Shown: positions 1 to 64,000 of the stretch, in pieces
How the letters are laid out: every line of letters begins with the position of its first letter
How positions within the stretch are numbered: the first letter of the stretch is position 1
Virus record (IMG/VR): IMGVR_UViG_3300013426_000013
Coordinates: 125,580-189,579 of that record
DNA from: a virus
Taxonomy: Duplodnaviria; Heunggongvirae; Uroviricota; Caudoviricetes
Length of the DNA: 64,000 nucleotides
Strand: one strand, 5' to 3'
Made by a program: the position numbers and the translations under genes
The notes under the pieces: generated by a model
What the model saw: the letters and a program-made list of their open reading frames with translations, nothing else
The model's database searches: none
Told to the model about the DNA's origin: nothing

Positions 1-53
1 TGTAATTCTTTAGGCAATGTTCTTTTCTTTATGTGAAGGAAAGGAGTTCTGCC

Positions 54-1395
54 ATGTCATCTTTTGTAATCAAGAAAACAGTTGTTGAAAATTTAGGGAC
101 TGATTTAGAATCAAAACAACCAAAAGGTGATTATAGTACAAAGGATGAAGTAGCAAATTCCATACAAGAGAATCTTCTTGACTATACTACAAACAGAGCT
201 TTATCAATTCCTCAAGTTGTTAATTATAGTACTGAATATGTTGAAGAAAATAAAAAACGTTACCGTCTGAAAATCTTAAGAGACACCACATATTACGTTC
301 CAAATGGGTTTGAATCTGATGGTACAACAAAAAGATTTTCAATTCGTAAAACGATTAATGACAATTATGTTGATGACGCCTTTTGGTCTGACATTGATTT
401 ACATACGGAAATGGTATTTTTTTTACTTTAAAAATGATCAAATCTTTTTAAATTCTGAAGCACGTATTGGAAGTAATGTTACTTCAGGTGACACCGCACC
501 TACATCATTTGTTGAGGGTAAAGCATTATGATATGATTCAAAAAACAATTATGTAAAATTTACCAATGATTCTGGTGCCAATTGGTATAATGCGTCATTA
601 CCTTTATTGACGGGACAGCCTTTAAATACAAACACAACAGAACACCCGATTGCAGGATGGGTGAATGGTGTAACACAAGTGTTTAACGGTATTGGGTTTA
701 TTGGATCATATTTATTTTCACTACCGGGAATTAAATATTCTATTGCGAATGGTCGTGATGAAAACAACAAACCGATTGTTAATGAATATGAAACTAAAAG
801 CGTCAAATTGTTTTCTGTCAGAAATGCACGATACAATAATAAAGTAGTTATTGTTGATGATAAACTTGATATTCGCAACGATGCGCAATTTGATGGTGAT
901 TCACACATTTATTGGAACAATGGAACAAAAACATTTCAACAGACTGTCGTTTTGGGATATTTTGATACACAATCAACATCACCTTTTAATATTGTTTCCT
1001 TTAAACAATGCATGGTAGATTCTTTTGTTACAGCAAATGCTTCGAACTTTTCAAATATAGGTAGAAGCTTAATAGCAAACATGGGCATGCCTTCACATAA
1101 AGTAATCAACCTCACATTAGGTGCATCCGGCACTATATATCGAGCCCCCGATAATGGATATATATCTATTGCTAAATCAGCAAGTACTGATAAGGGGTGG
1201 ATTGCAATGAGTACAACATCAAACACATGCATCTTTAACAATGCAACATATGAAGGTTATGAAATAGCATATACAATGCCAGTACGAAAAAATGAAACTT
1301 TTCTCATTAATTATAGTGGTATGAAATCTGAAACCAACAGGTTTAGATTCATTTATTCAAACGGTGATACACCGGCTAAAGAAATCAAGAATTAA
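54..1395 (+). pseudogene. Disrupted tail-fibre-associated gene (~446 aa if repaired)
   Basis: AGGAG precedes ATG at 54. ORFs 33-431, 304-531 and 607-1395 join into one frame if one T is removed from the T8 run (417-424) and TGA 529-531 is read as Trp (GKAL*YDSKNNYVKFTNDSGANW). The C-terminus LTLGASGTIYRAPDNGY parallels ORF 3096-3839. Confidence 0.75.
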
Positions 1396-1407
1396 CAAAA
1401 TTTTGTA

Positions 1408-1436
1408 TTGACAATTATTTTTATTTTGTATATAGT
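1408..1436 (+). promoter_or_regulatory. sigma70-type promoter
   Basis: TTGACA-17 nt-TATAGT upstream of ORF 1469. Confidence 0.75.
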
Positions 1437-1468
1437 ATTTTTATCAAGACAGATGAAAGGATTGCGAA

Positions 1469-1846
1469 ATGAAAGTTGAAGAATTGTTTGATAAAATTGA
1501 TTCGTTGCGTTTGAATAAAGAAACGAAATATGAATTGAAAAATGCAATTGAAGACATTATTGATAATTGTAAAGAATTGGAAGAACAGAAGAAAGAATTG
1601 GAAGAACAGAAGAAACAGTTTGACGATGAAAAAGCTAAACTTGAAGCACAGATTGTACGCTTAAAACAACCAAGCGAACAATTTATTGCAACTCTTGAAG
1701 AAGCTTTTAATCAGCATCCTGAATTGATTACTAACATTATTGATAACCGAATTGAGGAGGGGTTGCAGGTTCAATCCGAATATGTTTCCGATGTTGATGA
1801 CGAACATGAAGAAATTAATCTCTATTATTTCGGTCATTGTTTGTAA
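1469..1846 (+). CDS. Hypothetical coiled-coil protein
   Basis: 125-aa ORF with promoter, SD and downstream terminator. Confidence 0.75.
   Translation: MKVEELFDKIDSLRLNKETKYELKNAIEDIIDNCKELEEQKKELEEQKKQFDDEKAKLEAQIVRLKQPSEQFIATLEEAFNQHPELITNIIDNRIEEGLQVQSEYVSDVDDEHEEINLYYFGHCL
1571..1612 (+). repeat. 21-bp perfect tandem duplication (KELEEQK x2)
   Basis: AAAGAATTGGAAGAACAGAAG occurs twice in tandem. Confidence 0.9.
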
Positions 1847-1850
1847 AAGA

Positions 1851-1882
1851 AACCCGTTCATATTTAGCCATGAACGGGTTTT
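1851..1882. terminator. Intrinsic terminator between convergent genes
   Basis: AACCCGTTCAT / ATGAACGGGTT stem. Confidence 0.8.
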
Positions 1883-1885
1883 AAT

Positions 1886-2264
1886 TTATTTGATAACCTT
1901 ATAGAAAGTTTTAATTTTTGGGGTTCCTAAAAGTTTTTTATGAACATTCATTGACACTTTATTTTTAGCATAAACGTAAACAGATAGCCACTTAATTTCC
2001 TGTCTAAATAAACGACTGCATAAATCAAAATGTTTAATAAAATAGGAATATAAACCTAAACTACGATATTTTTTATCAATATTGTTCATAAACTTTACTG
2101 AACTTTTCTTTATATTCATCACATAAATCTTTAAACTCATCAGATGTTTTAAATGATTTGTCGTAAATAAACTTAACATCTTCATATTCAAAAACAACAA
2201 CTGATGTCATTTCTTTAAGACGTTTTAAAATTTCATATTGAAAAGATTCTATCAATTCACACAT
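1886..2264 (-). CDS. Two small overlapping hypothetical ORFs (2076-2264 and the distal part of 1886-2200)
   Basis: ORF track only; starts uncertain. Confidence 0.4.
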
Positions 2265-2320
2265 TTAAACACATGATAAAAGTTGTTTCTTAAAAGAACG
2301 CTAGAAACAGTAAACTAAAA

Positions 2321-2965
2321 TCAATTCCAATAAATCAATTCAATAATCACACAACCGCTACCAGATGTTGGGGAACCAGATGCAGTACAACTTCCTCCAA
2401 ACCCATATTGCACACCATTAATTGTATGACCAGACGCTCCTTTACCGGTCCCTCCCGCTGCAACCCAAGATCCTGTGGAACCTTGAGTTCCATTTGTGTT
2501 TATATCTCCGCCTGACGCTGTTCCTCCTGCGCCTCCTGCTTGTGATGCTGCCCCTGTTGCGGCTATTCCACCATGGCCTAAACCACCTATTTGACTCAAG
2601 AAAACAGAATTTTGACCATTAGTACAGTAGTTTGATATAGCGGCACCTACAGTAAAATTGATCTTTCGACCCGATAAACTTGAGCCATATTGTTTTCTAG
2701 AATAACCAGCTGATCCACCGCCGGACGCACAATGAATTTCATGTGCGTAACCAGCAACCCCACCTGAACTGCCACCACTTCCAACGACATGGACAATACA
2801 AGATATTGTATTATTCGGAATTGTTACGGAACCAGATGATATATATGTTAAGACTCGACTAACTTTAGTTCCGTAAACTAGTCGTGAGCCGTAATAAATT
2901 CTTTTTGCTGTTTTATTGTTGCCAGTAATTTTAATTAGCTTTTTCGAGCCTTTAAAAATAGACAT
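2321..2965 (-). CDS. Glycine-rich tail-associated protein
   Basis: GSGGSSGG, SGGGSAGY and GGAGGTASGGDIN motifs typical of phage Gly-rich tail domains. Confidence 0.7.
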   Translation of the reverse strand: MSIFKGSKKLIKITGNNKTAKRIYYGSRLVYGTKVSRVLTYISSGSVTIPNNTISCIVHVVGSGGSSGGVAGYAHEIHCASGGGSAGYSRKQYGSSLSGRKINFTVGAAISNYCTNGQNSVFLSQIGGLGHGGIAATGAASQAGGAGGTASGGDINTNGTQGSTGSWVAAGGTGKGASGHTINGVQYGFGGSCTASGSPTSGSGCVIIELIYWN

Positions 2966-3095
2966 GTTGACACCTGCTATAATGTTTATGAATTAAGAAC
3001 ATCGAGTCGTACGAGTAGTTTTATAAAATTTAGGCAATAGAATATTCGTACGACTTTAAGTTCTACATACATTAAACACATCAGGAGTAGCGCAA

Positions 3096-3839
3096 ATGTC
3101 AACGTTTACAATAAGACAAGATACAATTACAGATTTGTCCACTGCTTTAAATGATAAACAGGATAAAAATAATGCTTTAACAACAAATACTAATCAATCT
3201 ATAAGTGGACATAAGTCTTTCACACAACAGTTGCCTTTTGAGGTTGTGCGAGACACCAATCAGCAAGAAGTGCCTTCACAAAATACAGCAGGTCAAATTG
3301 GTTTATATAGAAACAAAACATTTTCAAAAGGTGACGGTTATTCATCATGGTTGCAAGGTTGGCGAAGCAGTGACGGATACACTGTGTCAAGTCTATATGC
3401 TCGTCGTTTTCTTGAATCCGATGAAAAGGAGATTATTGCTGAATTAAGCGTTAGTATTGATCCAAATGGTAAAACTTGTGCCACTTGTCCAACCCCGCCA
3501 GAAAATCATAATTCTTCATCTATCGCTACAACAAGGTGGTCACGAGCAAACATCTCAATGGTTCCTGGAAACTATATAGATTTAACATTAGGTGCAAGTA
3601 ACAGTAAATATATTGCACCTGCAAATGGTTATGTCGTTTTTCAAAAATCTTCAACAGCACCTCATCAAGAAATTCGTTTAACAAATTTAGCAAATAGACT
3701 TGTTGGTTATGCAAACACTGAAGCAACTATGGGAAGAGCTTTAGGTTGTGTTGTGCCATGTAAGAAAGGTGATACTATTGCTATTTTTTATTCTGCTGAT
3801 GGTGATACACAATATTTTAGATTTATTTATTCTGCTTAA
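3096..3839 (+). CDS. Tail-fibre-associated protein
   Basis: TNQSISGHKSF fibre repeat; C-terminal LTLGASNSKYIAPANGY paralogous to 607-1395. Confidence 0.7.
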   Translation: MSTFTIRQDTITDLSTALNDKQDKNNALTTNTNQSISGHKSFTQQLPFEVVRDTNQQEVPSQNTAGQIGLYRNKTFSKGDGYSSWLQGWRSSDGYTVSSLYARRFLESDEKEIIAELSVSIDPNGKTCATCPTPPENHNSSSIATTRWSRANISMVPGNYIDLTLGASNSKYIAPANGYVVFQKSSTAPHQEIRLTNLANRLVGYANTEATMGRALGCVVPCKKGDTIAIFYSADGDTQYFRFIYSA

Positions 3840-3862
3840 AAAACGAATAAACAAAAAGACTC

Positions 3863-3891
3863 TTGACAAATTCTAAAAGATATGTTAAGTT
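3863..3891 (+). promoter_or_regulatory. sigma70-type promoter for gcrA-like gene
   Basis: TTGACA-17-TAAGTT. Confidence 0.55.
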
Positions 3892-3926
3892 CATTTTATA
3901 GTTTAAAGAAAGGTAGTTGATAAACA

Positions 3927-4469
3927 ATGGAATGGACTGAAGATATTGTTGATAAATTAAAAGAGTTGTGGGCTGAAGGATATACAACGCAGAAGATTGC
4001 TGACATGATGCATACAACAAAAGGTACTATTATAGGCAAAGTGCACCGTCTTCAGTTACCTACAAGAAACAAACCTGTAAATTTATGTAAAAAGCATGAA
4101 TGTCATTGTGAACATACTATTGAACACAAACACACATGTAGTTGTCAACACAATAAAGTTAATAAGTCACCATGTATTGAAATTAAAGAAACAAGTATAG
4201 GTGGACATGACGAAGTTAACGAAGAAGTTGATTTGCACAACCTTTATGATGATTCTGTAAAACATGATGATCGTTGTCATAGTGAATACGGTAAAACACT
4301 GTATGAACTAAAACATGATGAATGTCGGTGGCCAATCGGAGATCCTAAATCACCTGAATTTCATTTTTGTGGTGAAAAAACAGTAAATGGAAAACCCTAT
4401 TGTGCTAAACATTGTGCATTTGCATATGTAACAGTTGGTGCTGCTAAAGATTTGAAAAATATAACTTAA
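3927..4469 (+). CDS. gcrA: GcrA-family cell-cycle regulator homolog
   Basis: N-terminal MEWTEDIVDKLKELWAEG...IIGKVHRLQL; C-terminal CRWPIGDP..EFHFCG...GKPYCAKHCAFAY. Confidence 0.93.
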   Translation: MEWTEDIVDKLKELWAEGYTTQKIADMMHTTKGTIIGKVHRLQLPTRNKPVNLCKKHECHCEHTIEHKHTCSCQHNKVNKSPCIEIKETSIGGHDEVNEEVDLHNLYDDSVKHDDRCHSEYGKTLYELKHDECRWPIGDPKSPEFHFCGEKTVNGKPYCAKHCAFAYVTVGAAKDLKNIT

Positions 4470-4471
4470 AG

Positions 4472-4500
4472 AAAAGGCCGAATTTAAAATCGGCCTTTTT
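4472..4500. terminator. Bidirectional intrinsic terminator
   Basis: AAAAGGCCGA / TCGGCCTTTT stem. Confidence 0.85.
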
Positions 4501-4502
4501 GT

Positions 4503-5006
4503 TTATTCAGGAATAAAATAAAACACATTTGAATCTGGATTAGCTGGTAAAGTTGAGACGACTTGCATTTTGGAATTAAACCATTTATTAGTTAAAATTT
4601 GATCATCATTACTTCCATCAACAGGAGGTGTTGGAGCTAATGCATATGATGTGCCATTATTTCCACGAACACCTACACGTAAATTAGCATAATAGTCAGT
4701 ACCATCAACATTTTGATGTGCCGTTAACTGCATGCAAGCATCTTTAGTTTCTGCTGATTTATTTAGGAAAGATTCACAATAACCTGTATCCAAATCACCT
4801 TTTCGAAAAATTAGAGCGCCAGCCCAAGTATTAGTATCAGAATCTTGAGAAGACATGATAACATCAGTGCGTACAGTATCAGTTGACATATCAAAAGTTT
4901 TTAAAGATCTGATTGTTTGTGCATCGTTAATTGTAACTGTATCATCTAAATCCGTTTGTAAATCTTTAACTTGTTCAATCTCAAGTTTATGCGAACTAAT
5001 TGGCAT
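4503..5006 (-). CDS. Small tail-fibre-associated protein
   Basis: DAQTIRSLKTF fibre repeat; C-terminal VVSTLPANPDSNVFYFIPE. Confidence 0.6.
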   Translation of the reverse strand: MPISSHKLEIEQVKDLQTDLDDTVTINDAQTIRSLKTFDMSTDTVRTDVIMSSQDSDTNTWAGALIFRKGDLDTGYCESFLNKSAETKDACMQLTAHQNVDGTDYYANLRVGVRGNNGTSYALAPTPPVDGSNDDQILTNKWFNSKMQVVSTLPANPDSNVFYFIPE

Positions 5007-5076
5007 TTGACGATTTCCTTTAAAAGTCCATATATAAAAAGAACTATTTTAAAGATTGTCGTACAAATCAATGGGT

Positions 5077-5574
5077 TCAGATCATGTTTAAAACATTGGC
5101 ACCTTCAGTTCGATAAAGACTCTCAACCAAACTGAAGCAATCTGCAAAATGTTCACACATTAATTTCTGTTTTTTCACAATTGGTCTAGACGGAATTAAA
5201 TTTGAATCAGCAATGCAATCATTTTTTGCGAACGTGAATTGCAGATTTCTTTTTAAAACCAATAAATTTCTATCCAAAATTTCTATAGCAAAAAATTGTC
5301 CTTTTGCATTTTCAGCTTCAACCAACAAACAATTACCATGCCAACTTGAAGTCTGCAAAAAACTTTCTAAAGATCTTAAGAATTCATAAATGTCATAGTT
5401 TTCCAAATCTTGTAAAGATTTTCTATTAATTAATGAAGGCAACACTTTATAAAGTTCAACAGCCGACAATAAAACAATCGGATAATTTTTATATTTTTGA
5501 AGAAACACATTTTCATTCACTTCAAATATTTTATGATCGTGTCGATTACCTAATTCAAAAATTTGGCCTTGCAT
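5077..5574 (-). CDS. Hypothetical protein
   Basis: 165-aa ORF coupled to 5575-6063. Confidence 0.65.
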   Translation of the reverse strand: MQGQIFELGNRHDHKIFEVNENVFLQKYKNYPIVLLSAVELYKVLPSLINRKSLQDLENYDIYEFLRSLESFLQTSSWHGNCLLVEAENAKGQFFAIEILDRNLLVLKRNLQFTFAKNDCIADSNLIPSRPIVKKQKLMCEHFADCFSLVESLYRTEGANVLNMI

Positions 5575-6063
5575 TCAAGCACCTAAACAATTATTGATTT
5601 CATCAAAAGTCATTGAAAATGGAAATTTGCTTTTCTTTCCTTTATGCTCAACAACATATTCTTTTTTAAAAGAATTATAAACAATAAAAATCTTCACGTC
5701 TTTATCTTTAAGAATATCTGGCGTTTCACTTTCTTCAACACGATTAGCACACTTTACATTGCCAATTTTAATTAATTCATAATAGTAACTTGTATAAACA
5801 GGTTTTGTCATAGATAAATATTTAATAGGTTTGATGCATTGCTGCACATTCGCTTCAAAAGAAACTATATCACCTTTTTCAAAAACAACACTTCTACCAA
5901 CATATTTTCGTTCAAATTTCAGCTTATCAAGGAGTTTGATGCCATTAAGCATTACACCTTTCAGCAAAACATATTCAACGTCATTATATTTTCTATAATC
6001 ATGAAAAGTTGCTTGATATGTCAGGCGCTTTTTAGGCCCAATTGAACACAAATCTTGAAACAT
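5575..6063 (-). CDS. Hypothetical protein
   Basis: 162-aa ORF with SD and upstream promoter. Confidence 0.7.
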   Translation of the reverse strand: MFQDLCSIGPKKRLTYQATFHDYRKYNDVEYVLLKGVMLNGIKLLDKLKFERKYVGRSVVFEKGDIVSFEANVQQCIKPIKYLSMTKPVYTSYYYELIKIGNVKCANRVEESETPDILKDKDVKIFIVYNSFKKEYVVEHKGKKSKFPFSMTFDEINNCLGA

Positions 6064-6099
6064 TCTTCGACTCCTTAAATTTTAAAATCAATTATAGTT

Positions 6100-6128
6100 A
6101 CTATATCAAACTCTACACAAAATGTCAA
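6100..6128 (-). promoter_or_regulatory. sigma70-type promoter
   Basis: TTGACA-17-TATAGT on the minus strand. Confidence 0.75.
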
Positions 6129-6203
6129 TTTCAAAATCTTTTCAGTGCACAGTTTCGTACGTTCTTTAATTTACCACTGATTAGTTTTATAGCGAGTTAG
6201 ATT

Positions 6204-6899
6204 ATGACAACACACTTAATTGATGATAAAGGAATTGAACAACAAACTGTTGCTACAACAAACTACGTATCAAACACAATTGATGAGTTTGCCGGTACTG
6301 TAGATGTTTCTTCAATTATGCGTACATCTGGTGACCAAACTATTTTAGGAACAAAAAGCTTTAGTGGGAAAATAAATTATACAGCTACATTGAGTGCTTC
6401 TGCAAATGATCAACAACCCGCTACAACAGCATGGTGCAATTCAGCAACCAGTATTGTTCATAAAACAGGTGATGAAACAATTAACGGAACTAAAACATTC
6501 TCACAAACAATTAATGGCACCGCAATGTATGCGAATTGGGGAGACCTTGCCGAAATGTATCTAACAGATTTTAATTATAAAGCTGGTACATTAGTTCAGT
6601 TTGGCGGTGAAAAGGAAATGACATTAGCTATCAGTGAAGTTAATGGCGTTGTGTCTTCTGAGCCAGGATTATTAATTAATAACGTTAAGGATGATGGTGC
6701 ACAACCAATTGCCTTAATTGGTAAAGTACCTGTTCGTTTGATTGGTTCTGTTCATAAATTTGATAAAATAACTTTGTCTGATATTCCAGGTGTTGCTAAA
6801 GTTGCTGAAAGTGAAGATAAAGTTATTGGGGTTGCTTTAGAAGATAAATTAGATGAAGATGAGAAATTAGTTTTGTGTTCAGTTAAGCTGAAATTCTAA
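6204..6899 (+). CDS. Tail-fibre-like structural protein heading the radical-SAM operon
   Basis: TSGDQTILGTKSF and TGDETINGTKTF repeats; C-terminal GDLAEMY...GTLVQFGGEKE...LIGKVPV domain seen in large-phage virion proteins. Confidence 0.7.
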   Translation: MTTHLIDDKGIEQQTVATTNYVSNTIDEFAGTVDVSSIMRTSGDQTILGTKSFSGKINYTATLSASANDQQPATTAWCNSATSIVHKTGDETINGTKTFSQTINGTAMYANWGDLAEMYLTDFNYKAGTLVQFGGEKEMTLAISEVNGVVSSEPGLLINNVKDDGAQPIALIGKVPVRLIGSVHKFDKITLSDIPGVAKVAESEDKVIGVALEDKLDEDEKLVLCSVKLKF

Positions 6900-7309
6900 T
6901 GAAACAATATCTATTAGATAAAAGAAAACTTTCATATTTAATCAACGACTGGGATGATTTAAATCTTCCGTTTACTATAAACGATAAAGATATTGCATCT
7001 CAAGTCGTTGATTTCTTTTATGAACAATCTGAATTAGTTTACCCTGCAAAATCATACTTTGTTGCTATCGTTTATGCAAAATGTCTTGAGCACTTCTTTC
7101 ATGAAGATTTTTATGAGTGTCTATCTGTTAAAGATCTATTACCCGATGATAAATTTTTCAAAACGTATATTGACTCTCAAGAAATTTATGATAATATATT
7201 AACACGAATTAAAGACCCGTTATCATATAAATCTGTCGAAAAGACTGTAAGCTATTTTAAAAAGGAATTTCTAATTGGAACTGATAATCAAACCGACAGG
7301 TCGTTGTAA
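6899..7309 (+). CDS. Hypothetical accessory protein of the radical-SAM cluster (YPAKSYFVA motif)
   Basis: Overlaps the stop of 6204-6899 and the start of the first rSAM gene. Confidence 0.75.
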   Translation: MKQYLLDKRKLSYLINDWDDLNLPFTINDKDIASQVVDFFYEQSELVYPAKSYFVAIVYAKCLEHFFHEDFYECLSVKDLLPDDKFFKTYIDSQEIYDNILTRIKDPLSYKSVEKTVSYFKKEFLIGTDNQTDRSL

Positions 7310-8234
7310 TTTTAATTGCAAATTTTGTAGTGCTAATTTATTAAGTATTAAGCACCAAACAAAAGTGCCGAATGAATTAATAAAAATTATTAAAATTATC
7401 AAACCAAACAGTTTGATTTTTACAGGAGGGGACCCTTTATTAGTTGGCCCTGAATATTATCGTGAAATTTTGTCTTTGGGCACATTTTCTATTTCTTTAA
7501 CGACAAACCTAAAAGATTATTACATTCAACCCAAAAGATGGATTAGTTTGTTTAGAAATGAACGTGTCGGAATTTGCACATCTTTTCAATATGGAAATGA
7601 ACGTATGTGGAGTTCTGAACAGGTTTATAGTGAAGATTTATTTAAAAAAGTTATGAAAAGATTTAAAGAAGATATTGGTTACACACCTTCATTTATTTCA
7701 GTCATTTCTAAATCAAATGAGGATAAAGCATTAGATCATTTGTATCTTGCAAAAGAATTGAATACTAAATGCAAAATTAATGGCGTCTTACCAATCGGGC
7801 TATCAAAAGAATATTATCCTTTATATAAAATGATTGATATTTGGTTACAAATAAAAGAAAATAATCTTGAAGAATATTGGGATAACCAAATTCAATTTCA
7901 CAATGGTGGCTGCAATTTTAATACAAACTTAATGTGTTCAAGTACTATTCGCTCTTTTTGGCTTGATGACAACAATAATATACATTATAATAATTGTGAA
8001 GATTGCGCTGTACGTGGTTCGCGTATTCTTTTAGATAAAGGTAAAGTTACACCTAAAGAAGAGAGTATGAAACCTGAACAATTGATTTCTAACGATTGTT
8101 TATATTGTGAATTGTGCAGATTGTGCAATTCTTGTAAATCAACAAGACAAGCAATTATCGATAAACAGACTTTTTGTTTTGAAATGAAAAAACGGAAACA
8201 AAAGATATTGGATGCTAAATGGAAAATCTATTAA
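7275..8234 (+). CDS. Radical SAM protein 1 (SPASM/Twitch-like Cys-rich C-terminus)
   Basis: CNFNCKFC, GGDPL, C-terminal CLYCELCRLCNSC; TTG start after AAAGGA. Confidence 0.92.
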   Translation: MELIIKPTGRCNFNCKFCSANLLSIKHQTKVPNELIKIIKIIKPNSLIFTGGDPLLVGPEYYREILSLGTFSISLTTNLKDYYIQPKRWISLFRNERVGICTSFQYGNERMWSSEQVYSEDLFKKVMKRFKEDIGYTPSFISVISKSNEDKALDHLYLAKELNTKCKINGVLPIGLSKEYYPLYKMIDIWLQIKENNLEEYWDNQIQFHNGGCNFNTNLMCSSTIRSFWLDDNNNIHYNNCEDCAVRGSRILLDKGKVTPKEESMKPEQLISNDCLYCELCRLCNSCKSTRQAIIDKQTFCFEMKKRKQKILDAKWKIY

Positions 8235-9013
8235 CGTCGCTATATGTAATTCCAAACTATCAATGTAATCTTGCATGTCCGCATTGTACATTACACAATT
8301 ATAATATAGAATACAACGAAGAAACATTTATAGAAACATTAGTTAAAACAAACGCCAAAAAGTATATTTTATTTGGTGGAGAACCTTTGTTGCATTTTGA
8401 AAGATTTAAACATATTCTCGAAACTAAAAAGATTAACTCAATATCAACGAACCTTTTATTGTTATCAAAAGAATCACTAAATTTAATTGAATACTACAAC
8501 ATTAACATTGCTACTTCTTGGAATCTAAAAAGGTTCACAAACGATCAATTGAATAAATGGTTTGACAATATTAAAAAGGTACAATGTGACGTTTTAATAA
8601 CAATGACAAACGATTTGATAACTAAAAACGGTACAGAAAAAATGTTTGAAGTTTTAGAACATTTAGAAAGATTATGTACTGTAAAAAATATCATTTTTGA
8701 ACAAGTTGTTGATGATAGAATGAACGAAAAACATTATGAACAAGTTGACAATTGGTTGTGCAACATTCATGATAAATGGCATTTTAAAATGAATAATGCT
8801 ATTGAAGAAAAACTAAATAAATGTATTTTGGATTGTTCAAAAGTTAAAACGCTTGAACCAAACGGTATTTTGCATAATGGTTGCCCACAATTTAAAACTG
8901 TTCATGTTGTTGATAAATGTTTAAGTTGTGAATTAAATAAAATATGTAAGCCATGTATTCTACAAAAACATTGCACATTTCCAATAAAGCTTTACAACAA
9001 ATTAAAGGTTTAA
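8219..9013 (+). CDS. Radical SAM protein 2
   Basis: CNLACPHC, GGEPL, CLSCELNKICKPC. Confidence 0.92.
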   Translation: MENLLTSLYVIPNYQCNLACPHCTLHNYNIEYNEETFIETLVKTNAKKYILFGGEPLLHFERFKHILETKKINSISTNLLLLSKESLNLIEYYNINIATSWNLKRFTNDQLNKWFDNIKKVQCDVLITMTNDLITKNGTEKMFEVLEHLERLCTVKNIIFEQVVDDRMNEKHYEQVDNWLCNIHDKWHFKMNNAIEEKLNKCILDCSKVKTLEPNGILHNGCPQFKTVHVVDKCLSCELNKICKPCILQKHCTFPIKLYNKLKV

Positions 9014-9016
9014 GAA

Positions 9017-10123
9017 ATGAATCCTTTAGAGTTTTATAAAATTAGCGATTACTATGAAATTGCTTGCATGTTATTTGAACCTTGCAATTTGAAGTGTAAA
9101 TTTTGTTTTGAAGATCATAAAAACAAAACAATTGATACTGATTACATTGAGAATATTTACAAGATAATTGATGAAAAATTTTCGATTGATTATGAAAAAT
9201 ATAAACATTCATTAAAGACACTTTATATAATGATGTGGGGTGGTGAAATATTTTATGACGCACTACCTGACGAAGTTTTCAAATCATATTACAAGTTTGT
9301 AAATAATATAAAAGATTTGTTTGATAGGAAATTCCAAAACATAAAAGTTATTTTTTCATGGTTATCAAACGGTGTCTTTACAAACTATAAACGTGTAGAG
9401 GGTATTGTCAGATATTCAGGAGGGATTATTAACTTTAGCTATGACCCTGTTAATAGATTTTCAACATACAAACAAAAGGACTTAATGGTCAAAACAGCAA
9501 CACATTTTAAAAAGATTGGTTTAGCTGATAAAATTTCAATTACATTAACAAAAGACTCCATTAAAGGTTTTACTGAAAATGATGATTTATTAAAATACTT
9601 TAACGATATCGGATTCTTAATTGATGTCAATTACTATATTGCAAATGTCAACTGGCAATCATTATTGGCTACAGATGATGAAATATTTACATTTTTCAAA
9701 TGGGCAATAGATAATAAATTATATAAAATAAAAGTATTGGAAAAATGTTTTGATTCTGTTACAGGAAAGCCGTCATCTTCATACTGCAACTGTTTGTGGT
9801 GTTCCCAAATTACGCATGGTCAATGGAGTGTTGATTGTGCTAAATGTAGTTCAGTATTGCCGTCAGAATTATTTTATGGTGAATACACATCACAAATAAC
9901 AGAAGAAAATTCAAATCAAATTAAGGCATCTATTGGGTTGGTTAAACGTGGGTGTTTAGCCTGTGAATATCATCACATTTGTCAACACCCATGTTGGATT
10001 TCTGTGGTGTTTAAAGGATTTAAACCATCGATTTGCTTTTACAAACAAACTTACGATTATATAAAATCAAATGATGCTATTATCAATGATTTTTTGAAAT
10101 GGAAACACAATGAAACAAAATAA
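9017..10123 (+). CDS. Radical SAM protein 3
   Basis: CNLKCKFC, WGGEIF, CLACEYHHICQHPC. Confidence 0.92.
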   Translation: MNPLEFYKISDYYEIACMLFEPCNLKCKFCFEDHKNKTIDTDYIENIYKIIDEKFSIDYEKYKHSLKTLYIMMWGGEIFYDALPDEVFKSYYKFVNNIKDLFDRKFQNIKVIFSWLSNGVFTNYKRVEGIVRYSGGIINFSYDPVNRFSTYKQKDLMVKTATHFKKIGLADKISITLTKDSIKGFTENDDLLKYFNDIGFLIDVNYYIANVNWQSLLATDDEIFTFFKWAIDNKLYKIKVLEKCFDSVTGKPSSSYCNCLWCSQITHGQWSVDCAKCSSVLPSELFYGEYTSQITEENSNQIKASIGLVKRGCLACEYHHICQHPCWISVVFKGFKPSICFYKQTYDYIKSNDAIINDFLKWKHNETK

Positions 10124-11186
10124 TTTAAGCAGCTTCGGTTTTGATTGTTTATTATTTGAACGTTGCAATCTTCATTGTACTTTTTGTCTTGAAGAACATT
10201 CCGTAAATGATATTGACATTCAATGGATTAGACAACTTCCTTCAATGTTATTAGAAAGATTTGTAAAAGAATATGAAAAACATTCTGAAACAAATCTAAT
10301 CACATTTCGCATTTGGGGAGGTGAATTGTTTTTTGATGCTTTACCTGACAGTCTATTTAAAGAATATAGAATGTTTGTTGAACAAACAAAACGTTTATTT
10401 AATAAAACTTTTCCTAAAATTAAATTGGATTTTGCATGGGTTTCGAACGGTGTCTTTAAAAACATCGAACGAGTTATTAGTTTATTAAAAGAAACAAACA
10501 GTGGAATTAATTTAAGTTACGACCCTATTGGAAGATTTCATAAAAAAGAATTAGAAAATTTAATGATTGAAAATGCTTTACGCTTTAATTCATTGCAATT
10601 ATTGAATGAAATTTCAATCACATTAACTAAACCTTGTATTAATGCATACATAAACGATCAATCTCGACTTTTAGATTTAAAGTTTGCTAAAAAGATTGAT
10701 ATTAATTACTATATACCAAACATTAATTGGAAGGCTTTACTTCCATCTGATGACGATCTTTTTAACTTTTTTAAATGGACAATAGATAATAAACTGTTTC
10801 AAATTATTGATCTAAACAGCTTAATGCTAACACTAACTGGCAAAATGTCTAAATGTGTTAAAGGTTGCAACTGTAATAAACATTTATCAGCATGTAAAAA
10901 TTGTATTACATATAATTGTGTTAAAAGCTCAACAATATTTCCAAATACTGATTTCTATGGTGATACAGTTATTACTGAAGATAATGTCTCTGAAATTAAA
11001 AAGTATAAAGGAATGTGCAAGCGAGGTTGTTTCTATTGTAAATATATAGATAAATGCCCTGGATGTTGCTGGACATCTATTATCTATAAAAATGCTAAAC
11101 TCGACAACTGTCCGTTTAGAAAAATTATAGAATATATTGAACAAAATTCAAATCTAAAAAATGAATTCATATCATGGAAACTTTAA
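10110..11186 (+). CDS. Radical SAM protein 4 (tandem paralog of protein 3)
   Basis: CNLHCTFC, WGGELFFDALPD, CFYCKYIDKCPGCC; shares SNGVF, SYDP.GRF and INYYI.N.NW with protein 3. Confidence 0.92.
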   Translation: MKQNNLSSFGFDCLLFERCNLHCTFCLEEHSVNDIDIQWIRQLPSMLLERFVKEYEKHSETNLITFRIWGGELFFDALPDSLFKEYRMFVEQTKRLFNKTFPKIKLDFAWVSNGVFKNIERVISLLKETNSGINLSYDPIGRFHKKELENLMIENALRFNSLQLLNEISITLTKPCINAYINDQSRLLDLKFAKKIDINYYIPNINWKALLPSDDDLFNFFKWTIDNKLFQIIDLNSLMLTLTGKMSKCVKGCNCNKHLSACKNCITYNCVKSSTIFPNTDFYGDTVITEDNVSEIKKYKGMCKRGCFYCKYIDKCPGCCWTSIIYKNAKLDNCPFRKIIEYIEQNSNLKNEFISWKL

Positions 11187-12073
11187 GAAATTTATCTATA
11201 CAACCATCCTTTAAATGTAATTGGGGTTGTAAATTTTGTTATTTGGGTAATTTAAAAACTGATACAACACTTTTAAACCTCAATGTGTTAAAAGATAAAT
11301 TATCAGAAATTAAACAATATTACAAAATTACCCATGTCCAAGTATTAGGTGGGGAACCAAGCTTGCTTGATTGCTACTATTTGGAAGAGTTGCAAAACTT
11401 GATTAAAGATTATCAAGTTACGTATGTAACTAATTTTTCAAACATTAAATTCGTAAATTTTTGTTTACAACATAATGTGCAAATGACGATATCAGTCAAT
11501 AAAGAAAGACAACACTTTGCAGAAACAATAAAGAATTTAAATTTAATTAAAGGCTTGAAGAATATTCAATTAAGCAGCGTCGTTTTACCCTCACTGTTAA
11601 ATGACAACATTAAAAGCATTTTACAATTCTATAATTCTTTTGGGTTTGATGTTTATTTCTTAAAGTATAACGCTTCAAGAACTAACAAACTTAATTATAA
11701 CATAACAAATGAAAAATACTATAAATTTATTGATGAATTAATTAAACAATATCAGATCGGGCACTATAATTTTAAGATCAAAAATATTGATTTCTTATTG
11801 CAAGACAATATAAATGCCGTCAGTTGTGACTCGTTATTTTTAAACCCTAACGGTAAATTTTCAACAATAACATACGATAATAACAATAAAGAATATTTTG
11901 TTGAATTTGACACTGTTGAACAGTTTAGCAAATTTTGCAAAAGTATTAATGCAAAACAAAAAGATACATGCAAACAATGTTTTTATTATAAACAATGTGG
12001 TTCAAAAAATATTTATAGTTCAGATAAAAATAAATGTATGAATCTTTTTAAAATCAGAAATGAATTACTATGA
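11174..12073 (+). CDS. Radical SAM protein 5
   Basis: CNWGCKFC, GGEPS, CKQCFYYKQC. Confidence 0.92.
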   Translation: METLRNLSIQPSFKCNWGCKFCYLGNLKTDTTLLNLNVLKDKLSEIKQYYKITHVQVLGGEPSLLDCYYLEELQNLIKDYQVTYVTNFSNIKFVNFCLQHNVQMTISVNKERQHFAETIKNLNLIKGLKNIQLSSVVLPSLLNDNIKSILQFYNSFGFDVYFLKYNASRTNKLNYNITNEKYYKFIDELIKQYQIGHYNFKIKNIDFLLQDNINAVSCDSLFLNPNGKFSTITYDNNNKEYFVEFDTVEQFSKFCKSINAKQKDTCKQCFYYKQCGSKNIYSSDKNKCMNLFKIRNELL

Positions 12074-12996
12074 AAAATTTAACATTATCAATAATGCCTT
12101 CATATAAATGCAATTTCAAGTGTCAATATTGTTATTTAGGTAATTTAATACAATCTGACAATCTTTTAAGTTTGGAAAATCTTGAGTCTTCATTACTTGA
12201 ATTAAAGCAATTATATAATATTAAAAATGTTAGTTTGTACGGTGGTGAACTATCACTGCTTGATAACGTTTATTTACAACGTTTGGCGGATTTAATAAAA
12301 CTTCAATTACCTAAATCAAGTATATCTTTAACAAGTAATTTTAGTAATGAAAACATTTTAACTTTTTGTTTACTTAATAATATCAAGCTAAACGTTTCAT
12401 TAAATGAAGAAAGATACCAATACTCAAAAACATTACAACAAATCAAAGAATATACAGGAACAAAGCTTTTTGATCTAACTGTTGTTGTATTACCGTCTAT
12501 TATAAATAGACCAATAAATGAACTATATAAATTTTATAATAAATTAGGGTTTGATGTTTTCTTTATTCAACATCACAATTCAGTCTATAAAAAATCGTGT
12601 TCAATTTCATTAGATCAATTCTCAAGATTTTTATATGATTTCATTTGTTACCATTCAATGCAATCTGACGCTAAATTTAAAATAGAAAATTTAAATGTCT
12701 TAAATGATACAGATTTCGACCCAAACACGGAAGGTTATTTGTTTATAAACCCAAACGGAAAATACTGTACAACCGTTTTTAAAAATAATATAGAACAATA
12801 TGTAACATTTGACAACTTACAACAATGGCAAACATTCTGCGAGAAGAGTTATCAAACGTACATAAAATCTTGTTCAACGTGTAAATACTTTAACAAATGT
12901 AAAGCTGAACACCTTGAAACACTAAACAATAATAATGAATGCTCCGGGTTAAAACGTCTATTGACACTGTTACAAAATCGTTCTATTGTTAAATGA
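12070..12996 (+). CDS. Radical SAM protein 6 (tandem paralog of protein 5)
   Basis: CNFKCQYC, GGELS, CSTCKYFNKC; shares PS.KCN..C..CYLGNL and VVLPS with protein 5. Confidence 0.92.
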   Translation: MKNLTLSIMPSYKCNFKCQYCYLGNLIQSDNLLSLENLESSLLELKQLYNIKNVSLYGGELSLLDNVYLQRLADLIKLQLPKSSISLTSNFSNENILTFCLLNNIKLNVSLNEERYQYSKTLQQIKEYTGTKLFDLTVVVLPSIINRPINELYKFYNKLGFDVFFIQHHNSVYKKSCSISLDQFSRFLYDFICYHSMQSDAKFKIENLNVLNDTDFDPNTEGYLFINPNGKYCTTVFKNNIEQYVTFDNLQQWQTFCEKSYQTYIKSCSTCKYFNKCKAEHLETLNNNNECSGLKRLLTLLQNRSIVK

Positions 12997-13020
12997 CAAG
13001 TCGTACGACGGGTTTAAAAT

Positions 13021-13647
13021 ATGGTAGATTCAAATACAAAGATTCAAAAAATTACAGCAAATTCAATTGTTGGTTTCATTTCACAATTCAATTCAACAGT
13101 TGTTGATCCTGCCTATAATACAGCAACGTATCATTCAGGTAACAAACCTCATTTTTCAAAAACGGCTAACGGGTTAACAACTCCACAATCAGTACCTGAT
13201 AATCAATTGTTAGGTACAAAACGTACGTACCTGTCATCAAACGATACTAGAATAAACGCTGCTTCTTTATGTGCTGCACTATTAAACATTACACAATCTT
13301 TAAGTAAGATTAGAAAATTTCAATCACAATGGTATTTTAATACAAATGGTACACAAGCTTTAGTTGACAGTATGTCTGGAACAGGAATATTAACGTTCCC
13401 TGACATTCCCGCTGGTACAAAAGAAGCGTCATGGACACGTGAAGGAAATACAAATATACAACTGTCACCACAAATGCTTTTTTCTGCGGGTAAGAGAATT
13501 ATGGCTTCTGATGCAAACCAAACAATTGCAAATTGTTTAAATGCTTGGACTTCTCAATGTCGTGATAGCAATGAAATCATATATAAATTCTTTCAATGTT
13601 ATTCAGATTGTCATTCAAATTGTTATGATTCACGAGGAAGAAGATGA
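13021..13647 (+). CDS. Candidate radical-SAM substrate, 208 aa, ending CYSDCHSNCYDSRGRR
   Basis: Ser/Thr/Asn-rich virion-like body with a terminal Cx3Cx3C motif, embedded in the rSAM cluster. Confidence 0.6.
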   Translation: MVDSNTKIQKITANSIVGFISQFNSTVVDPAYNTATYHSGNKPHFSKTANGLTTPQSVPDNQLLGTKRTYLSSNDTRINAASLCAALLNITQSLSKIRKFQSQWYFNTNGTQALVDSMSGTGILTFPDIPAGTKEASWTREGNTNIQLSPQMLFSAGKRIMASDANQTIANCLNAWTSQCRDSNEIIYKFFQCYSDCHSNCYDSRGRR

Positions 13648-14360
13648 TTAAAACTGGTTTGCCTTATGATTTTGAAACTATGCAACAGATAATGCAAGAA
13701 GGCGCGATTGTTGATGTAACTAATATTAATTATCCTTCTATTCCAAATGAAGATAACGTAAAAACAAGTTTGATCTATTTAAGAAACACAAACTTTGACA
13801 ACGTTCATTTGAATTTTCAAAAAGCTGATTATAATTTAAAAGTAGAATTCTTAGATTGCTATTTTTCTGGCGGAAGTTTCCCTTGCAAGATTAATGAATT
13901 GTCTGATACATTATTACATGCAATATTTAAAATTCTAGATATTGACAATGAACTAGAAACAATATTAACCGAACAAGAAGAAGCTTTATATATAAATTCA
14001 CATAAAGAACAATTAAATGAATTGATTCAACTGTCAATATCCTTGCCACTATTTTTAATCAATCGTTTAGATAATATTGATTTTGAAATATCTTTTGATG
14101 ATTTATCAAAATCAAATGATGAAACTTGTAAAGATATCATTAATTTAATTATTGATTCGCCTGAATTTTGCCTGATATACTCTAAAGATTTAGGAATACA
14201 ACCTAAATTTTATGAAAAACTTTTTACATTAGATAACAATGTTTTATTTGAGAATATCTGCAATCATACGCCATTTCAAACTTTAATGTTTGGAATAGCC
14301 GACGAACAAAATTGGAACGCATTTGTAAATTCAATAAAGGAAGTGGTAAATGTTTTATAA
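13644..14360 (+). CDS. Hypothetical accessory protein of the rSAM cluster
   Basis: ATGA overlap with the previous gene; acidic 238 aa. Confidence 0.75.
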   Translation: MIKTGLPYDFETMQQIMQEGAIVDVTNINYPSIPNEDNVKTSLIYLRNTNFDNVHLNFQKADYNLKVEFLDCYFSGGSFPCKINELSDTLLHAIFKILDIDNELETILTEQEEALYINSHKEQLNELIQLSISLPLFLINRLDNIDFEISFDDLSKSNDETCKDIINLIIDSPEFCLIYSKDLGIQPKFYEKLFTLDNNVLFENICNHTPFQTLMFGIADEQNWNAFVNSIKEVVNVL

Positions 14361-15132
14361 TAATATTTATATAAAGACAACTGATGTTTGCCAACAACTT
14401 CCTTTATGTATTAAAAAGACCGCTAAAATTAATCAGAATTTTATTGGTGAAATACATATAGATAATGTCCAATCTATCTATAAAACAACTAACAAAAGTA
14501 TTACTTCAAAAGAAGAAGCTGAAAGAATCATTAATTCTACAAAAGCTATTAAATATTTTCAAGATTTCAATACTTTGCTGCTAAACAATGAATTGGACTT
14601 ATTTTTCGACAATTATTCAGGTGAAGATATTCTAGGGACATATTACTTATATCAAAATTCACAGTTTGAAAATTTTGCGTCATTATTAAATTCTAATTCT
14701 ATTGTTTATTCAACTATAGAAAATGTATATCATAAAAATACACAAGTATTAGATGTAAACATACCTATTGATTTATTTGATAACATTTTGATACAATATG
14801 ATGCACTATCTTATGGTGCTGAAAACAATTTTATTAACGATTACTTTTCACACGACGAAATTGTTAGTATACTAAATGATACTGTTAATAAAGGATTAAA
14901 AACAGCATTACAAATGTTTCTGCAAAACGACGGCAGCTTGTTACCTTCTAATAATAAATGTGAACTACAAGCATTATTGTTAATGATGCTAAAAGTTCCA
15001 TCAATACCTGTTAAATTATCAATCCTTGATAACAGCAGGTACAATAGCACAATAAATAATTTTAGACCGCACAAACAAATTAATAAACAAAAAATTCAAG
15101 AGCTGATACAGCCAAACTTTATTTTGCCATGA
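14350..15132 (+). CDS. Hypothetical accessory protein of the rSAM cluster
   Basis: Overlapping and translationally coupled; 260 aa. Confidence 0.7.
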   Translation: MFYNNIYIKTTDVCQQLPLCIKKTAKINQNFIGEIHIDNVQSIYKTTNKSITSKEEAERIINSTKAIKYFQDFNTLLLNNELDLFFDNYSGEDILGTYYLYQNSQFENFASLLNSNSIVYSTIENVYHKNTQVLDVNIPIDLFDNILIQYDALSYGAENNFINDYFSHDEIVSILNDTVNKGLKTALQMFLQNDGSLLPSNNKCELQALLLMMLKVPSIPVKLSILDNSRYNSTINNFRPHKQINKQKIQELIQPNFILP

Positions 15133-16106
15133 ATGAATTAATCATCTATTTGAAACTTACTAATCGTTGTCAATTACGTTGTCAGCATTGTTATAATGCT
15201 GTTTCAAAATTTAATGACGACTTATCTGTCAATACTTTAAAACAAGCCGTTTCTTTTATCAACAATAAAACTTTGACAAATAATGTAACATTAATACTAC
15301 ACGGTGGCGAACCTTTATATGACGGGATACAAAAATCCCAATTTGTTATTGATAATGTTGATAAAAAAGTTAACCTTTATATAACAACAAATTTAATGTA
15401 CAATATTGATGAAAAAACATTAAATTTCTTCAAACAATTCAAATTAATTTCAACATCGTGGGATTACAAAATTCGCTTCCGAACTAAACAACAATTAAAA
15501 CTTTGGGAAAATAATGTTAGAAAATTAACAGAATCAAACATAAATATTCAACCTATAGTTTCACTCAATAAATATTTAATAAACGAAATAAAATCAGACG
15601 CTTTATTTTCATATTTTAAACAATTTAACATATCAAAATTAAATTTTGAACGAATCACAGAAACTGGAAATGCTGCGAAATTTAATGTTAAAGCAAATAA
15701 TAGTGATATCGACAAATGGCTGTATAATGCATATATAGAAAATATCAACAAATTTAATTTTACAATCCCATTATTTGAAAGTTGTGAAGAAGCTGTTTTT
15801 CATAATAATTTGATAGGATGCAGGAAACGGCAATGCCAAAAGAAAATAATTACAATCAATACAGATGGAACAATTTGCGGGTGTCCTAACAGCTATCAAT
15901 TTACATATGGTGATATTTATGGGAAAACAAATGTTGATGTCTACAACTCTTTAATTACCAAAGAATTAATCAGAAATAACAATTGTTATATTTGTCAATA
16001 CTTTAAATATTGTAACGGAGACTGTTGCCAACTTAATTGGGATGAAACAGGTTGCCCTGGAATGCCGTCAATATTTGAATATTTAATAAATAAAGCCGGG
16101 AATTAA
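15129..16106 (+). CDS. Radical SAM protein 7 with SPASM-like domain
   Basis: CQLRCQHC, LHGGEPL, INTDGTICGCP, CYICQYFKYCNGDCC. Confidence 0.93.
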   Translation: MNELIIYLKLTNRCQLRCQHCYNAVSKFNDDLSVNTLKQAVSFINNKTLTNNVTLILHGGEPLYDGIQKSQFVIDNVDKKVNLYITTNLMYNIDEKTLNFFKQFKLISTSWDYKIRFRTKQQLKLWENNVRKLTESNINIQPIVSLNKYLINEIKSDALFSYFKQFNISKLNFERITETGNAAKFNVKANNSDIDKWLYNAYIENINKFNFTIPLFESCEEAVFHNNLIGCRKRQCQKKIITINTDGTICGCPNSYQFTYGDIYGKTNVDVYNSLITKELIRNNNCYICQYFKYCNGDCCQLNWDETGCPGMPSIFEYLINKAGN

Positions 16107-16122
16107 TCCCGGCCTTTCTTTT
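16092..16122. terminator. Terminator ending the rSAM operon
   Basis: GCCGGGA / TCCCGGC stem followed by CTTTCTTTT. Confidence 0.85.
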
Positions 16123-16360
16123 AGATGTCTTTACGTTCAAAGACTTCATTAATAAAGTCTTTATCATCAAACACTTTTGAAATTTCTACAATCAATGTCA
16201 AAAGCTGATCTTTTCTAAATGAACTGTTGCTAGAATTCTGGATAGCCATTGTTAATGCAGTCATTGCATGTTTTGCACCGTTAATAAATGACTGTTTCTG
16301 AATATGCTCAACACCTTCAGCTAATTCTTCTTTTAGGTTTTTCTTTTCTTTTTTGTTCAT
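16121..16360 (-). CDS. Hypothetical protein
   Basis: 79-aa ORF with AAGG SD. Confidence 0.7.
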   Translation of the reverse strand: MNKKEKKNLKEELAEGVEHIQKQSFINGAKHAMTALTMAIQNSSNSSFRKDQLLTLIVEISKVFDDKDFINEVFERKDI

Positions 16361-16371
16361 AATAACAACCT

Positions 16372-16680
16372 TTACACATCATATATATAAACGTAACCAC
16401 AAGCTTTATAGTCATCTTGTAGATTCCACCAATCATCAATGGTCAACTTCACACCAACATTACGAAAATGTTTGTAAATATCATCAATAATTTCTTTTGG
16501 CATATCTAACTCAACAGGGATCCCTCGTGAATCTACTTTAAACCTATCAATCTTTTTACCTTTCGAATATTTTGACTCTAATTTATCAATCTCACCTTCT
16601 AGAATTGACGGGTTGAATACAGACATCATAGACAAACCAATCATTGAAAAGCAGTCTCCAATAGATTTAAAAATCTTCAT
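16372..16680 (-). CDS. Hypothetical protein
   Basis: Start re-assigned to MKIFKS after AAGGA; promoter TTGACA-17-TATATT at 16712-16740. Confidence 0.7.
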   Translation of the reverse strand: MKIFKSIGDCFSMIGLSMMSVFNPSILEGEIDKLESKYSKGKKIDRFKVDSRGIPVELDMPKEIIDDIYKHFRNVGVKLTIDDWWNLQDDYKACGYVYIYDV

Positions 16681-16747
16681 TTTTCTGTCCTTTAAGTTAA
16701 ACAACAAAAACAATATAGCAAGAATGTACTAATTTGTCAATAAAAAG

Positions 16748-16784
16748 AAACAGTCTAGCAAATTTAATTACTAGACTGTCTTTT
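16748..16784 (-). terminator. Intrinsic terminator downstream of the ncRNA candidate
   Basis: CAGTCTAG / CTAGACTG stem with T-tracts on both strands. Confidence 0.8.
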
Positions 16785-16789
16785 GTATC

Positions 16790-17132
16790 AACAGGCTGTT
16801 AAAGGAATTGCACCTAAACCATGCGTCAACACGGTAGACTACTACAACCATAAATGCAGTAACCTCTATAGTCAATTCGTTTAGCTCACTGATTAATATG
16901 AAAATGCGTTGTTCGACACTTTATCACGTTAACCAAAATCTTCACTGGCATCGACAGAAGTTACTGCATCCTAAATGAAAGGATAGTCGAAAATCAATGA
17001 GCATTTCAATGACAGCCCTACAACGGAAAATTTTTCAAAAACCTTTGCAGGACGTTGTAATCTGAACAATGTGAAGTCATTGTAGCTGAAACAATTTGAT
17101 GACATACAATCAAACTGCAGATTACCTTCAAC
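16790..17132 (-). ncRNA. Structured non-coding RNA, tmRNA-like
   Basis: Own promoter and terminator; no ORF. GGCTGT pairs with ACAGCC; GGTGCAATTCC T-loop-like element; TTCGAC after the 5' stem; 14-bp helix ATGCAGTAACTTCT/AGAGGTTACTGCAT. Confidence 0.5.
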
Positions 17133-17138
17133 AATTAA

Positions 17139-17167
17139 ACAATATCAAAAACAACAATCGTTGTCAA
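17139..17167 (-). promoter_or_regulatory. sigma70-type promoter for the ncRNA candidate
   Basis: TTGACA-17-TATTGT. Confidence 0.65.
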
Positions 17168-17170
17168 TAA

Positions 17171-17725
17171 TTATTTTTTCTTTTTTGTTGTTTTCTTTTT
17201 CGAAGAACGTGCTGTTTTAGCAACAGGTTGTTTTTTAGCAGTTTGTTCAACAGTTGGTTTAACTTCTTCAACAGTTACTACTTCTTTTGCAACTTCAGTG
17301 TTCACAATATCAACAGATTCTTGTTTAAGCTCTTCCGCAATAACATTTTCTGGTTCAACAGACTCTTCTTCAACAACTTCACTGACTTCTACAGTTTTTT
17401 TATGTTCTTCATTTGCCATTTCTGCAAGCTTAACCATTGCTTTCTGATGCTCATCTTCTACAGTAACTTTACGTTCACATTTTTCACAAGTAACGCCTTC
17501 AATATCAATTTTAATTGTCAACTCTTCAGAAATAAACTTATCTAATTCAGCACGAATTTGTGTAGGTGTTTTATTGCACCCATTTGGAATCATGTCTTTT
17601 GTAATTTTACGTAATGTGCGATAAACTGCTTCTTCTGAAAAAACGCCACCAGCTGGAAACAATTTCAACAACACTTCAGCGGCTTCGTCAGATAACAAAC
17701 GTCGATTAATATAAACTTTTTTCAT
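17171..17725 (-). CDS. Hypothetical protein with acidic middle and Lys-rich tail
   Basis: 184-aa ORF with GGAG SD. Confidence 0.75.
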   Translation of the reverse strand: MKKVYINRRLLSDEAAEVLLKLFPAGGVFSEEAVYRTLRKITKDMIPNGCNKTPTQIRAELDKFISEELTIKIDIEGVTCEKCERKVTVEDEHQKAMVKLAEMANEEHKKTVEVSEVVEEESVEPENVIAEELKQESVDIVNTEVAKEVVTVEEVKPTVEQTAKKQPVAKTARSSKKKTTKKKK

Positions 17726-17737
17726 TTAAATTCTCCA

Positions 17738-18367
17738 TTATTTATTTTTCTTGTAAACTTCATTAGCGCCAATGATGCCTTGTGCACGTAAATGTTTTTT
17801 AAAACAACGACGACAGCATGATTCATACTTTACATCATCACTTTCACAACCTGCATTGCCAGCTAAATATTTACCGCCAGATAAACGAATATGATGTGTT
17901 GCACGACGACCACAATCACAAATTCCAATAGTCTCTTCTAGCTCATCAGCAATAGCTAATAAAGTTGCACTTCCTTCGAACAAATCACCTTCAGCTGTTG
18001 TTTTCAGACCATAGCACATTACTGGAATGCCTAAATCATCTACAACATCACTTAAATAATATACATCTTCTTTTTTACAAAATTGTGACTCATCTACAAA
18101 AATAATATCTAAGTCTTCTACAGTGATAAAATTAGGTAAGTCACTAAATTTTCCTGAATCTAAAAACAAACACTCTGGCCCTTCAGGAATCGGTCTTGAA
18201 CATGTTGTCCCCATTTGACCGTGCGTAAAAGCACCATTTCTAGTATCCGTCGTTGGTTTAATAATTAATGTCTTTTTACCCTTTTCTTTATATGAATGGT
18301 TTTTACAAATCAATAAAGAGCTTTTACTGGAACCCATTGTTCCATATATGAAAAAAAGTTTAGCCAC
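17738..18367 (-). CDS. tdk: Thymidine kinase
   Basis: GTMGSSKS P-loop, IFVDESQF, VMCYGL, CDCGRRA...CCRRC zinc site. Confidence 0.93.
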   Translation of the reverse strand: MAKLFFIYGTMGSSKSSLLICKNHSYKEKGKKTLIIKPTTDTRNGAFTHGQMGTTCSRPIPEGPECLFLDSGKFSDLPNFITVEDLDIIFVDESQFCKKEDVYYLSDVVDDLGIPVMCYGLKTTAEGDLFEGSATLLAIADELEETIGICDCGRRATHHIRLSGGKYLAGNAGCESDDVKYESCCRRCFKKHLRAQGIIGANEVYKKNK

Positions 18368-18422
18368 TTTTAGCTTCCTTGTAGCTGTTGTTTAGATAAA
18401 ATCAGAACCATTGAAACAATAG

Positions 18423-19067
18423 TCAATCTTTTAGAATTAAATCTAAAACAGTTTGCTGATATTCTTCCAATGTTCCATTATTATAAATCGTGAAGTCTTC
18501 CAAACACAACCCTGCTAAAGACCTTTCAGACGCATGTACTTGCTTTAACAAATCAGGCAATTCAACATCTTCACCCCTTGCTTTAGCTACATTATACTTT
18601 TGTGCTGCAATATACCATTTAGGTAATTCCCCTCGTTTAATTCTATAAACAACACCATCTAAATCATGAATCATATTTACTTCATTCGGAAAACGTACAT
18701 CAGTAATTAAGTACGTTCCATCATAATCAGAATTCGCTAAACGATGCTTTAAAGCATAAACCCAAAAAGCATTATCAATTGTGTTTCTAAAACATTCTGT
18801 TCCAATTAACTGTAAAGCCAATCGAGGTGTAAATTCTTTTCCTAATACTTCAGACCAAAATTCATCTTTAGTTTCACGGAATTGTCTTGATTCAACGGTA
18901 TCGCCTTGCAATAACTTTCGATCCCACCCAAAAGATGCTGCCACAACATCTTTAACAGCATCCCCAAATGAAATCTTTTTATAACTATTACTTTTCGCAC
19001 ATAAAACATCAGCAGCAGTGTCTTTTCCTGAACCTGCTAATCCTGAAAAACCTATAATTTTAGCCAT
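18423..19067 (-). CDS. Deoxynucleoside monophosphate kinase (T4 gp1-like)
   Basis: IIGFSGLAGSGKDT, SFGDAVK, TPRLALQLIGTE, ITDVRFPNE. Confidence 0.9.
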   Translation of the reverse strand: MAKIIGFSGLAGSGKDTAADVLCAKSNSYKKISFGDAVKDVVAASFGWDRKLLQGDTVESRQFRETKDEFWSEVLGKEFTPRLALQLIGTECFRNTIDNAFWVYALKHRLANSDYDGTYLITDVRFPNEVNMIHDLDGVVYRIKRGELPKWYIAAQKYNVAKARGEDVELPDLLKQVHASERSLAGLCLEDFTIYNNGTLEEYQQTVLDLILKD

Positions 19068-19434
19068 TGTCAGGAACAACCTCTTTTAAAGTTACTCTTG
19101 TACGGTGTGGTGTTTCAATAATGTAATTCTTGAAACGAGGGTCTTTACGAACTTCTTTCATGTCAATTTCTTTTTTCCATAATTTTTCAGAATACGGGAT
19201 TGTATTCATAATTGCTTGACCAGCTTCAGTTAAAGAGTAACCTTTACAATCAGCAATCATTACCGAAATATCACCTAAAATAAATGTTTTCTGTTCAGGT
19301 TCTGCTACGACTTTTAACTCTTCAACTAAAGCATTTTCACATTTTTCTTTATATTCAGTTAATTCCTTAATCTTTTCACGCAACCGTTTTACTGCAATAG
19401 CTTTATCTCTTAAATCCTGTACTGATACAATCAT
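19060..19434 (-). CDS. Hypothetical protein
   Basis: Start re-assigned to MIVSVQ after AAAGGTGG; promoter TTGACA-17-TATTTT at 19466-19494. Confidence 0.7.
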   Translation of the reverse strand: MIVSVQDLRDKAIAVKRLREKIKELTEYKEKCENALVEELKVVAEPEQKTFILGDISVMIADCKGYSLTEAGQAIMNTIPYSEKLWKKEIDMKEVRKDPRFKNYIIETPHRTRVTLKEVVPDNG

Positions 19435-19574
19435 GTTACCACCTTTATAAAATTGCAACTGTTGAAAAATAACATAAAAGAAAAACATTGTCAATGTCTT
19501 ATTTGTTGCTTTTTAGATTAAGTGACTCGTACGAATCATGTTCTTAAAGTTAAAGGTAAATGAAGGAGTGCAAC

Positions 19575-19901
19575 ATGTCAATATATAAAGGCTCAACACC
19601 TATCTCAAAAAATGCTACGTCAAATTGGCAAGCCGCTTTTCCTGATTGGAAAAGACGTGAGATTAAAGCTTCAGGTGTAACTTACACTTCTTCAAAATAT
19701 GGATACATTTTGATCCGTAACACAGCATATACTGACAATTTCCGTGGCTTTATTAATGGTAATGAAGTTTTTCACCAATATGGACATTATAGTCTTTGGG
19801 AAGATTGGAATAGCATTATGTTGGCAATTGCTCCAGGAGATACTTACCAAATATCAGGTTCTGGTGGCGAGTTAATTTTTATTCCAGCTAAAGGCAATTA
19901 A
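19575..19901 (+). CDS. Small tail-associated protein
   Basis: AAGGAG SD; MSIYKG start like 2321-2965; GVTYT..KYGYI..GDTY module. Confidence 0.65.
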   Translation: MSIYKGSTPISKNATSNWQAAFPDWKRREIKASGVTYTSSKYGYILIRNTAYTDNFRGFINGNEVFHQYGHYSLWEDWNSIMLAIAPGDTYQISGSGGELIFIPAKGN

Positions 19902-19904
19902 AAT

Positions 19905-19924
19905 AACTTTCAATTTACCTAACT
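19905..19924 (+). repeat. Shufflon crossover site 1 (AACTTTCAATTTACCTAACT)
   Basis: One of six near-identical 20-bp sites. Confidence 0.9.
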
Positions 19925-20199
19925 GTACGGACTTTATTCCGTGGAAGAGTGCAACACTTCCTGTTGGAAGTTACGGTTTAGGGAATATTCCTAATATTAC
20001 TGGCGCTGCTGGACAAAACAATTATTATGGTGAAGTTTCCGGCGCTTTTTATACTTCCGGGTTAAAAAGCAGTAGTCCAAATAATGCAGGTTCAACTGCT
20101 CAGATATATTTTGATGCTTCTAAATGTTCAGCTGTTTATTCCAATGTAGATCGTGTTGTATGTGCATACGTTGTTTGTCAATATTGTATAAAATATTAA
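19906..20199 (+). other. Silent tail-fibre C-terminal cassette 1 (TFNLPNCTDF...YCIKY)
   Basis: Open frame without a start codon, beginning at site 1. Confidence 0.88.
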
Positions 20200-20519
20200 T
20201 ATTTAATGCAATACATTGCACTTAAAGAATCTGGTCTGACTTTTGCGTTGTCTTTATATACGTTTGATGAACGTGAAGCATCAATTCCAAAACCTTTAGA
20301 ATAAGCTCCTGATATTCCTGCTGCATCAGCGCATTTTGTTGTAGCATGAATGCCATATAAAGCACCACCATTATCGTTAAGCGCGGCATTCCAAGCGACA
20401 GAATAACCAAGACCTTGTTCTACTGTGCCTGTAATATTCGGCAAACTTTCATCGATATACGTTCCTGAAGAATTTGATCCCATTAAATATCTGTTTATAA
20501 AATTAGGTAAATTGAAAGT
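20196..20519 (-). other. Silent cassette 2 (TFNLPNFINRY...YCIKY)
   Basis: Begins at site 2; stop overlaps cassette 1 at TTAA. Confidence 0.88.
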
Positions 20520-20520
20520 T
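20501..20520 (-). repeat. Shufflon crossover site 2
   Basis: AATTAGGTAAATTGAAAGTT on + strand. Confidence 0.9.
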
Positions 20521-20615
20521 GAACTAACTGTCAAATCAACGATAAACCTTTGTGACATTCAAGAAGTTAAAATTTCTGTTCTTTAGAAAAGGTTAATCTT
20601 GTGGGACTTTTTAAA

Positions 20616-22379
20616 ATGGCTAGCGCAGATATTGAAACAAAAACTCTTGTCATTAATCAATTAGACACAGCAAAGTTAAAAGAATTAAAAACTGCTGGAG
20701 AAATTAAGAATGATGAAGTTTATGTTACAACTGATCCGGTGTATCATGATTTAAGCAATATCACACCAATGACGACAGATAAAGTTGTAATTACTGATGC
20801 TGATGGAAAATTTGCGCAATCAGAAACAACATCTGCCGAATTAGCTTTTGTCCACGGTGTTACTAGCAATATCCAGGAACAAATTAATACAAAAGCAAAT
20901 CAATCAGAAGTCAATGACAATCTTGCACTTAAAGCTAATTTAGCATCGCCAGAATTAACAGGAAAACCTTTAGCACCTACAGCTGATACAGGATCAAATG
21001 ACAAACAGGTTGCGACAACTGAATTTGTTACTACGGCTATTAGTAATGCTACACCTGGTGTTGATAATATTACGATTGAATCTTTTGACAATTCAAGTTC
21101 AACTGGTGGCTCGACACATGATATTCGTGTTAAAGATGGTGGTTTGACTATAGAGAAAGTAGCAGCTGATGATATCATTTTGAAAATTGATGAAAAACAA
21201 TCAGATGCAACTCTAGTTTCTTTCGCTAAAGTGAAAGAAATGGTCGACAATGCAACACCTGTTGTTGACACTAAAACAATTTCATACAATGAAAATACAC
21301 AATTACAAAGCATTGGTGTCATTAACAAAAACACAAATGACTCAATGTATCATTGGGTTGGTACTTTAAAAGAATACAATGCAGCCGTTGAAGCTGGAAC
21401 AATTAAAGAGAATTGGGTTTGTTGTATTACAGATGATTTCGTTGAAGGCAAATCATATGCTGGTGAAATAATTCAAGTGACAAAAAAGTTCACAGAAGAG
21501 AATAATCATATTGAATTCACAGAAAAATGTTTAACGAAAAGCTATATTTCAGTTTTTCAAGATCGTGTGTTTATTTATCCTGACGAATACACATTAGATG
21601 ATGACTTTTTAGGCATTACGTTCACGAAGAATATGGCTGTAGGCAGTATTGTAACAGTCAATTATTTTAAAGGCGTTCCTTCAAAAAAGATTGATGAAGT
21701 AATTGCTATAGGTGAAAAGATTCCTACACCTACAGAAAATAATACATCATTAAGTTATGTTGATGATCAAGTTTTATGGCAAGCTTCACCATATTCTAAA
21801 ACAGAAGTTGATACAAAAGTAACTGCTGTTGATGATAAAGTAACTGCGCTAAATACGTCTGTTACACAACTTGATACAAAAGTAACTGACCTTGGCAACA
21901 CAGTCACATCATCAGACGCGCCTGGTTTCATTAAGATTTGGGCTGGTTCTTCCGCACCTGCTGGTTATTTGTTATGTGATGGTTCTGCAGTTAGCAGAAC
22001 TACGTATGCTGCACTGTTTTCAGCCATTGGCACACTTTATGGTGTTGGAGACGGTAGTTCAACTTTCAATTTGCCTAATTTTATAGGTAGGTATCCAAAA
22101 GGCGGGACTGCGGGGGTGTATGGTAGTGCCGCCGTACCTAATATTACCGCAACATGGAATTGTCGTGGTGTTCGTTCTGAGGTTGGTTTATATGACGGAA
22201 CGGGGGCTATAGTTACCAATACAAGTGTTCTTGCAGGTGGCTCTTCAGCAAGCGCAAGTTCTGGTTTTACAGGCCATTGGATACAGTCGTTTGACGCATC
22301 AAGAGTAAGCAGTGTTTATCAAAACACTACAACGGTTGACGCTAACAACACACAGATTTTATTTTGTATCAGATATTAA
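20616..22379 (+). CDS. Tail fibre with tail-collar domain; currently expressed with cassette 3
   Basis: GFIKIWAGSSAPAGYLLCDGSAVSRTTYAALFSAIGTLYGVGDGSSTFNLPN collar motif; ends FCIRY. Confidence 0.9.
   Translation: MASADIETKTLVINQLDTAKLKELKTAGEIKNDEVYVTTDPVYHDLSNITPMTTDKVVITDADGKFAQSETTSAELAFVHGVTSNIQEQINTKANQSEVNDNLALKANLASPELTGKPLAPTADTGSNDKQVATTEFVTTAISNATPGVDNITIESFDNSSSTGGSTHDIRVKDGGLTIEKVAADDIILKIDEKQSDATLVSFAKVKEMVDNATPVVDTKTISYNENTQLQSIGVINKNTNDSMYHWVGTLKEYNAAVEAGTIKENWVCCITDDFVEGKSYAGEIIQVTKKFTEENNHIEFTEKCLTKSYISVFQDRVFIYPDEYTLDDDFLGITFTKNMAVGSIVTVNYFKGVPSKKIDEVIAIGEKIPTPTENNTSLSYVDDQVLWQASPYSKTEVDTKVTAVDDKVTALNTSVTQLDTKVTDLGNTVTSSDAPGFIKIWAGSSAPAGYLLCDGSAVSRTTYAALFSAIGTLYGVGDGSSTFNLPNFIGRYPKGGTAGVYGSAAVPNITATWNCRGVRSEVGLYDGTGAIVTNTSVLAGGSSASASSGFTGHWIQSFDASRVSSVYQNTTTVDANNTQILFCIRY
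22061..22080 (+). repeat. Shufflon crossover site 3 (within the expressed gene)
   Basis: AACTTTCAATTTGCCTAATT. Confidence 0.9.
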
Positions 22380-22678
22380 TATCGTATACAAAAATTAACA
22401 ACGGTAGAAAATGGTTGAACCCTATTGGTTGCTCCATAAATGTTAGAACTGCGTGAAGCGTCAAAAACGATATTGTATGAAGCTGTTGCAGTACCCCCGG
22501 TTCCTCGACCGCCAGTTCCGGCTTCAAGGTAAAAAGAACCTTCCGCTGCTTCTACCTGACGAGTGTTTATTATTTTTCCTGTTATATTTGGCAACCCTTG
22601 CGATAACATAGTACCAACAACACCCAAAGAACCAAAACCGACTGGATACCTATCACCAAAATTAGGCAAATTGAAAGT
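22376..22678 (-). other. Silent cassette 4 (TFNLPNFGDRY...FCIRY)
   Basis: Begins at site 4; stop overlaps cassette 3. Confidence 0.88.
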
Positions 22679-22679
22679 T
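22660..22679 (-). repeat. Shufflon crossover site 4
   Basis: AATTAGGCAAATTGAAAGTT on + strand. Confidence 0.9.
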
Positions 22680-22751
22680 AATTTTTGTGATTTACATTTT
22701 AAAGATTGTATAAATGTTCTTAAATATAACTTGCGATCAGGAGCTTGTAAA

Positions 22752-23597
22752 ATGACACATGGTTTAATTACTTTAAGAGCAGATACTTTATTAACTGTTG
22801 ACACAGATCAACAAATTAGTGGTAATAAAGAATTTACTGGAAGTTTGCAAGCTGTTACAAAAGATGCTTCTGATAGTTCAAAAAATGTTGCTACAACTGA
22901 ATATGTTACTACTGCAATTTCAAATATTGACGCTTTACCTGATCAAACGAATAAATCTGGTAATGTTTTGACAACAAACGGTACAGTTGCATCATGGGTT
23001 GATTTAAATCTTGATTCAAAACAAAATGCGTTAACAGAAACGCAAGTTGCCGCTGTTGATTCTGGTATTACAACAGATAGAGTATCAAAGTATGATAATT
23101 ACGAATCAGAAAAAGCGAATAAAGCAGATACTTTAGCAGGTTATGGGATTACTGATGCATTTACAAAAGACGAAATAGCAAGTAAAATTTCATCAGTATA
23201 TAAATACAAAGGGTCAGTTGAAACAGTCGACGATTTGCCAACAGAAAACTTAACAGAAGGTGATGTTTACAATGTTAAGTCAACTGGTGATAATTATGCA
23301 TGGGTTGCACCTGTTGGCGATGTTGCAGGTTTTTGGGATAAACTTGCTGGTGATATCGATTTATCAGCATATGCAACATTGAAAGACCCAGAATTCACTG
23401 GAACACCTAAAGCTACAACAGCTGATGTTGGTGATAATACAACAAGAATTGCAACCACAGCATTTGTTAAAACAGCTATTGATAATGTCGATGCTATTCC
23501 TGACCAAACTGGAAATAACGGGAAGTTATTAACGACAGATGGGACAACAGCCACATGGACTGATGCTGTTAAAATTACACTAAGAAATTGGGAATAG
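22752..23597 (+). CDS. Tail-fibre-associated protein inside the shufflon
   Basis: CAGGAG SD; duplicated ATTxxVxTAIxNxDAxPDQT..G..LTT.GT.A.W module; VYKYKGSVETVDDLP. Confidence 0.75.
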   Translation: MTHGLITLRADTLLTVDTDQQISGNKEFTGSLQAVTKDASDSSKNVATTEYVTTAISNIDALPDQTNKSGNVLTTNGTVASWVDLNLDSKQNALTETQVAAVDSGITTDRVSKYDNYESEKANKADTLAGYGITDAFTKDEIASKISSVYKYKGSVETVDDLPTENLTEGDVYNVKSTGDNYAWVAPVGDVAGFWDKLAGDIDLSAYATLKDPEFTGTPKATTADVGDNTTRIATTAFVKTAIDNVDAIPDQTGNNGKLLTTDGTTATWTDAVKITLRNWE

Positions 23598-23601
23598 AAC
23601 G

Positions 23602-23973
23602 ATGTCTTTAGAAATTAAACAAATCGAACATTACTTAAGATCCTTTATGGAAGAAATTGAAAAAGATGAAGGAATTGATACTGTTGTACTCCCAACAGAT
23701 AACGAAGACCATGGATTTTATGGTGAACTAAAAGCTAAAGGTATTGATGAAGATTTGTTATCAACATATTGGAACATTGCTTCAGAACATTTACAAAACA
23801 ACTGTGATATGTCCGCTGAACTGACTCGTGACTTTTTAGATAGCAAAGCAGGTCGTTATCTAGTTGATGATTTAGATAATAATGGCTTACTTGACAATAA
23901 TTTTGAACGTGCAATTAAACAGTTTTTAACAAAACCAGAGGTTCAAAAGCGTCTAAACGTTGTCAACAATTGA
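23602..23973 (+). CDS. Hypothetical acidic protein
   Basis: 123-aa ORF. Confidence 0.7.
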   Translation: MSLEIKQIEHYLRSFMEEIEKDEGIDTVVLPTDNEDHGFYGELKAKGIDEDLLSTYWNIASEHLQNNCDMSAELTRDFLDSKAGRYLVDDLDNNGLLDNNFERAIKQFLTKPEVQKRLNVVNN

Positions 23974-24741
23974 TTTAGCAAATTTATCAAAAATTTTATA
24001 ATTAGTTTTAAATTTAACAAACTTTAGGTAATCGTCTAAATTATTTGCTTTAACCCAATTTTGAATCGTTTTATATGAGATTCTAAATCGTTTTGCGATT
24101 TTGATTTTTGACAAACCTTTTAATCTTAATTTTAAGTATTTGTACTTTTTGCCATCAGTAACATGATGTTTGCAGACATATCCTTTAGGCCTACCTAATA
24201 TTTTACCTTTAGCTTTTGCATTAGCTAACCCTTCTTTTGTACGTGCACTAATCATTCTTCGTTCAATGTCAGCACATAAAGAAAATGCAAATGCAATAAC
24301 TTGAGATGTTAAGTCGTCACCTAAAGTGTAATTTTCTTTTACTGAATAAACTTTAGCGCCTGTTTTCAAAATACTATTTAATAAACATAATAATTCAGTC
24401 ATTGTTCTAGACAATCTTGACAACTCTGAACAAATAACAATGTCACCATCTTTTAATTTTTTCAACAGTTTACCTAAATTTCTGTTTTCGGCTTTAACGG
24501 TTCCTGAAATACCTTCATCAATTATATATTCATCAATGGTTAAAGATTTTTGTTTAGCAAAAGATTCTACCCCAATCTTTTGAGACTCAACTGTTTGCAT
24601 GCCAGTAGAAACACGTAAATAACTATATACTTTTAAAGAATGTTCTTTTACAGGTAATTGCGCGGTCAATCTTCTCTTTTCAGCATTGCGTTTATATTTA
24701 CGGTTTATAGCAGCTGATGGGTACACATGACGTTTAGACAT
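23953..24741 (-). CDS. Serine recombinase (resolvase/invertase family) with C-terminal HTH
   Basis: YSYLRVST catalytic Ser motif, DEGISG, SELSRLSR, ERRMISARTKEGLANAKAKGKILGRP. Confidence 0.93.
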   Translation of the reverse strand: MSKRHVYPSAAINRKYKRNAEKRRLTAQLPVKEHSLKVYSYLRVSTGMQTVESQKIGVESFAKQKSLTIDEYIIDEGISGTVKAENRNLGKLLKKLKDGDIVICSELSRLSRTMTELLCLLNSILKTGAKVYSVKENYTLGDDLTSQVIAFAFSLCADIERRMISARTKEGLANAKAKGKILGRPKGYVCKHHVTDGKKYKYLKLRLKGLSKIKIAKRFRISYKTIQNWVKANNLDDYLKFVKFKTNYKIFDKFAKSIVDNV

Positions 24742-24848
24742 TTCTTTTCCTTTTACTTGTTAAAATGTTGAACAACATTATCAACAAAATAATTTACTTT
24801 TCAAGATTATAAAAATTTTTATTTTGCGTTATTCTGAAAAATTTGACT

Positions 24849-24868
24849 AACTTTCAATTTACCTAATT
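24849..24868 (+). repeat. Shufflon crossover site 5
   Basis: AACTTTCAATTTACCTAATT. Confidence 0.9.
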
Positions 24869-25245
24869 TATCAAAACAAAGAGAGGTTGTTGAAACATAT
24901 CGTAATGGAACTGAATGGTATTGCGTTTATTCAGACGGATGGGTTGAACAAGGTGGTATTTTTCAAGGAGATTCAACTTATAAATTAACTGCTTATAATT
25001 TTCATAAACCGTTTAAAGATACAAATTACTTTTTTATTGCGACAATAAACAATTTAGGTCACTCGTGGTTTACCGGCACAAGCGGGGCAGATATGCGTTC
25101 TGTAACCGATATAGCCAGTTCATATGGTGCTGGTTTAAAAACATCTACATCAATATCAATTCAAGGGTTTTCAAAACATGCGTGGTATGCATGTGGTCAA
25201 GGTTTGCAACAGCAATCAGCAAAGATATATTGTATAAAATATTAA
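24850..25245 (+). other. Silent cassette 5 (TFNLPNLSKQ...WYCVYSDGWVEQGG...YCIKY); not in the ORF track
   Basis: Translated by hand: 131 codons open from site 5 to TAA. Confidence 0.88.
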
Positions 25246-25574
25246 TATTTTATACAATATAAAATAATTATTGCATTTTGTTGTACTTTTGCATTGTCTT
25301 GATAAGTTGAAGAAGAACGAGTAGCGTTTAGAATAAGCGTAGATGAACGTCCTCCTGTAGCTGTATCTAAATTAGCTGTATATCTTTCACTAGCAACAGT
25401 TGTAATACCACCATTGTAAAACACACCAGAACTACCACCCCAATCCCAGGGTGTTCTATTTCCGATCGCCTTGCCTGTAATATTTGGCAAACTTTCGTTA
25501 ACATAAGAGCCAACACCGCCACGATCACCAAAACCTTGCGCAATACGATCTGTAAAATTAGGTAAATTGAAAGT
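25242..25574 (-). other. Silent cassette 6 (TFNLPNFTDRI...YCIKY)
   Basis: Begins at site 6; stop overlaps cassette 5. Confidence 0.88.
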
Positions 25575-25575
25575 T
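25556..25575 (-). repeat. Shufflon crossover site 6
   Basis: AATTAGGTAAATTGAAAGTT on + strand. Confidence 0.9.
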
Positions 25576-25652
25576 CAATAAAACAACTTGACAAACAAAG
25601 TTAAAATAATTATATTGACTCTTATCAAACAGTCTAACTGAAAGGTTTCTCA

Positions 25653-26237
25653 ATGAACAAACAAAAGCCAAAAGGGTTCATAAAAAACTTTATTCAAGAA
25701 TATGTTCCAGGCACAGATAAAATTAATTATGGAAATGTTCTAATTTTCCATAAATGCAAAGTAAAGATTTTAAACACATGGTTTTATAATGTTGATTTAT
25801 GTTTATCTTCAAACGAACTTGTTGAGTATGTCATTGTCAACTACAAAGATGAAATAAACAAAAAAGAAATCAACATTGAAATTAAATGCATTAATGGCAC
25901 ATACACAAAAACAACAGAAATGAGAGAATCAATTCCTTCTGGAAATATTCATCATGTTTTTATTGACACAACGAAAGATTTATCTGCAGTTGCCAATGAA
26001 ACTGTTAAACTTTTAAAAGACTATAAATGTGACCATAACGATCCAACGTTTGGCAAACCATATCACTTAATTGGAGACACGAGTCTCAATAAACTTTCTG
26101 GCAAATTCTTAATCATGAAACGAAACGGTCATGCACCTAAAGTATACCATGATACACGTGAATCAGCATTTGCTGAATACAGACGTTTGAAGGAAAAGTA
26201 TCCAAAAGATACTTTTATAATTTCACAAATCATCTAA
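25653..26237 (+). CDS. Hypothetical protein
   Basis: 194 aa; promoter TTGACA-17-TATATT at 25588-25616. Confidence 0.75.
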   Translation: MNKQKPKGFIKNFIQEYVPGTDKINYGNVLIFHKCKVKILNTWFYNVDLCLSSNELVEYVIVNYKDEINKKEINIEIKCINGTYTKTTEMRESIPSGNIHHVFIDTTKDLSAVANETVKLLKDYKCDHNDPTFGKPYHLIGDTSLNKLSGKFLIMKRNGHAPKVYHDTRESAFAEYRRLKEKYPKDTFIISQII

Positions 26238-26243
26238 AGTTAC

Positions 26244-26278
26244 AACAAGCCACTTAAAATTTGAGTGGCTTGTTTTTT
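26244..26278 (+). terminator. Intrinsic terminator
   Basis: AACAAGCCACT / AGTGGCTTGTT stem followed by T-tract. Confidence 0.85.
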
Positions 26279-26344
26279 GCCTATTGACAAACTTTTTAAT
26301 TAATGCTATTGTTTTCACATCTTGATTAATTTAGGAGAAAGAAG

Positions 26345-27127
26345 ATGTATGATTCTCAACTTTTCAGATTGAACATTAAGGGCATTCGAACAGTTTTTGA
26401 TGAAGTTACAAAACATTTGACATTGACTATTGTACCTTTTGTTGATTATAAATCTGAAAAGAAACTTCCATATGAAATTAGCAAGCTTGTAGAAAAACAA
26501 GCTGAAACTACAATTACGTTAGATTTTTCTAAAACTTTTGATTCAGATTCACATAAAAACGTTTACAGTTTGTTACACGATCTATCACGTATTCAATGGT
26601 TCAAAACAAAAAACGTTATCATTGAACACTCATGGGATGATGATGTGGGTTATGAAACTATTGCCATTCTTTCCAATTCTGAAGATTCGATTGAATTGCA
26701 AGATAAACTGGTTTGTGGTTACGATACCAATAAAGGCATTGCATCATATTTTTGTACAGTTGATACAAACTACTTTTTAGATGTTCAAGATTGCCCATAT
26801 GTCAGAAATACTTTTGTTAATCTGAATGAAAAGAATGTTAAAACAATTCGTAATGAAAGTGAAAATGTTAAACCATCTGAAGATACGGTTGACACAATCA
26901 TTGACGAAGCAACGGATCTGATTGACGAAGTAATTGAAGAAGTTCCTGTTGTAACAAAAGAATTACCGTTCAAATACTATACATCAAAACGAGAAGCTCT
27001 AAAAGAAATTCCTTTAGAATCACGTAAAGTTGGAATGGTTATTTGGGTAAAGTTATCTAAAAGTAAGCCGAAAGCTTACTCTTGGGTTGGCGGCACTTCT
27101 GATAAAGAATTGTTGCCAGTTGTTTAA
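26345..27127 (+). CDS. Hypothetical protein
   Basis: GGAG SD; promoter TTGACA-17-TATTGT at 26284-26312. Confidence 0.75.
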   Translation: MYDSQLFRLNIKGIRTVFDEVTKHLTLTIVPFVDYKSEKKLPYEISKLVEKQAETTITLDFSKTFDSDSHKNVYSLLHDLSRIQWFKTKNVIIEHSWDDDVGYETIAILSNSEDSIELQDKLVCGYDTNKGIASYFCTVDTNYFLDVQDCPYVRNTFVNLNEKNVKTIRNESENVKPSEDTVDTIIDEATDLIDEVIEEVPVVTKELPFKYYTSKREALKEIPLESRKVGMVIWVKLSKSKPKAYSWVGGTSDKELLPVV

Positions 27128-27148
27128 ACTAATTGAAAGGTCATTTAA

Positions 27149-27406
27149 ATGTCTGAAGAAGAAACAAAAAGCGTAAATGGTGTTGATGGTGCTCGTCTGT
27201 TGAGCTACATTGAACGTTATGAATCGATTGAAGAAGAACGTAAAGGTCTAGGTCAGGATCTTAAGGAACTTCTAGAAGAAGCTGATAGTAATGGCTTTGA
27301 CAAGAAAGCGATTAAAGAAATTGTCAAACGCCGCAAGAAAGATAAAAATACACAGCAGGAAGAAGACTTTATCCTCGATACATATTTGAACGCATTGAAT
27401 ATGTAA
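27149..27406 (+). CDS. gapR: GapR/DUF2312-family nucleoid-associated protein
   Basis: LLSYIERYESIEEERKGLGQDLKELLEEADSNGFDKKAIKEIVKRRKKD...LDTYLNALNM. Confidence 0.88.
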   Translation: MSEEETKSVNGVDGARLLSYIERYESIEEERKGLGQDLKELLEEADSNGFDKKAIKEIVKRRKKDKNTQQEEDFILDTYLNALNM

Positions 27407-27415
27407 AAATAATCG

Positions 27416-27453
27416 AAAAAGGGGATTCTTAACGAACCCCCTTTTCTTTTTTT
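27416..27453 (+). terminator. Intrinsic terminator
   Basis: AAAAGGGG / CCCCTTTT stem followed by T-tract. Confidence 0.8.
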
Positions 27454-27514
27454 ATATTTAACTGTTGACAACTATCGTATTTTTATGTAATATATAAATA
27501 TAAGAAATGAAAGG

Positions 27515-28147
27515 TTGATGACAATGTTTATTCATAATGAACAAGATTTTGAAACTTTGAAAGCAAACATTAAAGACGGTTTGTATGATGGAAGCTTGTT
27601 TATTTGTACTGAATTGGTTGTCGATATTTCTAATATACATGTAAGACACAATGTTGTTATTGAATGTCCTATAAAAAACGTTAACTTTATTCCAATCAGG
27701 GTTGATGGTAAATTAGAAATTAAAAAAGAAATTTCTTTTGCCGAATTAAAACATATAATTTATTGTGGCGGTATTGAAGTTAATTCGTTGCTGACTACTA
27801 AAGGATTAAGTTGTATTCATTTGACAAACGAAATCAGTGATGATGAAGGTCCGTTCATTGTTCGTTTTAAATTAAGTGACAAATATAATGATGATACACT
27901 TGAATATTTACCTATGTCTGTAATCAATGCTGAACGAGTTTATGATAAAATCTTTTATGGAACTACTAAATCTTTTGAACGTATGAAACAATTTCTTCCT
28001 AAAGATCTTTTAGATGAAGCGTTCGAAATTTGCAGAAATCAATCTACAATTCTTTATTTAAACGATATGAATAACGGGTTTTGTGAAAACTACGCATATA
28101 TCAACTCGGCAAGTGACCCCGTTGAAACTTTCATGGAAACGCTCTAA
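27515..28147 (+). CDS. Hypothetical protein
   Basis: 210 aa; promoter at 27465-27493. Confidence 0.75.
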   Translation: MMTMFIHNEQDFETLKANIKDGLYDGSLFICTELVVDISNIHVRHNVVIECPIKNVNFIPIRVDGKLEIKKEISFAELKHIIYCGGIEVNSLLTTKGLSCIHLTNEISDDEGPFIVRFKLSDKYNDDTLEYLPMSVINAERVYDKIFYGTTKSFERMKQFLPKDLLDEAFEICRNQSTILYLNDMNNGFCENYAYINSASDPVETFMETL

Positions 28148-28698
28148 TGACAACATATATAACAAATAGCGAAGATTTAAAAGAATACGTTCAGTCTGAA
28201 CAGTATTTGGAACTGAAAGACACTATTTACTATTCAGGAAGATTGTCGTTTGATATGAAATCTTTACACATTCTTGGAAACTTTACATGGTCAAATCTGT
28301 TTAATATGGCGTCTAACGCTGAAGGTTTACCTAACACTATTGATGGCGTGTTGACGATTGAAGCAGTCGAGCTACTATCGTGTGAAGGATTTCCTGAATA
28401 CATTGGTAGTTTAAACATGGATACTACATGCAAGGTTGTAAAATGGAAAGGACTTGAAAATACTACAATAGCATGCTTAAAAAATGAATTTGTTAACATG
28501 AATTTACCTGAAGAATGTGATTTAATTTATCACCCGCATGTATTTAAGAAAGACTTTAGATTGCTTGCTTGGTGGCCTAAAAATAAAACAAGATATGCCA
28601 CAATGGATATATTTCTTTATGAGAGTTGTCAATTAAACAAATTTGTTAAAGAACTATTGACTGAAAATTTATCTAAAAATCTTCTTGAAACTATTTAA
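28147..28698 (+). CDS. Hypothetical protein
   Basis: 183 aa, TAATG-coupled to the previous gene. Confidence 0.75.
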   Translation: MTTYITNSEDLKEYVQSEQYLELKDTIYYSGRLSFDMKSLHILGNFTWSNLFNMASNAEGLPNTIDGVLTIEAVELLSCEGFPEYIGSLNMDTTCKVVKWKGLENTTIACLKNEFVNMNLPEECDLIYHPHVFKKDFRLLAWWPKNKTRYATMDIFLYESCQLNKFVKELLTENLSKNLLETI

Positions 28699-28752
28699 AT
28701 TTTGTGCTAATTTATCTTAACAAATAATGATCAGAACTTAAGGCGGATAATT

Positions 28753-29115
28753 GTGAAATACCTTCATCCATATTACAAAAAGGAGTATGATGTAGTTATT
28801 GGTGAGACGTTGTTTTTTAATTATATCACATTCAAAATCTCTGAAGCTCAATATGAAACTTTTGTATTTGATGATGATACAGGAAAAATGTTTCCGATCA
28901 CTAAAATAATTGATAATGTTATTTTAGCTGACAATCAACAAGCAGCATTAACAACAAACAAAAGGATGACAGAAGATTTATGGGCCACATTAAAAACAAT
29001 CGGAGATAAAGAATTGACACAACAATTTGCTGAATACTTAAGCACTGATAATACAAAAGAAAAGTCAGCTTTAGATTGGTTACATTTAATCAGGAAGAAG
29101 AATGAATCTAAATGA
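28753..29115 (+). CDS. Hypothetical protein
   Basis: 120-aa ORF. Confidence 0.7.
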   Translation: MKYLHPYYKKEYDVVIGETLFFNYITFKISEAQYETFVFDDDTGKMFPITKIIDNVILADNQQAALTTNKRMTEDLWATLKTIGDKELTQQFAEYLSTDNTKEKSALDWLHLIRKKNESK

Positions 29116-29251
29116 AATTATCTACCAAATCTTGCAAATAAAACATTTCGAAGTTTGTTTTATTGTTATTCTGGCTTTAATTATTATCATTTACAAACAA
29201 CATAAGAAGTCAAAGCAAAAAAGTTTATTTAAACGTATAAAACTAATGTAA
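29102..29251 (+). CDS. Small membrane protein (49 aa; not in the ORF track)
   Basis: MNLNEII...FIVILALIIIIYKQHKK; one hydrophobic segment. Confidence 0.5.
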   Translation: MNLNEIIYQILQIKHFEVCFIVILALIIIIYKQHKKSKQKSLFKRIKLM

Positions 29252-29261
29252 AGAGGAAGAC

Positions 29262-29876
29262 ATGAAAGTTAAACTAATCCAATGTACAGGTTTTGAACCA
29301 GCCATGCTTGGTTCGATGTTGAGTTATGGGAAAACATCTTTAGATGACCTTGAACTATTTGCTGATACAAAAACTGTACGTCCTGAAATTCTTGAACGTT
29401 TTGCGCCATTATCTAAAACTTTAGTTTCTTCAGGTGCAGGACATGATAAATTTCTTGAACAAATTCAGTATTGGATTGCTGTTCGTGCGCCTTTACGTTT
29501 TCACAAACAACTTGATACATATCGTCATACATCGAAGAGTTCAGAATCAACAATGCATCTTGCGTGGAAAGGTGGCGTTGACGAATCAGATTTTGAAACT
29601 TTTGAATACATCTACCCTGAAACATTGAAACGTTTAAATGATGATATCAAACGTTATTGCGAAGAAAAAGACACATTAAAGAAAAAAGAATTATTCGACA
29701 TTATTACAATGAATTTACCTGATGGTTATTTACAAACACGTATGTTGAATACAAATGCAAAAAGCTTGCGCAATATGTATTTTCAACGTCGTGATCATAA
29801 ATTAGGTGAATGGCATGACTTTTGTGATGCTATTAAAACATTTCCATATGCTGATTTAATTACTTTAGAAAAATAA
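29262..29876 (+). CDS. ThyX-like (flavin-dependent thymidylate synthase fold) protein
   Basis: GHDKFLEQI..., APLRFHKQLDTYR, SESTMH, LPDGYLQTR, SLRNMYFQRRDHKLGEW. Confidence 0.65.
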   Translation: MKVKLIQCTGFEPAMLGSMLSYGKTSLDDLELFADTKTVRPEILERFAPLSKTLVSSGAGHDKFLEQIQYWIAVRAPLRFHKQLDTYRHTSKSSESTMHLAWKGGVDESDFETFEYIYPETLKRLNDDIKRYCEEKDTLKKKELFDIITMNLPDGYLQTRMLNTNAKSLRNMYFQRRDHKLGEWHDFCDAIKTFPYADLITLEK

Positions 29877-29892
29877 ATAACTTTTATATAAT

Positions 29893-30069
29893 ATGTTGAA
29901 GCAATATACAATATATTTAATCAGGTGGCAGCTGTCGACACCAATTCTGGCAGCTGTCATTTATTGGCTAAAAAATTGCAGTGCCTTAACAAGTACAATC
30001 ATTGCCAATTTAATTGGTGGTTTGATTTTCTTTTGGATTGATCGTATGATTTTTAAGAAAGCTAAATGA
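29893..30069 (+). CDS. Small two-helix membrane protein (58 aa; not in the ORF track)
   Basis: MLKQYTIYLIRWQLSTPILAAVIYWL...TIIANLIGGLIFFWIDRMIFKKAK; GtrA-like pattern. Confidence 0.75.
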   Translation: MLKQYTIYLIRWQLSTPILAAVIYWLKNCSALTSTIIANLIGGLIFFWIDRMIFKKAK

Positions 30070-30070
30070 A

Positions 30071-30445
30071 ATGATGGAAGAAGCCGTTAATGATTTAAAG
30101 AAAATGAAATCTGAAAAGACTAAACTTCTTAATCAGTTAAAAGCTGATAAAGAAATGTATGAATCTATCTTAAAAGATTTAAACAAAAAGATTGATGATA
30201 CTACAAAAGAAGTTGAGCGTTTAAATAATGTCTATAATGGCTTAACAAAATACGAATACTTAACTGATCATGCTTTAGTCAGATATCTTGAACGTTCAGG
30301 TGCTATTGATATTCAAACTATCCGAAAGAATCTGTTAAATGAAAGTTTAGCTATTGGCTTGATTAACAATGCGAATAAAGTCACTATTGGCGGTTTTGAC
30401 TTTATTGTTAAAAATGGTAAAGTAGTAACATCAATAGATAAGTAA
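30071..30445 (+). CDS. Hypothetical protein (coiled coil plus LTDHALVRYLER motif)
   Basis: 124-aa ORF. Confidence 0.7.
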   Translation: MMEEAVNDLKKMKSEKTKLLNQLKADKEMYESILKDLNKKIDDTTKEVERLNNVYNGLTKYEYLTDHALVRYLERSGAIDIQTIRKNLLNESLAIGLINNANKVTIGGFDFIVKNGKVVTSIDK

Positions 30446-30451
30446 ATAAAT

Positions 30452-30865
30452 ATGACAAAAATTTCAGACCTTAACTTTAAAACAAAAATCTTAACTGAAG
30501 AAGAAAGTGATAATTTTAACGGTGTATCTTCAGTTTGTACAGCTGTCATCAAAAACAATTTACCATTTGAAATTGTTATAGTACGTATGTTTGAACAAGA
30601 TTGTGCAGACAAACCTTATATCATAATGTTCATAGAAAAATTAAATAGAGACGTTGTAAAGATAGATACAATTATTCCTAATGATATTATTGATGAAGTT
30701 TGTCCTGATAATCAATCTGAAATCTCTATTGAATGTTTAAGTGAAGAGTCAGCAAATCAAATTATTGAAGTTGCTGAAGCTTTTGGAAAAAATGTCACGG
30801 AATATCTAAACTCAATTAAAAAGTATAGTAACAAAATCATTTCAATACCTACAACTTTACAATAA
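30452..30865 (+). CDS. Hypothetical protein
   Basis: 137-aa ORF. Confidence 0.7.
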   Translation: MTKISDLNFKTKILTEEESDNFNGVSSVCTAVIKNNLPFEIVIVRMFEQDCADKPYIIMFIEKLNRDVVKIDTIIPNDIIDEVCPDNQSEISIECLSEESANQIIEVAEAFGKNVTEYLNSIKKYSNKIISIPTTLQ

Positions 30866-30960
30866 CTAATTGTTGACAAACAATAATTTTCATTGTAAAA
30901 TTCTACTATAATAATTAAATGTTCTATAAACACTTTTAAATAAAAGCAGGTGAATTCTAA

Positions 30961-31566
30961 ATGTTAGACTATTTTGATATTAGTGATACTTCAGACATTC
31001 CAGAATATACAAACAATAGTTTTAAAGGTGGACGTAATCTACGGTATGCACTTTTGTATTTGATGGAACTTGCCAAAAAACCAATTACAGCTAAACATCT
31101 TCGTGTTGCATTTTACAGAAAATATCATGATTGCAAAAACTTTCAAGATTTAAGCGTCACTCAAGTTTCATTATTGCTACGAAATTTGATTACTCAAAAA
31201 GATGTTTTAACCGTTGAACGTGGCGTTTATATTGTTAATAAAGATAAAGTAAAACGCACCATTACACGTCGCACGAACACATCAATTGAGAATAAACCTT
31301 TAGTTAATTTGATTATATCTATTTTAACAAACAAATCACCTATTGATAAAAATGATTTGTGCAAAATCATCAATGAACACTCACCAAATTTACAATTATC
31401 TGAAAGTGGTTTGGTTAATATCTTAAGTCACCTGAAGAAAAGAAAACAAATCACATGTACAAAAGGTCTTTATAGCATAAATAGTGAATATGAAAAACCT
31501 GTTGTGCGACGTAAAAGAAAATCTAAAGAAGAAACTGAAACAAAAACTAATTCAGGAAACCTATAA
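30961..31566 (+). CDS. Putative DNA-binding protein with tandem winged-helix-like modules
   Basis: Repeated helix...VERGVYIV and CTKGLYSI wing motifs; promoter at 30873-30901. Confidence 0.5.
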   Translation: MLDYFDISDTSDIPEYTNNSFKGGRNLRYALLYLMELAKKPITAKHLRVAFYRKYHDCKNFQDLSVTQVSLLLRNLITQKDVLTVERGVYIVNKDKVKRTITRRTNTSIENKPLVNLIISILTNKSPIDKNDLCKIINEHSPNLQLSESGLVNILSHLKKRKQITCTKGLYSINSEYEKPVVRRKRKSKEETETKTNSGNL

Positions 31567-32402
31567 TGCTGAACGATTCAAGCGAAAATCTATTTGATTC
31601 AAAAAACACTGAAGACATTAAAGGTTTTTCTTTTGATAGTAAAGACAGACCTGTCTATCGTATTAATATGGGAAGATTATTAACCATTATTAAAGAAACT
31701 GATTCATATATTAATGCTGAAGAATTACGAGCAGCATACTATAGAAAATTCAACAACGAATCAGATTTTATGAATCTAAGTCTTGCACAAGTAAAGTATT
31801 TGGTTAATATCCTTAATCATCAACATGATTTTAAACGCCGTGGTAATAAATTCAAATACAACACAAATGAACGCACTAAAATTGACTACTACGATGTAGC
31901 AATGATGTTTAAAAATGCTTCACTATCAACAGATGAAGCATATGCTAAATATAAAGAAATTTCCAAATCCGGCAATTTGCCTAAAGGTGCTTTTATTAAT
32001 ACATTAAGATACCTTCATAATAAAAATTGTTTGGAACGTACAGAAGTCGAGCATCATTACATATATACATTAAAAGACATCAATGCATTAAGCAGTCGTC
32101 TTGAGCAAACTGTAACACATAACGTATTAAATACAGCCATTCAAGATAAGCATTATAATTTTGATGAAGTTTGTTCAAATTTAGGAACAACGCGTGGTAA
32201 ACTTTTAGGCTCTTTACGCCGTACAGGTATGAAATGGGAGTCACGTCGCAAGAAAAAAGTACGCGATGCTAGATCAGGAAAAGTTTGGGAATCACTGTCA
32301 AGTTGTGCCAAAGAACTTAAAGTTTCACGTCAACATATCAATCAAAGTATGAAACGTAATTCACCTGTTAGAGGTGTTTACCTTGAATTCTTTGAAGAAT
32401 GA
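31566..32402 (+). CDS. Putative DNA-binding protein with C-terminal NUMOD1/IENR1-like HTH
   Basis: KKVRDARSGKVWESLSSCAKELKVSRQHINQSMKR. Confidence 0.55.
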   Translation: MLNDSSENLFDSKNTEDIKGFSFDSKDRPVYRINMGRLLTIIKETDSYINAEELRAAYYRKFNNESDFMNLSLAQVKYLVNILNHQHDFKRRGNKFKYNTNERTKIDYYDVAMMFKNASLSTDEAYAKYKEISKSGNLPKGAFINTLRYLHNKNCLERTEVEHHYIYTLKDINALSSRLEQTVTHNVLNTAIQDKHYNFDEVCSNLGTTRGKLLGSLRRTGMKWESRRKKKVRDARSGKVWESLSSCAKELKVSRQHINQSMKRNSPVRGVYLEFFEE

Positions 32403-32404
32403 TT

Positions 32405-33121
32405 CTAAATAAACGTTGGAAAAAATCTTAATGTAGGTACATACCAATAATCTTTAGGTAGGATTAATGTCACAACATCATATGCATTTGAAACTTTCTT
32501 AACATTAATTCTATTATATTTCCAATATGAATCAATTGACGGGGTATATAAGGTTTGTTTGAGTATCTTCAAATCTTTATACCCCTTCTTTTTACCGTAT
32601 GATGTCTTTAATAATTTAAAACTTTTCATGTGTTTCAACATACCGTATGTAACATCTGTATCAACACCACAATCTTGCATAAACACTATAATATCAGACG
32701 GCTCGAATAAAACATTATCTACAGTAAAACTTTGGCTTCCTGTAATATAAAAATAATCACCCTTTTTTAATGGTCTATATGTATTCAAATACTTGAAACC
32801 AACAGCAGCTAAAGTATTAATTGTAACCTTGCTATGATATGTTGTTTTAAAAGGTGTATTTGTATTAGATGGAATTTGGTCAACTAAAAAGAAACCTGAT
32901 GTAGTGCTTTTGTATGTTAACGAATCATAAACAGACATTTGTGCATATGTTTTATTAAAATTCGGTTCAACAAAAGTAATCTTTCCATCTGTGTTTTCAA
33001 AAGGATAAACTTTAGGTAAAACAGAATTAGGTAAAGGCACATCACGCAACTGTGTATCATATGTAAATTCCTTTACATTCATTGGTTCAATAAAATTATC
33101 TTCATATGAAACACTATACAT
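32405..33121 (-). CDS. Hypothetical (possibly virion) protein
   Basis: 238-aa ORF. Confidence 0.7.
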   Translation of the reverse strand: MYSVSYEDNFIEPMNVKEFTYDTQLRDVPLPNSVLPKVYPFENTDGKITFVEPNFNKTYAQMSVYDSLTYKSTTSGFFLVDQIPSNTNTPFKTTYHSKVTINTLAAVGFKYLNTYRPLKKGDYFYITGSQSFTVDNVLFEPSDIIVFMQDCGVDTDVTYGMLKHMKSFKLLKTSYGKKKGYKDLKILKQTLYTPSIDSYWKYNRINVKKVSNAYDVVTLILPKDYWYVPTLRFFPTFI

Positions 33122-33234
33122 TTTATTTACCTATTAAAAAACATCAATAAATTAAGAACTTTTTGGAATTTAGTGATTGACTATCTTGAATAAATTTGCT
33201 AACATATTCTTAAACTTAACTAATAGGAAAACTA

Positions 33235-34062
33235 ATGTCAGTATTCGTAGTTTATAAAAGAAATTCTGGCAACAAGTCAGATACAATGGTGTCGTATTCA
33301 TCTTCAAGAGAAACGGCAGAACAATTAATTCCACCAAACAGTAAAGATTTTTATATTCAGGAATTGCCTAAATTGGAACTAAATAAACCTAAATACAGTG
33401 GAGGTTTATGGACACGAACAGATGCGGCAATTGAAAAAGAGCATGAAGAATATATTAAAAAATCAGTTGTTACAGATCCAATGTCTCATCGCACTGAATA
33501 CCCTACGGAATTACCGGAAGCTGTTGCGTACTACATTAAAGGATTTAAAGATCCTCAACGACAGGAAACTAGAAGTGTTGAGCTTTTTAATTGTTTAGAT
33601 GATTTGTCTTGCAAAAAGATTTCACTCAATATTACTAAAAATAAACCTCAAGGTGCACCGCGTACAACACGTGAACCAAACCGTCATGGTGTCTTTAAAA
33701 AGAATTATACTAACAACAAAATTATTATTCCTAAAACCGGTTATAACATACCAGCAACAAAACCTAAACAACCTGTTTTTTATAAACAACAACCAAACAA
33801 ACCCTCTATAAACATTGTTGACGGCAAAAGAGTTTTTAGATGGAGTTTCAGTTTCAGCTATCCAAATATGAAACCTGTTGTTTACAAGATTTTTATTGAA
33901 AATCAACACGAATCTACAGAAATTAATTTTGTTGCAGGACCAATCTACCATGATCGTGACTTTAAGCTAATTGCATATACAACAACACAAGAAAAAGCTG
34001 AAAAGATGATTATGAAAGAATTGAAAAAATTAATTGCCATTGGGAAAATCAGATCATGCTAA
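33235..34062 (+). CDS. Hypothetical protein
   Basis: 275 aa; AGGA SD; promoter TTGACT-17-TAACAT at 33177-33205. Confidence 0.7.
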   Translation: MSVFVVYKRNSGNKSDTMVSYSSSRETAEQLIPPNSKDFYIQELPKLELNKPKYSGGLWTRTDAAIEKEHEEYIKKSVVTDPMSHRTEYPTELPEAVAYYIKGFKDPQRQETRSVELFNCLDDLSCKKISLNITKNKPQGAPRTTREPNRHGVFKKNYTNNKIIIPKTGYNIPATKPKQPVFYKQQPNKPSINIVDGKRVFRWSFSFSYPNMKPVVYKIFIENQHESTEINFVAGPIYHDRDFKLIAYTTTQEKAEKMIMKELKKLIAIGKIRSC

Positions 34063-34406
34063 TTTCTAAATTATCACAAAATCAAATTGATAATCTTAAA
34101 AAAGTATACATTACAGTACCTGTACTTAACGAAGAAAAAACTAAAATTATTAACTTTACTGTAAAAGAAGTACGTCGAGGTAAATTTGTCAGACCCCTTT
34201 CAATAATTCGAGCAAATCCTCATATCTACCAATATGAACATTGGTTTGAAAATAAAGAAGAAAATCGTGCATATATCTATAGACGACAACAACATCTTTA
34301 TAGATTCAATGATGATATTTTAGTTTATTTAGCTTTAAAGTATAATTTAAGACTTGAAGTAGCAGGGCTTAATCTACAAACTTTAAGAAAATTAGAAAAC
34401 ATTTAA
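34056..34406 (+). CDS. Hypothetical protein
   Basis: 116 aa, overlapping the previous gene. Confidence 0.65.
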   Translation: MLISKLSQNQIDNLKKVYITVPVLNEEKTKIINFTVKEVRRGKFVRPLSIIRANPHIYQYEHWFENKEENRAYIYRRQQHLYRFNDDILVYLALKYNLRLEVAGLNLQTLRKLENI

Positions 34407-34487
34407 ATTTTATATTGACATCCTTTTGCTTTCATTATATAGTATATTTATACGATGAAAAGAAAAGCTAATCGAAAGGAAAATATC

Positions 34488-35075
34488 ATGAATAAAACTA
34501 TTGCTACAGTAATCATGTGTATGACAATGTCTGCATGTTCTACGATGAGTGATAAAGTAATTCAGCGTTCTGACAACTTGTCGTCAAGACCGTCATGGGC
34601 TTCTGAAACAGTTGCATACTATGAAGAAGGCAACAAAACATATTTTGTAGGGAATATGATTGTTGACGGTGGCACTAGTCCGTCGTGGCTGTGCATTGCT
34701 GCTTCTAATGTCACAAAAAAAGACGTTGCTGATCAAATCAAACAAAAGCTTGATTACATTGTTCAAGCTGCCAATGAAGACATGACTGTTGGTTTAGGCC
34801 AGTTAAAATATGTAGGCACTGAAGCTTCTAATCTGACAGTATCTAGCTTGAAACGTGAGGGATGCTATTGGGAAAAAGTGTTGACACAGGTTGACGAATC
34901 TTCTAAAGGTATCGTTTATCATGCTTTTGCTAAAATGTCTATTCCTACAGCTGATTTGAAAAAAGCTATTAAAGATGCTGCTAGCAAAAAAGGTTTGAGT
35001 AAAGATTTTCAGAAACAGGTTGATGAACGTTGGAATACTGTAACTTCCTTCGAAAAAGAATCAGTTACTGAATAA
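34488..35075 (+). CDS. Predicted lipoprotein (LPP20-like)
   Basis: Signal MNKTIATVIMCMTMSAC; SSRPSWA; promoter TTGACA-17-TATAGT at 34415-34443. Confidence 0.65.
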   Translation: MNKTIATVIMCMTMSACSTMSDKVIQRSDNLSSRPSWASETVAYYEEGNKTYFVGNMIVDGGTSPSWLCIAASNVTKKDVADQIKQKLDYIVQAANEDMTVGLGQLKYVGTEASNLTVSSLKREGCYWEKVLTQVDESSKGIVYHAFAKMSIPTADLKKAIKDAASKKGLSKDFQKQVDERWNTVTSFEKESVTE

Positions 35076-35133
35076 AATGATGGAAAGGTCACGTTTGTCC
35101 TTCCAATTAATTCAAATAAAATGGAGAATTGAA

Positions 35134-35364
35134 ATGTTTAAATTAGTAGGTATGCCTAATTGCCCTAAATGCAAACAGGTTAAGAAGCTGCTTGACGGTA
35201 TGAATTATCAGATTGAAGAAATTAACGGCATGGAACATACAGATATTCTAGATAAATACAAAATTCAAGCTGCACCTGTAATTATTAACACTGATACTGA
35301 AGTTGCTACGTATGTTGGCGATTGGGGTTCTAAAAAACTAAAAGATCTATTAGGTATTCAGTAA
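35134..35364 (+). CDS. Glutaredoxin-like protein
   Basis: GMPNCPKCKQVK CxxC; AAPVII cis-Pro motif; GGAG SD. Confidence 0.85.
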   Translation: MFKLVGMPNCPKCKQVKKLLDGMNYQIEEINGMEHTDILDKYKIQAAPVIINTDTEVATYVGDWGSKKLKDLLGIQ

Positions 35365-35705
35365 TGGCTCTATACACGTTTCAGTATCAAGGAATTAATG
35401 TTGCTACCGATAAACTAATTGAATCACCTGAAGATTCGTCTTTTTCTTTTACGTTACCTAAAGAATCAAATGAATCTAAACAGTTAATTGAATTACAAAC
35501 AAAATTATTTAATTCATTTTCTACAAAAATTATTGTGAATGATTTTGAAGAGTTTTGCCAGAACATTTTAATTTCTAAAGATTCTGAACAATACGCGTGG
35601 TGCATTAATTGTTACATTTGCAAAAGAATTGATGATTCTGATAATTGGTTGTTTCGTTTCAACTTTTTGCACTATTTCTCAAAGAGTTGTTGCAAATATC
35701 AATAA
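35364..35705 (+). CDS. Hypothetical protein
   Basis: 113 aa, TAATG-coupled. Confidence 0.65.
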   Translation: MALYTFQYQGINVATDKLIESPEDSSFSFTLPKESNESKQLIELQTKLFNSFSTKIIVNDFEEFCQNILISKDSEQYAWCINCYICKRIDDSDNWLFRFNFLHYFSKSCCKYQ

Positions 35706-35709
35706 CTAT

Positions 35710-35735
35710 AAAGGCCGGAATTTCAACCGGCCTTT
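35710..35735. terminator. Bidirectional terminator
   Basis: AAAGGCCGG / CCGGCCTTT stem. Confidence 0.85.
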
Positions 35736-35738
35736 ATT

Positions 35739-36257
35739 TTAAATTCTTTCTTTCCAATTCTTCAATTCATAATGTGGTTTATCAACTATTGTTTTCCAAT
35801 CACCACCCCATGTTAATTCAATATTGTTTTCTTTTGCAATACCAACAATCAAGTCATGAAGTTTGTCCCACTCTTCTGAATTGCTATCCCACTCACCATT
35901 TTTCATTGGAATAGGGTAAGGAACTACATCTATAGCAAAACTCGGTTTATAATTATGCGCTGATTGCCCCGCATGTGCTTTTGATGTTTTCTTCTTGCAC
36001 ATTGCTTCCTGTTCTTCATTTGAACGATACCCACACAATATTGTAATATCACGATAATTCAATACTTCATTGATAATCGTCTGTAACTCTTTACAACATT
36101 GTTTCAATCGATCAGCACCTGCAGGTGATAACATACAAGGTTCTGACAATCTCTCATAACACCCTATCTTCTTCATTTCAACTTCACTTTCTTTAAAATC
36201 AAACATATCTAAATATTGATCCAAAAACTTGAAAAACCAATCAAAAAGAAACTTCAT
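35739..36257 (-). CDS. Endolysin, M15-family L-Ala-D-Glu peptidase
   Basis: CGYRSNEEQ, SAHNY...AIDVVP, WGGDWK..VDKPHYEL. Confidence 0.9.
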   Translation of the reverse strand: MKFLFDWFFKFLDQYLDMFDFKESEVEMKKIGCYERLSEPCMLSPAGADRLKQCCKELQTIINEVLNYRDITILCGYRSNEEQEAMCKKKTSKAHAGQSAHNYKPSFAIDVVPYPIPMKNGEWDSNSEEWDKLHDLIVGIAKENNIELTWGGDWKTIVDKPHYELKNWKERI

Positions 36258-36371
36258 GGAAACACCAAACAATTGTTTATCTTAAGATTAAGAACAGTTA
36301 CTTGAAAAAGATCTTTAAGAATAAACGTTCTCTTAAATAAAATGCACTAAACAAACATCAAGAGAATTGTA

Positions 36372-38873
36372 ATGGCTGATAACGATTTAACTAAAAACTT
36401 TACAATTAATGTTCGTAATGTTCCTAATGCTAAAGTCTTAATTGAACGTGAGGAACGGTCATTTATTGAAGTTGAACAAGGCACTATTTGTCATTGGAAA
36501 GTTTCAGCCCCAGGATATAAAGATCAGATCGGTGAAGTTAAAGTCGTTTCAGATATCAATTTAACTTTAACTCTTCAAAAAGTTCCACCAAAACCAACAC
36601 CTAGCAACTCATATATGAAAGTCCGCCCTAAAAAAGGCAACTATGTTGTTGATTATAAAGAACTTTTTAAAGATACTATTCCACCTACAGAAGAACATGA
36701 TGATGAATATTTGTGGTGTTCTCATGGTTATTTATGGTGGAAGAAATTAACAATTCCTACACCTGAAACATTGTTCGTTGAGGATTTAGGCACATCAGTA
36801 ACAACAACATTAACACAAAATGCTATCACAAAATTCTTAAGTGAAAAAGCTAATGTTACTGACATCTATGATAAAGCATTTATTGACGCTGCTCTATCTA
36901 AAAAATTAGATGCTGCTGATTCTTTAAAAGGAGTGGTATTAGATAAAACTGTTTGTGTCCTTAAAGGCACAGAAAAATTTACACCTGGCGAAAAAATATT
37001 ATTCAACGGGTATATGTTTGAATATGGCTCAACTGCTTTTGGAACAATTTTTGAAGCATTAGAAAATACAACAGCTGAAACAATCTTTATTGGTACTGGC
37101 ACGTTTGATGAAGATTTAACTGTTAATAAAAATAATGTCCGTTTAGTTGGCTTTGGTGATGCTATTATTCATGGTCACATTGAAGTAAACGCTACTAATG
37201 GTTTCTCAATGAAAGGTGTTAATGTACTTTATGTACCTTCAAAAGAAAACACCGCTGCTATTGAATTAAACAAGCCTTTGACAAATTTTGAACTATCAAA
37301 AGTTGATATCATTGTTAAAGGTGCTGCAAATATTATCAATTCCAAAAAGCAATTAATTGATGCGAACATTATTGACTGTCATTTTATTTCAGGAATGAAT
37401 AGTGACAATAAAATGCTCGACGGTATCATTATTAATAATGCTAAAAATCTACGTTTTTCACGTAATAGCATGTTTGGTAATATTGTATTAAAAACTGCAA
37501 TCAATAATATTGAAATTTCTACAAACAATTTCACAGCTTCAGAAGGTACATTAATTTCTTTTGAAGACGGAGTGCTGTCAGATAAAATTAATGTGTTTGG
37601 GAACCTTGCTTTTGGCGCGTCTATTGAGAACATTGTTAAAACAAAAAACATTGATTATTCAAACGTTGAATACTTTAACTTAATTGGCAATCATGTATGT
37701 TATACTCATGCGTTTTTATGGTTGCAAGAAGGTTGCACAGGAATTGACAATGACAAAGTTCAACTGTCATTTAATACTGCAAACAATGGTAAAGATTCAG
37801 ATTTTATTCTTGATGACGAACCTGTCAATGGTGAAGCCCGTGTTTTAATTGATGATGGAAATATTATTACAGACGATCAAGCAATCACTGTTGAGCAACT
37901 AAACAATGCAATAAAAGTTGAACGGGAACGAGCTATTTCCGTTGAAAATACTTTAAATGACATTGTTAAAGATCATATCGAAAATAAAAACAACCCACAC
38001 AATGTCACAAAAGAACAAATTGGTTTAGGCAATGTTGATAATACATCAGATCTAGATAAACCTATTTCGACTGCGACGCAAGAAGCATTAGATAAAAAAT
38101 TAGATTCAGCAAACCTTCCAACACGTTTGCCAAACCCAACAAAATTAGAAATTTTAATGAACGGCATGTTCGTCACTGAATACTTCGGCGGCGAAGATGC
38201 GGAACAAGTTACGGCTGACTTGCATTTTGATAGAACAACGTCAGCACAGTTGTCATGGGTTGATGTACGTGGAATAGTGTCTGCTGATCAAATGGTCAAC
38301 ATTACATCCGCAAACAAATTTGAAAAAGGTGAAGTTGTTAATTATGATTTGACATGGAACCCTGTTGATGTCAACCTAATGGAAATTAAACGTCAATGGG
38401 TTAATGATATTGAAGTCGCCGATTCAGCTCGTTCATACATTTTTGAAAATGTTCAAAACAATATCAATGCAACAGTATCAATTCTTTATGGAAATAAAGA
38501 AGGTTCAACAGAAAATTATACAGCTAAAGTTAATTCAACCATTTCAATTGAATTCTTAAATAAAATTTATTGGGGCGTTAGCGAAGACGAAACTTTAGAC
38601 AACGAAGCTATTCTTCAACTGAATGGTGAACTATCTGACACAATACAAAAGACATTATCTTTTAATTGTGAAGGTGGCAAGTATATGTATTTTGCTGTAC
38701 CTAAAGATTTAATTTCTAATGATGTCTTAATTTTATGCGGCGGTTTGATTTATTCGGATTGGGAACAGTCTGTAATCAATCTAAAAAATGAACATAACTA
38801 TATAACTGATTACGTAGTATTTCGGTCTAATAATATGCAATCAGCTAAATACATTGAAATTTGCTTGAAGTAA
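36372..38873 (+). CDS. Large tail-fibre/spike-like virion protein (Ig-like and beta-helix-like regions)
   Basis: HIENKNNPHNVTKEQIGLGNVDNTSDLDKPISTATQ fibre motif; Asn/Ile-rich beta-helix-like middle. Confidence 0.7.
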   Translation: MADNDLTKNFTINVRNVPNAKVLIEREERSFIEVEQGTICHWKVSAPGYKDQIGEVKVVSDINLTLTLQKVPPKPTPSNSYMKVRPKKGNYVVDYKELFKDTIPPTEEHDDEYLWCSHGYLWWKKLTIPTPETLFVEDLGTSVTTTLTQNAITKFLSEKANVTDIYDKAFIDAALSKKLDAADSLKGVVLDKTVCVLKGTEKFTPGEKILFNGYMFEYGSTAFGTIFEALENTTAETIFIGTGTFDEDLTVNKNNVRLVGFGDAIIHGHIEVNATNGFSMKGVNVLYVPSKENTAAIELNKPLTNFELSKVDIIVKGAANIINSKKQLIDANIIDCHFISGMNSDNKMLDGIIINNAKNLRFSRNSMFGNIVLKTAINNIEISTNNFTASEGTLISFEDGVLSDKINVFGNLAFGASIENIVKTKNIDYSNVEYFNLIGNHVCYTHAFLWLQEGCTGIDNDKVQLSFNTANNGKDSDFILDDEPVNGEARVLIDDGNIITDDQAITVEQLNNAIKVERERAISVENTLNDIVKDHIENKNNPHNVTKEQIGLGNVDNTSDLDKPISTATQEALDKKLDSANLPTRLPNPTKLEILMNGMFVTEYFGGEDAEQVTADLHFDRTTSAQLSWVDVRGIVSADQMVNITSANKFEKGEVVNYDLTWNPVDVNLMEIKRQWVNDIEVADSARSYIFENVQNNINATVSILYGNKEGSTENYTAKVNSTISIEFLNKIYWGVSEDETLDNEAILQLNGELSDTIQKTLSFNCEGGKYMYFAVPKDLISNDVLILCGGLIYSDWEQSVINLKNEHNYITDYVVFRSNNMQSAKYIEICLK

Positions 38874-38883
38874 AGGAAACATT

Positions 38884-39339
38884 ATGACAGAACAACTTAA
38901 AGGTCTTAATATTCCATCTTCAATAGTTCCGTTTACTGATCAAGACGTTTATGCTACTCATGACAGCAAGTTTGGAAAAGGTGGTTGGAAAAGCGTTGAA
39001 ACCATTGGCGAACTAAATGCTATTTCAATGCAACGCAGAACAATTGGAATGGCTGTATATGTTGCATCAGAAAAACAAACATATGTTTTAAATGGTCGTT
39101 TAGATAATTTAGGATGGGTAAAATACTCTGATCAAATTGATAAACATTTTTCATATGATGAGCATAAATACTCACCATCTGATCATTGGGTAATTCACCA
39201 CGGCCTAAATAAAAAACCATCCGTTCAAATTTTTGATGCAAACGGTGTTGAAACAGAGGGGGGGATTACAGTCATTGACAATAATAATATTGTTATTGAT
39301 TTTAACATACCTTTCTGCGGCACTGCTGAATTAAACTAA
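38884..39339 (+). CDS. Virion structural protein
   Basis: ATHDSKFGKGGW...RRTIGMAVYV and WVIHHGLNKKPSV motifs of phage tail/collar proteins. Confidence 0.65.
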   Translation: MTEQLKGLNIPSSIVPFTDQDVYATHDSKFGKGGWKSVETIGELNAISMQRRTIGMAVYVASEKQTYVLNGRLDNLGWVKYSDQIDKHFSYDEHKYSPSDHWVIHHGLNKKPSVQIFDANGVETEGGITVIDNNNIVIDFNIPFCGTAELN

Positions 39340-39371
39340 TTGTATATGATTTACTTTAAAGGAAATTAGAC

Positions 39372-41429
39372 ATGGTTGATTTTACAAAGTCAATTAGAAT
39401 TAATCTAAACATGAATCAAAATGAATTACAAGAAGTAGTAATTCAAAGTCTAACCGCAGCACCTACAGCCAAAAAAGTTGGTTATATCTATTTTGATTCT
39501 GAAAAACATAAGTTTGGTGTTTGCGTAGATGCTACTGCTGGCGCCCAAAAATGGGAATATATGTCAGACGCTTCTGACGTTGCTGCAAAACTTGCTGAAC
39601 TTGAAGCAAAACTCAAAACAGATTTGACTGTTTCAAAAATTGCTGATGCAACTGGTATCCAGCAAGGTTCTGGCGAAGCTGCTACAAAAATTTATTTTGA
39701 TGGTTTGGTTGTATCTGTTGAAGCCGCTGAAGATAATGGCATAGCCGAAGGTGGTGAAGACAGAAAAGTTGGTCACTTCTTAAAGCTAACAAAAACCGGC
39801 GCTGAAGGCAAACCTTCTGAAGTGTCATATATTGACATGCCAGAAACTGTTGAGTCAGGTAAATTAGACAATGAGAATAAAAAGATTGTCTTAACTTATT
39901 CCGACGGTAGCAAGAAAGATATTGATCTTGCTGCGATTTACGAAGCCATTGCTTCTAAAACAGTAAGTGTTGCTGAAACCAACACTGTCAAACTAAATTC
40001 AGCAGTAGATAACGCAACCAAAGCTCAAACGCTATCAGCTGATGTTAAATTGTACGCTGATAGTAGCAATGCTATTACTAAAATTGATGATATCAAAAGC
40101 GAAGACGGTCAAATTACTACTGCTGGCGGTTTAATCGTTCGTAAAGTTGAAGATCTTGCAGCTGAAGATGCACAACTGTCTAACCTCTCCACCGGTAATG
40201 CTGTTGTTAATGCTTTAAAGAATGAAAAATTTGCTGCTACAGCTGAACAGTACGGTGTTATTAAACTTGCATCTGATGCTGATGCTATTGCAGGAACAGA
40301 TAGCAATAAAGCTATTACAGCTGCTTCTTTAAAAGCTGCTTTAGATGCTAATATTGTTGGTGCCGTTACATACAGTGGTACAGTTGCTGCTATCAATTAC
40401 CCTGTTCAAAAAGGTGATTTGTTTCTTGTTGATACGGATGTAACGTTAGCTAAAGTTGAACTGAAAAAGGGCGACTATATTCTATTTAAAGCTGCTGTAG
40501 CCAATGCTGAATCTTTAACAAAAGATGCTTTTGATGTTATTGATAATACTGAAGCTGAAGACATCGTTCGTAAAGACGCTGAACAAACATTAACAAACAA
40601 AACAATTGATGCTGACAAAAATACAATCAGCAACTTGAAGATGACAAATCTTGCTGATGCTAATGCGTCATTTGCTACGACTGAAACAACGGATGAACTG
40701 AAGGCTGCTGCTAAAATCGCTTCCGAAGCTAAAGTTCAGGAAATGATTGATGCTGGCGTTAAGTCTGTTGCTGTCGATGACGTCACAATTCAAAATGTTG
40801 ACGGAACACTGTCTGTTAAAGAAGGCGGTCTTGAAGTCAAGCATATGAAAGAAGATGCTGTTGCTGCTGGAACAATTTCTGCTGCTGATGCTGCTCTTGA
40901 CACAAGACTAGCCACAGAAAAGGCTGTTCGTGCTTTACATGACGGCATCCCTGCTGAAACCATGACGTTGACAAATAAGACATTTGATGCAAATGCTGAA
41001 GGCAATGTTCTGTCAAATGTTGAAGTTGACAATTTCGCTGCTGGTGTTATTGTTAAAGCTAAAGGTGAAGGTGAAACAGGTGGTATTGCTGACGTTGCTA
41101 ATGCTGATGATGCAAAACTAGCTACTGAAAAAGCGATTGCAGAAGCGTTGGCTGCTATTAAAGCTTCAGCTACATCAGCTCACACACTAACCCTTGATAA
41201 AGCCAAATGGGTTATGCATGCAGACGGCGATTCAGCGACATATACAGTTACTTTGTCAACTGATTTAGGTGTCAGCGCTGAACATAAAGTAAGTGTTGCT
41301 AAACTGCTTGATGACCGCAAAAACGAAGTGGAAGGTCTGATTGGTTACAACACTGAAAATGGAACTGTTGTATTCCAAATCAACTGTACTGCAGCCCCTG
41401 AAGGTTGGTCTGCTTTAATCGTTTGCTAA
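39372..41429 (+). CDS. Ala/Asp-rich fibrous virion protein
   Basis: Repeats LTNKTIDA/LTNKTFDA and (K/R)LATEKA; GVIKLASDADAIAG. Confidence 0.65.
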   Translation: MVDFTKSIRINLNMNQNELQEVVIQSLTAAPTAKKVGYIYFDSEKHKFGVCVDATAGAQKWEYMSDASDVAAKLAELEAKLKTDLTVSKIADATGIQQGSGEAATKIYFDGLVVSVEAAEDNGIAEGGEDRKVGHFLKLTKTGAEGKPSEVSYIDMPETVESGKLDNENKKIVLTYSDGSKKDIDLAAIYEAIASKTVSVAETNTVKLNSAVDNATKAQTLSADVKLYADSSNAITKIDDIKSEDGQITTAGGLIVRKVEDLAAEDAQLSNLSTGNAVVNALKNEKFAATAEQYGVIKLASDADAIAGTDSNKAITAASLKAALDANIVGAVTYSGTVAAINYPVQKGDLFLVDTDVTLAKVELKKGDYILFKAAVANAESLTKDAFDVIDNTEAEDIVRKDAEQTLTNKTIDADKNTISNLKMTNLADANASFATTETTDELKAAAKIASEAKVQEMIDAGVKSVAVDDVTIQNVDGTLSVKEGGLEVKHMKEDAVAAGTISAADAALDTRLATEKAVRALHDGIPAETMTLTNKTFDANAEGNVLSNVEVDNFAAGVIVKAKGEGETGGIADVANADDAKLATEKAIAEALAAIKASATSAHTLTLDKAKWVMHADGDSATYTVTLSTDLGVSAEHKVSVAKLLDDRKNEVEGLIGYNTENGTVVFQINCTAAPEGWSALIVC

Positions 41430-41441
41430 TATGCACATGCG

Positions 41442-41478
41442 ACTGATCGGGCGTTTACTATACGCCCGATCAGTTCTT
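41442..41478 (+). terminator. Hairpin / terminator
   Basis: ACTGATCGGGCGT / ACGCCCGATCAGT 13-bp stem. Confidence 0.75.
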
Positions 41479-41512
41479 AATCAAGATAATAGTTTTATTA
41501 GGTAATCACACA

Positions 41513-42277
41513 ATGTCAACATTCGTTAAAGAGTATCGAGCACTTGACCAAGACATTGAACTGTCAGCAAACAGTGATTATCGTGTAGCATCACAAAAAG
41601 CTATTAAGGCATATGTTGATAAAGAAGTTGATCATGTAAAAGGTGCTATTGATTGGCGACTTCAAAACTATACAGTTACAGAAGTAACAAAAACATTAAC
41701 AATACCTTTAGAAAAACCTTGTTATTTTAAAGAAGGTATGTTTGCCCTATATCAAGGGAAAACTGTAATCCCCAATGAATTGTTATCTGTTTCAGCTGAC
41801 AAAAAAACTTTAACAATAACAAGTAGCAATGACTTTGAAATTGATGATATAATTCAACTTCGTTGGGCATATCTTAACACTCAAATTACTGTTGAAGGTT
41901 ATGTTGTACTTCCTGAAGGTGTTACAAATGAATCTACCGATATTGTTATTGAACAAGGAACAATTGACGGGGTTTGGTATAGATTATATAAATCAGGTTG
42001 GCTTGAACAAGGTGGTACACAAACAGGTACTGGCAGTTACGGACTTGCTGAAATTAATCTTGCAAAAGAATATTTAAACAATGAATATTCTGTCAATGCA
42101 CAAATTCAATGGAACTCTACAGATAACATGGATTGGTACACAAACGATTCGTCAATTACTTCTGGTGCAGGTATTTCTGATGTAGCCGGAATTCCTTGTG
42201 ATAAAACGACAACAAGTTTTAAATTGCAAAGTTATAGCACACACACATGGTCTACAAAAGGTCAAGTAAAAGTTTAA
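41513..42277 (+). CDS. Tail-fibre-associated protein with C-terminal WYRLYKSGWLEQGG domain
   Basis: RVASQKAIKAYVD; same C-terminal domain family as cassette 5. Confidence 0.7.
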   Translation: MSTFVKEYRALDQDIELSANSDYRVASQKAIKAYVDKEVDHVKGAIDWRLQNYTVTEVTKTLTIPLEKPCYFKEGMFALYQGKTVIPNELLSVSADKKTLTITSSNDFEIDDIIQLRWAYLNTQITVEGYVVLPEGVTNESTDIVIEQGTIDGVWYRLYKSGWLEQGGTQTGTGSYGLAEINLAKEYLNNEYSVNAQIQWNSTDNMDWYTNDSSITSGAGISDVAGIPCDKTTTSFKLQSYSTHTWSTKGQVKV

Positions 42278-42281
42278 AACG

Positions 42282-42313
42282 AAGAAGGTCTGATAAAACA
42301 GACCTTCTTTTTT
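42282..42313 (+). terminator. Intrinsic terminator
   Basis: AAGAAGGTCTG / CAGACCTTCTT stem followed by T-tract. Confidence 0.85.
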
Positions 42314-42375
42314 GTCTACTTTTCTGTCAAACTGTTCTTTAAGAATAAATAAAAGAATAGAAAAGTAGGTGTCAT

Positions 42376-42645
42376 ATGATTAAAGATGAGGAAATTATTG
42401 AACGTAAAGCTGCTATTGTTGAACACTCTTTAGAAGTCTTAAAACAATTTAATTATGACACTTCACTAATTAAAATTTCTGATGTTGACAGTGTTGATAA
42501 AATACACGTTGATTGTGATGATTATAAATTAGGTTCACTATTCAAAAATGTGATTGCAACGACAAATAAACGTATAATTAATTTAACAGACGAAGATTTG
42601 GATTACGAAGTAACAAGTGGTTGTCAATCTTTTATGACACATTAA
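42376..42645 (+). CDS. Hypothetical protein
   Basis: 89 aa with AGGTG SD. Confidence 0.7.
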   Translation: MIKDEEIIERKAAIVEHSLEVLKQFNYDTSLIKISDVDSVDKIHVDCDDYKLGSLFKNVIATTNKRIINLTDEDLDYEVTSGCQSFMTH

Positions 42646-42709
42646 AATGTTGTTGACAATATTTTCCTTTTATCGTAATATGTAAATATGAAATAAAAGG
42701 AAAACAGAT

Positions 42710-44002
42710 ATGAAAACACATTTTATTGCTTTAATCACCTGCTTAAGTCTTGTCGGTTGTAAAACATATATTCCTACTGACGAATACGGAAATATAATTA
42801 ATACAGACAAATTTGCTTCAGACTATTCTGATCCGGTAAATACTGAAGAAAAAGGCACTCTTAAAACGGTTAATAAAAACACTGTTTTAGCTTGCAATTA
42901 TTCTTCTTTTGAAAATGCACGTCAAGATGCGTATGCTTATGCTCTTGATTTTGATTCAATTCAAAAAATTAAAAGCAACACAAAAACTTATTGCCAGAAA
43001 AATTCAAGCAATAAAGGTTGTTTACATGAACTGAATATAAACAGTGTTATGTCTGACAAAAAACTTGTCAACACAATTAAAAAAGGTGATTGCTATAAAT
43101 TTACGTTTAAAAAAATGAAAGGTTTTAAAAACGTTGATGCTTCGGAAAGCTATTCATCTTTTGATAGACCTTCTGTAAACGAATCTCTTATTCGCATTAA
43201 TTTCGTTAATGTTAATACACCTGTTCGTGCTAAACTTAACGGCAAACCTATTACGTTGAGTCAAGATAAACCTTTTAACATTAAAGGCAAAAAAGTTATG
43301 AACTTTGAAATTATTGACTCTCGTTTCAAGTATAAACGTTTTACAATTAATGTGCCTAAAGAAAGCAAATACATTACAAAAAATGTTGCGCTCGTTCAAG
43401 TATACAAAAAAAGAAAAAAGAATAAAGAAGTTGGTGCAGGTTTTGAACGTCAAGATTATAAAGTACTTAATTCAAAAACCAGTGAACGCGTTGTTGTATT
43501 ACGTAACCGTCATGATGTTGATCCTTCGAATGATCATTTGACAAATCTTCATTCTGAAGTTGTGTTTAAAATTTACACAAATTTCGAAAGATTTGTGGAA
43601 CGCGGTATTGAAAAACCTATGTCTTCTATTGCCGTTCTGACAAATTTACATGAACCACATTATAGTTATTTTGGATTTAAACCAAAAGAACAAAATGCTG
43701 AAAATGATTACGGTCGTGTTACTTTGCAAATTACTGTATATCTTGAAAATATGTTCAAGTTTGCACAATACAACCTACACTATGAAGTAATCAAAAAAAA
43801 TGGTATTGCATATATTAAAGATTCGTTTGGAGGCCCTCATTCAAGTTGGCACTATGATTCAGGTTACAGCTTTGGTAATGGCATTGGCGGTGGGTTATCT
43901 TATAACTACGTAAGTGATTGCATTGTAACTTTAGACGGGAGTAACAAACCTATTTCTAAAATTGAAGTTAAATTTATCAAAGGGTGGTATATGTGGTGGT
44001 AA
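42710..44002 (+). CDS. Predicted lipoprotein
   Basis: Lipobox LVGC at residues 14-17; promoter TTGACA-17-TAATAT at 42653-42681. Confidence 0.7.
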   Translation: MKTHFIALITCLSLVGCKTYIPTDEYGNIINTDKFASDYSDPVNTEEKGTLKTVNKNTVLACNYSSFENARQDAYAYALDFDSIQKIKSNTKTYCQKNSSNKGCLHELNINSVMSDKKLVNTIKKGDCYKFTFKKMKGFKNVDASESYSSFDRPSVNESLIRINFVNVNTPVRAKLNGKPITLSQDKPFNIKGKKVMNFEIIDSRFKYKRFTINVPKESKYITKNVALVQVYKKRKKNKEVGAGFERQDYKVLNSKTSERVVVLRNRHDVDPSNDHLTNLHSEVVFKIYTNFERFVERGIEKPMSSIAVLTNLHEPHYSYFGFKPKEQNAENDYGRVTLQITVYLENMFKFAQYNLHYEVIKKNGIAYIKDSFGGPHSSWHYDSGYSFGNGIGGGLSYNYVSDCIVTLDGSNKPISKIEVKFIKGWYMWW

Positions 44003-44018
44003 AACGAACTCAAAACAA

Positions 44019-44402
44019 TTAATTCAATGAAACTGTTTTATTTGTTGAAGTCGCAGTAGCAGAATCCGTTGAACGTGTACCTAAACTAATTACATATTCA
44101 ATAACCGCTGAAAAATCAGGAATGAATATCTTTTTACCTACAGGTAATTCTGTAAACGGGTCTGCTATTCGATTTGCTAAACATATAATCCAAAATAAAG
44201 TTTCGTCACCGTAATATGCATATGCAAGTAAATCTGGTGTATTTTGTTCCATATCATTAACATATGCAACAGTACAATTTTTGTTTAATACCCAATCAGG
44301 AAAATCGTTAAACTGAAATGAATACATGTCAAAATGATAGCCATCAATAGCACCATCGATTACATCATAAAAGTTTGTTAAATCAAAACTTGTACCAGAC
44401 AT
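44019..44402 (-). CDS. Baseplate wedge / LysM-like protein (T4 gp53-like)
   Basis: TPDLLAYAYYGDETLFWIICLANRIADPFTELPVGKKIFIP. Confidence 0.8.
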   Translation of the reverse strand: MSGTSFDLTNFYDVIDGAIDGYHFDMYSFQFNDFPDWVLNKNCTVAYVNDMEQNTPDLLAYAYYGDETLFWIICLANRIADPFTELPVGKKIFIPDFSAVIEYVISLGTRSTDSATATSTNKTVSLN

Positions 44403-44761
44403 TATTTACCTGCCTTGTTTTCATCTGCTGCTTCAACTACTTCAATATTTGAAGCATCTACATAATCACTTCCTAGAGCTAGAATACCATTCGTAACATT
44501 CTTTAGCAAACCTTCATCCATTTTTGTTAAATCAATTTCTGCAGGGTTAGGCTGCTCTTGATTGTTAATCATTTTCTTAAACATTTCTTGATCAACCATT
44601 GTCTTTGTTTGTATTGTCAATGTAACTGTTGCCATAACAGGTTTGGCTCGTAATGTATTTTCAACCGCACGTATATCTGTTTTTGGTCCTACATATTTAT
44701 CACTTCCTGCCATAATATACGGGATATCAACTTTAACATCTTTTACAATGACATGAGACAT
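44402..44761 (-). CDS. Hypothetical tail/baseplate protein
   Basis: Position in the tail operon. Confidence 0.6.
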   Translation of the reverse strand: MSHVIVKDVKVDIPYIMAGSDKYVGPKTDIRAVENTLRAKPVMATVTLTIQTKTMVDQEMFKKMINNQEQPNPAEIDLTKMDEGLLKNVTNGILALGSDYVDASNIEVVEAADENKAGK

Positions 44762-44809
44762 CGTAAAGAAGTTACCGAAAGAAACATCTACACGTGTGCC
44801 TACTCTAGT

Positions 44810-45493
44810 TTATTGTTTTCCTTTAGCTAGATTTCCTTTGCTATCTTTTTTAATAGTAACATTTTTAACTTTACCATTTTTATCTTTTTCTACCTTAAAA
44901 ACATGGCCATTAAAGTTTGTTACTAAAGGAGATGGACCTGGTGGAATTAATCTTCCTGACTTGTCGTCAATTCTAGGTTGTGCTAAAGATGACAACTGTT
45001 CAATAATATACAGCAAGTCATTCGATGATAAACCACCTGACTGTAGTCTAGTATTACCTGTCCTAATATTATTGTCTGTATTTGATCGTGACGCATATAA
45101 CTCTAACTTCAGTTGTAATGTTAAAGGTTTTGAACCTTGCCAAACTTGAATATTATTAATTCTATGGGTAGTAGACGTTCCAGAAAATAGTTGAACAACA
45201 CCATTAACAAACTTGCTTGAAGCTAAATCCATAGGGTTTATAGTACCGTAATCGTTGGTAAATTGCAACGACAAAACTTCTGGACAATATGCGCGAATAA
45301 TCGTCAACCCATTATACGGTCTGTTTTTAAATGTAGGTGCTTTATACCCTGAACCTATACCATTTTCACCTGAAATTCGTACTTCAAGAATATACGCAGG
45401 ATTAATATTAATACTATCACCATCTGGCAAAGCATCATACTGAGTCACTGATCCTAAAACAGCATTCTTAATACTATTTAAAAAACCTGCCAT
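44810..45493 (-). CDS. Probable baseplate / tail-tube initiator protein
   Basis: Follows the tape-measure-like gene; QVWQGSKPLTLQLKLELYA. Confidence 0.55.
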   Translation of the reverse strand: MAGFLNSIKNAVLGSVTQYDALPDGDSININPAYILEVRISGENGIGSGYKAPTFKNRPYNGLTIIRAYCPEVLSLQFTNDYGTINPMDLASSKFVNGVVQLFSGTSTTHRINNIQVWQGSKPLTLQLKLELYASRSNTDNNIRTGNTRLQSGGLSSNDLLYIIEQLSSLAQPRIDDKSGRLIPPGPSPLVTNFNGHVFKVEKDKNGKVKNVTIKKDSKGNLAKGKQ

Positions 45494-45498
45494 ATTAA

Positions 45499-47859
45499 TT
45501 ACCTACCTGTAGCTGCAATAGTTGTACTTGTTGACGGAATACCACCAGCAGAAGGACTCTTTTTTGTTTGAATTGTAGTATTAACAAGATTAATACTTTT
45601 ATTTAATTCTATTAACAAATTTTCAACAGTACAGAATTTATCACTAATTACTTGCGTGTTTTCTGATGAAGTCTTAACCATTTCTGCTGTAATTGCTGCT
45701 GTTGGTACTTGCACTTGAGGCACATAGTTAGACACCTGCCCTGTTACATTATTTACAATGTCTTGAGGTGTCTGATTTAGATTTAACGCTGAAGTTTGTT
45801 TGATTTCTGCTGCAACAACAGGTCTATCAAAATAATCTCTAGCTGATACTTCTCCACTACGTATTGCTATTTCATCGTCGATGACTTGTTTTAATAAATT
45901 TCTCTCTTCGCCCCTAACCTTGCCGGATCTATACAAAGCTTCTAAAGCATCAACCCCTTGTAAACCTTCACTCCCGAACTTTTTATAGGCCATTTGTTGA
46001 TATTTGTTTAACAAAATCCCATGGTCATATGCTTTCATAGCACTTTCCAATTGAGCATCAGATAGAATTGCTGTATCCTTCTTCTTCAACTCTTCAATCA
46101 TTTGCTCTTTTGTCAATTTTCTACCTTTCATATCAGCAAACTCTTCGACTGATATGTCTTTTTTCGTTGCTTTTGTTAACTCCTTCATTTCTGTTGCATC
46201 AGAACGAGCACCTTCTAGACTCTTATTTACAGCCTCTTCGTGTTTTCTTTTTTCTTCTTCTAATTTTCTGTTTAAATACCACTGCAATAAACCATTAACA
46301 GCTTCTATTAAAAGAGCATACGCACGGAATTGTGGAATCACTGTTGCCAATGCATCTGTAACACCTAGAACGCCATGATTTAACATTCCTAACGAATCAT
46401 TAGCATCCATCGCCTTCTTAAATTCATATGCATGATATGCTGTCAAACCTGCAAATGTCGCAGCCCCTATTAACTTACTGCCTTTCATTACAAGTTTTAC
46501 TACAGCAGATAATGTTGATAAATTACCCAATATACCTTTTACACCGACGAATACTATTCCTAAAGCTTTTAATATGTCTTTCCAGTTGTTTTCGAAAGAA
46601 AACGTTCCATCTTTAATACTTGTTGCTAAATTTTTAAAAGGCGTTGTTATGAAATCTTTTAGCCATGCTTTAAACTGGTCACCTGAAAAATACAACGCAA
46701 CCAAACCTAAAGTTGATACTAAACCCTTCTTAAATAGTGCAAATATTTCTTTCCACGAATCTGAACGTGTTTTTTCAGAGACATCTTTTGTGGCTATCTT
46801 TCTACCAAACATATCTGAATATGTTTTTTCATGAGCAATCTCCGCACCAGTCTTTTTAACTGGGAGCAAAGATTGAAACATATTACTAATAGAATTTGTA
46901 AATTTAGCAAACATACCTTGTTGCTTTTCTTGTACAACAACCTGATCAGATTTTGCTACACTATCTTCACCAAAAATACTTTTTTTATTTTTAGAAGTCC
47001 CGCGCAACAATTCTTTAACGTCAATGTTTTTAAGATCTTCAGTCTTCTTTAGAAGCTTTTCAACGTTAATGGCAGAGTTGTGCAATGCCTTTGTAACCCT
47101 ATCTTCTATCTCCATATTTTTCAATGTTTTGTTTGCTTCTTTTTTTGCAAAAGAAAACATTGAGCTAAATACTGATGTAATGTATGGACCTATACCATCT
47201 TTGCTTAAAACCATTTGCGCTAACGAGCCTAATGCAGGATTAATAGCGCCCATAGCTAATGTTGCGGAAGCTTTGTTTAACCCACCAATTTCTGTTGCGT
47301 GATATGCAGATGCTACTCCTGCCCTTGCTGTATCAGACAATACACTTGTTTTGTTATCTAAAATTTTATCATATTCTTCTAAAGCAGACACAGCTTCTCG
47401 AGTTGCTTTGGCACTTTCTTTTTCAGCCTCAGAAAGCAACTGTTTTCGTTTTTCTTCAGCAGCTTTCCTTGCTTCTTCTTGCTCTTGCTTGTTTCTTTTT
47501 TCGGCTTCACTTTTGATTTTTTCAATGCTTTGCTCAAAAGCCTTATCTAAATTCTCAACAGATTTCTTAAGGTTGTCATATACAGGATCCGTATTAACTT
47601 GAAAAGCTTTACTCATCTCTGATAGCAGTTTTCGCGACATACTTGCTACATCAACAGGTTTGTCATCAAAATTTCCAGTATCTACCCTTTTTGAATTTGT
47701 AGAAGCTTTTTGCGAAATAGCTGAATCATTCGTGCTAACAGTTTTTTCTCCACGAACTACTGCTTGCTCACTTACACGACTGTTATTGCCACGATTATCT
47801 ACATTAACCGTAACATTTTTATCAGTTGAAACGTTAACTGTTTGCTTTGAATCAGCCAT
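45499..47859 (-). CDS. Probable tape-measure protein
   Basis: 786 aa, helical, Ala/Lys-rich with hydrophobic stretches, downstream of chaperone-like genes. Confidence 0.6.
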   Translation of the reverse strand: MADSKQTVNVSTDKNVTVNVDNRGNNSRVSEQAVVRGEKTVSTNDSAISQKASTNSKRVDTGNFDDKPVDVASMSRKLLSEMSKAFQVNTDPVYDNLKKSVENLDKAFEQSIEKIKSEAEKRNKQEQEEARKAAEEKRKQLLSEAEKESAKATREAVSALEEYDKILDNKTSVLSDTARAGVASAYHATEIGGLNKASATLAMGAINPALGSLAQMVLSKDGIGPYITSVFSSMFSFAKKEANKTLKNMEIEDRVTKALHNSAINVEKLLKKTEDLKNIDVKELLRGTSKNKKSIFGEDSVAKSDQVVVQEKQQGMFAKFTNSISNMFQSLLPVKKTGAEIAHEKTYSDMFGRKIATKDVSEKTRSDSWKEIFALFKKGLVSTLGLVALYFSGDQFKAWLKDFITTPFKNLATSIKDGTFSFENNWKDILKALGIVFVGVKGILGNLSTLSAVVKLVMKGSKLIGAATFAGLTAYHAYEFKKAMDANDSLGMLNHGVLGVTDALATVIPQFRAYALLIEAVNGLLQWYLNRKLEEEKRKHEEAVNKSLEGARSDATEMKELTKATKKDISVEEFADMKGRKLTKEQMIEELKKKDTAILSDAQLESAMKAYDHGILLNKYQQMAYKKFGSEGLQGVDALEALYRSGKVRGEERNLLKQVIDDEIAIRSGEVSARDYFDRPVVAAEIKQTSALNLNQTPQDIVNNVTGQVSNYVPQVQVPTAAITAEMVKTSSENTQVISDKFCTVENLLIELNKSINLVNTTIQTKKSPSAGGIPSTSTTIAATGR

Positions 47860-47868
47860 TTCGCACCT

Positions 47869-48066
47869 TTAAATAAACGACTCGGTCTGGAACTTGCCTG
47901 CACCTTCTGCTTGTTCTTGCATCTGTTCCAAAGTTTTTAAAGTTTTTTCATGTCGTTTATAGAACCAATAAAGTTCACGAATTGACATGTTTTCTAATTC
48001 AACCAGCTGTTGTTTTAGTTGATACGCTAGGAAGTATTCTATCTCTAATAAATCGCTTGGATTCAC
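47869..48066 (-). CDS. Tail assembly chaperone, small part
   Basis: LENMSIRELYWFYKRHE pattern immediately before the tape measure. Confidence 0.6.
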   Translation of the reverse strand: MNPSDLLEIEYFLAYQLKQQLVELENMSIRELYWFYKRHEKTLKTLEQMQEQAEGAGKFQTESFI

Positions 48067-48790
48067 TAGGTTGAAAGAATGATGTGATGTCGAGAGGTTC
48101 CTCTACAATCACTTCCTCCTTGCAATGTTCACAAACAAATTTATATGTATCTTTTACACCCCATGTAAACTCTTTCCTAAATGCGGAAATAACCATCAAG
48201 TCACTCGGTGTAAATTTACCTTCATTATATGCTTTGAAGAGTTCTTCAATATCAATCCCATTAACTTTATTTCTAAATAGGTTTAGATCAAGCAATATAG
48301 ATCGCATATCCAGATTATCTGTGGCGACATTATGCTTTTTCAACATTGCTTCAGTAATAAATTCATCACCAATTTTTGGTGCACGAATATACAACCCATT
48401 GGGGTAGTTGTCAAAAGGAAGTAAAATTCCACCCTCTTCAGTCAACTCTTCAGGAACATCATCAATCATTAAATTATTTGAATTAACACATTGTACGTTA
48501 TGTTGATTACAATGATAACATGTAAAACCAACTTGATGTGGAAAATCAGAAAATGATTTTAAACGAAACCAATGAATGAGATATTTGAAATCATCAAAAT
48601 ACATTTGGTTAATATCAATACTAATATTTTCACCTAACAATTTAATGATACCACGAATATCTGCTGTAACAGAGAGACGCTGTAACGTCTTTGCTTGTAA
48701 TGTTGTTAAATCTTTTGCATAAATTTCAGACTCATACAAACGTTCACCAGGAACACGTACAACTTCCGCATTACTTAAGCTTGTTAACAT
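47999..48790 (-). CDS. Tail assembly chaperone / baseplate hub protein (T4 gp26-like)
   Basis: FTCYHC and FVCEHC zinc motifs; IRAPKIGDE; LDITSFF. Confidence 0.7.
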   Translation of the reverse strand: MLTSLSNAEVVRVPGERLYESEIYAKDLTTLQAKTLQRLSVTADIRGIIKLLGENISIDINQMYFDDFKYLIHWFRLKSFSDFPHQVGFTCYHCNQHNVQCVNSNNLMIDDVPEELTEEGGILLPFDNYPNGLYIRAPKIGDEFITEAMLKKHNVATDNLDMRSILLDLNLFRNKVNGIDIEELFKAYNEGKFTPSDLMVISAFRKEFTWGVKDTYKFVCEHCKEEVIVEEPLDITSFFQPSESKRFIRDRILPSVSTKTTAG

Positions 48791-48848
48791 AGAAAAACCT
48801 TTCAAATAGCTTTAAAAACACTACTTGAAAGAACTTTATAAAAAAATC

Positions 48849-49676
48849 TTAACCTACGAAGCGGCTGACAATTGATCCTATTGAACCATATTGGGACAAC
48901 ACGTTTCCTGTAAAATTGTTCGAAATTAGATCTAGCGTCTGCCCGGCAACTAAAGGTTCAGCTGTAATGTTGTCACACATAAAAGTAATAGTTACCTTTA
49001 TTCGATCTTCTTTATGATCACCTTTAAAAGATAATGAACTTAAATTTTTTGGATATACACCTTTAAATTTTATTAAATAAACAGGTAAAACAGACTTCAT
49101 ACCCAATAAATACAAATAAACTGGTTTTTTGTAATCACTTTGATAACCTACTAATTGATCATCCTGTACAACCATTCTACGCCATGTTTGAAAATATGAA
49201 ATGATCGTGGCTGTGTTGTCACAATAAAATTCTGCTGAAAAAGTCGAAGAAGTTGAAACATGTGTAGGAAGGTTAATAGATGATCGACTTAACTTAAGTT
49301 GTACACTTTCTACATTTGGAAGTGTAAAATTAATGTTTTCACAAATTGGGTTATATGAAAACCATTTTGCGTTCCCACTCTCTTGATGGTCACCTGTAGT
49401 GATACCATTTAATGAACTTTTACCTTGTTTTGTATCATACGAGTCACCATTCAAACCACCTGTCGGCACCATAATAGATGGGAAAATTGCTTCCCACTGT
49501 GCTGTTTTTAAAGGATCAGGAAGGTTTGATACATCTTGAGGTGTCGGGAACCTTCTCAACACTTGCGAAACACCACCAATAGCATTAGTGAAAGCTTTTG
49601 ACGAGGTTACCTTGCCAATAGTTTCATTAACCTTTTTGGTAATATTCTTTATTGCTTTAAAAGACCCGACACCCAT
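48849..49676 (-). CDS. Tail-tube-like protein 2 (gp19/gp54-like fold)
   Basis: YFQTWRRMV...YQSDYKK, FKGVYPKNLSSLSF, VTITFMCD. Confidence 0.75.
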   Translation of the reverse strand: MGVGSFKAIKNITKKVNETIGKVTSSKAFTNAIGGVSQVLRRFPTPQDVSNLPDPLKTAQWEAIFPSIMVPTGGLNGDSYDTKQGKSSLNGITTGDHQESGNAKWFSYNPICENINFTLPNVESVQLKLSRSSINLPTHVSTSSTFSAEFYCDNTATIISYFQTWRRMVVQDDQLVGYQSDYKKPVYLYLLGMKSVLPVYLIKFKGVYPKNLSSLSFKGDHKEDRIKVTITFMCDNITAEPLVAGQTLDLISNNFTGNVLSQYGSIGSIVSRFVG

Positions 49677-49681
49677 TTATT

Positions 49682-50188
49682 TTAATCCCACCAGTCAAAC
49701 TGCCATGTCACTGAAAGTTTTAAAGCGTCTTTTGACATTGGATTAAAGCTTAAATCGCCTGTTTGTACTGGCCATGCACGACGCAATTTACGAGTTTTAA
49801 CAGGTTCAAGTTTTGCATTTAACAAACGAACCGTTACATCAACTTTATATTCAGTTGAATAACCAGTAATTCCAGTATCAAGATCATGCATTAAGTTTAA
49901 CCAACTTTGGAAACGATTCAGCATATCAGCATCCTGCGTTTCAATAACATCAGTTTTCCATGTACCTTCACGATGCTTTAAACCAGCATCAGTACGAGTG
50001 TTGCCGCTAATTCCCATGCTGATCTTATCAACAGTTTCGCCAGGGTATGTATATGACTGAACACGCAATTCAAACTGCTGACCATCAATACCTTTATCAC
50101 CTAAAAGGTTTTCAAAGACAAGATCAAACAAGTAACCTTTGGCTGGATCAGTCATTTGTAATGTTTCTTCTATAGGATGAACTCCCAT
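49682..50188 (-). CDS. Tail tube protein (T4 gp19-like)
   Basis: FQSWLNLM, YSTEYKVD, RAWPVQTGDLSF, LSVTWQFDWW; directly after the sheath gene. Confidence 0.85.
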   Translation of the reverse strand: MGVHPIEETLQMTDPAKGYLFDLVFENLLGDKGIDGQQFELRVQSYTYPGETVDKISMGISGNTRTDAGLKHREGTWKTDVIETQDADMLNRFQSWLNLMHDLDTGITGYSTEYKVDVTVRLLNAKLEPVKTRKLRRAWPVQTGDLSFNPMSKDALKLSVTWQFDWWD

Positions 50189-50207
50189 AATAAACCTCCA
50201 ATTTAAT

Positions 50208-50244
50208 GTGTGATGCTTTGATGTTATCTCTGCATCACACTTTT
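50208..50244. terminator. Hairpin between sheath and tube genes
   Basis: GTGTGATGC / GCATCACAC stem. Confidence 0.55.
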
Positions 50245-50246
50245 AA

Positions 50247-53165
50247 TTAACCAACAATGCCAATAGTCGCATCAGCACGTTGAACAACAGTATTGAGTTT
50301 AATGAATTCAGCAGCATATTCAGGCTGAATATAAATATCAATATACATCTGATTGTTCATACGTACTTCAGGTGTATTGTTTGTTTCGTCACAAACAACC
50401 TTAAAGTCATATAAACCGCCAGCAGCTTTAATTGGTGCTAACCAAGCTTCGAACTGCATTGTGATTTGTGCACGACGATATGCTGTGTTTTGTTCAAACA
50501 AATGCCATTTAGCGGCTTCACGCAGTGATGTTTCAATGTAAATAACCATACGTGTTACATTGATACGATCAAGTGCTGAAGGTTTAAATTGCAATGTTTT
50601 CTGACCCCAAATCAAATACATACCATTCGTTTTACGTATATAATTGACGCCAGATGAATAAACGCTACCCTGTTCTTCAGTAGCGTATTCATATGTCAAG
50701 CCAACAGGTGTTAACGCAGCACAAGCAACAACACCATTATTCATACCAGCAGGGGCAATCCAAACACCACGGTTCTGGTCTGTTCTGGCAATAACGCCGC
50801 AAGCAAAACCAGAAGGAGGTAGAGGAACTTCATTTACACCAGTAAAGGAATCGTAAACTTTAACCCACGGCGTATACAAAGCAGCACGATATGAATCAAT
50901 GCCTAAAGTGTTTTTACGATAGTTTTCAACATCTTGATTTGCACCAGATTTGACACAATCAATTGGTGTATCAAACACGCAGAAACAGTCACGACGCGCA
51001 TTAGCAATTTCCAACATTTTCTGTTTTACAACAGAAATGTTTTCAGAGCTATATGCACATTCCATCAACAAATTAACAGTAACCTGATCACGTTCACGGA
51101 ATAATTCCCAACCGCTTGCCACTGTTGACAAATCAACAGCTTCTTCAGTGCTACCACCAGTTAATTTACCAGTTGTAACAGAAGTCATGCGAGGGAATGG
51201 ACATTTACCATCAACCATTAATTCTTCATTAACAACAACAGAAATGTTTTCTGATTTGCCGTTAATTTTTGAAGTAATTTGTGTCTGAACGCCATAACCG
51301 TCAACATTGCTGTACATTGTGCAATCGTTAAAGCTTTCAAGCAACAGATAGTCACCGTCTTCAACACGATAAACGAAAACATCAAATTTACGTTCATCAT
51401 TTGCTGGCGCTTTAACCCAACGCAATTTCATTCCAGAAATTGTATCTTCAGAAGTGTCTGAAGGTTTTTCATTCAGAACATAGCTGAAAGCATTGGTTTC
51501 ATTTACAATCGGATTTGTGTCCTTTGTATAAATGAATTCACCCATACCGGCAATCACATAGGGTTGCAGTAACAATGGATCGTGGAACAATTTAGTTTCA
51601 GTTCCAACAAACTGCTTCAAGACAAGATTTTCTTCGCTATCTAAAACGCAAGTATACTTGCCAGACAACGCTTCACCATCTTCAGCAAATTCATCGTCAT
51701 CAACTAAATCTTTTAATTCAGGATCGTTGTATACTTTTGAACCTGCTTCAACAAACTTATATTTACCTGTGTAAATAAAGAATGTTGACATTTCATCTTC
51801 GTAATTAGAAGTTCCGCCCCAAATACCAGTTGTAGGTACCCACTGCTTTTCATCTTCCAAATACTTGAATTCGGCATCAGAACCATACGCAACATTGCTA
51901 ACCATAAAGCGACGCGCACCAATCTGACCTAAATCTTCCCATTCACTAACTGTATATGTGGATTCAATAGGTTCAGCACTAACAGGTGTACGATAAATAG
52001 CATTACCTTCACAGTCTTCAAGTGTTGATTTTGAATCGTCAGCTTTTACAAAGAAGATACCAGGAACTGATGAATCACGTGAAATGACAGGAATAAACCA
52101 ACCATCACTGACTGAAGTAATTGTTTGAGCTTCAGCACGATCAGCATGAACATAAACAGGTTCACCTAAATCATCTTTAGTTGAACGCGTCGACAGTTTC
52201 GCAAATCGATAATCATAATTGACAGTCGGTTCTTCAACATAACGTGTTGCTTCTCCATCTGCACGTAACACTTCAGCAACTTTTTTACCAGCTGGTTTTG
52301 CTACATAATATTTTGTAACTTCACCATCTTTGTAATTGTTGTTTTCACGAACAGCATAACACGTTGAACCATTGACGGAAACTGCTGATACTTTAAATGT
52401 ACCATTAAAAGCATCTAAAGGTGCTTTAGAAATGATTACCTTATCTCCAGCAGATAATCCATGTTCAAGGGTTCCTGTATTAACCGTTGCCGTATATTTA
52501 TGTTTCGTAACATTGTCTGAATCCAAAACGGCTTCATCCAACAATGAAACTGAAACAGCCTGTTTGTTCGCAGGGATAATAGTAGTCTCTGACATCTGAA
52601 CACGGATGTCTTCTTCATTTGGGTTTTCACCAACAAACGCTAAAGCTGTATTCTTGTCGATGACAGGGTTACCATCATCATCTAAAATTTGGATACGTGT
52701 TTTCTTTGAAGGATCAGACGGATCAACTTCGTACTGATAATGACCATCAATAATTGAATATTGATAGAAAAACGTTTGAGCCGCACCTGTATCGCTATCT
52801 TGATCAACAGCTTTCTTAACCTCATTCAAAGAATAACCGTCAAGAAACTTTTCAAATTCACCATCTTCAACAGGTACTTTTAACCCGCTGTGACGTGAAT
52901 CTTCTGAACAGACACGAACAACATATGCCTCACCCGCATCTGACATGGCGCAAGTCATACAATGACCCAAATAACCATATTTTAAATCAGGTGTACCATA
53001 AATGTTCTGGTATGCAGCAGCTGACGTAATGTACTTTCGTTTAAAGACTGAACCTCTACGAGCTTCACCAACAGCACCAATAATAGACGTAGATGCATTT
53101 TCTGTAATCTGCGACAAATCAGTAATTTCAGGAAATACTCCAGGATACTTGCCAATAACTGACAT
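50247..53165 (-). CDS. Contractile tail sheath protein (972 aa)
   Basis: YPGVFPEITDLS; RAALYTPW; PPSGFACG; VWIAPAG; IWGQKTL; LDRINVTR; DETNNTPE. Confidence 0.95.
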   Translation of the reverse strand: MSVIGKYPGVFPEITDLSQITENASTSIIGAVGEARRGSVFKRKYITSAAAYQNIYGTPDLKYGYLGHCMTCAMSDAGEAYVVRVCSEDSRHSGLKVPVEDGEFEKFLDGYSLNEVKKAVDQDSDTGAAQTFFYQYSIIDGHYQYEVDPSDPSKKTRIQILDDDGNPVIDKNTALAFVGENPNEEDIRVQMSETTIIPANKQAVSVSLLDEAVLDSDNVTKHKYTATVNTGTLEHGLSAGDKVIISKAPLDAFNGTFKVSAVSVNGSTCYAVRENNNYKDGEVTKYYVAKPAGKKVAEVLRADGEATRYVEEPTVNYDYRFAKLSTRSTKDDLGEPVYVHADRAEAQTITSVSDGWFIPVISRDSSVPGIFFVKADDSKSTLEDCEGNAIYRTPVSAEPIESTYTVSEWEDLGQIGARRFMVSNVAYGSDAEFKYLEDEKQWVPTTGIWGGTSNYEDEMSTFFIYTGKYKFVEAGSKVYNDPELKDLVDDDEFAEDGEALSGKYTCVLDSEENLVLKQFVGTETKLFHDPLLLQPYVIAGMGEFIYTKDTNPIVNETNAFSYVLNEKPSDTSEDTISGMKLRWVKAPANDERKFDVFVYRVEDGDYLLLESFNDCTMYSNVDGYGVQTQITSKINGKSENISVVVNEELMVDGKCPFPRMTSVTTGKLTGGSTEEAVDLSTVASGWELFRERDQVTVNLLMECAYSSENISVVKQKMLEIANARRDCFCVFDTPIDCVKSGANQDVENYRKNTLGIDSYRAALYTPWVKVYDSFTGVNEVPLPPSGFACGVIARTDQNRGVWIAPAGMNNGVVACAALTPVGLTYEYATEEQGSVYSSGVNYIRKTNGMYLIWGQKTLQFKPSALDRINVTRMVIYIETSLREAAKWHLFEQNTAYRRAQITMQFEAWLAPIKAAGGLYDFKVVCDETNNTPEVRMNNQMYIDIYIQPEYAAEFIKLNTVVQRADATIGIVG

Positions 53166-53344
53166 TGTATATTTCTCCCATTACTTCTTTTTGCTATTAG
53201 TTTCTTTAACAACGCGCACGCCATCGGGAAGATTCTTTAAGTCTTCATTGATGACGACAGTTGCTTTCGCAGGAATTGCATAAATCCGATCCGGATTTTT
53301 TGAAGAGGCCACAAAGACTTGAACTTTGTTCGAATTGTAATATT

Positions 53345-54064
53345 TCATTTGATCTCTCCTGTTTCAGACACTGAATAATTTTTAATACCAGAGTATTGTG
53401 TGTTAACCTGTACGACGAGAGGATTATCAACAGGCTCATCCAATAGATGTCCCCACACGTCAACAGAAAAACCTAACAAATAGATATAACCGCTACCACC
53501 TACTTTTTCTGATACAGACGGAACCGTATTGATTACCGGCATATTGATAAAGTATGTGAAGTTACATTCTACACCGTCAACAAGTTTAGATTGCCATGTA
53601 TGACAAAACTCACGATGTAAACATCTCAAAGAAATTTTATCTTGATAATATCTAATCGCTTTAAATGTTTCATCCCAAATAGAAACAGTATACTTTGTTT
53701 GAAAAGATTTCATTAAAGAAACTGTTTGTCTTGGGTCAAAACCTGTTTTGTCAGTATTGATAACTAAACCAGCTTCATTGACACGGTTACCCATAGCATG
53801 GTCAACAGATTCAAAAGACTTATCCGGCGAAAAAGCAATGAACGGAAATGATAATGACGATTTATCAGATTGTAACTGTACTGACATCTTGATTTCATCT
53901 ACAGAATCTGAAGTCGTCATAAAAATGCGGTCCAAATTCCATAACTGATTTCCAGTATTATCAACCCGTTTATCCGCAACAAGAATCATATCTAACAAGA
54001 CATTTTTAATCTCGTTATCAACTTCATTCAATGATGAACTAAAATCATTCATGCTACGAGTCAT
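53345..54064 (-). CDS. Probable tail-completion / neck protein
   Basis: Immediately upstream of the sheath gene; SFPFIAFS motif. Confidence 0.5.
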   Translation of the reverse strand: MTRSMNDFSSSLNEVDNEIKNVLLDMILVADKRVDNTGNQLWNLDRIFMTTSDSVDEIKMSVQLQSDKSSLSFPFIAFSPDKSFESVDHAMGNRVNEAGLVINTDKTGFDPRQTVSLMKSFQTKYTVSIWDETFKAIRYYQDKISLRCLHREFCHTWQSKLVDGVECNFTYFINMPVINTVPSVSEKVGGSGYIYLLGFSVDVWGHLLDEPVDNPLVVQVNTQYSGIKNYSVSETGEIK

Positions 54065-54067
54065 TGC

Positions 54068-54328
54068 TTATTCAACCAAAACCTGAATCTTTTTATCTTT
54101 ACCTTTCGTGTATCGAGCCGTCGGTGATTTTCCACCTTTAAGCCATTCTTTAACAACCAGAATGTGAAAATGTACATATTGATTATGAGTCTTTTTAAAA
54201 GCTTCACAAGAGCATTTGTACCCTGACACATCACGAGTTACTAAATATGTTCCTAATTCATGTCCGTCTCTGTCTTTAGCATCAACGAAAAAACCACTAG
54301 CTGTTTCTCTTACACGATAAATAATCAT
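54068..54328 (-). CDS. Small SWIM-like zinc-finger protein
   Basis: YKCSCEAF...HFH. Confidence 0.45.
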   Translation of the reverse strand: MIIYRVRETASGFFVDAKDRDGHELGTYLVTRDVSGYKCSCEAFKKTHNQYVHFHILVVKEWLKGGKSPTARYTKGKDKKIQVLVE

Positions 54329-54351
54329 TTAGTCTGAACCTTTTCCGATTA

Positions 54352-55368
54352 TTACTTAAAGCAACCGATAACGCTTTCGGCAACATCTTCAGGCATGCCG
54401 CAATCGACAAGAACTTTCTTGCATTTCTTGCAGCTTTCTTCCTGTTTATCGGAATTGATGAATTCATCAACAGCAGATTCAACTTCTTCCTGTTTGTCAT
54501 CAGCAATCAGTTTTTCAAGATCAACTGTACTCTTCAAGTTGATACCTGAATCTTCCAATGCAGCTTTCAATTCTTTAGCGTCTTTAAACGCGCCAGCTTT
54601 GAAAATGACGCCAACGTTTGTCTTCGGATCAAAAATACCGACAACATTTTCACCTTTCTTGGCAACGGCTAATTTATCTTCACCTTCACCTTCGAAATCG
54701 ACATCAGCATCCATAGCTTTAGCATTGTTAATAAACGCATCAGCTGAATCCATTTCATCTTTTTCGTCTTTAGCGGCTTCAGACATAACTTTCAATGTAT
54801 CTAACATTAAAATGTCTTTAGCATATTCAGGGTTGTCACGAATTTCAATCGCTTCAACCAACTGCGCATTCTTCGTTGTAATTTTGTTTTCGAAGATTTT
54901 CTGCATTTTAGCAGCTTCATCAATCTTATGTTCGTTTTTAACAACAGGCAGTTCAACGCCCGCTGATTTCATTTCGAATAAAGATTCTTTACGTTTCTTC
55001 GCATCTTTCAAAGCTGAACGAATTTCATTTGTATCTGAAACAGCTTTGATTAAATCAGATGTAACGATACGCATGTTTTTGGCTTCAACGAAAGTAAATT
55101 TCTGATAGTTGACATCAGACAATTCTTCTTTGCAAGCAACGTTTTTAATCAGTTCACGAGCAATGTCGCAATCTTCAACCAAATATGAATTACGACCGTC
55201 CTGAACGACTAAATTTTCGCCTTCAGCACCTAAAATAACTTCTTCACCCATTAGGAATTTAGCATCTCCTTTACGGGTTTCCAAAGTCATATCTTCCATG
55301 ACAATGAACTTGTCGTTTGTTAAGCCGTTAAGGGCTAATTTATTTTGAGCTTCAATTAAATGACGCAT
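54352..55368 (-). CDS. Acidic protein, possibly head-internal or scaffold
   Basis: 338 aa, Glu/Asp/Lys-rich, strongly biased codon usage. Confidence 0.6.
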   Translation of the reverse strand: MRHLIEAQNKLALNGLTNDKFIVMEDMTLETRKGDAKFLMGEEVILGAEGENLVVQDGRNSYLVEDCDIARELIKNVACKEELSDVNYQKFTFVEAKNMRIVTSDLIKAVSDTNEIRSALKDAKKRKESLFEMKSAGVELPVVKNEHKIDEAAKMQKIFENKITTKNAQLVEAIEIRDNPEYAKDILMLDTLKVMSEAAKDEKDEMDSADAFINNAKAMDADVDFEGEGEDKLAVAKKGENVVGIFDPKTNVGVIFKAGAFKDAKELKAALEDSGINLKSTVDLEKLIADDKQEEVESAVDEFINSDKQEESCKKCKKVLVDCGMPEDVAESVIGCFK

Positions 55369-55550
55369 AATAAAAAAACTCCGGTTATTATGTTATTAAC
55401 TACGCAATCACGGCTATACGAACATTAAAGTCCATCAACTAGGTGCCTTCGTAAAATATTTTACGGATTGCATGTCAACTAGATGAGTTTAATCAAATCA
55501 AACTCATTGCTATTAAGACCGTTAATTTATTATGTCAAATAAACATAAAT

Positions 55551-57974
55551 TTATTTTGAACTGAAGTATTTATCAAAATTTTTCAAAACAAATTCTTTAA
55601 CATTACTAATTTTCTGACCTGTCCTTTTTTGAATAGCTTCACAAACAGCTTTTAAATAAAGTCCATTTGTTTTTAAAGCTTTTGACAAACTTAAAGATTT
55701 TCCTTCTTTCTCATTGTCAATTGCTTTTTTAGCTAAAGACGACGATGCTTTTTCTAAAGGTTTGTCTTTGTTCAAAAAATCGTAACTGTCACTAGATTTT
55801 AATTGACCAATATCATTAGACACGCTATCAGCAATGTTAACAAGGTCATTAAAAATTTCTTTTTTCTTCTTAACGATTGTTGCCTTGTTTTCAGCGTTGT
55901 TAATGGTATCTGATTTCTTATCAATTTTCTTCTTCTCAATGTTCTTAAATAAATTCTTTTTGACATCTACTTTTCCCGCTGTTTGTACAGTTTTAGTAGA
56001 AGTTGCTTTCTCGATTTCTTGTTGAGTATATTTCTTAATTGCATCTTTTACCAATGCTTTGACATGTGGTTTGCTTGCAAAATCTTTTAACTTTTCTTCT
56101 GCACCATCAACATTGTTTTTAACATCAGAATAATATTTTAATAGGTTATTAAAGATTTCAGCATTTGATTTTAAAATATTAAACTGGATAATATACTCTC
56201 GCAACTTCTCTTCAGTTGTTCTATTAATACTATCAATAAAAGACTGTTTACTATCTTTATCTTTAAAATAATCAGCATCTTCAACAGCCTTTAACAAATC
56301 TTCACGTGATTTACGAATTGACTTTAATTTTGAGTTAAACGTATCTTGAATTTTGTTTGTATCAAACTTTTTCAAGTTCAAATCTTTTTTATCTTTTAAT
56401 AGATTGCTAAATTCAAATATTTTTTTATCAATAACATCTTTTGATTTTGATATTGAATCAGATACAGATGTTACTTCGTTACTAATGCCTTTAGCACGTT
56501 TCTTTAAATTATTTCGTTTAGTGCCGTTTTCTCTTTCTTTTTTATGAATATCTGCTAATTTAATTTTCTGATCAGCTAGAAAGTCACGTCGCTGCTGCCA
56601 TTTCTTTAGCAACTCTTCTTTTTTACTTTTAAACTGTTCAGCACTTTTACGATAATTTTCAATTTCTTGTTTGCTATAATTTGGATTGCTGTTTAAATCA
56701 TTACTTAACGCATAATCATACCAACGCAAATCCTTTTTTAAATTATAAATATATTTATCAATTTCATTTACATTTGCATCTTCGCTTGGTTGATTTCTTG
56801 TATCAACAGCAACATTATCATGATTATCATACCAATGTCTGGTATTTAATCGATTGTTTAAACGAATCTGTTCTTCACGCTTTTTTAAACGCTTAACTTC
56901 ATATTTCAAATTATCAATCGTTTTCGTCTGCGTTTTAAGATTTGCAATATTTGAACGCAAGTTTTGAATCTCTGCGCGTATTTTATAAACAGACTGCACT
57001 TTTGTCCTGATATTCTTTATTTCTTTTTCACTTTTATCTTTAGGAATATCAATAACAACTTTTCCTTTAACAACCTTCAAAATTCCTTGTTTTTGCAAAT
57101 CAGATTCTTGATTTTTAACTTTTGTTGTTAATAGAGATAATTTTTGTGCTTTTGCTTTTATATCTTTTTGAACATCTTTATTAGCTTTCTGCGCAGACAA
57201 CAATGCATTTACAGCGTTTTGATAGTCTTGCTTCGAATATTTAACACGATGTTTTGCCCAATATTCTTTGCGTTGTTCTGGAGTACCTGAATATAATGGC
57301 TTTTTGATATTATATGCATCAAGTTTTTTTAATAGGCTACCGTCATCTACTAAAAGTGTGCTTTCTTCATCTGTTCCAACACGAAGCTTTTCATTACTAT
57401 TATTATCTAGAGTCCCCAACAAATAATAAATAACATTGACAATATGTTTACATACCCCAATGTCATGGTCTGGATTCTTTGTAGCTTTATGGCTTCCGGT
57501 TTTTTGTGAAGAAACCCATTGTAAAGGATCAATAATGTTCCACGATTTAATTCCTAAAGATATTAATTTGGAATGTGGAATCAAAATGTTTTTATCAGCA
57601 GAAATGTAGTAATAAAAGAAATGTGGACAATTACAATACACAAAGCAATCATAATTCGTCGTATTTGGGTATTCTTCATCGACTTCACTTCCATTATTAC
57701 TAGCACGACGTTTAGAAGATTCTATAAACATTAAAGCAACAGTAAAGTTTTCAACAAAATCAGTTGTTGCTTCCGTTTCCATTCCATCATAAAGAATATG
57801 TTTTGATTTAACACCACAGACAAATGTAAAAGATTTTTTGCCATTTACAACCCTTTTTTCTAGAGTCTCCAATGTAACACTATCATTGAAATCAAATTGC
57901 AAATGACCTTTAGCTAATGAGTTTAAATCACTGCCGTCTTTTATCATTTCATCTATTATGCTATATAAATTCAT
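55551..57974 (-). CDS. Large protein with SWIM-like zinc finger and long coiled coil
   Basis: FVYCNCPHF...GVCKHI followed by Lys-rich coiled coil. Confidence 0.65.
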   Translation of the reverse strand: MNLYSIIDEMIKDGSDLNSLAKGHLQFDFNDSVTLETLEKRVVNGKKSFTFVCGVKSKHILYDGMETEATTDFVENFTVALMFIESSKRRASNNGSEVDEEYPNTTNYDCFVYCNCPHFFYYYISADKNILIPHSKLISLGIKSWNIIDPLQWVSSQKTGSHKATKNPDHDIGVCKHIVNVIYYLLGTLDNNSNEKLRVGTDEESTLLVDDGSLLKKLDAYNIKKPLYSGTPEQRKEYWAKHRVKYSKQDYQNAVNALLSAQKANKDVQKDIKAKAQKLSLLTTKVKNQESDLQKQGILKVVKGKVVIDIPKDKSEKEIKNIRTKVQSVYKIRAEIQNLRSNIANLKTQTKTIDNLKYEVKRLKKREEQIRLNNRLNTRHWYDNHDNVAVDTRNQPSEDANVNEIDKYIYNLKKDLRWYDYALSNDLNSNPNYSKQEIENYRKSAEQFKSKKEELLKKWQQRRDFLADQKIKLADIHKKERENGTKRNNLKKRAKGISNEVTSVSDSISKSKDVIDKKIFEFSNLLKDKKDLNLKKFDTNKIQDTFNSKLKSIRKSREDLLKAVEDADYFKDKDSKQSFIDSINRTTEEKLREYIIQFNILKSNAEIFNNLLKYYSDVKNNVDGAEEKLKDFASKPHVKALVKDAIKKYTQQEIEKATSTKTVQTAGKVDVKKNLFKNIEKKKIDKKSDTINNAENKATIVKKKKEIFNDLVNIADSVSNDIGQLKSSDSYDFLNKDKPLEKASSSLAKKAIDNEKEGKSLSLSKALKTNGLYLKAVCEAIQKRTGQKISNVKEFVLKNFDKYFSSK

Positions 57975-60900
57975 TTGTTAAAGACCTTTAAAGGAATCTT
58001 CGTATGTTGTTGACTTTGTTTGTCGGTCAACAAAGATAACGAATATATTTCTGCATTCTTTTTAATTCGTTCAGCATCTTTACCTTCATTGGCTTTAAAA
58101 TAACTTTCTAAAGTCATAGTAACTTTATTTGTATTCAACCGCAGAAGCATATCTTTATTTGACCCAACACGTTGAAGAACTCTCTCTACAAAAAGTTTCA
58201 ATTGTCCTTCTTTCTCTTTGTCTAAATCGCCCTTAACAAATTGCTTCCAGAAATCAATGCTTTCAACATTTTTAACTGTTAAATCGTGTAAAACCGTATC
58301 AGTATAGAAAGGTGACGAAGTTTTAACGTTATTGTGTTGTTTACCGACATTTGTCAACGAATAAATATTTTCATTTTCAGCTGTTGTGTTCAGATTATTG
58401 ATTGTAGTAATAAACTTCTTTGACTTTTCAAAATAATCACTGTCATCTTTTTTGATGATATCAATCAAACTCGCAACCTGATCATTTGTAAATGTTGTTA
58501 ATACTGATAAATCAAACTTGCTACTTTTGCTTGAGTCAATAAAATCTATAATCTTCTTTTTAGATTCATCGTCTAACTTAAAGCTCTTTGTCCATGCATT
58601 TAAGAATATTGGATTCTTCTGCTCATTATCGAACACTGAAATCTTTGTTTCTTTTTCCAAATCATCAGGATATTCTTTTTTGAACGCATCAAACATTGAA
58701 ATTTTCCATGTTGAATATATATTCTTTAAAAACATACTTGTTAATTCATTCATACCTTCATCTTGCACGGAATCAAAATCAACACCTGCAGATTCTAAAT
58801 CTTTATCTGAAGGATTTGTACGTTTAATTTCAGCATTAATATAACCTTTAAGCTCTTTCTGCAACTCTTTGTAATTTTCATACAAAGTGGTCATTTCATC
58901 AAATTTAGCAAGTAACCATGTATATTTGCTTCCTAACAAATCACTACTGTTAATAATACTTTCCATAGCATGAATACGGTCTTCTTTTGAAGAATGTATA
59001 ATTCCAGTAACAATTTTAATGTTTTGTACCAATTCTTTTCCACGATTACTTTTGACACTTCTTTCTAATGCTGAAATAAATGCTTCAAGGCTACCTGTAA
59101 TATCAGACATTCTTGTTTTATAGTAACTGCTTAAGTCACGCAAACTATAATCTTTTCCGTTGATTCTATTATACAAAGTAGCTACTTTTGTAGCTTTATA
59201 CCCTGTATAATCAAGCAGTAACTGTTTAATTGCTTTAACAAAACATTCTTTAAAGTCTTCGTATGAATGTGTACCTTTGAACTTTTCTTGTTCAGTACTC
59301 AAATCAAAACCAAAACCTTTTGCGATTTCATTACGCATCTTCCAAATGTCGTCATCGGACGCATCTGTATACAACAAAGTATTAAGAAATGAGTATTCAT
59401 ATGAATCTTTTAATTTATCAAATTGTCTTAAGAAAGATTCTACTGAATTTCTTGTTGATGCATTATTTTTGAATGCGGATGACGTTTTTATTTCAGTTGT
59501 ATCTTTATCTAATTGACTATAATCAGCATACGCATCTTGAATGTTTCCATACAAGTTTTCTGTATTGCCAGCCTTAACATTACCAAAAATTCTTGAAAAT
59601 GTTTCTGACACACCTTTCGCGTTTCCATAATTCTTTAATGCAGAGAACAGAATTGATTTCGTAGTAAAGTCAAAAGGAACATCAGCAACTTTTGTTACAA
59701 ACTCTTTCAAGCGAACAGTCATTTTGACACCTTGAGTTAAACGCTTTTGACTCTTTGCAACTTCACGAAGTTCATTATATTCATCTTCCATAATCTTCGG
59801 ATAAATGTCAAAATTGATATACTGACACAAACGTTTCCAATCTTCTTCTTGAGCGGAATCTACATTCTTTTCATCTTCATGTCCTGAATACAATTTAATG
59901 TATTCATTAATATTTTTCACCTTAAACTCTTGACCTTCATCAGAATCACCATCACGAGTTTTAAGACTTAAATGATATTTATTGTCTTTAAATTTTTCAT
60001 GCATGTTTTGCAAAATATTCTGACAATCTTTCAACTTTTCTTGTAGAATACGCAAATCATACAAATTTGATGTTGCCGGTAATAAAGATTCTGGCAATCT
60101 AAAGTATGTATTTAATCTGTCTAACAACCCATTGTACGTTTCTGTTCCAAAAGCATACGGGGAAATTAAATTAACAATACTTTGTTTTTCAGCGGGTAAC
60201 CAAACACCTCCAGAATAACAACTATTTTCAAAACCAAATTTAACAACGTTTGCAACATCTGTATACAAACTATGATCACCTTTTTCATAACTTGCTTTTA
60301 CAGATGCTAATTCAGCTTCTTTGTTCTTGCAGAAATCTTCAACGGATTCAAAAACAATATTTGAATTTAAATCGTATGAACAAACAACTTGCTCTTCTTC
60401 AGAATCAGTTTCTTTATAAAACACTTGGTTTATAAAATTAACTACAGGCTTAATATGTTTTTCACCAGCATTGTCATATACATAAAAAACTGTAGCACCA
60501 TTTTCTGTAGTTTCAACATATATCTTTGAAGCCCACGTCTTTGACCTATTTGCACCGACCTCTTCAACACGTTTTTGAACATTACCAATTACTTCACTAC
60601 GTAAATTTTCAAGGTTTTCATTTCGTTCGAATGTTAAAGCTTCAACTTGCGCACCAACAAGCTCATTGTTTTTAGGAATGTTTGTAATAACGACTTGCGC
60701 AATGTAGTTATCAAGGTTTTTGAAGTTTACAGTGCTACCAATTTCAATTTCATTATCAATAACAATACCTTGATAGTCTTGAGTTGTTAATATCTTTTCA
60801 CCAGCATTGTTAATATACTGCATATTATCTAAAAAGTAGCGCAGCTTTATGTTTAACGCAACTGCATAATGAACAAACAATTCATTTAGTGCGAAACCTT

Positions 60901-63490
60901 CAGCATTATCTTTCTTGACATCTACCCAACTTGACCCACTGCTGCACAATACTTGCTTAATCCAATCTTTGTGACTTTCGATTGATAATTTATTTTCATC
61001 AAAATCTTCAATTTCACTCTTAACAAATGAAAAAGCAGGAATAGCACGTTCAATGTCAAGAAAACCTCTTCTCATATGAATCTGATTATCATACTCTGAA
61101 CGTCTAATATTTCTTTCGTATTCTTTCTCTAACCACTGATAAATCTTCCATGCAGACTTGCTCTTCATATACTCTGACTTATCTGGCTTGCCAGGATACT
61201 CTGTCTTCATTGTGATTGCAAAGACTTGGAATAGATTGTAATCTTCATCAATTTTAATTTCAGACAGTTTCCCATTTTCAATATATAAATTTGGTGCTGC
61301 AACAATCCACTTATATACATTTTCTTCAGAATCTGAATTACTACTTCCTTCAACAGTATACAGATATAATTTATCAGACAATGCTAAAGGTTTATCATTC
61401 AAATGTACCTTTTCACTTGTTTTGTCATCAGCTTTAAACAAGAAATCCCCAAAGAAACCACTCGACAATTCACCACCAATTGTAGCGATATAAAAACCTG
61501 TTAAATCTAAAGATTTAACTTCAAAGTCTTCAGAAATTTTTACTTGCGCAATATGTACAACGCAACCGTCCAAAGATTTTTCTTCAGCTAAATCTTTGAA
61601 TTTATATGAACTACCTGATTTTGTAATTTCAGCAACAAGTAAAGTTTGTTCATCTTTATTGCTTAAGCTATTAAAATAATCTGAACATTTTTTTACATAA
61701 TCTTTTACATTTGCTGTTTGCTTAAAGATGTAGAAATATGACAAATCGTTAACAATGCCTGATTCTAAAATTCCACTTGAGCTGTTTTTAATAAAATCTG
61801 CAACATCGGCACTGCAAGCAACATACATTACAGAAAACTTTTTAGCAGGTTCGTTTGTTGCCACAGGAATCTTATACAAATTTTCTGTAGAGTTTCCTTT
61901 TCCGTTGCTATCTATTTTAATAGGTTTGTTAAAAATAGATGCATTTGGAATTTGACATCTGTACTGATAGACAGTTTTAGGTTGTGTTAAAGTTAGAGTA
62001 CGAACAACCTTATACTTTTTATTATTGTCAATTGCATCTTTAATCTTTTCGTCGGATAATTGAGTGACTTTGCCATCTTCATCAAGATATCCAAAAAAGT
62101 ATGACAAATAAAAAGGTATCAAATCTTCGAAGCCAGCAGCACTTTTTGACCGTGACGTCTTTTCACCACGACCAAATGGATAATATGTTTTAGCTGCTGA
62201 ATCTAAAGTACCTAAACCTTTAACACCAAATGTTGTTGTTGTGTTGCGCAACTCTTTTGCTTCATCAACAGCTTTAACAAATGAATCTTTTAGTAAATTT
62301 CCGTAATTGTTAATTTGAGTGTTAATAAAATCAGATTTTAAAGACGGAATGACAACACCATCATCAGACAATTTCCCAGCCGGTGTCAAACCTTTCGCAG
62401 CAATTGCATCACTGCCTTTTAAGCTGGCATCTGCATCTTCACTCTTTTTATACAAATGCCCTGATTTTGTTCGAATCAACGTAACTTTAGATTCCGCTTC
62501 AACATAATCATCAATCTGTTGTTCCAAAACACTGTCATCAGGAATATTTGTTTCACTATCAGAATCCATAATATCATCAATTGTTGAATCTTCTGGAATC
62601 TGATCTAATTTAATTGTCCCATCAAAATAATCTTCAGACAAAGCAACAGACTCTGTAACTTTCATCTGACCTTTTTCATTCCGAACTTCAACTGTTCCTA
62701 TAGCATTTCTATCAGAAGGTTGTAAAACCTGCTCACTATTTTCAATGTCAACAAGTTCACCACGTTCATTTCGAACTTCAACCTTAACAATTGAATCGTC
62801 AACTGTAGTATCATTACCTAATTGTGACACAGCATTTGCTTCAGAAAAATCAATGCCACAAAGTTTATAAAACTCATGACTCTCTTTTGCTGCTCGAATT
62901 TGCTCTTTAGTCCAATCAGCAAAGTCGGCAACCCACCAATCTTTTGGATTGTTATAGAAATATTTGAAACTTTTCCAAATTTCTTCAGGGACCATTTTAT
63001 AAAAATAATGATAGTCTTCATTTACACCTAGAGTAGGGTCAAAGACATCACCATCTTTATCTACAAAGAATCCATGTGGGATTAAATCAATATAAACAGG
63101 TGTAAAATCGTTATCTAAATCTTTTTTAACTTTTTCTAAATCATTTTTATGAACGATATAACCTGTTACAAGTTTTAACTTTTCAGGCATATATTTCGTA
63201 GCAAAATCAATTGTATTCAACCAACAACCGTGTTTGATTGACAAATAATTAGAAATTTCAGGTTGAATAATTGAGCCAAATTTATGATCAACAGTAATAG
63301 CGAAATCAAAAAAACCAGGCAAAATATTATTATCAAATTTGTCTGCCAATTGACGGTCTGATAATCCTAATTGTCTAAACTTTTCTTTATATGTATTAAA
63401 CATTTTTTTAAAAATATCTATTACATACTCTTTTTGCGTTGTATCTAATGCTTCTTCAGTTTCAAAGAGTTTTTTTGTTTCACTAGACAT
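57971..63490 (-). CDS. Very large (1839 aa) probable virion protein with N-terminal papain/transglutaminase-like motif
   Basis: GCWLN...VTGYIV...PHGFFVDKDGDVFDPT. Confidence 0.65.
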   Translation of the reverse strand: MSSETKKLFETEEALDTTQKEYVIDIFKKMFNTYKEKFRQLGLSDRQLADKFDNNILPGFFDFAITVDHKFGSIIQPEISNYLSIKHGCWLNTIDFATKYMPEKLKLVTGYIVHKNDLEKVKKDLDNDFTPVYIDLIPHGFFVDKDGDVFDPTLGVNEDYHYFYKMVPEEIWKSFKYFYNNPKDWWVADFADWTKEQIRAAKESHEFYKLCGIDFSEANAVSQLGNDTTVDDSIVKVEVRNERGELVDIENSEQVLQPSDRNAIGTVEVRNEKGQMKVTESVALSEDYFDGTIKLDQIPEDSTIDDIMDSDSETNIPDDSVLEQQIDDYVEAESKVTLIRTKSGHLYKKSEDADASLKGSDAIAAKGLTPAGKLSDDGVVIPSLKSDFINTQINNYGNLLKDSFVKAVDEAKELRNTTTTFGVKGLGTLDSAAKTYYPFGRGEKTSRSKSAAGFEDLIPFYLSYFFGYLDEDGKVTQLSDEKIKDAIDNNKKYKVVRTLTLTQPKTVYQYRCQIPNASIFNKPIKIDSNGKGNSTENLYKIPVATNEPAKKFSVMYVACSADVADFIKNSSSGILESGIVNDLSYFYIFKQTANVKDYVKKCSDYFNSLSNKDEQTLLVAEITKSGSSYKFKDLAEEKSLDGCVVHIAQVKISEDFEVKSLDLTGFYIATIGGELSSGFFGDFLFKADDKTSEKVHLNDKPLALSDKLYLYTVEGSSNSDSEENVYKWIVAAPNLYIENGKLSEIKIDEDYNLFQVFAITMKTEYPGKPDKSEYMKSKSAWKIYQWLEKEYERNIRRSEYDNQIHMRRGFLDIERAIPAFSFVKSEIEDFDENKLSIESHKDWIKQVLCSSGSSWVDVKKDNAEGFALNELFVHYAVALNIKLRYFLDNMQYINNAGEKILTTQDYQGIVIDNEIEIGSTVNFKNLDNYIAQVVITNIPKNNELVGAQVEALTFERNENLENLRSEVIGNVQKRVEEVGANRSKTWASKIYVETTENGATVFYVYDNAGEKHIKPVVNFINQVFYKETDSEEEQVVCSYDLNSNIVFESVEDFCKNKEAELASVKASYEKGDHSLYTDVANVVKFGFENSCYSGGVWLPAEKQSIVNLISPYAFGTETYNGLLDRLNTYFRLPESLLPATSNLYDLRILQEKLKDCQNILQNMHEKFKDNKYHLSLKTRDGDSDEGQEFKVKNINEYIKLYSGHEDEKNVDSAQEEDWKRLCQYINFDIYPKIMEDEYNELREVAKSQKRLTQGVKMTVRLKEFVTKVADVPFDFTTKSILFSALKNYGNAKGVSETFSRIFGNVKAGNTENLYGNIQDAYADYSQLDKDTTEIKTSSAFKNNASTRNSVESFLRQFDKLKDSYEYSFLNTLLYTDASDDDIWKMRNEIAKGFGFDLSTEQEKFKGTHSYEDFKECFVKAIKQLLLDYTGYKATKVATLYNRINGKDYSLRDLSSYYKTRMSDITGSLEAFISALERSVKSNRGKELVQNIKIVTGIIHSSKEDRIHAMESIINSSDLLGSKYTWLLAKFDEMTTLYENYKELQKELKGYINAEIKRTNPSDKDLESAGVDFDSVQDEGMNELTSMFLKNIYSTWKISMFDAFKKEYPDDLEKETKISVFDNEQKNPIFLNAWTKSFKLDDESKKKIIDFIDSSKSSKFDLSVLTTFTNDQVASLIDIIKKDDSDYFEKSKKFITTINNLNTTAENENIYSLTNVGKQHNNVKTSSPFYTDTVLHDLTVKNVESIDFWKQFVKGDLDKEKEGQLKLFVERVLQRVGSNKDMLLRLNTNKVTMTLESYFKANEGKDAERIKKNAEIYSLSLLTDKQSQQHTKIPLKVFNK

Positions 63491-63538
63491 AGTAATAATA
63501 CTTTCTTTTATTAAACGATTACAAATTTATTTATGATT

Positions 63539-64000
63539 TTACATTAAATAATTTTCATCATGTTTGATACTTGATGCAACAACTAAATTTGTAAAAGGTT
63601 CTTCAGAAGTTGTTCCATCAATATAATTTACTTCAACTTTTGAAGGTTCATCTTCAACAGACTTTCCAACCACACCTACATTAAAATCAATCTTTTCTTC
63701 TGAATTATCATCATCGGAATCAGAAGAAGTATTATCAGAAACAAGTGAATCACCCAAAGAATCACCAATATCGCTAGACAAAGCGGAATCAAGATTAAAA
63801 TCAGAGGTGCTAGAAGAGTTGCTATCAAGTTCAATATTGGCATCCTCACCATCTTCTTTTAAACCTTTTCCCATACTCATAATTTTATTAAATTGTTCTT
63901 CAATACCCATTTCTCTTAATACAGTAGCACGAAGATCATCGTTTACTTTGATAACATCTTTTTCTTTTTTCTTTTGTTGTTTTTTCATTGGCGCTAAAAC
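63539..64000 (-). CDS. Acidic hypothetical protein, possibly extending beyond the window
   Basis: Asp/Ser-rich ORF at the right edge. Confidence 0.6.
   Translation of the reverse strand, partial: VLAPMKKQQKKKEKDVIKVNDDLRATVLREMGIEEQFNKIMSMGKGLKEDGEDANIELDSNSSSTSDFNLDSALSSDIGDSLGDSLVSDNTSSDSDDDNSEEKIDFNVGVVGKSVEDEPSKVEVNYIDGTTSEEPFTNLVVASSIKHDENYLM

Follow-up and report, generated by a model that had tools for sequence, protein, structure and literature searches.

The window, a 64,000-nucleotide stretch of a 314-kb phage genome, carries on its plus strand a 12-gene operon (6204-16106) that we regard, with moderate confidence, as an oxygen-independent form of a cassette, widespread in jumbo phages and so far uncharacterised, that matures a small protein, X1, later built into the virion. 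The radical-SAM enzymes of the operon probably modify the Cys-His tail of X1; no modification has been measured on any member of the family. No paper describing the module was found in the literature.

All 12 genes overlap or lie no more than 24 nt apart, and the operon ends at a strong bidirectional intrinsic terminator (16092-16116; a GC-rich hairpin whose stem has 7-10 pairs, 6 of them GC, and which is flanked by a T-run on each strand), in agreement with the initial annotation of a unit running in one direction from a tail-fibre-like gene to a single terminator. The first gene encodes the tail-fibre-like protein TF (6204-6899; 231 aa), which matches Pfam BppL_N (E 1e-10), the Peptidase_G2 intramolecular-chaperone domain (9e-5) and tail-fibre PHROG families. 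TF homologues adjoin the cassette in loci L003, L007 and L011 and in phage Atu_ph07, where the homologue, gp176, is a virion protein (PMC6102473 list). The second encodes Y (6899-7309; 136 aa; phrog_20737, E 4e-21), a conserved accessory protein whose fold and function are unknown and which matched no Pfam family; homologues in 11 examined loci mostly lie at the cassette's far end. Six radical-SAM genes then follow consecutively, A1 (7275-8234), the SPASM-like A2 (8219-9013), A3 (9017-10123), A4 (10110-11186), A5 (11174-12073) and A6 (12070-12996), where A1, A3/A4 and A5/A6 represent core orthogroups. The seventh, A7 (15129-16106), is split from the sixth by three non-enzyme genes, X1, X2 and X3 (13021-15132), so that the seven genes, earlier described as consecutive or overlapping, are real but not uninterrupted. 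X3 (14350-15132; 260 aa), of unknown function, appears lineage-specific, with a homologue only in the close relative L003 among the loci examined and no family match in Pfam, NCBIfam and PHROG profile searches. Against L003 (61-86% identical), dN/dS was 0.04-0.14 for all 12 genes and 0.12 for X3. Just downstream of the operon, on the other strand, lie thymidine kinase and dNMP kinase genes.

Each of the seven enzymes carries CxxxCxxC within its first 10-30 residues (starting at residues 10-22) and a GG[E/D] motif read from the translations, as initially annotated, and each is matched by phrog_1802 'radical SAM domain-containing protein' (E 7e-11 to 6e-36; 8e-14 for A2 and 6e-36 for A7). PF04055 scores were 48.9 bits for A1, 33.5 bits for A5 and 30.8 bits for A6, which also gave 26.3 bits with Fer4_12; three of the seven enzymes exceed the PF04055 gathering score and four fall below it. 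The enzymes form five very divergent groups, with 40% identity between the paralogues A3 and A4, 35% between the paralogues A5 and A6, and at most 26% among the rest. The C-terminal Cys cluster attributed to all seven stands for the groups with orthologue alignments: seven Cys in the canonical SPASM arrangement (C..G....C / CxxCx5Cx3C / C) are conserved in the A7 and A3/A4 groups, seven with variant spacing in the A1 group, and only four, twitch-like, in the A5/A6 group.

In profile searches of the PDB, the best match was anSME over the full length for both A7 (E 7.7e-11) and A1 (E 9e-8), CteB and ChlB for A3/A4, and the peptide epimerase YydG (E 4.7e-12) for A5/A6; ChlB was among the matches of all four orthogroups. 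Enzyme placement, proposed earlier as a check, thus points to modifiers of proteins or peptides, not of nucleotides or cofactors. The best NCBIfam matches are likewise peptide maturases, with PapB the best match of A2 and the second of A7. As every named-family match lies far below its curated cut-off, these sequence relationships support assignment as peptide/protein-type radical SAM and nothing finer. The position of CxxxCxxC leaves no space for an N-terminal leader-recognition domain in any of the seven; anSME, which acts on proteins, likewise has no such domain.

X1 (13021-13647; 208 aa), the candidate substrate and the protein initially proposed for co-expression with the enzymes, turned out to be the conserved centre of the module. 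Its AF2 model (pLDDT 90.6), for which a structure search matched no solved fold, has a folded body of about 190 residues, followed by a 16-residue C-terminal tail, CYSDCHSNCYDSRGRR, encoded by codons 13597-13644. The X1 family comprises 770 representative clusters (E<=1e-3), and 137 of the 152 sequences inspected end strictly in C[HY]xxC[HY]xxC[HY]xxRxRR. S or N predominates at the fourth position of the repeats, even close relatives differ freely at the x positions, and His-to-Tyr swaps occur, Tyr replacing His in this phage. The bodies are only 17-45% identical between loci, and the sequences have a median of zero Cys outside the tail. Judged from conservation alone, the strict motif, the lack of other Cys and the free x positions fit better with a site that is recognised or modified than with a structural element. 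Directly after X1 lies its universal partner X2 (13644-14360; 238 aa), of unknown function, which jackhmmer linked to a gene of about 240 aa downstream of X1 in every locus (90 homologues). X2 matched no Pfam family, and its AF2 model (pLDDT 90.1) gave no fold match.

Virion proteomics, another check suggested initially, was available for a cultured relative. The X1 homologue of Atu_ph07, gp170, was detected in virions by 8 peptides at 35% coverage, and neither the X2 homologue, gp169, nor any radical-SAM protein is in the virion protein list (PMC6102473 Table S5). Gp170, with a recomputed mass of 31.89 kDa, was most abundant in SDS gel band 1, at the gel top, while other proteins of about 30 kDa peaked in bands 7-8, and the loading buffer as described lists no reductant (PMC6102473). 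Ordinary disulfides between tail Cys, or aggregation, could account for this high-mass signal.

The cassette was examined in G000, L001-L014, L016 and the P0020 locus, among them cultured jumbo phages of Agrobacterium and Ralstonia. In this neighbourhood comparison, a check proposed in the initial annotation, X1 adjoins X2 among orthologues of A7, A3/A4, A1 and A5/A6 in every locus examined. Gene order varies between clades, with the A7 orthogroup gene directly upstream of X1 in most relatives. The orthologues in RSF1 and Atu_ph07 are ORF079 and gp165 for A1, ORF075 and gp168 for A3, ORF081 and gp164 for A5, and ORF070 and gp171 for A7. Searches by tblastn with A1, A3, A5 and A7 returned the same 15 records each time, all jumbo phages of Agrobacterium, Sinorhizobium, Ralstonia, Burkholderia and Pseudomonas. 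Relatives' cassettes add JmjC cupin, 2OG oxygenase, GNAT and methyltransferase genes, whose products are all of protein-modifier type; the cassette in this window has no oxygenases and has extra radical-SAM genes instead. A2 orthologues were found only in L003, L007 and L011, all three without JmjC and 2OG genes. This complementarity rests on one clade, four loci versus about ten, and is not phylogenetically independent. No protease, transporter or nucleotide-metabolism gene is conserved in the cassette across loci. The RSF1 array encloses two dihydrofolate reductase genes and an HNH gene, and its neighbourhood is therefore not purely protein-directed.

These data also bear on a different explanation, which we consider unlikely but retain, in which the tail is only a metal or disulfide site, the enzymes target DNA bases, nucleotides, a small metabolite or host proteins, and X1 and X2 are structural passengers in a late operon. 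The three Cys and three His of the tail could simply be a metal site, as Cys/His repeats are classic metal ligands, but the His-to-Tyr swaps are at least as compatible with an aromatic reaction partner as with a metal ligand; the gp170 signal, obtained with no reductant listed, could be disulfide-based. Radical-SAM enzymes contribute to phage DNA hypermodification (PMC8989533), and both the kinase genes downstream of the operon and the dihydrofolate reductase genes within the RSF1 array would suit a nucleotide target, but the cassette conserves no gene of nucleotide metabolism, and the solved structures closest to the enzymes, over their full length, are those of protein or peptide modifiers. 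Passengers would also not be expected to keep their linkage to the same four orthogroups through rearrangement across very distant phages, as X1 and X2 do.

It is more doubtful still that X1 is a RiPP-like precursor with a very long N-terminal leader, its modified 16-residue tail being released as a free peptide or a peptide-derived cofactor. PQQ and mycofactocin are made by SPASM enzymes from the C-terminal part of a precursor peptide, the residues modified by PqqE and MftC being C-terminal ones. Maturation of RiPPs and cofactors is a typical role of SPASM enzymes, but no enzyme of the operon has space for a leader-recognition domain, and the cassette has no conserved protease or transporter gene. 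Conservation of X1 is confined to its extreme C-terminus and the body varies freely; this body is nevertheless well folded (about 190 residues, pLDDT 90.6), its conservation suffices to unite 770 clusters in one family, and the body of the Atu_ph07 homologue is present in the virion at 35% coverage. Finally, a role of the array as auxiliary metabolic genes aiding anaerobic metabolism of the host, the original proposal for CP220 and CPt10 (Timms et al. 2010, PMC2853527), draws on the many anaerobic pathways that use radical-SAM enzymes but can be practically dismissed, as no metabolic radical-SAM family was matched at cut-off by the operon enzymes, the array shares its transcript with a tail-fibre-like gene and the gene of a virion-protein homologue, and phages of aerobic soil bacteria have the same cassette.

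Multi-step post-translational modification of a phage protein, as put forward in the initial annotation, therefore remains the best-supported reading, given the co-location of X1, its virion homologue and the protein- or peptide-modifying relatives of the enzymes; the modification itself has not been shown. X1 would comprise the folded body of about 190 residues and an exposed tail, (Cys-[His/Tyr]-x-[Ser/Asn])x3-Arg-x-Arg-Arg. The enzymes are inferred to act on this tail, each of the A7, A1, A3/A4 and A5/A6 groups abstracting a hydrogen atom at a defined position, and the always adjacent X2, together with Y, would by inference probably assist them. The type of chemistry is also inferred: plausible products include formylglycine from Cys or Ser, Cys thioethers, His/Tyr-to-C-beta cyclophanes and epimerisation, and the thioether or C-C crosslinks suggested earlier remain a guess, as no result fixes the chemistry. 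Modified X1 would then be incorporated into the virion, where possible roles of the tail are crosslinking, metal binding or DNA binding. A2 and the duplicates A4 and A6 are presumed, in this clade, to take the place of the missing JmjC and 2OG oxygenases.

Among known systems, anSME oxidises Cys or Ser within C/S-x-P/A-x-R. The consensus ends of the X1 family, C-H-G-S-R and S-R-G-R-R, take the form [C/S]-x-small-x-R. Of the solved structures, anSME (PDB 4K36-4K39; TIGR03942) is the best full-length match to the A7 and A1 orthogroups; it has a SPASM domain with seven Cys, lacks a recognition domain at the N-terminus and uses a protein as substrate. The similarity is remote, however (21 bits versus a cut-off of 349), the +2 residue in the X1 tail is Gly, Ser, Asn or Asp instead of Pro/Ala, the phage system has no sulfatase, and three repeats and four enzyme families stand against one site and one enzyme. 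The thioether SPASM maturases (CteB on SCIFF, PapB on ranthipeptides, QhpD on QhpC) resemble the system in that their donors are regularly spaced Cys; of the solved structures CteB comes closest to A3/A4, the target of QhpD is a protein subunit, and Haft's CXXX-repeat target family TIGR04115 belongs with their Cys-repeat substrates. All operon enzymes nevertheless score far below the cut-offs, and the acceptor residues of these maturases (Asp or Glu at +4 for PapB) are absent from the X1 tail. The synthases of triceptides, or three-residue cyclophanes (such as HaaB, HtkB, YhhB and ChlB), also radical-SAM/SPASM enzymes, join an aromatic ring, that of His (at C2), Tyr, Phe or Trp, to the C-beta of the residue at +2 within aromatic-x-x motifs, which are often repeated (PMC11499958). 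Three aromatic-x-x motifs also occur in the X1 tail, but triceptide substrates are short leader-bearing bacterial peptides whose motif has no Cys, and the operon enzymes fall far below the AmcB, YhhB and XyeB cut-offs.

In the bacterial HXS system (HxsA/B/C/D), two radical-SAM enzymes mature a folded protein with His-x-Ser repeats, HxsA, in which a +8 Da change was located at an SHRSS motif (Li et al., Nat Commun 2026, PMC13128918). In both systems several radical-SAM enzymes and a small accessory protein would mature a folded protein and not a short peptide; HxsA has tandem, basic-rich His-x-Ser units, and in the X1 tail RxRR comes after three [H/Y]-x-[S/N] units. HXS is cellular, however, and yields a periplasmic antiphage defence effector with a peptidoglycan-binding domain, whereas the phage system is viral, uses 4-9 enzymes, opens each repeat with an invariant Cys, places the repeats at the exact C-terminus and yields, by homology, a virion protein. 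The operon enzymes gave 15-28 bits with the HxsB/HxsC models (cut-offs 268-370), and X1 and X2 did not match the HxsA and HxsD models. As for other phage arrays, the initial annotation pointed to those of Campylobacter phages, of which CP220 and CPt10 carry 11-12 radical-SAM genes of unknown role (PMC2853527); this link was not supported, as no Campylobacter phage was among the tblastn matches of A1, A3, A5 and A7. These arrays and the 12 radical-SAM genes of a T4-like marine genome (PMC5332604) share with the present operon the accumulation of many such genes in one virulent phage, unexplained since 2010, and tail modification, if true, would explain why giant phages hold so many of them.

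The window covers bases 125580-189579 of an IMG/VR virus record, which is a complete genome according to CheckV (313,762 bp, G+C about 31%). Besides the operon described below, it encodes a tail sheath, several tail fibres and an ORF of 1839 residues; the source is a myovirus-like jumbo phage. A search of a phage collection returned no near-identical DNA. Twelve plus-strand ORFs at 6204-16106, each overlapping the next or lying no more than 24 nt from it, form one operon in the order TF, Y, A1 to A6, X1, X2, X3 and A7, where A1 to A7 are the radical-SAM (rSAM) enzymes, X1 is the candidate substrate and Y, X2 and X3 are other non-rSAM genes. The initial annotation had described seven consecutive rSAM genes running from a tail-fibre-like gene to a single terminator. 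The extent of the unit was borne out: TF, which encodes BppL_N and a Peptidase_G2 intramolecular-chaperone domain, is the first operon gene, and a GC-rich bidirectional terminator hairpin with T-runs (16092-16116) closes it. Only A1 to A6 stand in a row, however, and A7 comes after three other genes. Every one of the 12 genes gave a dN/dS of 0.04-0.14 against a close relative with the same layout (L003, 61-86% protein identity), and these figures are approximate because dS is near saturation. Elsewhere in the genome (G000:C1:262308-264485), the C-terminal ~150 residues of a 725-aa protein match TF at 41% identity. Outside the operon, the window encodes a 180-aa homologue of the GcrA cell-cycle regulator (3927-4469, plus strand; PF07750, E 9e-31), also present in L003, and, just past the terminator on the minus strand (17738-19079), a thymidine kinase (PF00265, E 8e-32) beside a dNMP kinase (PF21448, E 6e-13), neighbours that recur in L003 and in a further relative, the P0020 locus.

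Both the CxxxCxxC motif (at residues 10-22) and the SAM-binding, GGE-type GG[E/D] motif were read in all seven enzymes, as the initial annotation had stated, and all seven matched phrog_1802; A1, A5 and A6 scored above the PF04055 gathering score, and A2, A3, A4 and A7 below it. All seven meet the criteria for membership of the radical SAM superfamily. The C-terminal Cys cluster noted earlier as SPASM/Twitch-like was evident in the orthologue alignments of the four core groups, where the SPASM criterion was C-x9-15-G-x4-C / C-x2-C-x5-C-x3-C / C and twitch denotes the shorter, one-cluster version. The A7 and A3/A4 alignments had seven conserved Cys in canonical SPASM spacing, the A1 alignment seven in variant spacing, and the A5/A6 alignment four, which is twitch-like. 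On these alignments, the enzymes belong to the SPASM/twitch subgroup. No protein of the window matched the Pfam SPASM model at E ≤ 0.1. A3 and A4 share 40% identity and A5 and A6 35%; the remaining pairs share 26% or less.

HMM placement of the enzymes, which the initial annotation had proposed as a check, found protein or peptide modifiers as the nearest solved relatives. Among all PDB sequences, profiles matched A7 (7.7e-11) and A1 (9e-8) to anSME over the full length, A3/A4 to CteB and ChlB, and A5/A6 to the peptide epimerase YydG (4.7e-12). By these profiles, no solved structure is closer to A7 and A1 than anSME. Profiles were required, since A7 and A1 as single sequences had no match among PDB sequences. 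Cut-offs of the named NCBIfam families were not met: A1 (21 bits) and A6 (15.7 bits) against anSME (TIGR03942, cut-off 349), A7 (44.7 bits) and A2 (31.1 bits) against PapB (NF047865, cut-off 340), and A7 (24.1 bits) against the CXXX-repeat target rSAM family (TIGR04115, cut-off 350). With the HXS models (HxsA to HxsD, TIGR03976-03979), A1 (27.6 bits) and A7 (24.5 bits) stayed below the HxsC cut-off of 268, and A2 (22.4 bits) below the HxsB cut-off of 370. With the triceptide synthase models (AmcB NF041718, YhhB NF041707, XyeB TIGR04496 and FxsB TIGR04269), the best score was 34 bits for A7 against AmcB (cut-off 425), followed by 27 bits for A5. All NCBIfam matches were far under cut-off, and no enzyme belongs to a named family. 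The operon contains no sulfatase gene, and with CxxxCxxC so close to the N terminus, none of the seven enzymes has space for an N-terminal leader-recognition domain.

The product of X1 (13021-13647, plus strand) is a 208-aa protein ending in CYSDCHSNCYDSRGRR. No NCBIfam model matched X1, X2 or X3, the searches run gave no family match for X1, a word-based search returned close sequence relatives only, and the ESM Atlas held no usable match for it. A weak phmmer similarity linked X1 to two genes of cultured phages, each the next one downstream of the A7 orthologue, namely ORF071 of Ralstonia phage RSF1 and gp170 of Agrobacterium phage Atu_ph07, whose C-termini (CHSSCHSSCHGSRGRR and CHSSCHASCHNSRSRR, respectively) are of the same kind as that of X1. 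Single-sequence X1 and A7 searches of viral contigs confirmed nothing, and seven further X1 loci came only from an alignment-based scan of such contigs. When 1.84 billion representative proteins were searched with a seven-sequence X1 profile, 770 passed E ≤ 1e-3, 418 of them also E ≤ 1e-10. A strict C-[H/Y]-x-x-C-[H/Y]-x-x-C-[H/Y]-x-x-R-x-R-R ending, a pattern that the tail of X1 itself fits, was present in 137 of the 152 sequences inspected, and Ser or Asn occupied the fourth repeat position in 126-132 of these 137, depending on the repeat. Five family members carry a fourth repeat, and a few, the source phage among them, have Tyr in place of His. Family bodies are only 17-45% identical to that of X1, and the median number of Cys outside the tail, among the family sequences inspected, is zero. 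One member, P0050 (453 aa, L012:8001-9362), has an N-terminal extension with Pfam Gly_rich_2, which fits a structural role.

The structure model of X1 had a pLDDT of 90.6 and a pTM of 0.84, with a confident body and a less confident tail. No Foldseek match on PDB at E ≤ 0.001 was obtained with this model (best VIA-align Z 4.6) or with the likewise confident model of X2 (best Z 4.2), and neither fold is claimed to be new; a fold search of BFVD returned family members only. The possibility that X2 is a decayed rSAM domain was rejected (hhalign against the A7 profile, probability 0.1).

The source phage is uncultured, and virion membership is known only for the X1 homologue gp170. ESI-MS/MS detected this protein among those of Atu_ph07 virions (8 unique peptides, 35.16% coverage; PMC6102473, Table S5), and recomputed masses confirmed the gp numbering (31.89 kDa for gp170, 66.07 kDa for the TF homologue gp176). 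The same list does not contain the rSAM proteins gp164, 165, 168 and 171, the X2 homologue gp169 or the cupin gp172 (PMC6102473). Therefore, in Atu_ph07 the tail-bearing protein is structural and the enzymes are not. On the gel, gp170 was found in bands 1-9 and was most abundant in band 1, where the remaining proteins are of 87-127 kDa; the peak lies in band 2 for proteins of 117-137 kDa and in bands 7-8 for other proteins of 29-32 kDa (PMC6102473, Table S5). Thus, gp170 migrates far above its own mass. As the loading buffer is described without a reductant (PMC6102473), disulfides between tail Cys are a simple alternative to enzyme-made crosslinks. Presence of the homologue's body in virions also bears on whether the tail is released as a RiPP or a cofactor. 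Such release is disfavoured, because the body is in addition a large conserved fold and no conserved protease accompanies it.

In tblastn searches, A7, A1, A3 and A5 matched the same 15 records, each enzyme with a separate orthologue of its own; these records are jumbo phages of Agrobacterium (Atu_ph07), Sinorhizobium (Phosso), Ralstonia (RSF1, RSL2, RsoM3USA and FLC4 phages), Burkholderia (FLC6, FLC8 and SURPRISE13) and Pseudomonas (DT01). Therefore, the four orthogroups are conserved across T4/Rak2-like and phiKZ-like lineages. A link to Campylobacter phages, which the initial annotation had mentioned as carriers of multi-rSAM arrays, did not emerge, as none was among these tblastn matches. 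ORF074 of RSF1 (L002:15820-16923, 367 aa), annotated as hypothetical, has CxxxCxxC and is, on this motif, probably a further unannotated rSAM gene of the RSF1 array. The array of RP12/RP31 in the published supplement looks different, and no sequences were available to relate it to X1.

Gene neighbourhoods, a further check proposed earlier, placed X1 and X2 among the same rSAM orthogroups in all loci read, namely the window, L001-L014, L016 and, by its gene table, the P0020 locus. Directly after X1, all readable loci encode a protein of ~240 residues, from a single family to which X2 belongs, and the window itself meets the cassette criterion, with X2 directly downstream of X1 and with A7, A3/A4, A1 and A5/A6 orthologues in the operon (architecture table of 16 loci; orthology by tblastn/phmmer, X2 by jackhmmer). 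The common layout begins with a JmjC-type cupin, A7, X1, X2 and often a ~360-385-residue protein, and goes on with A3/A4, A1, one or more 2OG-Fe(II) oxygenases, A5/A6 and Y; some members add GNAT, methyltransferases, B12-binding rSAM enzymes or further rSAM genes. A B12-binding rSAM enzyme occurs in the L012 cassette. The window, L003, L007, L011 and, by gene table, the P0020 locus form a rearranged clade, in which A3 and A5 are duplicated and to which the A2 orthogroup, as far as seen, is confined. Neither PF08007 (JmjC) nor PF13759 (2OG) had a match anywhere in the 313,762-bp genome, and JmjC/2OG genes were not found at L003, L007 or L011, so that this clade has an oxygenase-free variant. 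That the cassette of the window is an oxygen-independent version is an inference from one clade, without habitat data. Particular to the window are the oxygenase-free seven-enzyme architecture, the A2 orthogroup and the Tyr-substituted tail.

The X1 family is essentially viral. One pattern scan of 185,579 prokaryotic species, with one genome per species, returned no cellular cassette, and a second scan of the same species set with another pattern returned a single locus, L016 (NZGN01000038.1, a 113-kb contig of a 'Marinovum sp.' MAG), with a complete JmjC-A7-X1-X2-...-A1-A5-Y cassette. This copy may be cellular, may belong to a prophage or may come from a phage that was mis-binned. The survival of the linkage through rearrangement speaks against a second alternative, in which the enzymes act on DNA or metabolites and X1 is a passenger metal-binding protein; as the relatives of the enzymes are, in addition, protein or peptide modifiers, it is likewise disfavoured. 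A role of the operon as a host-metabolism booster has no support.

Also particular to the source genome is a second, unrelated rSAM battery beside Ser/Cys-tailed proteins. Some 22-27 kb upstream of the window (G000:C1:98033-103635), four different rSAM genes share a C-terminal CGHS...CxxCD cluster; ahead of them lie two paralogue-like proteins, one ending in a long Ser/Cys run, and after them desulfurase-like genes and a TnpB-like gene. Kinship of X1 with these poly-Ser/Cys-tailed proteins was not supported (hhalign probability <1, no BLAST or phmmer match). The twelfth rSAM gene (G000:C1:301590-302285) is small (231 aa), has the best PF04055 score of the genome (54 bits) and is unrelated to both batteries; its product may be an activase- or QueE-like enzyme.

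Modification of a phage protein by a multi-step rSAM pathway, as put forward in the initial annotation, remains the best-supported reading, with the X1 tail as the candidate site, modified before or during assembly; no modification and no chemistry have been demonstrated. The tail could be read in three ways. Its Cys at i, i+4 and i+8 would be three donors of the kind that thioether-forming systems use, and it is formally a three-unit CXXX repeat. Alternatively, its three [H/Y]-x-[S/N] units, which conform to the triceptide-type substrate motif (aromatic-x-x), might be converted as in triceptide cyclophanes, in which the C-beta of residue +2 is linked to C2 of His or to a ring carbon of Tyr (PMC11499958); by analogy, the His-to-Tyr swaps in the source phage would fit the cyclophane reading. 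Lastly, two overlapping [C/S]-x-small-x-R units at the end resemble the formylglycine motif of anSME (C/S-x-P/A-x-R), of which Pro/Ala at +2 is absent. The likeness of the A5/A6 pair to YydG suggests epimerisation as a possible additional step.

Phages with multiple rSAM genes have been noted since 2010 without explanation (PMC2853527, PMC5332604). No description of the module was found in the literature searched, which left out most subscription journals, and genome papers merely list the genes. For one large group of the large virulent phages with up to a dozen rSAM genes, the present results give a concrete, testable answer, consisting of four conserved enzyme families and a defined family of substrates whose tail is 16 residues long, and the cultured phages that carry the module (Atu_ph07, RSL2, RSF1, DT01 and the FLC phages) make the prediction checkable. 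If it is confirmed, enzyme-installed radical chemistry would join the known routes of virus particle maturation, and new peptide- and protein-modifying enzymes that require no leader peptide would become available. The seven-enzyme oxygenase-free version, whose tail has Tyr for His, offers a natural experiment as to the steps that are possible without oxygen.

Ranthipeptide/SCIFF maturases act on a short Cys-rich leader-bearing precursor, whereas the candidate substrate X1 is folded and has 208 residues. In HXS, a defence system, HxsA is folded and bears His-x-Ser repeats; it is matured by HxsB, HxsC and HxsD, a change of +8 Da has been mapped to SHRSS, and once mature the product stops phage DNA from entering (PMC13128918). 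We consider it possible, though rather unlikely as a whole, that the operon represents a virion maturation without described precedent, in which a team of rSAM enzymes makes a reactive or crosslinked terminus (e.g. aldehydes, thioethers or cyclophanes) out of the (Cys-His/Tyr-x-Ser/Asn)x3-RxRR tail with which a structural protein ends. Such a terminus would covalently staple the protein into the particle or act in DNA ejection; with an ejection role, it would correspond on the viral side to the HXS effector, which blocks DNA entry, and might serve to counter it. On this view, the clade of the window would be an all-rSAM, oxygen-free re-invention of the steps for which relatives use JmjC and 2OG oxygenases. 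The HxsB and HxsC cut-offs are not reached by the phage enzymes; the [H/Y]-x-[S/N] units are nonetheless present in the X1 tail, and HXS is a cellular precedent for rSAM enzymes that mature a folded protein carrying His-x-Ser repeats.

Follow-up and report, generated by a model that had tools for sequence, protein, structure and literature searches.

A family of phage proteins with a conserved Cys-His/Tyr repeat tail, linked to radical SAM enzymes and putatively part of the virion

The window, that is the whole stretch of 64,000 nucleotides analyzed here (IMG/VR record IMGVR_UViG_3300013426_000013, positions 125,580 to 189,579), carries a plus-strand operon in which seven putative radical SAM (rSAM) genes accompany a gene for a 208-aa protein with a repetitive C-terminal tail. 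The first operon gene (6204-6899) encodes a tail-fibre-like protein for which Pfam and PHROGs searches identified a BppL_N motif and a conserved C-terminal domain with a weak match to the Peptidase_G2 intramolecular chaperone. Homologs of this protein occur in 59 tail-bearing loci, and it is 41 % identical over 143 aa to the virion protein gp176 of phage Atu_ph07. It is followed by p136 (6899-7309, plus strand; phrog_20737), a protein of unknown function that recurs in the cassette and has homologs in 16 viral loci and several Bdellovibrionota loci.

Six accessory rSAM genes follow on the plus strand, assigned by sequence clustering, motifs, or Pfam models. These are a cluster 3 enzyme with a CNFNCKFC motif and a C-terminal Cys cluster (7275-8234), a cluster 8 enzyme (8219-9013), two cluster 2 rSAM/SPASM paralogues that are 40 % identical to each other and both carry the canonical SPASM motif CX2CX5CX3C (9017-10123 and 10110-11186), and two cluster 4 paralogues. 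The former of the cluster 4 pair has a twitch-like C-terminus (11174-12073; Radical_SAM, 33.5 bits) and the latter lies directly upstream of the tail-bearing gene (12070-12996; Radical_SAM, 30.8 bits, and Fer4_12, 26.3 bits). The seventh enzyme, here called the core rSAM, is a cluster 0 rSAM/SPASM protein (15129-16106, plus strand; phrog_1802, 6e-36) and is the ortholog of the direct rSAM neighbour of the tail gene elsewhere. It contains all three motifs of rSAM/SPASM enzymes, i.e., CX3CX2C (as CQLRCQHC), GGE (as GGEP), and the SPASM motif CX2CX5CX3C (as CYICQYFKYCNGDC). In the window it is not adjacent to the tail gene, from which it is separated by two plus-strand genes of unknown function. 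The one closer to the tail gene encodes a 238-aa protein (13644-14360), is translationally coupled to the tail gene, and corresponds in position and size to the phrog_20767 protein of other cassettes; the other encodes a 260-aa protein (14350-15132). Neither has pairwise similarity to the proteins u240 (phrog_20767) and u370 that follow the tail gene elsewhere. Protease and exporter genes are not among the recurrent members of the cassette.

The operon ends at a hairpin resembling a bidirectional intrinsic terminator (16095-16113). In the 24-nt gap ahead of the tail gene, 12 nt before its ATG, lies the palindrome core TCGTACGA (13001-13008). The original prediction that the gene has an element of its own held in so far as this copy is present and the motif is enriched: the window has four copies where 0.23 would be expected, and none of 100 shuffles reaches four. 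Elsewhere TCGTACGA sits within the arrangement AGAACAT-N4-TCGTACGA...TCGTACGA-N4-6-ATGTTCT, and the copy before the tail gene is the mere core of this larger element. A scan for sigma-70 sites returned 90 against 73.8 expected, which is uninformative in AT-rich DNA.

The tail-bearing gene itself (13021-13647, plus strand) starts with ATG, and its TGA stop codon overlaps the next ATG as ATGA (13644-13647). Its final 16 residues (CYSDCHSNCYDSRGRR) read CYSD-CHSN-CYDS-RGRR (13597-13644, plus strand), i.e., three C-[H/Y]-x-[N/S/D] units followed by a terminal R-x-R-R, and this architecture is conserved family-wide. The Cys residues are spaced as Cx3Cx3C and are followed by Tyr, His, and Tyr, respectively, so that each unit contains an aromatic-X-X motif (Y-S-D, H-S-N, and Y-D-S) of the kind that defines triceptide cores. 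Such an ending was found in only 1 of the 733 ORFs of the 314-kb genome.

Searches against Pfam, PHROG, and NCBIfam returned no match for the 208-aa protein, and a full-database phmmer search retrieved 76 homologs. The GenBank phage collection gave no match by megablast of positions 7000-17000 or by tblastn of the 208-aa protein or of two of its relatives; it was matched only by Atu_ph07-type and RSF1-type queries. The protein belongs to a widespread, uncharacterized family.

Alignment of 61 family sequences defined the tail as (C-[H/Y]-x-[N/S])2-5 followed by R-x-R-R at the extreme C-terminus. The tail is the best-conserved region of the family (mean column identity 21 %), the only invariant columns being M1, C193, R205, R207, and R208, while W176, Y188, H194, and C197 are conserved in at least 90 % of the sequences. 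The R-x-R-R end is 100 % conserved. The second position of the repeat unit is occupied by His (92 %) or Tyr (8 %) and by nothing else, and the fourth by Asn (47 %) or Ser (37 %), together 84 %. In some units the last Cys is replaced by Trp, or is lost while the aromatic-x-N/S/D part stays, and some units have no Cys. A sub-clade that includes the 208-aa protein has two extra Cys in the helix preceding the tail. The same tail is also found on a different small body, beside a different rSAM clade. The predicted ORF with its Cx3Cx3C end and an aromatic residue after each Cys was borne out, and its conservation across the family indicates that the ending is more than a chance arrangement. The aromatic residue after Cys applies as stated to the window protein, in which the position of H194 is a Tyr; since the residue after Cys in the family is mostly His, the repeat is of the C-H-x-[N/S] type and the 208-aa protein has a variant rich in Tyr. 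For mining, the string (C-H-x-S/N)n-R-x-R-R directly before a stop codon can serve as a simple signature.

An AlphaFold2 model based on the 61-sequence alignment (pLDDT 87.7, pTM 0.82) predicts a compact alpha/beta body (approximately residues 18-193) and low confidence only at residues 194-208, the tail being the sole extended part; a model from a 3-sequence alignment was unusable (pLDDT 33). The model indicates that the tail is exposed. No conserved cleavage motif precedes the tail in the family alignment or the model, and the residues ahead of the first Cys form a predicted beta-strand (Y-x-x-Y-T-C). For the body, Foldseek against the PDB returned nothing at E <= 0.001, the best Z of VIA-align against 48,161 chains was 3.6 with no significant row (weak phage-baseplate and TssK rows included), and a feature search of the ESM Atlas yielded no usable match. 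The body is modelled as a confident fold without a solved structural relative. Complex prediction of the core rSAM (35-row alignment, with SAM and three 4Fe-4S clusters) with residues 140-208 of the tail protein scored 0.00, which is evidence neither way.

The linkage of the tail to rSAM genes was determined with a degenerate DNA pattern covering only the tail, which retrieved at least 120 viral contigs. Among the 60 viral loci with both flanks, rSAM-like ORFs were present in 59 and directly adjacent to the tail gene in 51, counts that overstate the number of independent observations as the IMG/VR loci are not phylogenetically independent. The co-occurrence search proposed with the original prediction was thereby strongly positive. 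An rSAM gene lay directly upstream in 39 of 42 single large tail genes and directly downstream in 9 of 11 small tandem pairs of tail genes, and 71 of the 75 direct upstream neighbours belonged to cluster 0, of which 15129-16106 is the member in the window. Approximately 37 genome loci with the tail had the same linkage, in comparison to none of nine chance matches to the pattern (8 kb each). The 314-kb genome has a single rSAM-like ORF outside its two rSAM batteries. In the second battery, the body of a Ser/Cys-tailed protein had no detectable homology to the family (hhalign probability 0.6 %), in a weak test of a single sequence against a profile. Chromosomes of Bdellovibrionota contain the tail protein and the core rSAM without the fibre gene. 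Because the tail occurs on two bodies and in these fibre-less loci, the tail protein and not the fibre is the constant partner of the rSAM enzyme. The conserved genomic pairing of an enzyme with a repeat-bearing candidate substrate is that of rSAM/SPASM maturation systems.

All seven rSAM enzymes in the window score far below every curated family cut-off, so that homology does not assign a chemistry to them. The core clade as a whole resembles peptide and protein maturases: all 35 members match such enzymes (DynA, PapB, anSME, YhhB) and 32 match the SPASM model TIGR04085. The solved structures nearest to the core rSAM include anSME (full-length alignment, E 1.3e-7) and CteB, and there is a weak match to the structure of ChlB.

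Evidence for a virion location comes from a single distant homolog in a cultured phage, the window phage being uncultured. In Atu_ph07, gp170 matches the family profile with an hhalign probability of 98.7 % (E 1.7e-16) and is a virion protein identified by ESI-MS/MS with eight peptides covering 35 % of its sequence (PMC6102473 Table S5). The virion-like character earlier ascribed to the body is thus supported by published proteomics (PMC6102473 Table S5) of a relative. The rSAM enzymes of the same phage (gp171, gp168, gp165) are absent from the virion list (PMC6102473 Table S5). With a mass of only 31.9 kDa, gp170 nevertheless peaks in gel band 1, the top band (PMC6102473 Table S5), which could be due to an oligomer that resists SDS and not to a covalent modification. 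Virion proteomics of phage ΦRP31 was considered as further evidence and rejected, its rSAM cassette having no CH tail and ORF070 and ORF078 lacking such an ending.

We favour, with a probability of roughly 0.6, the reading that the 208-aa protein belongs to the virion and that the co-encoded rSAM enzymes act on its tail, which is not released as a peptide. The idea of a structural protein with a tip targeted by neighbouring rSAM enzymes, in place of a short precursor, gained support from the 59 of 60 linked loci, the conservation of the tail, and the presence of gp170 in virions; that the enzymes modify the tail is inferred from the conserved motif and the gene linkage. In the proposed mechanism the core rSAM (15129-16106) would act on the tail, and the six other paralogues would add further modifications. 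5'-Deoxyadenosyl radicals would take hydrogen from side-chain carbons of the repeat units and small intramolecular crosslinks would form, either as an aromatic-to-Cβ cyclophane on each H/Y-x-N/S triplet, as Cys thioethers, or as both. In other carriers, whose cassettes include cupin/JmjC or 2OG oxygenases, these probably add hydroxylation. This would yield a rigid knot, resistant to proteases and ending in three arginines. Which type of crosslink forms, and what the basic tip does, is speculative. The mature tail would remain on its body and be incorporated into the virion close to the tail fibre or baseplate, with no peptide released. A broader version, to which we give slightly less than even odds, is that phages and, separately, predatory Bdellovibrionota use batteries of as many as seven rSAM enzymes, joined in other carriers by JmjC/2OG oxygenases, to convert a (C-H-x-S/N)n-RGRR tail into a polycyclic structure that carries an arginine tip on the particle. 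In this version the structure may even be stapled covalently to further tail or fibre proteins, and the position of the 32-kDa Atu_ph07 homolog at the top of an SDS gel would then be explained.

HxH iron sites are found in gp37 of phage T4, and the spike tips of P2 and phi92 bear metal. The tail could be an unmodified metal-binding tip of this sort (Zn, Fe, or Cu), e.g., along the axis of an oligomeric protein associated with the fibre, with the rSAM enzymes acting on another target in the cassette. We regard this as unlikely, even though Cys and His, both classical ligands, abound in the tail, its gene lies in a tail-fibre operon, the extra Cys pair of the sub-clade is close by, and the Atu_ph07 homolog migrates at high mass as stable fibre oligomers do. 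The substitutions are better explained by an aromatic crosslink partner, as His is swapped only for Tyr and the last Cys for Trp or lost; moreover, the fourth position (N/S) is conserved without being a ligand, and the rSAM linkage holds in the absence of a nearby fibre gene and across two unrelated bodies. Another function of the Cys-His pairs would be in electron transfer. CX3CH is a known variant of the CXXCH haem-binding motif and is contained in C-H-x-x-C-H, and rSAM enzymes require reductants; the motifs might therefore be variant haem c sites, or the tail an Fe-S electron carrier for the rSAM enzymes and not their substrate. This is highly implausible in view of the missing signal peptide, the lack of a cytochrome c maturation gene in the cassette, the Tyr in place of two of the three His in the 208-aa protein, the repeat units without Cys, and a virion location that does not fit an electron carrier.

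Release of the tail as a free peptide of 12-16 residues (antimicrobial, signal, anti-defence, or superinfection exclusion) after modification would make the 190-residue body a mere recognition scaffold or leader, as in a classic RiPP. The resemblance of the enzymes to RiPP maturases and the C-terminal position of the core are in agreement with this, and long leader domains are known in other RiPP classes, e.g., nitrile-hydratase-like leaders. We nevertheless judge it improbable. The cassette has no recurrent protease or exporter, no cleavage motif is conserved before the tail, the body is a conserved and confidently folded domain, and the Atu_ph07 homolog is found at full size in virions with peptides over 35 % of the protein. 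In contrast to classic precursors, typically of fewer than 100 aa with a removed leader, the protein has 208 aa and a folded body.

The known targets of rSAM/SPASM maturases are small natural-product peptides and a few cellular proteins. If true, a tail protein that remains in the particle would be the first viral structural protein matured by radical SAM enzymes and would add a class of SPASM substrate. It would open a field in which radical chemistry modifies proteins for the assembly of virions or the recognition of hosts. Many jumbo-phage genes annotated as 'radical SAM domain protein' or 'hypothetical protein' would gain a function, among them those of the cultured phages Atu_ph07, RSF1, RSL2, FLC6, FLC8, and SURPRISE13. 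The chromosomal copies in Bdellovibrionota suggest that prey-attaching predators use the same chemistry. The hypothesis can be tested directly in cultured carriers for which virion proteomes have been published. The open-access literature searched on phage rSAM enzymes with tail fibres, CXXX repeats, and phage RiPPs, including the text of a survey of 224 jumbo phages, contained no description of the cassette.

Among known systems, anSME makes formylglycine in sulfatases and QhpD makes thioethers in the QhpC subunit, and in both cases, as proposed here, the modified substrate still functions as a protein. The tail lacks the anSME motif (C/S)-x-(P/A)-x-R, however: its last unit reads C-Y-D-S-R (family-wide, C-H-x-[S/N]-R), the third residue of the unit is never Pro and rarely Ala, and the enzymes fall below the cut-offs. 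Ranthipeptides and sactipeptides (SCIFF/CteB, freyrasin/PapB) share the period-4 Cys spacing of SCIFF-type cores and the use of SPASM enzymes. All 35 core-clade members match PapB weakly and six match the SCIFF maturase below threshold, but the scores are distant from the cut-offs (PapB, 44.7 bits vs. 340; 'CXXX-repeat target' maturase TIGR04115, 24 vs. 350), the tail protein has no short leader peptide, and in C-x-x-x-C the i+4 residue is the next Cys, which places the system outside the PapB/SCIFF-CteB type.

Triceptides, formed by the 3-CyFEs XyeB, YhhB, FxsB, AmcB, HaaB, HtkB, and ChlB (PMC11499958), likewise have repeated aromatic-X-X motifs (here H/Y-x-N/S) beside an rSAM/SPASM enzyme, and His is accepted as the aromatic partner, His-C2-to-Cβ crosslinks being known for HtkB and HaaB (PMC11499958). 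The resemblance to such motifs noted in the original prediction was strengthened by the family, with only His or Tyr at the second position and mostly Asn or Ser at the fourth. The enzymes differ from the 3-CyFE maturases in their scores (AmcB, 34.2 vs. a cut-off of 425; FxsB, 33.1 vs. 370; YhhB, 28.2 vs. 445; XyeB, 21 vs. 450), and the system differs in having a 208-aa folded protein as substrate, invariant Cys flanking each triplet, and up to seven rSAM enzymes per cassette.

In the HXS antiphage system the effector HxsA is matured by the rSAM enzymes HxsB and HxsC with HxsD (Li et al., Nat Commun 2026, PMC13128918). Maturation acts on the H-x-S repeats of the whole protein, and the modification maps to an S-H-R-S-S motif (PMC13128918). 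The window enzymes match HxsC and HxsB only in the rSAM core region (27.6 bits vs. a cut-off of 267.9 and 22.4 vs. 370, respectively), and neither this equivalog pair nor His-x-Ser repeats combined with a peptidoglycan-binding domain were found, though C-H-x-S/N repeats are present; the body yielded no domain and no fold match. The unit of the tail protein has four residues with an invariant Cys and is located at the extreme C-terminus ending in R-x-R-R, and the protein is phage-encoded beside tail fibres with a homolog in virions. The two systems share a whole protein of approximately 200 aa, tandem basic-rich repeats of the His-x-Ser type, at least two co-encoded rSAM enzymes, and a link to the conflict between phage and host. 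The proposed maturation would thus tie phage biology to the bacterial HXS defence, in which an rSAM-matured H-x-S-repeat protein blocks DNA entry.

The window covers bases 125580-189579 of a 313,762-bp virus record, complete according to CheckV. The gene at 13021-13647 (plus strand) encodes a 208-aa protein with the C-terminus CYSDCHSNCYDSRGRR (encoded at 13597-13644), and its stop codon overlaps the start of the next gene (ATGA). A word-based search with this protein, called tail protein here for its C-terminal Cys-His/Tyr repeat and R-x-R-R end (the tail), returned three close relatives only (82-95 % identity, same gene order), and phmmer, run exhaustively over 1.84 billion representatives, returned 76 proteins (26 with E <= 1e-10). 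These relatives are mostly 190-260 aa long, align through to residue 208, and nearly all terminate in Y-T-C-H-x-N-C-H-x-x-C-H-x-x-R-[GS]-R-R. In the 61-sequence family alignment (mean column identity 21 %) M1, C193, R205, R207 and R208 are invariant, and W176, Y188, H194 and C197 are conserved in at least 90 % of sequences. Family tails contain two to five units, mostly three, with only H (92 %) or Y (8 %) at position 2 and predominantly N (47 %) or S (37 %) at position 4; in some members the last Cys is absent or Trp stands instead, with the aromatic-x-N/S/D triplet kept. The original prediction had noted an aromatic residue after each Cys, which is correct and the rule for the family, and by the position 2 frequencies the repeat of the 208-aa protein is a variant, rich in Tyr, of a C-H-x-[N/S] repeat. 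The tail protein is not covered by any Pfam, NCBIfam or functional PHROG family; phrog_35144 (function not assigned) matches the tail of one relative.

The AF2 model built with the 61-sequence alignment (pLDDT 87.7, pTM 0.82) consists of three helices and a sheet over residues ~18-193, and its last strand (186-193) runs up to the invariant C193. Residues 194-208 follow as an extended stretch modelled with low confidence. No significant match to this model was found by Foldseek in the PDB or by an exhaustive VIA-align search (best Z 3.6). The BFVD matches were uncharacterised phage proteins only, including a 296-aa protein of Atu_ph07.

Linkage to radical SAM (rSAM) genes was analyzed by back-translating (C-H-x-x)3-R-x-R-R-stop to a 43-bit degenerate DNA pattern, which matched at least 120 viral contigs (5.6-490 kb); among the matches listed, 141 ORFs end with the tail. 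The co-occurrence expected in the original prediction was borne out, as among the matches listed 59 of the 60 loci with sufficiently long flanks on either side contain rSAM-like ORFs, directly adjacent to the tail gene in 51/60. Such an ORF lies directly upstream of 39 of the 42 single tail genes of 170-360 aa and directly downstream of 9 of the 11 tandem pairs of ~127-aa tail genes. For comparison, outside the two batteries (groups of neighbouring rSAM genes) of this genome there is a single rSAM-like ORF, beside an NrdD-sized gene, and nine chance pattern matches in high-GC bacterial genomes had neither a tail ORF nor an rSAM-like ORF. By clustering, 71/75 upstream neighbours belong to one clade (cluster 0, the core clade or rSAM-0). 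Its window member is 15129-16106, not the gene directly upstream of the tail gene; the remaining six rSAMs of the window fall into clades recurring further along the cassettes elsewhere.

A body-only profile, from which the tail columns had been removed, recovered 62/69 mid-size and 14/22 large tail proteins that had been fetched by the tail alone, and just 3/50 small ones. Thus one tail type is carried on at least two bodies, each with its own rSAM clade. Two cassette architectures recur. In type A a tail fibre gene is followed by a cupin gene (~160 aa), rSAM-0, the tail protein, a phrog_20767 protein (~240 aa), a ~370-aa protein, and then rSAM-2, rSAM-3, rSAM-4 and p136 (phrog_20737). In type B the fibre gene precedes two tandem small tail proteins (~127 aa, with another, small body bearing the (CHxS)3-RGRR tail), rSAM-1, proteins of ~367 and ~278 aa, and further copies of this distinct rSAM-1 clade, up to five or six per cassette (retrieved loci L004, L029, L038, L042, L047, L057, L069, L080, L089-L091 and others). 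The window holds a permuted type A set, in which the cupin was not recognised. Homologues of the C-terminal domain of the fibre gene were found in 59 loci and of p136 in 16. The ~160-190-aa gene between fibre and core rSAM encodes a JmjC_2/Cupin_2 protein (33.8 bits, cut-off 22; e.g., L126:6363-6947, which is Atu_ph07 gp172, L064:6535-7017, and RSF1 ORF069), a relative of the ribosomal oxygenases, which hydroxylate protein Arg or His residues.

Within the window, seven ORFs around the tail gene (starts 7275, 8219, 9017, 10110, 11174, 12070, and 15129) combine an N-terminal CX3CX2C with C-terminal Cys clusters, and all match phrog_1802 ('radical SAM domain-containing protein'); the C-terminus shows the canonical SPASM CX2CX5CX3C in three of them and a one-residue variant of it in two, and the other two are twitch-like. 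The first gene of the operon (6204-6899) is tail-fibre-like, with a BppL_N motif and a C-terminal domain known from PHROG tail-fibre families. Its product has just 231 aa, mostly this conserved domain, which elsewhere caps far longer collagen-repeat fibres (e.g., L028:5347-7107, 586 aa); because of a weak Peptidase_G2 match, an intramolecular-chaperone-type domain is suggested. The operon is closed by a strong bidirectional terminator (16095-16113). Just 3' of it lie a thymidine kinase-like (17738-18367, minus strand) and a nucleotide kinase-like ORF (18423-19079, minus strand), and the same position in the related contig L002 has PF00265 (TK) and PF21448 (DNMK) matches.

The 24-nt gap between the preceding rSAM gene and the tail gene contains TCGTACGA (13001-13008), of which the window has four copies (3007, 3046, 13001, and 19527; 0.23 expected) and the whole genome 14, between 81.7 and 200.8 kb. 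Most genomic copies are halves of a composite palindrome, AGAACAT-N4-TCGTACGA-(~25 nt)-TCGTACGA-N4-6-ATGTTCT, located 40-70 nt 5' of the start of several plus-strand genes, and this composite element looks like an operator or a phage-specific promoter. Since the copy before the tail gene is the core alone, 12 nt from the ATG, it is only a candidate for the gene's own promoter.

When bacterial and archaeal contigs (one genome per species) were searched, the tail pattern matched 47 stretches, of which ~37 are true tail ORFs, nearly all beside rSAMs and over half from Bdellovibrionota. In more than 25 genomes of Bdellovibrionota the tail protein is accompanied by the core rSAM and a phrog_20767-like gene, sometimes also p136 (loci L131, L134, L137-L143, L147-L149, L151-L153, L156-L157, L159, L162-L164, L166-L167, L170, and L172), and no fibre homologue was found within 8 kb in these loci; thus the tail protein, not the fibre, is the constant partner of the core rSAM. 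Some copies lie on 1.3-2.8 Mb contigs adjoining LspA or an ABC ATPase, and these loci include two 2OG-Fe(II) oxygenases; the copies may be remnants of prophages or may form a cellular system of these predatory bacteria.

Cultured phages also carry the tail protein/rSAM pair, annotated merely as 'hypothetical protein' and 'radical SAM domain protein': Atu_ph07 (gp170, adjoining rSAM gp171 and JmjC/cupin gp172), Sinorhizobium phage Phosso, the Ralstonia phages RSF1 (ORF071, C-terminus VCHSSCHSSCHGSRGRR), RSL2, RsoM3USA and the FLC4 phages, and the Burkholderia phages FLC6, FLC8 and SURPRISE13. Pseudomonas phage pPa_SNUABM_DT01, examined for rSAM only, encodes a cluster-0 rSAM. The match of gp170 to the family profile (98.7 % probability, E 1.7e-16) spans the last helix and the last strand together with the tail. 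In ESI-MS/MS of Atu_ph07 virions gp170 (31.89 kDa) was detected with 8 unique peptides (35 % coverage) in gel bands 1-9, most abundantly in band 1, where the other proteins peaking with three or more peptides are of 75-139 kDa and the only other small ones that peak have one or two peptides (PMC6102473). The virion list also contains gp176, and lacks the rSAMs gp171, gp168 and gp165 as well as gp169 and gp172 (PMC6102473); the C-terminal 143 residues of gp176 are 41 % identical (E 6e-21) to the product of 6204-6899. Thus a member of the family is a component of the particle, unlike its enzymes, and this protein, gp170, runs as an SDS- and heat-stable high-mass species, for which covalent linkage is one explanation and a stable oligomer another.

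The analysis shows a conserved, exposed tail, dedicated rSAM/SPASM genes beside it and the presence of one homologue in virions; we infer that the tail is the substrate of the co-encoded rSAM/SPASM enzymes. An unmodified metal-binding tip is an unlikely alternative, a cleaved RiPP with a giant leader is less probable still, and binding of haem or Fe-S by the tail is very improbable. Against all three stand the H-to-Y/W substitutions, the conservation of position 4 though it is not a ligand, the persistence of the tail protein/rSAM pair where the fibre gene is missing, and the virion proteomics. All window rSAMs score far under every NCBIfam cut-off (best 15129-16106 against DynA, 56 bits versus 450). 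The 35 core clade members gave weak matches to DynA and PapB (35/35 each) and matches to anSME (34), the SPASM model (32), YhhB (31) and HxsB (28), and the nearest solved structures are 8vpo (an unnamed rSAM), ChlB, CteB and anSME. The core clade is a separate branch among SPASM peptide/protein maturases, and homology does not discriminate between thioether, cyclophane and other chemistry. The enzyme number (seven here) suggests several distinct modifications; the invariant Cys may form additional thioethers or ligate an auxiliary cluster during catalysis, and the JmjC/cupin and 2OG oxygenases of other cassettes might add hydroxyl groups to His, Arg or Asn. The invariant R-x-R-R end may serve the enzymes as a recognition handle or, alternatively, form a basic tip touching anionic surface polymers or a second protein of the virion.

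Four divergent rSAM genes form a second battery (genome 98033-103635, L003:3034-8636) ~22-27 kb ahead of the window; the gene for a 218-aa protein ending in a poly-Ser/Cys tail (…ACSSSSSSSSSSCSCSSSSSCCSSSSSYIVYMMI) lies 1.2 kb upstream of them. The four genes were confirmed and the body of the 218-aa protein has no detectable homology to the 208-aa family; therefore one phage genome carries two systems of a tailed protein plus an rSAM battery, with different tails. The ΦRP12 and ΦRP31 cassette (L125, Ralstonia phage RP31, AP017925: 76162-86742) has a YomR-like fibre, a 125-aa ORF ending in …HTHYSPDGSY and four or five rSAM/'MoaA'/'MgoB' genes, without a CH tail, and may represent a third substrate type for phage rSAM batteries.

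No description of the tail protein/rSAM cassette was found in the open-access literature searched. We class the substrate family and its virion context as new, rSAM/SPASM maturation itself being already known. In the bacterial HXS system rSAM pairs mature an H-x-S-repeat protein, which then works as a protein (PMC13128918). Triceptide synthases form a bond between an aromatic carbon, which can be C2 of His, and the third residue's Cβ (PMC11499958), and the likeness to their aromatic-X-X motifs seen in the original prediction holds across the family, in which the strict H/Y at position 2 and the N/S at position 4 reproduce the aromatic-X-X rule.

Follow-up and report, generated by a model that had tools for sequence, protein, structure and literature searches.

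A probable six-way inversion switch for the receptor-binding tip of a tail-collar fiber in an uncultured gut jumbo phage

A 5.7-kb locus in the 313,762-bp genome of an uncultured gut phage is very probably a shufflon, a multiple-inversion switch that is active and determines which receptor-binding tip a tail-collar fiber carries. Comparison of public assemblies of this phage revealed rearrangements of the locus, with joints exactly at six short sites, use of all six alternative tips, and inversions as the only type of change. The serine invertase encoded within the locus is the probable catalyst, and the tips are likely to differ in receptor or host specificity, so that a huge phage could hedge host recognition six ways with a single small switch. 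Public metagenome assemblies by themselves sufficed to reveal this activity.

Organization of the locus and its arrangements

The locus was analyzed within a window of 64,000 nucleotides, the whole stretch of an IMG/VR record that was examined. A search with the 20-bp pattern AACTTTCAATTTRCCTAAYT returned exactly six perfect matches (0 expected, from 100 shuffles), which are the six copies in strictly alternating orientation (+ - + - + -) reported by the first-pass annotation of this DNA. No seventh copy with ≤1 mismatch was detected in the whole 313,762-bp genome, and one look-alike site with 3 mismatches is located at 54787. The features of the locus and its left flank are as follows, all crossover sites being matches to the pattern and the P numbers denoting fiber proteins from other assemblies.

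19527..19534 (+): palindromic box TCGTACGA, upstream of the 113-aa gene in the fixed left flank of the shufflon
19560..19901 (+): 113-aa gene (108 aa from ATG 19575), last gene of the fixed left flank, with its stop 3 nt before site 1
19905..19924 (+): crossover site 1, with A at nt 13 and C at nt 19
19906..20199 (+): tip cassette A, 97 aa, silent; head-fused in P0121 and P0128
20196..20519 (-): tip cassette B, 107 aa, silent; head-fused in P0123, P0126, and P0017
20501..20520 (-): crossover site 2
20577..20585 (+): promoter-like motif TGTTCTTTA, carried by the invertible head segment 39 nt upstream of the head ATG
20616..22061 (+): constant head of the tail fiber, 482 aa, holding most of the tail-collar domain (fusions in other assemblies, Collar and PHROG matches)
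22061..22080 (+): crossover site 3 (nt 13 is G), lying within the expressed fiber gene and in frame with it
22062..22379 (+): tip cassette C, 105 aa, the version expressed in the IMG/VR record, continuing the head; fused in P0122
22376..22678 (-): tip cassette D, 100 aa, silent; head-fused in P0125 and P0127
22660..22679 (-): crossover site 4
22752..23597 (+): 281-aa fiber-like protein (PHROG tail-fiber matches), with an AGGAG ribosome-binding site; passenger on the invertase segment 22680-24848
23602..23973 (+): 123-aa protein (PHROG match, phrog_8020), second passenger on the same segment
23953..24741 (-): serine DNA invertase, 262 aa, Mpi branch, catalytic Ser45 (domain, HMM, and identity matches)
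24849..24868 (+): crossover site 5
24850..25245 (+): tip cassette E, 131 aa, silent; head-fused in P0124
25242..25574 (-): tip cassette F, 110 aa, silent; head-fused in P0001
25556..25575 (-): crossover site 6, followed by the fixed right flank

The fiber gene is the sole Collar gene of the genome (PF07484; 81 bits against a gathering cut-off of 24; residues 437-494), and its product also has PHROG tail-fiber matches. All six cassettes, read from the second nucleotide of the site, start with TFNLPN, a motif near the C-terminal end of the Collar match, and end with (Y/F)CI(K/R)Y*; cassette E is the outlier, with 21-29% identity to the other tips. The frames are start-less, as first described: five cassettes have no start codon at the site, and cassette B has a spurious upstream ATG. 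An AlphaFold model of fiber residues 395-587 was unusable (mean pLDDT, 47; pTM, 0.18). The whole head segment (20521-22060) is itself invertible. The promoter-like motif that it carries also lies 36-37 nt ahead of two other ATGs (19575 and 22752), and a sigma-70 scan performed no better than the shuffled background.

The initial reading that only the third copy of the site is fused to the constant N terminus applies to the IMG/VR record (cassette C, 22062-22379) and fails elsewhere, where all six tips were found joined to the head. The 90% protein cluster of the fiber has nine members, eight of which have heads identical over 482 aa, whereas the head of P0123 differs by one residue; the tails match cassettes A to F exactly, and all six are represented. 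Thus, the proposed swapping of six tips onto one fiber is borne out, each tip being present in frame with a 482-aa head that is identical or one residue different.

At the DNA level, 15 loci from other public assemblies of the same phage were compared with the window; samples containing the phage include ERZ26859179/SRR29834446, ERZ26858480, and ERZ26859182. The five inter-site segments are 99.3-100% identical and the flanks are 99.7-100% identical, and the 113-aa gene adjoins slot 1 in every isomer compared. Taken together, these loci represent 12 distinct segment orders and orientations, such that the alternative orientations anticipated in related genomes are present, and every joint falls exactly at a site, keeps the reading frame, and obeys the parity rule explained below. 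All 16 contigs belong to the inversion-only set of 384 isomers, and this model predicts the observed tip in each arrangement. No deletion was seen among the 16 contigs; because this set was recovered via the fiber protein, it could not include loci from which a deletion had removed the head.

The resident invertase and the crossover sites

The first-pass annotation placed a recombinase gene inside the locus, and the protein encoded at 23953-24741 (-) indeed combines a Resolvase domain (PF00239, residues 38-180) with a helix-turn-helix domain (HTH_23, residues 203-232). No other intact small serine recombinase is encoded in the genome. Ser45 aligns with Ser9 of Gin and is conserved together with Arg43 and the RLSR motif. 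The closest enzyme family is that of the Bacteroides fragilis invertase Mpi: the match to the Mpi HMM (NCBIfam NF009949) has an E value of 1.1e-64 and covers profile positions 2-197 of 203, with a score of 217.9 bits that is below the curated equivalog cut-off of 272 bits. Identity to an Mpi-family protein is 50% over the full length, including the HTH domain, and identity to the invertase of Bacteroides phage B124-14 is 49.7%. By comparison, identity to Mu Gin is 31% and is confined to the catalytic domain, Gin scoring no better than the Tn3 and gamma-delta resolvases in a PDB search, and Hin/Fin-type invertases of E. coli phages are ∼34% identical (E near 1e-6). The protein is also longer (262 aa) than the ∼200-aa Mpi architecture, which lacks terminal extensions; its 37-aa basic N-terminal tail and ∼25-aa C-terminal tail are kept in six phage homologs, the C-terminal tails of the phage enzymes measuring 25-40 aa, and are absent from Mpi-like proteins.

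The crossover position could be mapped within the site by comparing isomers. The variable nt 13 (A/G) and nt 19 (T/C) always move with the cassette, whereas the flank left of the site moves with the left segment; therefore, the exchange takes place within nt 1-12. Strands are probably exchanged at a central dinucleotide in this interval, with TC at nt 6-7 as the best guess. A dyad center at nt 14-15, which gave the top score (39/72), was rejected because nt 13 moves with the cassette.

The site falls within coding sequence, inside the tail-collar motif. Its dyad symmetry is weak (≤38/72 positions in a symmetry scan), and conservation is lacking in the left half-site, an uncommon feature for a site bound by a serine recombinase dimer. 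The site has nothing in common with Mu gix (TTATCCAAAACC-TC-GGTTTACAGGAA, taken from the Mu record), a type of site built from two inverted 12-bp half-sites; this comparison and the weak symmetry uphold its description as non-gix-like. The reported consensus of the promoter-flanking inverted repeats on which Mpi acts, ARACGTWCGT, does not occur in the 20-bp site.

In a related phage (head 86% and invertase 90% identical), at least five sites are present. These sites use other synonymous bases (GACWTTTAATTTGCCTAATT) and are nearly uniform within that genome, which argues that the DNA sequence itself is maintained, and not the peptide alone. Another relative has a 63-aa invertase stump and just two cassettes. 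Among the relatives, then, the invertase gene accompanies the multi-cassette locus and is decayed where two cassettes remain.

Proposed mechanism and alternative explanations

The six polar 20-bp sites split the 5.7-kb locus into five segments: three tip modules of two convergent start-less cassettes each (A/B, C/D, and E/F), one segment with the promoter-like motif and the 482-aa constant head, and one that combines the invertase gene with both passengers. In the mechanism that we propose, the resident invertase would recombine any two oppositely oriented sites and flip the DNA between them. Because inversion requires opposite sites, the tip modules would be confined to slots 1, 3, and 5, with slots 2 and 4 left to the segments of the head and the invertase, allowing 384 isomers, 64 for each tip. 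In any isomer, the 3' end of the head would meet one cassette in frame at T-F-N-L-P-N within the collar domain, so that each virion lineage would make one of six fibers.

The arrangements might instead be old, fixed strain differences, produced by rare recombination or by a switch that once was active and no longer operates. Such loci can freeze, as the relative that lost most of its invertase gene illustrates. Nevertheless, a frozen locus is very unlikely in this phage: its invertase gene is intact and keeps the catalytic residues, and 12 arrangements, up to 4 inversions apart, occur among genomes with nearly identical flanks, several of them from one study series. Furthermore, the contig ends fit mixed populations. 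Four SPAdes contigs begin with a 55-nt word, one end of which coincides exactly with the point at which alternative junctions part, the pattern expected for mixed isomers in one sample if k was 55. These contig ends, along with the near-identical genomes that differ in arrangement, suggest switching within populations.

Even for an active switch, the catalyst might be other than the resident invertase, with inversions arising by general homologous recombination at short inverted repeats or through a host recombinase in trans. Invertases acting in trans are known (Mpi; PMC6109161). However, the 20 bp common to all six sites, extended in some pairs to up to 40 nt at ∼88%, would give homologous recombination very little sequence to work with, the junctions are exact, and the 16 contigs show inversions alone. 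The association of the invertase gene with multi-cassette loci in relatives also argues for the resident enzyme, and a different catalyst appears highly improbable. Finally, although repeats can misjoin and several contigs end at or near sites, assembly artifacts can practically be dismissed, given that the 20- to 40-bp repeat is shorter than the k-mers (k117-k141 in MEGAHIT contig names; 55 for SPAdes), so that reads must span each joint, and that identical joints were obtained with SPAdes, with MEGAHIT, with Logan, and in one NCBI-deposited genome, with frame and parity kept at all of them.

A broader proposal, which we consider somewhat less likely than not to hold in full, is that the invertases of this clade, with their basic N-terminal and C-terminal tails, are self-contained multiplex inversion enzymes of the Mpi branch. 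Such enzymes would achieve inversion-only selectivity on short, half-conserved sites without Fis or an enhancer, every functional part would change places, from the head with its promoter to the invertase gene and each of the three tip modules, and the six tips would correspond to six receptor specificities for a jumbo phage.

Relation to known systems and search scope

The principle behind the switch is familiar from Mu, P1, and p15B. The analogy with Mu Gin, P1 Cin, and p15B Min drawn at the outset holds for the switching logic and not for the enzyme, which belongs to the Mpi branch (50% compared with 31% identity). In the Mu G segment (according to the Mu annotation) and the P1 C segment, the DNA between inverted sites inside the tail-fiber gene is turned around by a serine invertase, which exchanges the C-terminal part of the fiber, as proposed for the present locus. 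Mu has two sites and two tips, each tip coming with a chaperone gene of its own (U/U'); its constant part is fixed and its site is the 26-bp dyad gix, whereas the phage described here has six sites, six tips, modules without chaperone genes, and a different site and enzyme branch. Inversion at Mu gix uses a Fis-dependent enhancer.

The constant part and min of p15B lie outside its invertible region, whereas in the present locus the head and the invertase gene are themselves carried on segments that can invert. The two systems have in common six crossover sites, a small serine recombinase, and a large number of isomers. In both, start-less cassettes for the 3' end are fused in frame to a single fiber 5' part, which varies the receptor-binding end. 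The Min multiple-inversion system belongs to a plasmid prophage (Sandmeier, Iida and Arber 1992, summarized in PMC6109161), and the present one to a 313-kb phage. Min represents the Gin/Cin/Hin/Pin branch, with gix/cix-like dyad sites, as opposed to the Mpi branch and a gix-unrelated site in the tail-collar motif. What differs from Min is thus the Mpi-branch invertase with extra tails, the gix-unlike site in the collar motif, and the invertible head and invertase gene.

Mpi itself is reportedly a global serine invertase of B. fragilis (Coyne et al. 2003). It flips promoters at dispersed chromosomal sites (PMC6109161); conversely, the sites of the phage enzyme lie in coding sequence at one locus, and its conserved tails are absent from Mpi proteins. 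The Rin shufflon of Bifidobacterium prophages, for which genome comparison showed all alternative full-length genes (Mavrich et al. 2018, PMC6109161), and the R64 pilV shufflon (Rci) share with the phage locus several short asymmetric sites before start-less C-terminal cassettes of a receptor-binding protein. Rin and Rci are tyrosine recombinases, in contrast to the serine recombinase found here.

No paper on such a switch in a jumbo phage was found in the literature searched, and a 2026 jumbo-phage review nowhere mentions inversions, shufflons, or invertases. A megablast search of GenBank phages with the locus gave no match, and a search of IMG/VR for related loci with the fiber and the invertase as queries gave no relatives. 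A scan of IMG/VR with the exact and relaxed site produced single or direct-repeat matches only, none with alternating orientation; the four matches inspected are lone TFNLPN frames without a second site.

The genome size justifies the label of a jumbo-type phage in the first-pass annotation. The alphaproteobacterial assignment made there has its sole hint in phage-borne GcrA and GapR genes, and the relatives come from pig-gut metagenomes; a GapR-based host search gave no match in genome contigs and only phage copies in the protein database.

The Mpi branch is little studied, and an enzyme that would act at a compact 20-bp site in a conserved structural motif might be developed into a tool for multiplex inversion; it also offers a way to study how serine invertases outside the Gin/Hin group favor inversion over deletion. 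For virome studies, such loci call for caution: they break assemblies and split one fiber gene into several “different” proteins, as with the six products of one fiber gene that sit in a single 90% cluster here.

Crossover sites and tip cassettes

The 20-bp pattern AACTTTCAATTTRCCTAAYT has six matches in the window against 0 expected in 100 shuffles, and the virus record as a whole (313,762 bp; the window is bases 125580 to 189579) contained no seventh copy at ≤1 mismatch.

19905, + strand, site 1, match to AACTTTCAATTTRCCTAAYT
20520, - strand, site 2, match to AACTTTCAATTTRCCTAAYT
22061, + strand, site 3, match to AACTTTCAATTTRCCTAAYT
22679, - strand, site 4, match to AACTTTCAATTTRCCTAAYT
24849, + strand, site 5, match to AACTTTCAATTTRCCTAAYT
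25575, - strand, site 6, match to AACTTTCAATTTRCCTAAYT

Every copy encodes T-F-N-L-P-N in the frame starting at its second base, and the six start-less frames opened by the sites (cassettes A to F) comprise 97 to 131 codons and end with (Y/F)CI(K/R)Y-stop. The cassettes are arranged in three convergent pairs, A/B, C/D, and E/F, located on segments 1, 3, and 5, respectively, of the five intersite segments. The stop codons of each pair overlap within a palindrome, TATTAATA, that may be a two-way terminator hairpin; the arms of the E/F palindrome are 18 nt long and perfect, and Logan contigs break exactly there.

20181-20216, stop codon palindrome of A/B
22362-22393, stop codon palindrome of C/D
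25226-25261, stop codon palindrome of E/F

Pairwise identity among the six tips is 21 to 45%, with E as the outlier. In the window, the constant 482-codon fiber head on segment 2 (start at 20616) continues into cassette C only. Pattern counts and translation confirm the six-site pattern, the cassette frames, and the sole C fusion described in the first-pass annotation. On its left side, the head segment begins with a relic copy (20521-20558) of the final codons of the head (..VSS-TFNLPN versus ..GSS-TFNLPN), which forms with site 3 a 40-nt inverted repeat (88%) and yields a spurious ATG-started 120-aa ORF across cassette B. A site look-alike with 3 mismatches, AACTTTCAATGTATCTAACA, identical to the site in its first 10 nt, lies at 54787-54806, 29 kb from the shufflon.

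The fiber gene is the only collar gene of the genome, and its product contains one Pfam tail-collar domain (residues 437 to 494), along with many PHROG tail fiber matches. TFNLPN is close to the C terminus of this domain, so the crossover site falls within the motif that the family conserves most strongly; in an alignment of 19 homologs, the sequence is invariant through T-F-N-L-P and diverges directly afterward.

Six tips on one fiber head

The 90%-identity cluster of the fiber protein consists of nine members of six different lengths. Eight of the nine heads are identical to the window head over all 482 residues, and one (protein P0123) differs at a single residue; the tails correspond exactly to the six cassettes, A through F. 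A single 90% cluster (that of protein P0001) takes in all six variants encoded by one shufflon gene; unequal member lengths combined with identical N termini provide a cheap signature of active shufflons in protein databases.

The contigs encoding the cluster members were fetched, and the five segments and both flanks were mapped on them. The segments are 99.3 to 100% identical and the flanks 99.7 to 100% identical, and in every mapped contig, the joints between segments fall on a site. Twelve arrangements were found among 16 contigs, some ERZ/SRR pairs of which probably come from the same reads.

Arrangements of the locus, from left flank to right flank (number, segment; +/-, orientation relative to the window; L, loci on contigs of other public assemblies)
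Window, L079: [1+2+3+4+5+], tip C
L017 (GCA_902725505.1): [1+2+3-4+5+], tip D
L015/L016: [3+2+1-4+5+], tip B
L076: [3+2+1+4+5-], tip A
L012: [3-4+5+2+1+], tip A
L013/L014: [3-4+5-2+1+], tip A
L018: [1+2-5-4-3-], tip B
L019: [5-4-3-2+1-], tip B
L011: [?4-1+2+5-], tip F
L020: [..4-1+2+5+..], tip E
L077/L078: [3+2-..], tip D
L080: [3-2-1-..], tip C

The repeat is shorter than the k-mers of the assemblers, so that reads must span each joint. With all six tips fused to one head and the joints at the sites, the switch works in nature, and the proposed swapping of six tips onto one fiber by inversion is borne out by these alternative orientations.

Enumeration of every state reachable by inversion between oppositely oriented sites yielded 384 isomers, in which slots 1, 3, and 5 hold tip modules only, and the head and invertase segments occupy slots 2 and 4. 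For each tip there are 64 isomers that express it, and the fiber gene is intact in all 384. The observed arrangements are all among these isomers, separated from the window form by one to four inversions, and the predicted tip is the observed one in every case. No deletion product was detected among the 16 contigs by the search via the fiber protein, which is blind to deletions removing the head. Cassettes always keep their own base at the polymorphic site positions nt 13 (A/G) and nt 19 (T/C), and the left flank of the site moves with the left segment, placing strand exchange within nt 1 to 12 (AACTTTCAATTT). The dyad symmetry of the site is weak; two centers fit this mapping, CT (nt 3-4) and TC (nt 6-7), the latter of which would place the right half-site exactly on the conserved nt 8 to 19.

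In four SPAdes contigs, the first 55 nt form a word located exactly at the point where alternative junctions start or stop being identical. In two samples, the word consists of 37 nt of segment 4 and site nt 1 to 18, just before the polymorphic nt 19; in another contig, of 35 nt of cassette B and the entire site; and in yet another, the boundary lies 3 nt past the site, where cassettes B and F diverge. Assuming k = 55, which is among the SPAdes defaults, this pattern is that expected of a de Bruijn graph fork and suggests that several isomers coexist within a sample.

The invertase and known inversion systems

The resolvase/invertase gene claimed within the locus is present, on segment 4, together with two passengers encoding a 281-aa fiber-like protein and a 123-aa protein.

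23953-24741, - strand, 262-aa Resolvase+HTH protein, PHROG "DNA invertase" (Pfam and PHROG matches)

Ser45, Arg43, and the RLSR motif are conserved. Among curated families, the Mpi "master DNA invertase" is the nearest (E = 1e-64 to its model), but the score of 218 bits is below the 272-bit cutoff; identity to an Mpi-family protein is 50% over the full length. Six phage homologs have in common a basic N-terminal tail of 37 aa and a tail at the C terminus, both absent, on sequence comparison, from Mpi-like proteins and Gin. The enzyme falls outside the Gin/Cin/Hin/Pin/Min branch, and kinship with Mu Gin is remote (31% identity, catalytic domain only); in a PDB search, Gin scored no higher than Tn3 or gamma-delta resolvase. 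A second, partial Resolvase domain match (25 bits, profile positions 55 to 145), outside the window at 40822-41091 of the whole-genome record (G000:C1), may be a remnant of an IS607-type element.

The likeness to Mu Gin, P1 Cin, and p15B Min initially drawn for this locus holds for its logic and not for the enzyme branch. In p15B Min, a serine invertase acts at six sites on the 3' end of a tail fiber gene, generating many isomers (PMC6109161), and the logic here is the same. The site was correctly described as non-gix-like, given that the gix dyad, taken from the Mu record, is wholly lacking. The Rin and R64 shufflons share the layout but differ in chemistry, theirs being tyrosine recombinases. 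A literature search found no paper on such a switch in jumbo phages, and a 2026 jumbo phage review is silent on inversions. The switch is real and well supported; its principle is already known.

Promoter-like elements, host, and relatives

A head segment that changes both place and orientation would need a promoter of its own. The motif TGTTCTTWA, which shows only weak overall enrichment in the window (8 matches versus 4.2 expected), occurs 36 to 39 nt upstream of three ATGs, and another box is found solely before the fixed left-flank gene.

19527-19534, TCGTACGA box, left-flank gene
19539-19547, TGTTCTTWA, left-flank gene
20577-20585, TGTTCTTWA, head
22715-22723, TGTTCTTWA, 281-aa gene

From the placement of TGTTCTTWA, every mobile segment would seem to bring a promoter-like element with it. 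For the invertase, a scan that was not above background gave a promoter-like site inside its own segment.

GcrA-like (E = 4e-31) and GapR-like genes are present at ~3927-4448 and 27149-27406. These cell cycle or nucleoid proteins are characteristic of Alphaproteobacteria and of phages infecting them, hinting at an alphaproteobacterial host, which is plausible but unproven; direct searches of sequence databases found no host. Relatives originate in pig gut metagenomes.

One relative, with a head 86% and an invertase 90% identical, carries five or more sites on a contig of 12.9 kb, and its tips are only 31 to 54% identical to those described here. Its sites, GACWTTTAATTTGCCTAATT, specify an identical peptide through different synonymous bases and are almost uniform within that genome, which argues that the DNA sequence itself is maintained, as for a recombination site. 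A pig gut relative (L071:11414-13524), with a head 76% identical, retains only two sites, two tips, and a 63-codon stump of the invertase (residues 200 to 262); modules 1 and 5 are missing, as is the 113-aa gene, and its switch is decayed and probably frozen.
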